Of a stretch of DNA of 22,254 nucleotides, positions 1-22,254 are shown in pieces. The first letter of the stretch is position 1, and every line of letters starts with the position of its first letter. A model generated the notes under the pieces. The model was not told the DNA's origin. It searched no databases and saw only the letters and a program-made list of their open reading frames with translations. Source of the DNA: Welwitschia mirabilis (lineage: Eukaryota); NCBI GenBank assembly GCA_051453625.1, contig JBOZIK010000001.1:8647711-8669964 (forward strand), written 5' to 3'. A program made the translations under genes and the position numbers.

Positions 1-1915
1 TATTTGGATTGGGCTTTAGACAAATTTTTACTATGATAGGATATGTATTTAAAATCATTTTCATAATTTTGACCAAGAACCCCACCCACAGTAATGTTTC
101 TTACATCACACATGAGTTTAAAATCTTTAGTTCAATTAGAATCCATGATAATAGGTTTAGAAGAAATGTTTTCCTTAAGTGTATCAAATACAAGTTAACA
201 TGAATCATGCTAATCAAATTTTTAGCATCTTTTTTGAGTAATAAGGAAAGGAATTTATAGACCTTGGCATAATCATAAATAAAACAATGATAGAAACTAT
301 CATAACCAAGGAATGATCTAACTTGTTTGATATTGATTGGAGGAATAAGATTTTTAATGATACCAACTTTTATGGAGTTCATCCTAATCCCTTTCTTAGA
401 AATATGGTGATCTAAAACAATTCCATTATTAACAAGGAGAAAACACTTTTCCCATCTCAAATGTAGATAACTTTATATACATTGATCCAATACTTTCTCT
501 AATCTCTCTATGATTTATTCCAAAGTTTCATAAAAGATGGAAAAACTATTTATAAATATTTTAATAGAATCCTCTATTATGTTAGAAAAGATCCCTATCA
601 TTACTTGTTAAAAAGTCCTAGGGGCATTGCAAAGTTTAAAAGACATTCATCTAAAGGAAAATGTTCCAAAGGATGAGGTAAAAGTTATTTTTTCTTGATC
701 TTCACTTGCTATGCAAACCTTATTATGATCATTATACCCATCAAGAAAATAATAGTAGGCATGACCTTGGATTTTATTAAGCACTTAATCAAGAAAGGAT
801 AAAGGACAATCATCCTTTTAGTGACATAATTAAGTTTTCTAAAATTAATGCACATTCTCTATTTCCCACCCTTTTTTGAAACTACTATCAAAGGGCTAAT
901 CCACTCACTATTAGATATAGCATAGATGATCTCAAAATTCATAATTTTATAAATTTCATCTTTAAATACATACTTGAGGAGTAGGTTGAGCCTTATTTGG
1001 GGTTATCTAATAGGTTTAGCATTATCTTTAAGGTCAATTTTGTGTTGGACTATGGAAAGAGGAATGAAAACTAAGTCTTTATGGATCCAAGAAAAAGCAT
1101 CTTCTTTAGATGTCATAAGGAAGATCAATTTGGATTATTTTTAAAGAGTAAGAAGATAACTTATTATGAAAGGTTTCTTCATATGTTTAAATAGAAAAAT
1201 ATATTTTAGACATTTGGACAACTCCTTCAGTTATAAGTTAGAATTTTCACTTGTTGTCTTATCTGTTGTGGGGATAATAGACATTAGATGATACTCTTCA
1301 AAAAATATTTCTATTAAATAAACATGTTAGCTTTTTCTTAGTTGAAATATTCCTCATTCTCATACTTAAGATAGTGTATTTTAGTCAGGTCATCATATAA
1401 AATTAGTTCATATAGCATTATTAATCTCTCCTCAATTAGGTGATGTTGTAAAAATAAGGTTGGTTTAAGTTCTTCTTATAAGTTAAACTTATCTCCTATT
1501 TCATTTTTAATTACATCAAAAAATCAAATGATAAACTTCTTATTTCCTATATGACATTCCATTATTCTATTCGTGCATCAATGATATAGTAGACAAATTC
1601 ACAAAATGCTGTTCCTAAGAATAGTGGATAATATTCATCATGTTCTATCTCAATGATGACTACATTAATGGGGTAAAAATATTCCTCTATTTGGATGACT
1701 AGGTCCTTTATAATTCCTAAGGTTTTCTTTATTGAGGTATCAACCAATTTCAAGATGACTCATGTAGGTTCTATTCTATTTTCCAACCTAAATCTTTTAC
1801 ATATGTGAAGCGGTATAATGTTTACACTAGCTTCTATATCAATTAAAGCTTTTTGAATTCTTTTGTTTCCTTCTAAGGTGACATTCATGTCTCTGAATTT
1901 AAAACACTTTTTCAT
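1..1915 (-). pseudogene. pol: Element A pol remnant (aspartic protease, RT, start of RNase H)
   Basis: ALIDIEASVNIIP (~1810-1850) matches the DLGASVN protease motif. IKIFINSFSIF (FINS at 545-556) is a decayed EVFMDDFSVF. ORF 101..460 RWEKCFLLVNNGIVLDHHIS...VRSFLGYDSFYHCFI matches NWEKCHFMV-EGIVLGH...VRSFLGHAGFYRRFI. FKLMCDVRNITVGG (~80-125) is the RNase H start. Many stops and frameshifts. Confidence 0.93.
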
Positions 1916-2174
1916 NNNNNNNNNNNNNNNNNNNNNNNNNNNNNNNNNNNNNNNNNNNNNNNNNNNNNNNNNNNNNNNNNNNNNNNNNNNNNNNNNNNNN
2001 NNNNNNNNNNNNNNNNNNNNNNNNNNNNNNNNNNNNNNNNNNNNNNNNNNNNNNNNNNNNNNNNNNNNNNNNNNNNNNNNNNNNNNNNNNNNNNNNNNNN
2101 NNNNNNNNNNNNNNNNNNNNNNNNNNNNNNNNNNNNNNNNNNNNNNNNNNNNNNNNNNNNNNNNNNNNNNNNNN
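1916..2174. other. Assembly gap (259 N) between gag and protease of element A
   Basis: Run of N. Confidence 0.99.
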
Positions 2175-3862
2175 TTATCATGTGATGTTAATGGGAAGTT
2201 ATATGAGTTCAAAATCTCTATATCATGTTCTTCATTACTTTTTTTCATTATTTTTAGAATTTTAGACCTTATGGGTAAGAGGTGTTGTATCATTTTCACA
2301 TCTTGTTACTGACTTCAAATATCTTTTGACTTCATTTGGATTGGTTAAAGGTTAAAATGCAAGAGACACTTGTGATTTTTGATTGGAAAGCATAGTTTAT
2401 TGAAGTACATTCACTAAGTATTCAATATTATTGTTAGTCTTTTCTTGCATATTTTTCAATTCTTTTATGGAATCTCTAAGTGGATCATTTTGATTTGGTT
2501 GAAAATTGAGGTTATTTAGTTGAAAGCTTGAATTTCTAAATCTATTCTAAAAACATTTTTATTGTTATTGTCGACCTAATATTTGTTGATGTTTTGGTTG
2601 ACTTTTAAAGTTAGGTATTCTTTGGTTGAATGCACATACCTCCTCAAACATCATTTCTTTATAAGTTGGTAACAAGACACATTCTTTAGTTGAATGACTG
2701 TTATCTTTACAAATATCACATGTTGAAGTTGTGTTTTCATCTTTTACTACTTTTCATTAACTATCATTTGAGTGTACTTCTCTAAAGTGGTATTGAAATC
2801 ATTAATTAAGTTTATTAAGTTACCTTTCTCTTCTTCCTTATCATGTTTTACTTCTTTCAAATATTTTATGATTTGGCCTACAGTTTAACTTTCCTTAGTG
2901 GATTTTGGCCAAGTTTGACTTATCTCTACTAGAGTTTCCAATGCATTCCATACATTCTCTAAGACTAAGTTCATCAAGTTTCCATCATAAGAAAATTCTA
3001 CAAGTTGTTTAGTTTGACTAGTTAATCCATTGTAGAAATAATTTATCAATTCTTCTTTATATAATTTATTAACAGAATTGTAGTGAATAGCTATAATAAA
3101 ATGCTCATAAGTTATGGCATAGTTCTTGTGAGTTCTAATTGAAATTTGGTAACCTTCTTTCTTATTTTTCTTATGGTACTTTCATTCAAAAATCGTTTAA
3201 TAAAAACTTCTTGCAGTTGACATCATGATTTAAAACTCTAGTATGGAATGGTTTTAAGCCAAAGTTTTGCCTTTCCTCTAAGTATGAATGGAAAGATAAT
3301 CATGTAAGTATGATTACTAATGCATTTCTTCCCATTTCTTGAGGTAAGTACAAGTTGTTCAATGATGGCTAGATGTTAGAAAGGGTCTTCCTTAGGTTTC
3401 CCTGAAAATGTTGGATAGGCACTCAAGTTTCTTAATTCTATATCATCATTGATAGATAAATCAAAAGAATTTTGGATTTCACATTTTTCTATTAGCAATT
3501 AAATCTCTAAGTATAACATTTACATTTGAAGTCGAAGTTCTTATCATGATCAACATAATAGACAAAGCAACTTATTTTTGTTTTTGTAGGTATTTCAACA
3601 TAGATGAAGAAGAAATAACACAATCTATTTCTAAGCTATTATTTTCACAATTTTCTTTTGCAAAATTTAACTCTAAAAGAATAAAAGTAGAAAAATCCTC
3701 TTCTTCAATTCTTGAAATTTGCGTACCTACAATGTGCATACCTAGATTTTTATTGAAGTTCAATAATATTTCTATAATATTTTCTTTAATCAAGTTTTGT
3801 TCTCTCTGACATTTCATCTTTCTACTATAATTCACCATATTCCTACATACTTTAGATAGCAA
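2175..3862 (-). pseudogene. gag: Element A gag remnant with CCHC zinc knuckle
   Basis: YPTFSGKPKEDPF*HL...IFPFILRGKAKLWL (~3250-3420) is the retrotransposon gag core. CDICKDNSHSTKEC at 2679-2720 is an intact CX2CX4HX4C. ORF 3572..3862 is the probable N-terminus; the start is uncertain. Confidence 0.85.
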
Positions 3863-3890
3863 ACAAAGCCAAAATCAAAAACAACTGAAA

Positions 3891-4127
3891 GTCATCCAAC
3901 TGGTCATGGGGATGATAGAAGAATGACAATTACAATAGTAGAAAATTGAAATGAAAGAAAAATTATCATAATTAAACAAATAGACTATCATTCATCTTGT
4001 TGTAAGGATGATAAATAAGATGACATTATTTTTATTACTGCTACTAACAGAAAGAAAATTTATGAAAAAATAAAAGAAATTTAAACTATAATTTCTAGGG
4101 TCATGGAAACGACAGAAAGAATGACAA
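3891..4127. repeat. Three degenerate ~40-bp quasi-palindromic units at ~98-bp spacing in the element A leader
   Basis: gtcatccaactggtcatggggatgatagaagaatgacaa (3891-3929), tatcattcatcttgttgtaaggatgataaataagatgaca (3986-4025) and ataatttctagggtcatggaaacgacagaaagaatgacaa (4088-4127). Confidence 0.7.
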
Positions 4128-4274
4128 TAAATTTTTAAACTATAGAAAATAAAAATTGCTAAGATAAACCTACTAAACTATAGTAAAAATATATTACTAT
4201 TTTAAATAAACAACTTAAACTAAAATTTAAGGTACTTATCTAGATAGTGACAATCCTCTAGCTGCTTGCAGCCT

Positions 4275-4295
4275 TTCATAGCAACGACCCCAAAA
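4275..4295 (-). other. Primer-binding site of element A (decayed)
   Basis: Minus strand reads ttttggggtcgttgctatgaa, immediately after the LTR end ...atcgtaaca; it resembles the Athila-type PBS ttttggcgccgttgccgggga. Confidence 0.85.
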
Positions 4296-5528
4296 TGTTA
4301 CGATGTGAATTTATGTAATCTTTAAGTCCTTAGGAAAAATGTATAAATCATAATACTTACAGAAAATACACACTATTATAAATAAGAGTTAACCCAAATG
4401 TCAGAATCTATTGAAGGAACTAGGCTAGAAGTTAGAGAATTGATTTACAAAGTATTTTAATATTTTCTATTTTAGTAAATCAAAGTAAACAACAATGAAA
4501 ATGCAATGCAAGCTGGATGATGATGAAATAAAATGAATGAAATGTAAGCATGATGAGTTCTATTTGTATTCCAATCCTCCTGTCATAAGAATTAGTTCTT
4601 ATAACTCAAATCAATTACAAAGATTTTATCACTTATTCCTAACTAACATAAACTATAAGATATGCTAAACAAAATGCAAATATGAAATGGACTAAAGAAA
4701 ATGCAATGCAAGATCTAAACTAACAAATTTAATGTTAATAAAGTTTGTCCTTATGATCTAAATAAACTATGAATTTATCACTAAACCATAATCAAATTAA
4801 ATCATAAGGGACATTTACACAATAGTAGTGAAAAAAGTTCTTAAATTAATCATCAATTTAACATTCACTTACAAAAACGTAGTAGCACCTCAATTAAGGA
4901 TAATTAGCTTAACACCAATGTCATCTTCTCTTTGTAGCTAAGGGATGAATGTCGTATCCTTCAACCTTCCGTCATAAGAATATTTGATACAAAAGATGGA
5001 AATGGAAGTAAAGGAAAGAGAGGGTATTTATAGTTTTACGTTAAAGTTTTAGAAGCACAATCCTAAAAGTCATAGAAGAAATCCTAGCAACCCACATGAG
5101 TTACATGACCCCTTACAAAGATAATTATTTTCATCCATACAAAAATAGGTGTCATCTTGAGTATCATAGAAATCATACTCCTATGCAAAAGATGACCCAT
5201 TAGCTTCAGGCCCTACATTCAACTTTGCAAATTCAATCTATGTCAGTAGAGCTATCATCTTGCTATCGTGGGAATAACAAAAGGGATGACAAACCTATTT
5301 ATCTTCTATCTCAAATGGAAATGAGTTTTCTACATGGTTAATCTTTCCTTCAAATCATGAAGTATCAAAATAAGCTTGAGATTCCTCCAGATATGCTAAA
5401 AATTGCATGTTTTAGTGAACATCTTATCAATTCTCCATAATCATCAGAATTGCATCCAAACCTATATAAATGTCCTACAAAAGTACTCAAAATACACCAT
5501 CAAAATCCTACAAATTGGCATCGCAACA
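4296..5528 (-). repeat. 5' LTR of element A (1233 bp)
   Basis: TG...CA termini with a 9/10 terminal inverted repeat: tgttacgatg (4296) and catcgcaaca (ends 5528). It abuts the PBS on one side and element C sequence on the other. Confidence 0.9.
5025..5033 (-). promoter_or_regulatory. Candidate TATA box in the element A LTR
   Basis: Minus strand CTATAAATA followed by a pyrimidine-rich tract (ccctctctttcctttacttcc), oriented toward gag. Confidence 0.6.
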
Positions 5529-6323
5529 TGTAAAATGTTAAAACAAATAATTCATAAGAAGTCTCTAATATCATCTTAATTTCTTTTCAATTTTAGCTCT
5601 TATACAATCATAAGTGGCATCTTTTAAGCATTTGATCATGTTAAGTATTTAGTATTATGACACCTTCTTCCAATATAATTAAACATTTTGTTCATGAAGA
5701 AGACAATGCTACATTGCCAGTGAGCATTTATAGCCTTGATTCAGTTAAATATATCACAAATAAATCATTAGAGATACCTTACAAGTAAGTGTCTATAGCC
5801 TATATGTAGTTAACTAAACCCATTAAAACTGATCAAAAATAAAATGGTACTTTTTGGAGAAGAGATATTATTTTTCTTTTGATTTTACTTCTTATATATT
5901 TTTTAATTCACATAGGAGGGATCATTGACTTATTAGCCTAATTAAAAAATATTTATACACATAAATGCTTAAAATAAAGACATATCATGAAAGTAGAAAA
6001 ATAATCTTTTCTTTTCTTGATTTCAAGTTAGAGATATCAAATGAATGAATAAATTAACAAAAGAACTTAAAAATAAAAATAACTTACTCTTGAAAAAAAT
6101 GATTCCTCTAATCTCAGCCAAACCATGGAATTACAAAAATATCTTATTCTTGTTTATGTAAAAAGGCCATTACCCAAGACTAGTAAGTCTTATGAACTCA
6201 TCATATGATGAATGCAGTGGGTGGTCTATAAGCCTTATGAAGTAATGCCATTTTCGAAGAGGTAGATGATAAGGTTTAATTTAGTAAAGGCTTATCTTAT
6301 GCTGAGAGTGATATTTGGAGTTT
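5529..6323 (-). mobile_element. Element C, left fragment: post-pol region of an older B-related Athila-like element
   Basis: 5529-~5995 aligns by eye with B ~8535-9005 (e.g. atgtagttaactaaac and ttttggagaaga are shared). ~6160-6185 aligns with the B pol end ~9172-9200 (aaaggccatta). Confidence 0.85.
5624..5937 (-). pseudogene. Putative extra post-pol ORF, element C copy
   Basis: Translates as NDPSYVN*KIYKK*NQKKNNISSPKS...FS*LHIGYRHLLVRYL**FICDIFN*IKAINAHWQCSI / LLHEQNV*LYWKKVS*Y*ILNMI (one frameshift), colinear with the B copy. Confidence 0.5.
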
Positions 6324-7700
6324 TATTTATACTGTAGTATAATTAAATTGAAATAAAATAGTTGGATACTAAATATCATTCTTTCATAGGAATAATTATG
6401 GTGACTGAGTAAAAATTATACAAAATTTTTCTTATCTTGTAATTAAAATCAAAGAAAGGAGAAAATAAAAAGTTTAAGAATTTTGTTGAAATTTTAAGTA
6501 GAAAGGTAGAAAAATGAATGAGCTTTATAGTTTAGCCTTATTTGTCCTCCATGAATTCTTCAATTCAATGATATCCTATGAATTCCTATGATATACTTAA
6601 ATTATCAAGTCATAATGCCTCAGTTCACAATGACATAATCATATTTACCAAATGAGTATTTATGAATTCAATAGTCACTTAGTCCTTTATATCCCTTTAA
6701 TAAGAATGAAAAGTAAGGAATTATAGTACTTAAAATCTGTGAAAGAAAAGTAGCTTAAAATAACTAACTTATAGAATTCACTTGATTAGGAATATACTTG
6801 ATAATATAGTCTTTCATAAGCATTAAAAGTAAAAATATATTTGTAATTAAAAATCTAAAGTGAATAACTACTTTGTATTAAATCAAAAATACACATTACA
6901 TCAATGAAAAAAGGAAGCTAGTATGAACTCCTTAAGGTAGTCTTGAAACAAATTTGCTTCCAAAGAATGTGCTTAAAATGCCATGTTAATTATGACACTT
7001 TAAGAATTTCTACTACTTTCTAATCAAAGGATATTACAAATGAGGTCTCAAGGCCTTTTTATAAGTGAGTATGGGATGAGGGGTGGTTGAAACCCTTTTG
7101 GCCTCTAGCACTAGATGGTTACTTATAAAGTTTGTCATCTTATATTAAGTGAGGTTTTTATCTTCTTATGTTAGTTAAGGATTGTCATGATGAGTTTAAC
7201 ATTGGATGCTAATGCTTATATCAACTGATGATATTATCATGTGTTTCCTATACTATCTAACTTAACATTACTACTTACCACTACTATGTGTCATTTTTGT
7301 TACCGCCATTTGGTGTGCCTCAAGAATGCTAGTTATTTCTAGTGTAAAATTAGATTAATCCCTTAACTACATTCAGCTAAATTTTTTATGACAAGCCATG
7401 CTTCATAATTGGAGAAACGAGAGAACATGAGAATTGAAATATTTTAATTACAAAAACTAGTGATATTGATGTCCTAGACAGTAGCGCCAGTGTTTTAAGC
7501 TAATTAATCTTTATCTTTTAGCATGTCCTTCAAAATGTGATAAATAGATTAAAAATGTCATAGAAAGATGATAAATTTACAAATAGTATTAAAAAGAGGA
7601 AAAAGACATAATTATATGATAAAAAAAATATTCTGATATCTTTAATAAAGCTACATTGATTAGATAACTTGACTAGAATGTTAATGTTCACATGTGAGCA
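6324..7700 (-). repeat. 3' LTR of element B
   Basis: Direct repeat of 15294-16651; I counted 19 mismatches in 120 ungapped bases (6361-6480 vs 15331-15450). Decayed termini tatttat.../...gtgagca. TATA-like ttataaaaa on the minus strand at 7056-7064. Confidence 0.93.
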
Positions 7701-7714
7701 CACTTGCTAACTAG
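7701..7714 (-). other. Polypurine tract remnant of element B
   Basis: Minus strand ctagttagcaagtg directly precedes the TG of the 3' LTR. The position is right and it is consistent with a decayed agttggggggtg-type tract. Confidence 0.55.
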
Positions 7715-8631
7715 AATTTTACTATACTACTAGGAAAAAGTTAATAATAAAATGATCAACATAGAAAAATTATCTAATTAAAAAAAACTCCAGTATAATA
7801 GATGATATAACTTTATAAGATGTTTATGATTAATTTTTAAAAATGAAGCATTAAAATCAAAAAAATTCTATAAGAACTAGATGCCATAAATTTTTTTCCC
7901 TTGAAGAGAAAATGGATAGGTAATTTTGTATCACATAAAGGTCCAATGACACTTGGCTTTATAGAATCTATTTTGCTTGTATTCCCTCATCGCAGTTGGG
8001 GTTTAAACTTTGGACCGTTGGGTCCATGTGTCTATGAACTTCCACTCTAGAAAGCAGTCATTGATGACTCCATAACCTTAACTAAAGCTAAACTTTATCC
8101 TCTAAATCTTATAATAAAAAATTTTAAGATAATTTTAAGAACATATCCTTAGGAAATATTTATCTGAACATGAATTTTATTAAAAAAATATGCAAAGTAA
8201 TGTAACTAAGCTATGATGCAGAAAAAGAAAAACTATTTAATGAGATATGACTACCTTTTATTTCTTGTTGAAAATGATAAGTGAAAAGTTAATTCATAAA
8301 AATATTTTATGTCTTATGATGTTATTTCACATGAAATGGGCCTGAAATGGAATGGATGTTAAGGATGATAATATGAAAAAATGAATTAACGATGCAAATG
8401 ATAAATAAAAGAGATAACCTATGTAAATTAATGGCCTTATTATTTTTTGTGATTTATAGTGGATTTTGTTACTTGAAAAGCATAGTATTTATCAAATAAG
8501 TTATAATAATTTAAGAAATCATAGCACATCTTAAGTATAAAAGTTAAAGACAAAATAGTGCATAAGCCCTCCAATTCTTTCTTTTTGTTTTTGTTATTTT
8601 CCTTTTTCTACTAGCATATATGTACTTTGTT

Positions 8632-8942
8632 TTAAGCATTTTGAATCACATTAAGGATCTAGTATTACGAAATTTTCTTCCAATAGAGTTAAGCATTTTA
8701 TTGTGTAAAAAAATTGGTGTTGCATTACCAAAAATTATCTATAGGCTTGATGCAGTTGATTATGTCATAAGTATATTATTAGAGTTGCATTAGCAGCAAG
8801 CATCTATAGCACTAATGTAGTTAACTAAACTTGATTGAGTGATTAATAAGATGTGATTTTGGAGAAGAAATATTATTTTTTAAATTCTTCTTCTCATATT
8901 CATCTCATTATGCACATAAAGAGGAGTCATTGGATCATTTTC
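8632..8942 (-). pseudogene. Putative extra post-pol ORF, element B copy (env-like position)
   Basis: One frame without frameshift: SNDSSLCA**DEYEKKNLKNNISSPKSHLINHSIKFS*LH*CYRCLLLMQL**YTYDIINCIKPIDNFW*CNTNFFTQ*NA*LYWKKIS*Y*ILNVIQNA. The stops are compatible with C>T decay of CAA/CAG/CGA codons. Confidence 0.5.
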
Positions 8943-9174
8943 CTAATTAAGAAAAACCTTGTTCTCACTAAAATATTTAAACATAAGAAACACAATATGA
9001 AGGTGGATTCCACATTTTTATTCCATTTTTATCAAAATTAAAGACCTTAAGTAAACATGGCTTTAACAATCATACTAAAAATATGTGTAACTTTTCTTTA
9101 AAAATTCATAAGTTTACTTAATCATAATAATTAATTAAAATGATAGTGAGGCCACTTATTATTAATTTTTATTA

Positions 9175-12100
9175 AAGGCCATTAACCTAGGTTTATAAGT
9201 GTAAGTCGATGGGAGGTGTGGATGGTAATATTTAAGATAATAACCATTAACTTTAAATTCTTGATGAGTTGTATTATTTTCAATGAGAAACACATCATTT
9301 AATAAAACATTTTTTTTATTAGATATAGGTTTTTCCACTTAGAAACTAGTTTATCTAGAAACAAATGTAATCATGAAGTATATAATAAAACTAGCTTTTT
9401 TTTTCTAAAACATTTTTCTAATGATGTTTTAATCATGTAATTTCTTTATCTTTTCTTTGTTGATCTTTATATTCTCATAAGCATATTTTCTAATTTCATC
9501 TAATGCATTAAGTGAGTAGCCTATTTCTTCGTTGCTATCTCAAAATCTAAATTCATGTGTTTGATTTCTTAATATACCTTATATTCAACTTATATAAGTA
9601 TATGATAAGATTTTCCATAGATTAATCTAAATGAAGACATTCTTAATAGTGTTTTATAAGTTGTTTGATAGGCCTACAAAACATCATTAAGCTTATAGGA
9701 TGAATCCTTCTTAGTTGATTTTACTACTCTTTGCATAAGATTATTTATTTCTCTACCAATGATCATAACTTCACTACTAGTTTGAGGATGATAAGAAGTT
9801 ACAACTTTATGAGTAACCATAAACTTAGCAACAATATTATTAAATATTATATTATAAAATTAATTTTCACTATGACTAATTAAAGCTTGAGGATAACCAA
9901 ATCTCATTAAAATATTTTTCTTAAAGTACTTTACTATAGTTTTTGTATCATTAGATCAATAAATGCATGCTTCTACCTACTTAGTGATGTAATCGATATA
10001 AATAAGAATTTATTAGTATACATTTAAGAAAGAACATAGGTCTTGGAAATAAATACCCAAATATGGAAAGATTAAACAACAAGAATATAACTCAAAGGCA
10101 TCATATGTTTCCATGAAAGGCTAATGCATTTATGGCAAATTTTACATGTGTTGCTATAGAGATAGGAATATTTAAAAATGGATGATTAATAAAAAATAAA
10201 GTAAAGGATTTTCATGGTGCTTTTGTTAGTAAAATAATGATCATCACAATCCTTATAATAATAATGCTTTAGAATGTCATTAATTTTAAATGAAGAAATA
10301 CATTTATGAATGACTTGATCTTAGTAATATTTAAATTGATAAGGAGCATCTAAAAAAAAGTATTTATCCTAACTTAAGAATTTCTTTCTATTGTTAAATA
10401 TCTAATAAGAGGTAATAACCTTGAAGATTAAGTAATTTCTAATATGAGCAAACTAAGATATTTTTAAAATGTAGGGAAGATTTTGAGCTAGAAAAGTATC
10501 ATTGATGGAAATATATGTTTGCAAGTTTTCCTAAGTTAATCATGAAAGATAGTTTACAATAATATTATTAAATTCATTTTTATCCTTAATTTATAAATAA
10601 AATTCTTACAAAAGTAGGAGTCATCTAATTAATCTATGATTGGAGTCCTTTTTAGAAAGTAGATATCTAAGGATTGGGTGGTTTGTAAATCAAGAAGATA
10701 TTACTTAAATTTTTCTAAGGCAAAGACTATGAGGAGAAGCTCTTTGTTAGTGATAGTGTAGTTTAGTTAAGTATCACTTAAGGTTTTACATCACACATAA
10801 TTTTAAAGGGTAACTTCCAATCAGGTAATTAAATAATAGAAGTGAAGGTAAGTTTTCCTTTAAGATCATCAAAATATTACTCACACTCATGAGTCTAGTT
10901 AAAAGAGGCATCTTTACTTAGAGGATTATAAAATGGTTTGGAAATTTTAATAAGGTCTTTAATAAATCTTCTATAATAACTTGTGTATTTTAAAAATGAT
11001 CTAATATCTTTTTGTTTTTATGGAGTAGGCAAGTGCATGATTAGTAAACTTTCACAGGTCTAGTTGAATTCCTTTAGAGGGAATAACATGTCTTAAAGCT
11101 ATTCCTTTATTGACCATGAAATGATGATTTATCCAATTTAATACAATGCATTTTTTTAATGCATCAAGTAAGGACACATTCTAAGTAATACAGATTATGA
11201 TCAAAAGAGGCTTCATAGGTAGAAAAATTATTTATAATAGTTTTAGTGCATAAGTCTAATAAATCAAAGAAAATTCCAAGCAGACATTTTTAAAATGCAA
11301 TTAGGACATTACAAAAACTAAAAAACATTTGTTTGTAGGAAAAACTTTCATATGGATAAGTAAAAGTGGTTTCATCTTGATCCTCAAAAGAAATTTGTAT
11401 TTAATTGTACTTTAAATACCCATCTAGAAACTAGTAAAAAGGATGTCTAATAAGTTGTTCTAAGATTTGGTCAAATAATGGAAGAAGGGAATGATATCTT
11501 GGTGAAATGACATTGAGCTTTCTATAATCTATGAACATTCTTCATTTAACTACTAGTATAGTAGGAATAGTTAATTATATTCATTTTGTACTAGGGTAAT
11601 TTTAGAATTCTTTACTACTATTTAGATTGAACTTTTCTATTTACTATCTGAGATTAAATTAATAATTTCATTATCTAAAAGCTTAATTACTTCATTTTTT
11701 TCCTACCTCTTTCAATGTTCGATTGATTTTTTACTAAGATTTGATCAATGGCTTAGCATTTTCTTCTAAGTAAGTGTCATATACGTAAATGCTAAGGTCA
11801 ATGTCTCTAATGTCAAAGAGGGTTCATTTAATTTCTTGTTTATGTTTCCTCAAAATGTTTAGCAATTTATTTTCTTAGGATAAAGATAATAAAGAACTAA
11901 TAACTATTACAAAAATAGATTTATCTCCTAAGAAAGCATACTTAAGATTATTAGGAAGGGTTTTAAGCTCAATGGATTCTTTATTCTGAGTGATGATATA
12001 AAATTCTTACTCTTGAGGAAGATCTAAGATATGGTTCTTATGAAAGTGAGAGGAAGATTCTTGGTCTTCATGAAGGCTCTCTATTTTATCTACATGTCCT

Positions 12101-12700
12101 ATTATATCATCATTAAAAGTTAATTTTAGCATTAAAAACAATCAATTATATTATCATATTACTAAAGGATATTTTCATTACACTATTTCTATAGTTAATC
12201 AAGGAATTTAAGGTTTCTAGGAAAGGACTTTTCCAAGATGATAGTACTAACTGATTTATTGTGTACTCTATATTTAAAACCTAAAATCCAATGGAAATTA
12301 ATAGCTATCTACCATAACCATGACATATTCAATAACGCATAATGAAATTTTCATAGAATTATTAGTGAGTTAAAGTTGGATCTTGGGGTTTTTAAGTCAT
12401 TCAAAGCCTAATTTTTATAAGTACTATAGGAAAGCAAGTTTACACTAGCTTCTAAGTCTAATAATTCTTAGTTAAGTTACTTGTTTTCTATTTTAATGAC
12501 AATCATAGGTAGTCAATATCTTTATATTTAGGTGGAAATTGGTTTTGAAAAATCACACTAGTTTGTTATGCTAAAAAGGCTTTACCTTCTATGTTTGTAT
12601 GCATTTTTACCACATACATATCCTTGAGGAACTTTACCTATGAAGGAACTTACTTAATTTCTTCTAGGAGGGGCATATTTATCTTAACTTCTTTAAAGAT
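9175..12700 (-). pseudogene. pol: Element B pol remnant (PR, RT, RNase H, integrase)
   Basis: LLDLEASVNLLSYS (~12425-12467) is the protease. KTIINNFSTY (IINN at 11227-11238) is a decayed FMDDF. PDWKLPFKIMCDV and NYTITNKELLLIVFALEKF are RNase H. KKDSSYKLNDVL*AYQTTYKTLLRMSSFRLIYGKSYHI (~9600-9715) and EFKVNGYYLKYYHP (~9220-9260) are Athila-type integrase. Confidence 0.93.
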
Positions 12701-14702
12701 CTTGAAAGATTCTAATTGTTTTTTCATGATGTTGTCCTTTCTAAGCTATTAGGAAAAAGGTAAATGTTCTTTATAGATGGGTGAAGAATCCTCTATTATT
12801 TCATTATTATCTTTGTCTTCCATGGAAATTGTTTATTCATTAATTATGTTTTTCTTGCATTTACTTTTCAACTATTTTTCATTTCTAAGATGAATGTCTT
12901 TAGATTCTTATATTTCTGTGGTTTCTAAACCTTCTATGAATTTAGCTCCTTTAGGTCTTGACTATGAACTCATGGGGATCTTTCTAGGTTATTTTGATTT
13001 AGAGAAGAGAGAATTTATTAAAGTAATGGAATTTGATTTTGCATAGTTTTTTCAATATTTCTTAAGAATAAGGAGTGTCACTTAATAATTCTTTCATGTT
13101 TATGATTAATTTGGGTTTGATCGCAATTAACCTAGGCTTGGTTACTAGGTAGATGAAGAGGCATTTTGGTGATTTAATGGAAAGGGATAGAAGGATGATG
13201 AAGGAAATTTCTTTATTAGTTATTGTAATTTTGATTAGATGAATTATCTTATTTCCAAGAAAAATTAGAGTGGTTTCTTTACCTAGGATTATAGGTGTTG
13301 GAACAAGGATCACTTTCTTTTATTTTTCTTCTAGTGTCTTACTATGTTAACATGTTTGTTTATTATGTTTTAAAATACAATGATGAAGGGATACTTAGTT
13401 TTTTCATGTAAGACTATGTGGTAAATTAGAAATTTAGGTCTAATAATAAAAGGTCCAAATGAGATGAAAACTTATTCTAGTCTTTTTATTAGCTTATATA
13501 TCATCTTAGTAACCTTAAAATTATTAATTACATTGAACACACTTATGGACCTAATAGACTGAAGAAATCTAGATGGTTTAATTGATGTTTTCAATTCCTA
13601 TAGCTTTTTACTATAGTTTTAATGTAATTCCATACTTCATCTAATAGAATACTAAGAAAAATAGTCCTACACAACATCTTGACTAACTTCCTATTATTTG
13701 TTAATAACACATTACAAAAAAAAGCTAATTTTCCTTTCTAGATCAAATCCATGTTGTGGGAATTTTTGAAGCAAATACTGAAATCTAAGGATTGATACTG
13801 CTTGATTATTTTTTTACTGATAATTCATTATATCTAACCTTAAAGCATTCATCTTATAATTTGGCAAAATTTTAAAAATGAAGGCTTTGTTTAAATGGAT
13901 ATAGATTTTAATGGATAAGGATTCAAGGATGTAAATCCACAATTTAGCATTTTTCCTTAGGAATAATAAAAATATATTGAGCCTATGGGTGTCATAGGTA
14001 TTGAGGTATTGAGGTATGGTAATTAGTACACACTTGAATTCATTAGAATATAGGTAGGGTTCCTCCGGTTCTAGGCTATAAAAGTGGAAAAGTAATTATA
14101 TGATGGACAACTTAAATTCTAACCTTTATGCTATCAACAATTGTATTACGTAATAAGATGTTCTTAAGAATTGGGATTATAGGTAGTCATAAAGGATTTT
14201 CTTAAGGGGATTATTGTTTTACTAATTTTGTAGTTTATTGTACTCAATGTTTTGAGTTATTTTCTAACTAAGATAATATGTCTATAGTTTATTTAATAGT
14301 TTTTGATTTGATCAGGATATATTATTGTTAAAAAAGTGTTAAAAACTAGATTGAGAATTTGATTTTTATTAAGAGGCAAAAGCATATTCTTATTGGACAT
14401 CATCATAAGTTTGGTTTTTAAATGGAATTATTTATTATTTATTACCCTTAATGTTAAGATTCATGTTGTTTTTGAAAGAATTTTTAATTAATCTATTTGA
14501 TTCATTATGAATCAAAGGCATATAAGTTTCAAACTTAGTTTAGAGAATTTTTAGATAGGACTAAAATGATATAAGTTTTATAAAGTTTACTAGAGGTCTC
14601 AAGAAAAATCTAGAAGAGTTTTACATAGAAGAGCTAGTGATATTGGTGAGGAAAAGTAGTGGTGCTAGTCAAATTAGAAGGTATGGATCAAGAAAAATCA
14701 TA
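12701..14702 (-). pseudogene. gag: Element B gag remnant
   Basis: KILYDYL*SQFLRTSYYVI (~14145-14200), FYSLEPEEPYLYSNEFKCV (~14027-14085), AKLWIYILESLSIKIYIHLNKAF (~13880-13950), and a decayed zinc knuckle FLIYHIVLHEKTKY at 13391-13432. Both boundaries are approximate. Confidence 0.82.
13996..14019. repeat. 8-bp tandem triplication within B gag
   Basis: aggtattg aggtattg aggtatgg. Confidence 0.8.
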
Positions 14703-14724
14703 AATGATCATACAATTCATCAAA

Positions 14725-14762
14725 TAATTAGAGTAACAAGGTTTAATTAGAGTAATAAGTTT
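14725..14762. repeat. 19-bp tandem duplication in the B leader
   Basis: taattagagtaacaaggtt / taattagagtaataagttt (2 mismatches). Confidence 0.8.
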
Positions 14763-15270
14763 ATAAAAAAATATAATAAAGACTAAAATGATAACATACT
14801 TGAAATAGATCCTAAGAATAATAAAATCTAATATTTTTTAGATAATTTTAATAGAAAACTATAAAACAAAAATAGAAACTTTGACTACTAAAATAAAATT
14901 TTCAAAAAGGAAAAGTACAAAAGAAATGAGTTCCATATTTATTTTTTTGCTTTATTTTTAGTTGCAACCTATAAAAACTTTGTTATACCTATAATACAAA
15001 ATATTTGATATCAAAATATAGTTTAGGTTGGAGTAGAAAAGCAAAAGAAAACTCTAAATTAGACTAGTTTAAGCATCACTAAAAATGAAGTAATACCACC
15101 ACTAGAAAGAAAAGAGAGGTGAAAGCCACACAAAATAATAATAAAAAGGACTAATTTGAGTTTTACTAAATAGGACCAATACTAATTACTAGAAAAATGT
15201 AAAATAGAACTAAACTAAAATCTTGCAAGAAAGCAAAACTATGTTTTCTTAAGAAGATACTATGCCATTA

Positions 15271-15291
15271 TCCCTACTAATGACACTAAAA
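15271..15291 (-). other. Primer-binding site of element B (heavily decayed)
   Basis: Minus strand ttttagtgtcattagtaggga, 2 nt from the LTR end. It differs from ttttggcgccgttgccgggga mostly by C>T/G>A changes. Confidence 0.75.
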
Positions 15292-15293
15292 TC

Positions 15294-16651
15294 TCTTCAT
15301 GGTTTACTATAGTTAAATTGAGATAATCTAGGTGGATGTTTAGTATCATTCTTCTATAGGAATAATTATGGTGACTTAATAAAAATTACACAGAATTTTT
15401 CTTATCTTGTACATACAATCAAATAAAGGAAAAAATAGAAACTCTAAGAACGTTGTTGACACTTCAACCAAAGAGGTAGAAAAATAAATGATCTCCAAGG
15501 CTTAGGCTAATTTATCTTCCAGTAATATTTTAATCCAATGATATCTTATGAATTCCTAAAATATACTTAAATAATTAAGTTATTATGATTGAGATTCTGA
15601 TGACATAATCTCATTTACCATATGAGGATCAGTGAATTTACTAGTTACTTTGTTTTTCATAAACCTTTAATAATAATGGAAAATAAGAGCTTATAATACT
15701 AAAAATCCATTAAATAAAAGTGACTTAAACTAATTAACTTGTGGAATGTACTCAGTTAGCAATATAACTTAATAATATAATTTTATCATAAGAATTACAA
15801 GTATAAAGTTATTTGCAGATTGAAACAAAAACTAAATAACTACTTTTATTAAATCAAAAAATACACATTACATCAATGGAAGAAGGAAGCTAGTATGGAC
15901 TCCTTAAACTAGTCTTAAAAAAAATTTGCTCCTAAAGAAAGTGCTTAGAAGGCCATGTCAACTTTGACACTCTAAGGTATTTTATGACTTTTCAAATAAA
16001 GGATATTACAAATGAGGGATCAAGGTTTTTTTTATAGGTAAGCATGAGGTTAGAGGTGGTTGAAAACATTTTGGCTTTTATCAATAGCTAGGTTATTATA
16101 AAGTTTATCATGTTGCATTAGGTAAGGTTGTTATCTTCTTTTATTAAATGAGGGTTGTTATGATGAATCTAACACATGGATTTTGAATGATAGTGCTTCT
16201 ACTAACTAATGACATTATCATGTGCTCTCCATTTCATATCACTTAAGATCACTACAGGTCATTGTTACATATCATCCTCATCACTACACATGTCATTAAA
16301 TGTCCTAGTTATTTCTAATATAAAACATGGTTAATTCCATTATTCCATTTAGCTAATTTTTTCATGATAAGTATAAATCCTAAGAATTAAAATGTTATAA
16401 CTAGAAGGATTAGCAATGCTAGTGTATTAGGAGGCTGCACTAACCTTTTAAGTTAATTGATTTTCATCTTTTAGCATCTCCTTTAGATGCAATAGTAGCT
16501 TGAAAAAATCATGGAAATATGACAAGTTTACAAATAATATTAAAAAGAGGTAGAAGACATAATTTCATGATAAAACATTTATTATGATATCTTCTATTAA
16601 GCTAAATTGATTAGATAATGTGGTTCGAATGTCAAATTTTTCATGTTAATA
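15294..16651 (-). repeat. 5' LTR of element B
   Basis: Direct repeat of 6324-7700 over its whole length (shared blocks such as aaaaatacacattacatcaatg and aaaggatattacaaatgagg). Decayed termini tcttcat.../...gttaata. Confidence 0.93.
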
Positions 16652-17244
16652 GGTTTTCTAAATGAAAAGGCTTAAGATGATGATTGTACAAGTGGTAGTA
16701 CTTGAGTGGTTTTAGGCAAGATAGACCATCAAGAAAACATGTTTTTAATGCTTTTAATTTTTTTCAATCTAAATCTAATCTAAAAGGTAAATCTAATTTA
16801 AAATCATGTAATAAAGCTAAAAATTTTAAGCAAAAGGATTTTCTAATGTATGTCATATATGAAGATTCAAGATGGTAATTAATGCAAAGATCGGATGATG
16901 AATTGTAATTATGCAAACCATTTTGAACTAGGAGATAATCTATATATATTTTTATGCATGAGTCCATAAAATTAGGAGGAAGATAAATGCAAGTATTAAA
17001 ATTATGCATTCAAAGTTAGAAAGAGTCCATCCTTTTACTTATTTATGCTTACTGAACATCTTGTATAATACATTATTATAAGATGAATACAAAAGTGAGT
17101 TACAGAGCATTAAAGAAGGTGAATGTTTATTAAGATTCCATAACTAAAGAAGGTTTATCTTCTTTATTGATATTTGGATCTTATTTAATATATAAAGATG
17201 AAAATGAAATGATTTGACTTAAGAACTTATTAAGAAAAAGATTC
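16652..17244 (-). mobile_element. Element C, right fragment (continues in frame into 6318-6170 once B is removed)
   Basis: Flanks B with the TSD. The frame of ORF 16764..17009 continues past one TGA to the insertion site and resumes in frame at 6318. The fragment ends at the N gap. Confidence 0.75.
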
Positions 17245-17344
17245 NNNNNNNNNNNNNNNNNNNNNNNNNNNNNNNNNNNNNNNNNNNNNNNNNNNNNNNN
17301 NNNNNNNNNNNNNNNNNNNNNNNNNNNNNNNNNNNNNNNNNNNN
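17245..17344. other. Assembly gap (100 N, probably a placeholder of unknown size) hiding the C/D junction
   Basis: Run of exactly 100 N. Confidence 0.99.
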
Positions 17345-18323
17345 TCTTCCTCTTCTTCTTATGCTAAATTACTAGCTTCTTTAACAGTGTCTGCGACCTT
17401 ATACCTTACTACAATCAGAGCCTTTTTCATGTACCTAACTCAAGAATCCAACCTCTTCAAGTATGAAAGAATCTCTTTAGGAGAGGCTCACTTAGAAGAT
17501 GAATACTTGCAAGATTTCTTAGATCTAGCAAAAATGTTCATGTGGGATAAAGTTGCATACCAAATGGTAGACATAAGAATTAAATTTTCTAATTTTGGAT
17601 GCAAATGAACTCTAAAATAGCAAAAAATATTAGAATCAAAACTAAATAAGGAAGAGGCCTAGTCTTGTGATACTCTAACTATGAGATCATGTTTTTTAGC
17701 ATAATGGTAGGAGCATTAATAGAATGCCCAGTTCCCACTAGATATAACAAATAATCTCTATATTTGAAGGCCCTATCATGATAACCCACGAAAATAAGAA
17801 ATTATAAGTGAAAACTAAATGCAAATACTAGTACTTTGGGGTAAGTTATGAGGTGAATAGTGTGGTTTTCCAATGATGAAATTTACCACAGAGCTTTCAT
17901 GTAACCTCTTTCTTATCCTTTATGGAATCACATAATGGCCAAAACTTCTCATAATCTCCTCTAAGAAGATTTGTAAGGGAGGTAATAAGATTTATAATAA
18001 TCCTAATATTTCTTCCCAAAATAAAGGTTGTTAGAATAAAAGAGTCATCATCAAAAAAGGAATTGTAATACAACATGTGAGTGAGGAAAAGGTAGGCTAA
18101 CATTAAGACATCAAGAAAAAAAGATAAATCATGCTCATTTAAGATTCTTACCACATCTTTGAGTTGAAGCAATAAGCCTTTTCTGGTAGATAGGATTCTT
18201 TTCAAACTTCTTTGAAAACCTATCTAAGACTTCATTGGATATTCTAGAGTAAAAATGCCCTCGATCTTTGCTTACTAGCCCTTTTTGACATCTTCTTGAG
18301 GGATCTTCTGCCATTGAAAGCAT
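17345..18323 (-). pseudogene. Sirevirus env-like / putative plant transposon protein ORF, frameshifted
   Basis: ORFs 18135..18323 and 17897..18205 join by a frameshift and continue as LFTS*LTPKY*YLHLVFTYNFL / GYHDRAFKYRDYLLYLVGTGHSINAPTIMLKNM...RPLPYLVLILIFF. This shows the FYxN, TxVxGxxI, DxxLLYxxxxGxxINxP and LPY motifs I recall for this family. The 3' end is uncertain. Confidence 0.75.
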
Positions 18324-18604
18324 GTGGTAATTCCTAAATATAATAAAACTTGAGAGAGATAGCTATATCTAAAGGAAATAGATGGACAGGAATGAATGAA
18401 AAATGTTAGGACTCCATAAGATTTTATAAAGAAGGGTGATTAAGTCAGATTTAAAAAAATATCAAGTCCATCACCTTAACTTCCACACTATAATCCTAAA
18501 GGTCTAGTTGATTAATTTATAATCCAATCAACCCAATGAGACTTACGTTATAACATTTTTATATCCAGTTAACCAAATGCAAGATACGATTGACCATCCT
18601 ACTT

Positions 18605-21455
18605 TTAGTTAGAGGATAGAGAGACAACTCCTAGTTCACTATAAAGCCTTAGAATGTTACCAAATTTAGGGATTTTTTAAAAATATCAATAATTTATCTA
18701 TCAGTAGTAACAAAATTCATTGAAATGTTACTTTTTCTACTAGATCTCTAAGGAAATGATGTCTTAATTTAATATATTTAGTTCTAGAATGTTAAATAGG
18801 TTCTTTGATATATTGATTGCACTTGTATTGGTACAAAAGATTAAAACCTATTAAAAATCTACTTCAAAGTTTTTTATTTCCTTCATCCAAAAAAATGGAT
18901 ACAACAATTTCCTACTACTATATACTCTACTTCTACTATTGAATGGGAGATATAATTATATTTTTTACTTGTCCATTCTACTAAGCATGATTCTAAAAGA
19001 AAGAAATTATCATTTATGCTTTTCTTATTATCTTTATACCTAGCCTAATATACATCACCAAATCCTATAAGTTCAAAAGATGTTTTTATAGGATACCATA
19101 GTTTATAGTCACTCGTGTCTTTTATGTACCTTATGATTCTTTTGATAGCTTGAAGATATAACTCTTTTGATTGGGTCTGATATGGTAACACTGAATATTA
19201 TATCATGTCTACTTCTGATTAGATACAATAGACTTCCTATCACACTTCTATAAAGTTTTTGATCTACATATTTTACATGTTCATCAAGACTAACTTTATA
19301 AGAAGTTGACATAGTTGTATCAGTTGATTTTTCATTCTCTAGCCCAAATCATTTGATTAAGTCCCTTGAATATTTAGATTGGAATATGAAAATTTCATGT
19401 TTTACTTGTTTGATTTGGAGACTAAGAAATATACTAACTTCATCAAGCATACTCATCTCAAAATCTATTGTGCTAGTAAATTCTTTTTAGAGGACCCCAT
19501 TTGAGACACCAAAAATTATATCATCTATATAAATTTGAATAATAATAAAATCATTTTTTAGATTTTTGATAAATAATGTTTTATCCATAGTTTCATGAGT
19601 ATAACCATTTTAATTGAGAAATATGGCTAGTTTTTCTTACCATATCCTTGGAGCTTGTTTTAATCCATACAAGGCCTTTTTACATCTATACACATGGTTT
19701 GGTTTATATGGATATATAAACCCTAAAGAGTTTTTTACATAGATGTCTTTATTAAGTGTTCCATTTAGAAAGGCACTTTTCACATCCATTTGATAAAATT
19801 TAATGTTCTTAAAAGTTGCATAAGATAAAAACATTCTAATATTATCTAACTAGCTAAAGGAGTAAAAGTTCCACTTACATTTTTTCCTTTAATTTGGTTG
19901 TAACGTTGTGCTACTAATCTTGCCTTATTCTTAACTACATCACACTTGTTCTTAAAAATCCATTTTATTCTAAGAAAATTTTGGTCTTTTGGTCTTTCAA
20001 CAAATTTTCACACATCATTCCTTTTGAAATGTTGGAGCTCATATTGCATGGCCATCATCCACTCTTTATGAGATTCTGCCTCTTCAAACTTTTTAGGTTC
20101 AATTTGTGATACATAGCAAATGTGAGCATAAAACTTTTTTAGAGAATTCCTTATTCAAATTTTTGAGCTAACATATCCAATGATGTATTCTAAAGGGGTA
20201 TCTTTTATCTTTTTAAACTTTTTTAAAGTAACTACTTGAGTTGCCTTTTATATATTTTTGGTTAAAACTTTTTTTATTATGCGAGTGCTTGGAGTTATGT
20301 TTTCTTCACCATCCAAAGGAAGAAGTCTTATGCTAAAATAATCTATTTGTACATTTATAGATTCTTCCACTATTAGACTTCTTTTGTTGAATACTTGATA
20401 AGCTCTACTTCTAGTTGAGTATCCAAAAATATTACTTCCTTATCCTTTGACTCAAATTTAATCAAGCATTCTCTATCTTTTAAAAAAAAGAAATTACTCC
20501 CAAAGACTTTAAAATATGAAATATTTAATTTTCTTCCTTTCCAAATCTCACAGGGCATTTCATTGATTCCTAGTCTAAGGTAGACTCTCTTTATAATATA
20601 GTAAGTGATGCTTACTGCTTTACTTTAAAAATTTTTTAGCACCTCCTTATCATTTAACATTGTTCTAGCCATTTCTTGAAAGACTCAGTTCTTCCTCTTA
20701 GTAATTCCATTTTGTTGAAGATTATTTAGAAGTGAGAGTTAATGTTCTATACCATTATCTACACAATACTTTTTAAACAAATGATTTTCAAACTCTCCTC
20801 TATAATCACTTCTGATTTTCTTGATGGTGTAACCTTTCTCGTTTTGGATTTTGTTGCAAATTTCAACATAACTTTTACAAGTTTTAGCTTTGTTTTCAAG
20901 AAAAACACCCCAAGTAAATCTATAATAGTCATTAATCATTGTTAAAAAATAACATTTATCCATTAAGTCTATGTGAATAACATCAAGAGGCATTATTGTG
21001 GAAACTAGATTTTTGCTTTTGTAAGAAGTCCTAACTTGTTTTCCTTTTCGACATACATCACAAAGCCCAAGCTTTTTAATGTTAATCTTGGAAATTCCTT
21101 TCACAATTTATTTTTTAATAATTATTTTAAGATAATCATAATTTACATGTCCTAAATGTTGCTGTTATAGTCTTCTTGATTTACATGATAGAAATAACAT
21201 GCAAATAAAGACTAATACTTTAAACATTATCTATTCTATTTACCTTAAGAAGTACATCATTCATTTTTCCATGTCTAACTTTGCACTTTGTACTATCAAA
21301 AATAACTTTATACCCTTTATCAAAAATTTGAATAATACTAAATAATTTATGCTTAAGTCCATTGATATATAAAACTTCATTTATCTTAGGCATGTTACTC
21401 CATTAATGCTTTGAATTCCTTTGATATTTTCTCTTATGTTATCAGCTAAAAGATG
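18605..21455 (-). pseudogene. pol: Element D pol remnant (protease C-terminal part, GAG-pre-integrase, integrase, RT, RNase H)
   Basis: FADNIRENIKG (~21420-21450), HLGHVN...CDVCRKGKQ, IRSDYRGEFEN, YQMDVKSAFLNG...KALYGLKQAPR, YIDD at 19520-19531, YRSVIGSLLYL, RHHFLRDLV, and terminal ELGVVSLSSN* with the stop at 18605-18607. Confidence 0.95.
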
Positions 21456-21663
21456 CAATAATATTACAAATAAGAATTTATTTTTAGATAATTATCGATT
21501 AAAGCAAAGTGATGAAGATATATTATTCATCCTCACTATTATGGGAATAACAAAGAAGACGATAGTCAGAAAAGTATGATCATCCCCTGTGTTATGGTGA
21601 TGACGATCAGAATGATAATCAGAATTTTTATCACATGTTAATAATTAGTTGGTAGATGGGGTG

Positions 21664-21704
21664 TCATCCTCTATGTCATGAAAACAACATGACATAGAGG
21701 ATGA
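21664..21704. repeat. Perfect 17-bp inverted repeat with a 7-nt loop
   Basis: tcatcctctatgtcatg-aaaacaa-catgacatagaggatga. Confidence 0.95.
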
Positions 21705-21748
21705 TCTTTAGAATATTGAAATTAGAAGCACAAATATGCATTGCAACA

Positions 21749-21769
21749 TTTTGGTGCCATTTCCAGGGA
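21749..21769 (+). other. Primer-binding site of element E
   Basis: ttttggtgccatttccaggga directly after the LTR-terminal CA; 4 differences from ttttggcgccgttgccgggga. Confidence 0.88.
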
Positions 21770-22254
21770 AAACTTCAAGAGAAAAGGAAGATTATCATTA
21801 CTTAAGTAAGTATTTTGAATTCATTTTAATTTATTTATTTGAGTAGTGTTGTATTTTATTCTCTTGGATTTACTTGCAATTGCTTGATTACCTTTTAGTC
21901 TATAAGTATTTATTTGATTATCCATTTGGAGTGTATTTTAATTTCCTTTCTTAAAAATTGTAATTTTTATTTATTTACTTTTAAGTGCAATTTTAAGAAT
22001 TCATATTTCAATTTAGAAATCTATTAGGTTTAGCCTCGTACTTCGTGTGATTTTGGTGATTACCACATTGATTATTATTTACAACAAAGTTGGCCTATAC
22101 TTTGTGCTTCATGCAATTTGAGTAATTTTCATATTCATTTGGTAGATCTTACTCCTAGTACATTTGATTCATCTTGGAGATTAATGTCACTTGAATGTAA
22201 ATAAGCTTTTTTAACATAAATTGATCATACAGGGTAATGATAAATAATAGCAAA

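Follow-up and report, generated by a model that had tools for sequence, protein, structure and literature searches.

A frame restored by excising a Ty3/gypsy element from Welwitschia mirabilis DNA is most likely debris of nested transposons

The DNA analysed here, a stretch of 22,254 nucleotides from Welwitschia mirabilis (the window), contains a Ty3/gypsy element, B, whose excision brings two flanking pieces of reading frame into phase. This candidate ORF is most likely not a gene and would be ordinary debris of transposons inserting into one another. The reading that we prefer, and to which we give about an even chance, is that the flanks of B hold C, what is left of the 3' end of a decayed Ty3/gypsy element of the B family, and that the adjoining 168-codon frame is not a gene. 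The original prediction had reported a hidden ORF at the integrase position of C and interpreted it as a novel coding region of a non-autonomous element; the observation is partly confirmed and the interpretation partly supported.

The inserted element was delimited as follows.

6325..16652, minus strand: element B, Ty3/gypsy, about 10.3 kb (LTRs, matches to polyprotein P0001, integrase tail)
about 6325-7695 and 15295-16652, minus strand: LTRs of element B (blastn and global alignment)
9165..9257, minus strand: end of B pol, running from FKVNGYYLKYYHP up to the codon ahead of three stops (matches a profile of 71 integrase tails)

The minus strand of B carries gag, RT, RNase H and integrase, in the domain order gag-PR-RT-RH-IN, without a chromodomain and with a long region after pol. 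The polyprotein P0001 matches it from 14083 to 9225 (tblastn), and FKVNGYYLKYYHP lies at 9257-9219. The LTRs, 1.36 kb long, are paired by blastn at 6335-7695 and 15305-16646 (73.9% identity over 1375 columns); a global alignment gives 76.3% identity over 1338 aligned sites and the Kimura distance between them is 0.29. The pol stop is found 20 codons past LKYYHP and some 1.47 kb from the 3' LTR. In its length of about 10.3 kb, its 1.36-kb LTRs, its pol end without chromodomain and the roughly 1.47 kb that follow pol, B resembles Athila-type elements of the non-chromovirus OTA superclade; C differs from these in showing none of their protein domains and only the post-pol part. PMC6317226 ascribes additional ORFs and long non-coding stretches to OTA elements, and sets Athila apart within OTA by its lack of the archaeal-type RNase H. 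The domain search of the window found no Athila ORF-1 domain and no archaeal-type RNase H, and the latter is likewise missing from the Pfam lists of the relatives of B.

Three collinear blocks of homology to B support the assignment of its flanks to an older element of the same family, C, as had been proposed.

5519..6188, minus strand: C block 1, homologous to B 8527-9200, about 71% identical
4834..5518: C-only stretch of about 0.69 kb, absent from B (an indel between the copies), between two collinear blocks
4434..4833, minus strand: C block 2, homologous to B 8127-8548
3915..4035, minus strand: C block 3, start of the C 3' LTR, homologous to the B LTR over its first ~125 nt
17245..17344: run of 100 N, which hides the DNA upstream of the visible part of C

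Block 1 covers the last 12 pol codons and the post-pol region of B. The alignment of C 6188->5519 with B 9200->8527 scores 359.5 (shuffles 56.8±8.8; z = 34), so the claim that the DNA downstream of the frame aligns with B stands. Block 2 (4833->4434 against 8548->8127) has 272 of 371 aligned sites identical and scores 89.5, a value reached by none of 300 shuffles (50.5±7.1). Block 3 matches the B LTR copies at 7560-7685 and 16508-16616, with 84 of 118 sites identical and a score reached by one shuffle in 1000; nine of 500 shuffles reach the score obtained with the other LTR copy. A search for terminal repeats of the C-only stretch (4834..5518) found none. The distance between C and B is 0.37, near the divergence of the B LTRs (K = 0.29).

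The candidate frame spans the point at which B is inserted.

16767..17009, minus strand: stop-free run of 81 codons, core of the candidate ORF (translation MHNFNTC...)
16653..16763, minus strand: 37 more in-frame codons after one stop, with LKYYHL and LKPFHL (translation)
6170..6322, minus strand: left part of the candidate ORF, 50 codons, one internal stop, with IKPYHL (translation)
16739-16764: tandem-repeat array inside the ORF, period 9, 2.9 copies (Tandem Repeats Finder)
16766-16796: tandem-repeat array inside the ORF, period 6, 5.2 copies (Tandem Repeats Finder)
6320-6324 (left) and 16653-16657 (right): GTTTT, candidate 5-bp target-site duplication of B (sole 5/5 repeat in the boundary zones)

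Excision of B puts minus-strand 17009..16653 in phase with 6322..6170, which gives about 168 codons with two stops before a terminal TAA at 6170-6172; upstream of 17009 the frame is closed (10 stops in 78 codons). The letters and both minus-strand frames are exactly those reported earlier, but the continuity of the restored frame hangs on one of 14 candidate duplications: the 13 others match at 4/5 positions, and with nine of these the excised length would put the two pieces out of phase. A 5-bp repeat does exist at the ends of B, although the pair put forward earlier (6319-6323 / 16652-16656) matches at only 4/5 positions and the perfect pair is GTTTT; with either pair, 10333 bp are excised and the frame is preserved. 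The frame had also been described as ending at the site homologous to the end of B pol. Its stop is indeed nearby in the shared stretch, but it comes 8 codons before the position of the B pol stop and is out of the B pol frame.

Upstream of block 1, the homology of C to B ends abruptly at 6188, which corresponds to 9200 in B. Beyond this point, C 6324->6189 aligns with B 9420->9201 at chance level (51 of 500 shuffles reach the score). Neither an inserted-element terminus nor a deletion scar was identified at 6188/6189. The visible sequence continues on the other side of B, up to the 100-N gap.

16653..17244, minus strand: right flank of B, without detectable relatives, at the integrase position of a B-like element (profile, Pfam and tblastn negatives)

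This flank has no significant DNA match to the rest of the window (scores reached by 9 and by 7 of 60 shuffles). It yields neither a Pfam family nor a tblastn match to P0001, both at E<=10. An HMM built from 71 plant integrase C-termini, covering the final ~200 residues of pol in related elements, gives 122.4 and 47.0 bits on the B frames, and 1.3 bits (E = 0.16) on the best of 12 frames of C. In frameshift-aware alignment, the integrase tail of B reaches 166.0 bits; the right flank of C reaches 10.6, below the null mean of 11.8±1.6 (156 of 200 nulls as high), and its left flank 13.4 (76 of 200 nulls as high). Among the listed matches of 126 polyproteins to the visible 0.73 kb of C, none falls below E = 0.007, and F-K-V-N-G is not present there. 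As had been noticed earlier, the integrase is thus firmly absent from C within the 0.73 kb visible upstream of the break, and the same 0.73 kb of the C interior lacks pol domains.

The proposed novel coding region finds no backing in the searches made with the frame itself. The 81-codon run and the next 37 codons have no phmmer match at E<=0.001 among 1,835,955,588 protein representatives, the candidate frame matches no Pfam family at E<=10, its best Atlas score is 0.77, and two tandem-repeat arrays lie within it. The structure prediction that had been suggested returned no confident fold (mean pLDDT 40.6), a value which, being obtained from a single sequence, is weak evidence either way. Relatives, a domain and a confident fold, the signs of a protein-coding frame that were looked for, are all missing, and a role as competitor or particle-loading tag is not supported.

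The openness of the frame is harder to read. The two stops in about 168 codons from 17009 to the end are few, as remarked earlier, but the significance of this is borderline. In the right flank (16653..17244), a path of 197 codons (592 nt) with one frameshift meets a minimum of 4 stops; a 592-nt path with at most 4 stops has P = 0.003 under a window-trained null and 0.03 under a flank-trained null, both per stretch, and as the window has room for about 74 such stretches, the openness is borderline after multiple testing. On one-frameshift paths, known coding remnants have 2-5 stops and the B LTRs 9-17, against 4 in the candidate stretch. The window as a whole has 11 stop-free runs of at least 81 codons (2.3 expected), of which ten belong to the minus strand. 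Seven of these ten were judged, without a computed tally, to overlie regions with similarity to transposon proteins; two long runs are left unexplained, against about 1.2 expected. All the transposon genes share the strand of the candidate frame. Simulated decay since the insertion of B gives a mean of 3.5 new stops (P = 0.33 for two or fewer), so that the two stops seen among 164 sense codons are compatible with a frame still intact at the time of the B insertion.

The three motifs on which the original prediction had relied exist, at 16706-16689 (LKYYHL), 16676-16659 (LKPFHL) and 6280-6263 (IKPYHL). Exact LKYYH is found only in the candidate frame and the B pol tail, with 0.02 occurrences expected per window, and the motif triple arises in 5 of 2000 composition-preserving shuffles. 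Nevertheless, their interpretation as an amplified integrase peptide is not supported. At the DNA level the copies resemble one another no more than shuffles do (score reached by 312 of 2000), and the window has 6 further sites with a comparable triple. The similarity of the left part (6170..6322) to the B tail is weak, reached by 4 of 300 shuffles, and 213 of 3000 shuffles reach the best local alignment of the read-through, with X at the break, to that tail.

According to the preferred reading, what C retains would be the final dozen codons of pol, some 2 kb of post-pol sequence that includes the 0.69-kb indel, and the 3' LTR over its first ~125 nt. The 0.73 kb beyond the break (6189-6324 and 16653-17244), neither integrase nor similar to anything else, may owe its place beside the C tail to a deletion or a nested insertion, or may be an already dead interior. 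The frame would then be a run of open codons within DNA that is His/Tyr/Lys/Leu-rich and in part made of tandem repeats. It probably never served as a protein, and B would have inserted into it later, making the GTTTT duplication. Several observations speak against this account, namely the openness, the coding strand, the fit to decay, the shared LKYYH, the rarity of the motif triple, the second-best tile described below and the lack of a scar at 6189.

A possible but unlikely alternative is that C was a non-autonomous relative of B, with B-like LTRs and 3' region, a replaced interior and a real lineage-specific ORF when B inserted, copied by the proteins of autonomous B-family elements. The sharp break just inside the pol end, followed by B-like sequence, the integrase missing from its expected place, and an openness like that of coding remnants and compatible with the neutral decay of a once-open frame are all in keeping with it. 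Moreover, LTR elements that share their ends with an autonomous partner are known: the LARD/TRIM class is described, in the part of PMC9033089 considered here, as elements whose LTRs enclose an interior that is non-coding or retrotransposon-like only in part, and whose ends resemble those of a helper family. C resembles these elements, and the rice pair Dasheng-RIRE2, in combining the 3' internal region and LTR start of B with no pol domain at the integrase position. Yet they are defined from many copies with both LTRs, and C is one broken copy without its 5' end; the window shows neither a 5' LTR, a PBS nor a second copy. The frame also lacks any relative among 1.84 billion representatives, is closed upstream of 17009 and contains tandem repeats, and in so heavily nested a region a nested insertion or a deletion would produce such a break just as easily. 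The stronger version, in which C stands for a family of integrase-less B-type parasites whose pol end was replaced by a lineage-specific His/Tyr-rich ORF with a kept and duplicated L-K-x-Y-H, open when B landed, seems very unlikely; duplicated integrase-tail peptides are not described for LARD/TRIM elements in the consulted part of PMC9033089.

The 0.73 kb could instead belong to the long 3' LTR, or to an additional ORF after pol, of the Ty1/copia element situated on the right side of the N gap. In that case, copia would have inserted into the pol end of C and B later into copia, and C would be an ordinary element with its pol beyond the window. This scenario, which we regard as rather improbable, draws on the dominance of nested insertion in the window and on the strand of the copia element, which is that of C; its pol end, placed by eye near 18605, gives way to a purine-rich tract, after which comes TG, nothing is recognisable between 18600 and the gap, and a minus-strand CA (6194-6193) is within a few bases of the homology break. 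However, the adjacency of the two sides of the gap, written as 100 N, is only presumed, no repeats link them, the LTR would have to measure at least 2 kb, and the copia 5' LTR is outside the window. Hardly credible is the idea that pol is complete and the peptide just its long C-terminal tail, with the integrase either beyond the gap or decayed past recognition. It can invoke the LKYYH identical to the B tail motif and HSQHKISLYXIKPYH in the left flank, the second-best match to the B tail among 4298 tiles and weakly collinear with B HQEFKVNGYYLKYYH. For the visible sequence it is largely refuted by the background integrase score of C, as B still reaches 166 bits despite an LTR divergence near the C-B distance. 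The tail would need to extend over at least 180 codons ahead of LKYYHL, yet in 66 of 76 motif-bearing relatives pol ends at most 40 residues past the motif (median 24), and no gypsy integrase is found right of the gap.

If true, a non-autonomous element with multiplied helper integrase tails would give a handle on how parasites compete for the machinery of their helpers. The evidence falls short of this, and the ordinary picture is that of an old Ty3/gypsy copy truncated near its pol end, with later insertions around it; the outcome is a corrected map of the nest. It also invites caution, as open stretches of 80-170 codons and repeated peptide words on the transposon-coding strand of decayed DNA with 26% GC are not in themselves a sign of a gene. 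C differs from known truncated or nested remnants of plant LTR retrotransposons, for which the part of PMC1940013 used here reports rapid DNA loss, in the missing scar or inserted terminus at its break. It is like them in its setting: the window is a nest of at least four interleaved elements in 22 kb, and C is cut at both ends, its LTR giving way after about 125 nt to the gag of a neighbouring element.

The window consists of decayed plant LTR retrotransposons nested in one another, every one of which is coded on the minus strand. The elements recognizable around the open stretch studied here are the following.

About 1-1250, minus strand: reverse transcriptase (RT) and RNase H of the Ty3/gypsy element A, by protein similarity
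About 3435-3139, minus strand: gag of the same element A, by protein similarity
About 6325-16652, minus strand: the Ty3/gypsy element B, delimited by its LTR pair
Right of the second N gap, minus strand: a Ty1/copia element with gag-pre-integrase, rve and RVT_2 domains

The A RT used as query retrieved plant polyproteins, the best being P0001 from Handroanthus (E = 3.8e-54), and the copia pol, read by eye, ends near 18605. The window has a GC content of 26% and two runs of N (1916-2174 and 17245-17344). CpG is nearly absent (1-3 per counted stretch of 136-1371 nt) and the two B LTRs differ by 194 transitions and 123 transversions, a composition consistent with the long decay of methylated repeats. 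Upstream of the A gag core, stop-free runs of 117 codons (3456-3806, plus strand) and 100 codons (3575-3874, minus strand) overlap on opposite strands; at least one of them must therefore be non-coding, which indicates that long open frames arise easily here.

The LTRs of B (6335-7695 and 15305-16646) share 73.9% identity over 1375 blastn columns and 76.3% over 1338 sites in a global alignment; their Kimura distance of 0.29 indicates that B inserted long ago. The similarity of the two copies fades out near 6325 and at about 16646-16652, and GTTTT (6320-6324 and 16653-16657) is the sole perfect 5-bp direct repeat adjoining these ends. The duplication originally proposed removes 10,333 bp, as does GTTTT, but it is shifted by one base and matches at only four of its five positions. 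In this T-rich DNA, 13 further candidate 5-mers match at four of five positions, and 9 of the 13 remove lengths that break the frame. Since a true duplication of the age of B need not be perfect, the continuity across B of the minus-strand frame under study (17009-16653 joined to 6322-6170) is likely, but not secure. The C-terminal region of the B integrase (9218-9790, minus strand) alternates between two frames in its match to the family profile (122.4 and 47.0 bits) and must thus contain several frameshifts; a single-frame reading of this region exaggerates its decay.

The sequences flanking B belong to element C, an older remnant whose kinship with B downstream of the stop of the frame is clear. 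C 6188-5519 aligns with B 9200-8527 at about 71% identity (score 359.5, shuffles 56.8 ± 8.8), homology resumes between C 4833-4434 and B 8548-8127 (score reached by 0/300 shuffles), and C 4035-3915 matches the first ~125 nt of the B LTR at the expected spacing (84/118 identical sites; score reached by 1/1000 shuffles, and by 9/500 against the other LTR copy). These collinear blocks imply that C retains the end of pol (its last 12 codons), the region that follows pol and the beginning of the 3' LTR. About 0.69 kb of C (4834-5518) is missing at the homologous place in B, and no convincing terminal inverted or direct repeats marking a small inserted element were found at this indel. Within 3436-4035, the ~125-nt LTR start of C is followed by the A gag region, which leaves no space for a 5' LTR of A; element A looks either 5'-truncated or fused to C by a deletion. 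The possibility that the B-like block is the 5' LTR of A, also inserted in B, was rejected, as the collinear homology continues into the LTR start of B itself.

Similarity to B stops upstream of 6188. The left flank (C 6324-6189) is at chance level against B 9420-9201 (51/500 shuffles reach the score) and the right flank (16653-17244) has no match in the rest of the window. For the left flank, MAFFT suggested a different phase of the ancestral pol frame (LFENGITS.. versus LIENNTTHQ..); this suggestion was discarded, its scores being reached by 51/500 and 998/2000 shuffles. Both parts of the frame translate exactly as originally quoted, but its end had been placed at the site homologous to the end of the B pol, which the alignment contradicts: in the 19 nt common to C and B, its TAA pairs with a TAA lying outside the pol frame of B, and C read in the B pol frame gives TY*SWVMAFLHKQE*, terminating at the third stop of B. 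The frame thus ends about 8 codons ahead of the homologous pol stop, in a different frame.

The original prediction also held that an integrase is missing from C upstream of this stop. Pfam is insensitive here, as the tail of B itself was assigned no family, and the B integrase used as a database query gave no matches. An integrase-tail profile was built from the last ~200 pol residues of 71 of the 126 plant polyproteins collected with the A RT. Against the 12 frames of C it reached at best 1.3 bits (E = 0.16). When the profile was aligned to DNA with frameshifts allowed, B scored 166.0 (null 13.2 ± 1.8), the right flank of C 10.6 (null 11.8 ± 1.6; 156/200 nulls as high) and the left flank 13.4 (76/200 nulls as high). 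As the distance between C and B in non-coding DNA (0.37) is near the LTR divergence of B, an ordinary integrase in C ought still to be detectable, and the absence was thus borne out. No gypsy integrase was found right of the gap either. The frame could alternatively be the long tail of an ordinary pol, a reading made very unlikely by the fact that pol ends within 40 residues of the motif in 66 of the 76 relatives that bear it. A resemblance of the right flank to the SH3-like part of integrase, noticed by eye (IRKSF...KFLALL...FKLDLPFRL), was rejected (Smith-Waterman z ≤ 2.9 in 27 comparisons, 1.3 bits in the HMM search, frameshift-aware profile score under the null mean). The post-pol region of B (7909-8500, minus strand) scored 19.9 against the integrase-tail profile, just over all 200 nulls (maximum 19.5), which may be due to the low-complexity end of the profile.

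The motifs LKYYHL, LKPFHL and IKPYHL, as well as the FKVNGYYLKYYHP of B, are found where they had been reported. LKYYH occurs in the window only in the frame and in the B tail (0.02 expected per window), HSQHKISLYXIKPYH ranks second among 4298 tiles as a match to this tail, and the triple, a pattern defined post hoc, arises in 5/2000 composition-preserving shuffles. The stretch is rich in His, Tyr and Leu, and when this composition is kept its similarity to the B tail is reached by 213/3000 shuffles. Comparable triples occur at six other places of the window in non-coding frames, with 0.43 loci expected per simulated window. A recent duplication is not apparent in the DNA of the second and third motifs, which is at chance level (312/2000 shuffles reach the score), nor inside the right flank (1622/2000). 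An amplified and selected peptide is unsupported; the motif copies may have arisen by slippage in a low-complexity pol tail or by coincidence.

The frame lies on the coding strand, a point in favor of a gene. A path over the stretch with one frameshift meets 4 stops in 197 codons, when known coding remnants have 2-5 and the B LTRs 9-17 (P = 0.003-0.03 per stretch), but these values fail multiple testing, since the window has room for about 74 stretches of this kind. Simulated neutral decay since the arrival of B gives a mean of 3.5 stops, and the two observed in 164 sense codons (P(≤2) = 0.33) fit such decay, which also speaks for a gene. Against a gene, the minus strand has 10 stop-free runs of at least 81 codons, seven of which were judged, without a tally, to overlie transposon protein similarity; two are left unexplained and ~1.2 are expected. 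Immediately upstream the frame is closed (10 stops in 78 codons).

Several scenarios may explain this structure. The one we favor, with about an even chance of being correct, is a truncated B-family copy adjoining non-pol DNA, in which the open stretch is not a gene. Non-autonomous LTR elements with helper-like ends are a well-known class (PMC9033089; for OTA/Athila features, PMC6317226), and the structural half of the original idea, a B-family remnant lacking an integrase at the expected place, stands; that C represents a true non-autonomous family seems rather unlikely. The functional half found no support: a phmmer search of 1.84 billion protein representatives gave 0 relatives of the frame peptide (E ≤ 0.001), Atlas returned 0.77 (low recognition), the single-sequence structure prediction of the 119-residue read-through had a mean pLDDT (40.6) that does not suffice for a fold search, and 6- and 9-bp repeat arrays form part of the frame. 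More improbable still is that the 0.73 kb of C upstream of the homology break is a copia 3' region reaching across the gap. No repeats joining the two sides of the gap were found. On the right side, Pfam searches of 17345-18601 in all six frames gave no family.

A second open stretch (17650-18300, minus strand), including an ORF of 108 codons (17900-18223), lies between the copia pol stop and the gap. The stretch has no match to the 126 gypsy polyproteins and the ORF no usable Atlas match. With 3-4 stops per 197 codons the stretch is at the level of known coding remnants, and its ORF could be an extra copia ORF or a product of chance.
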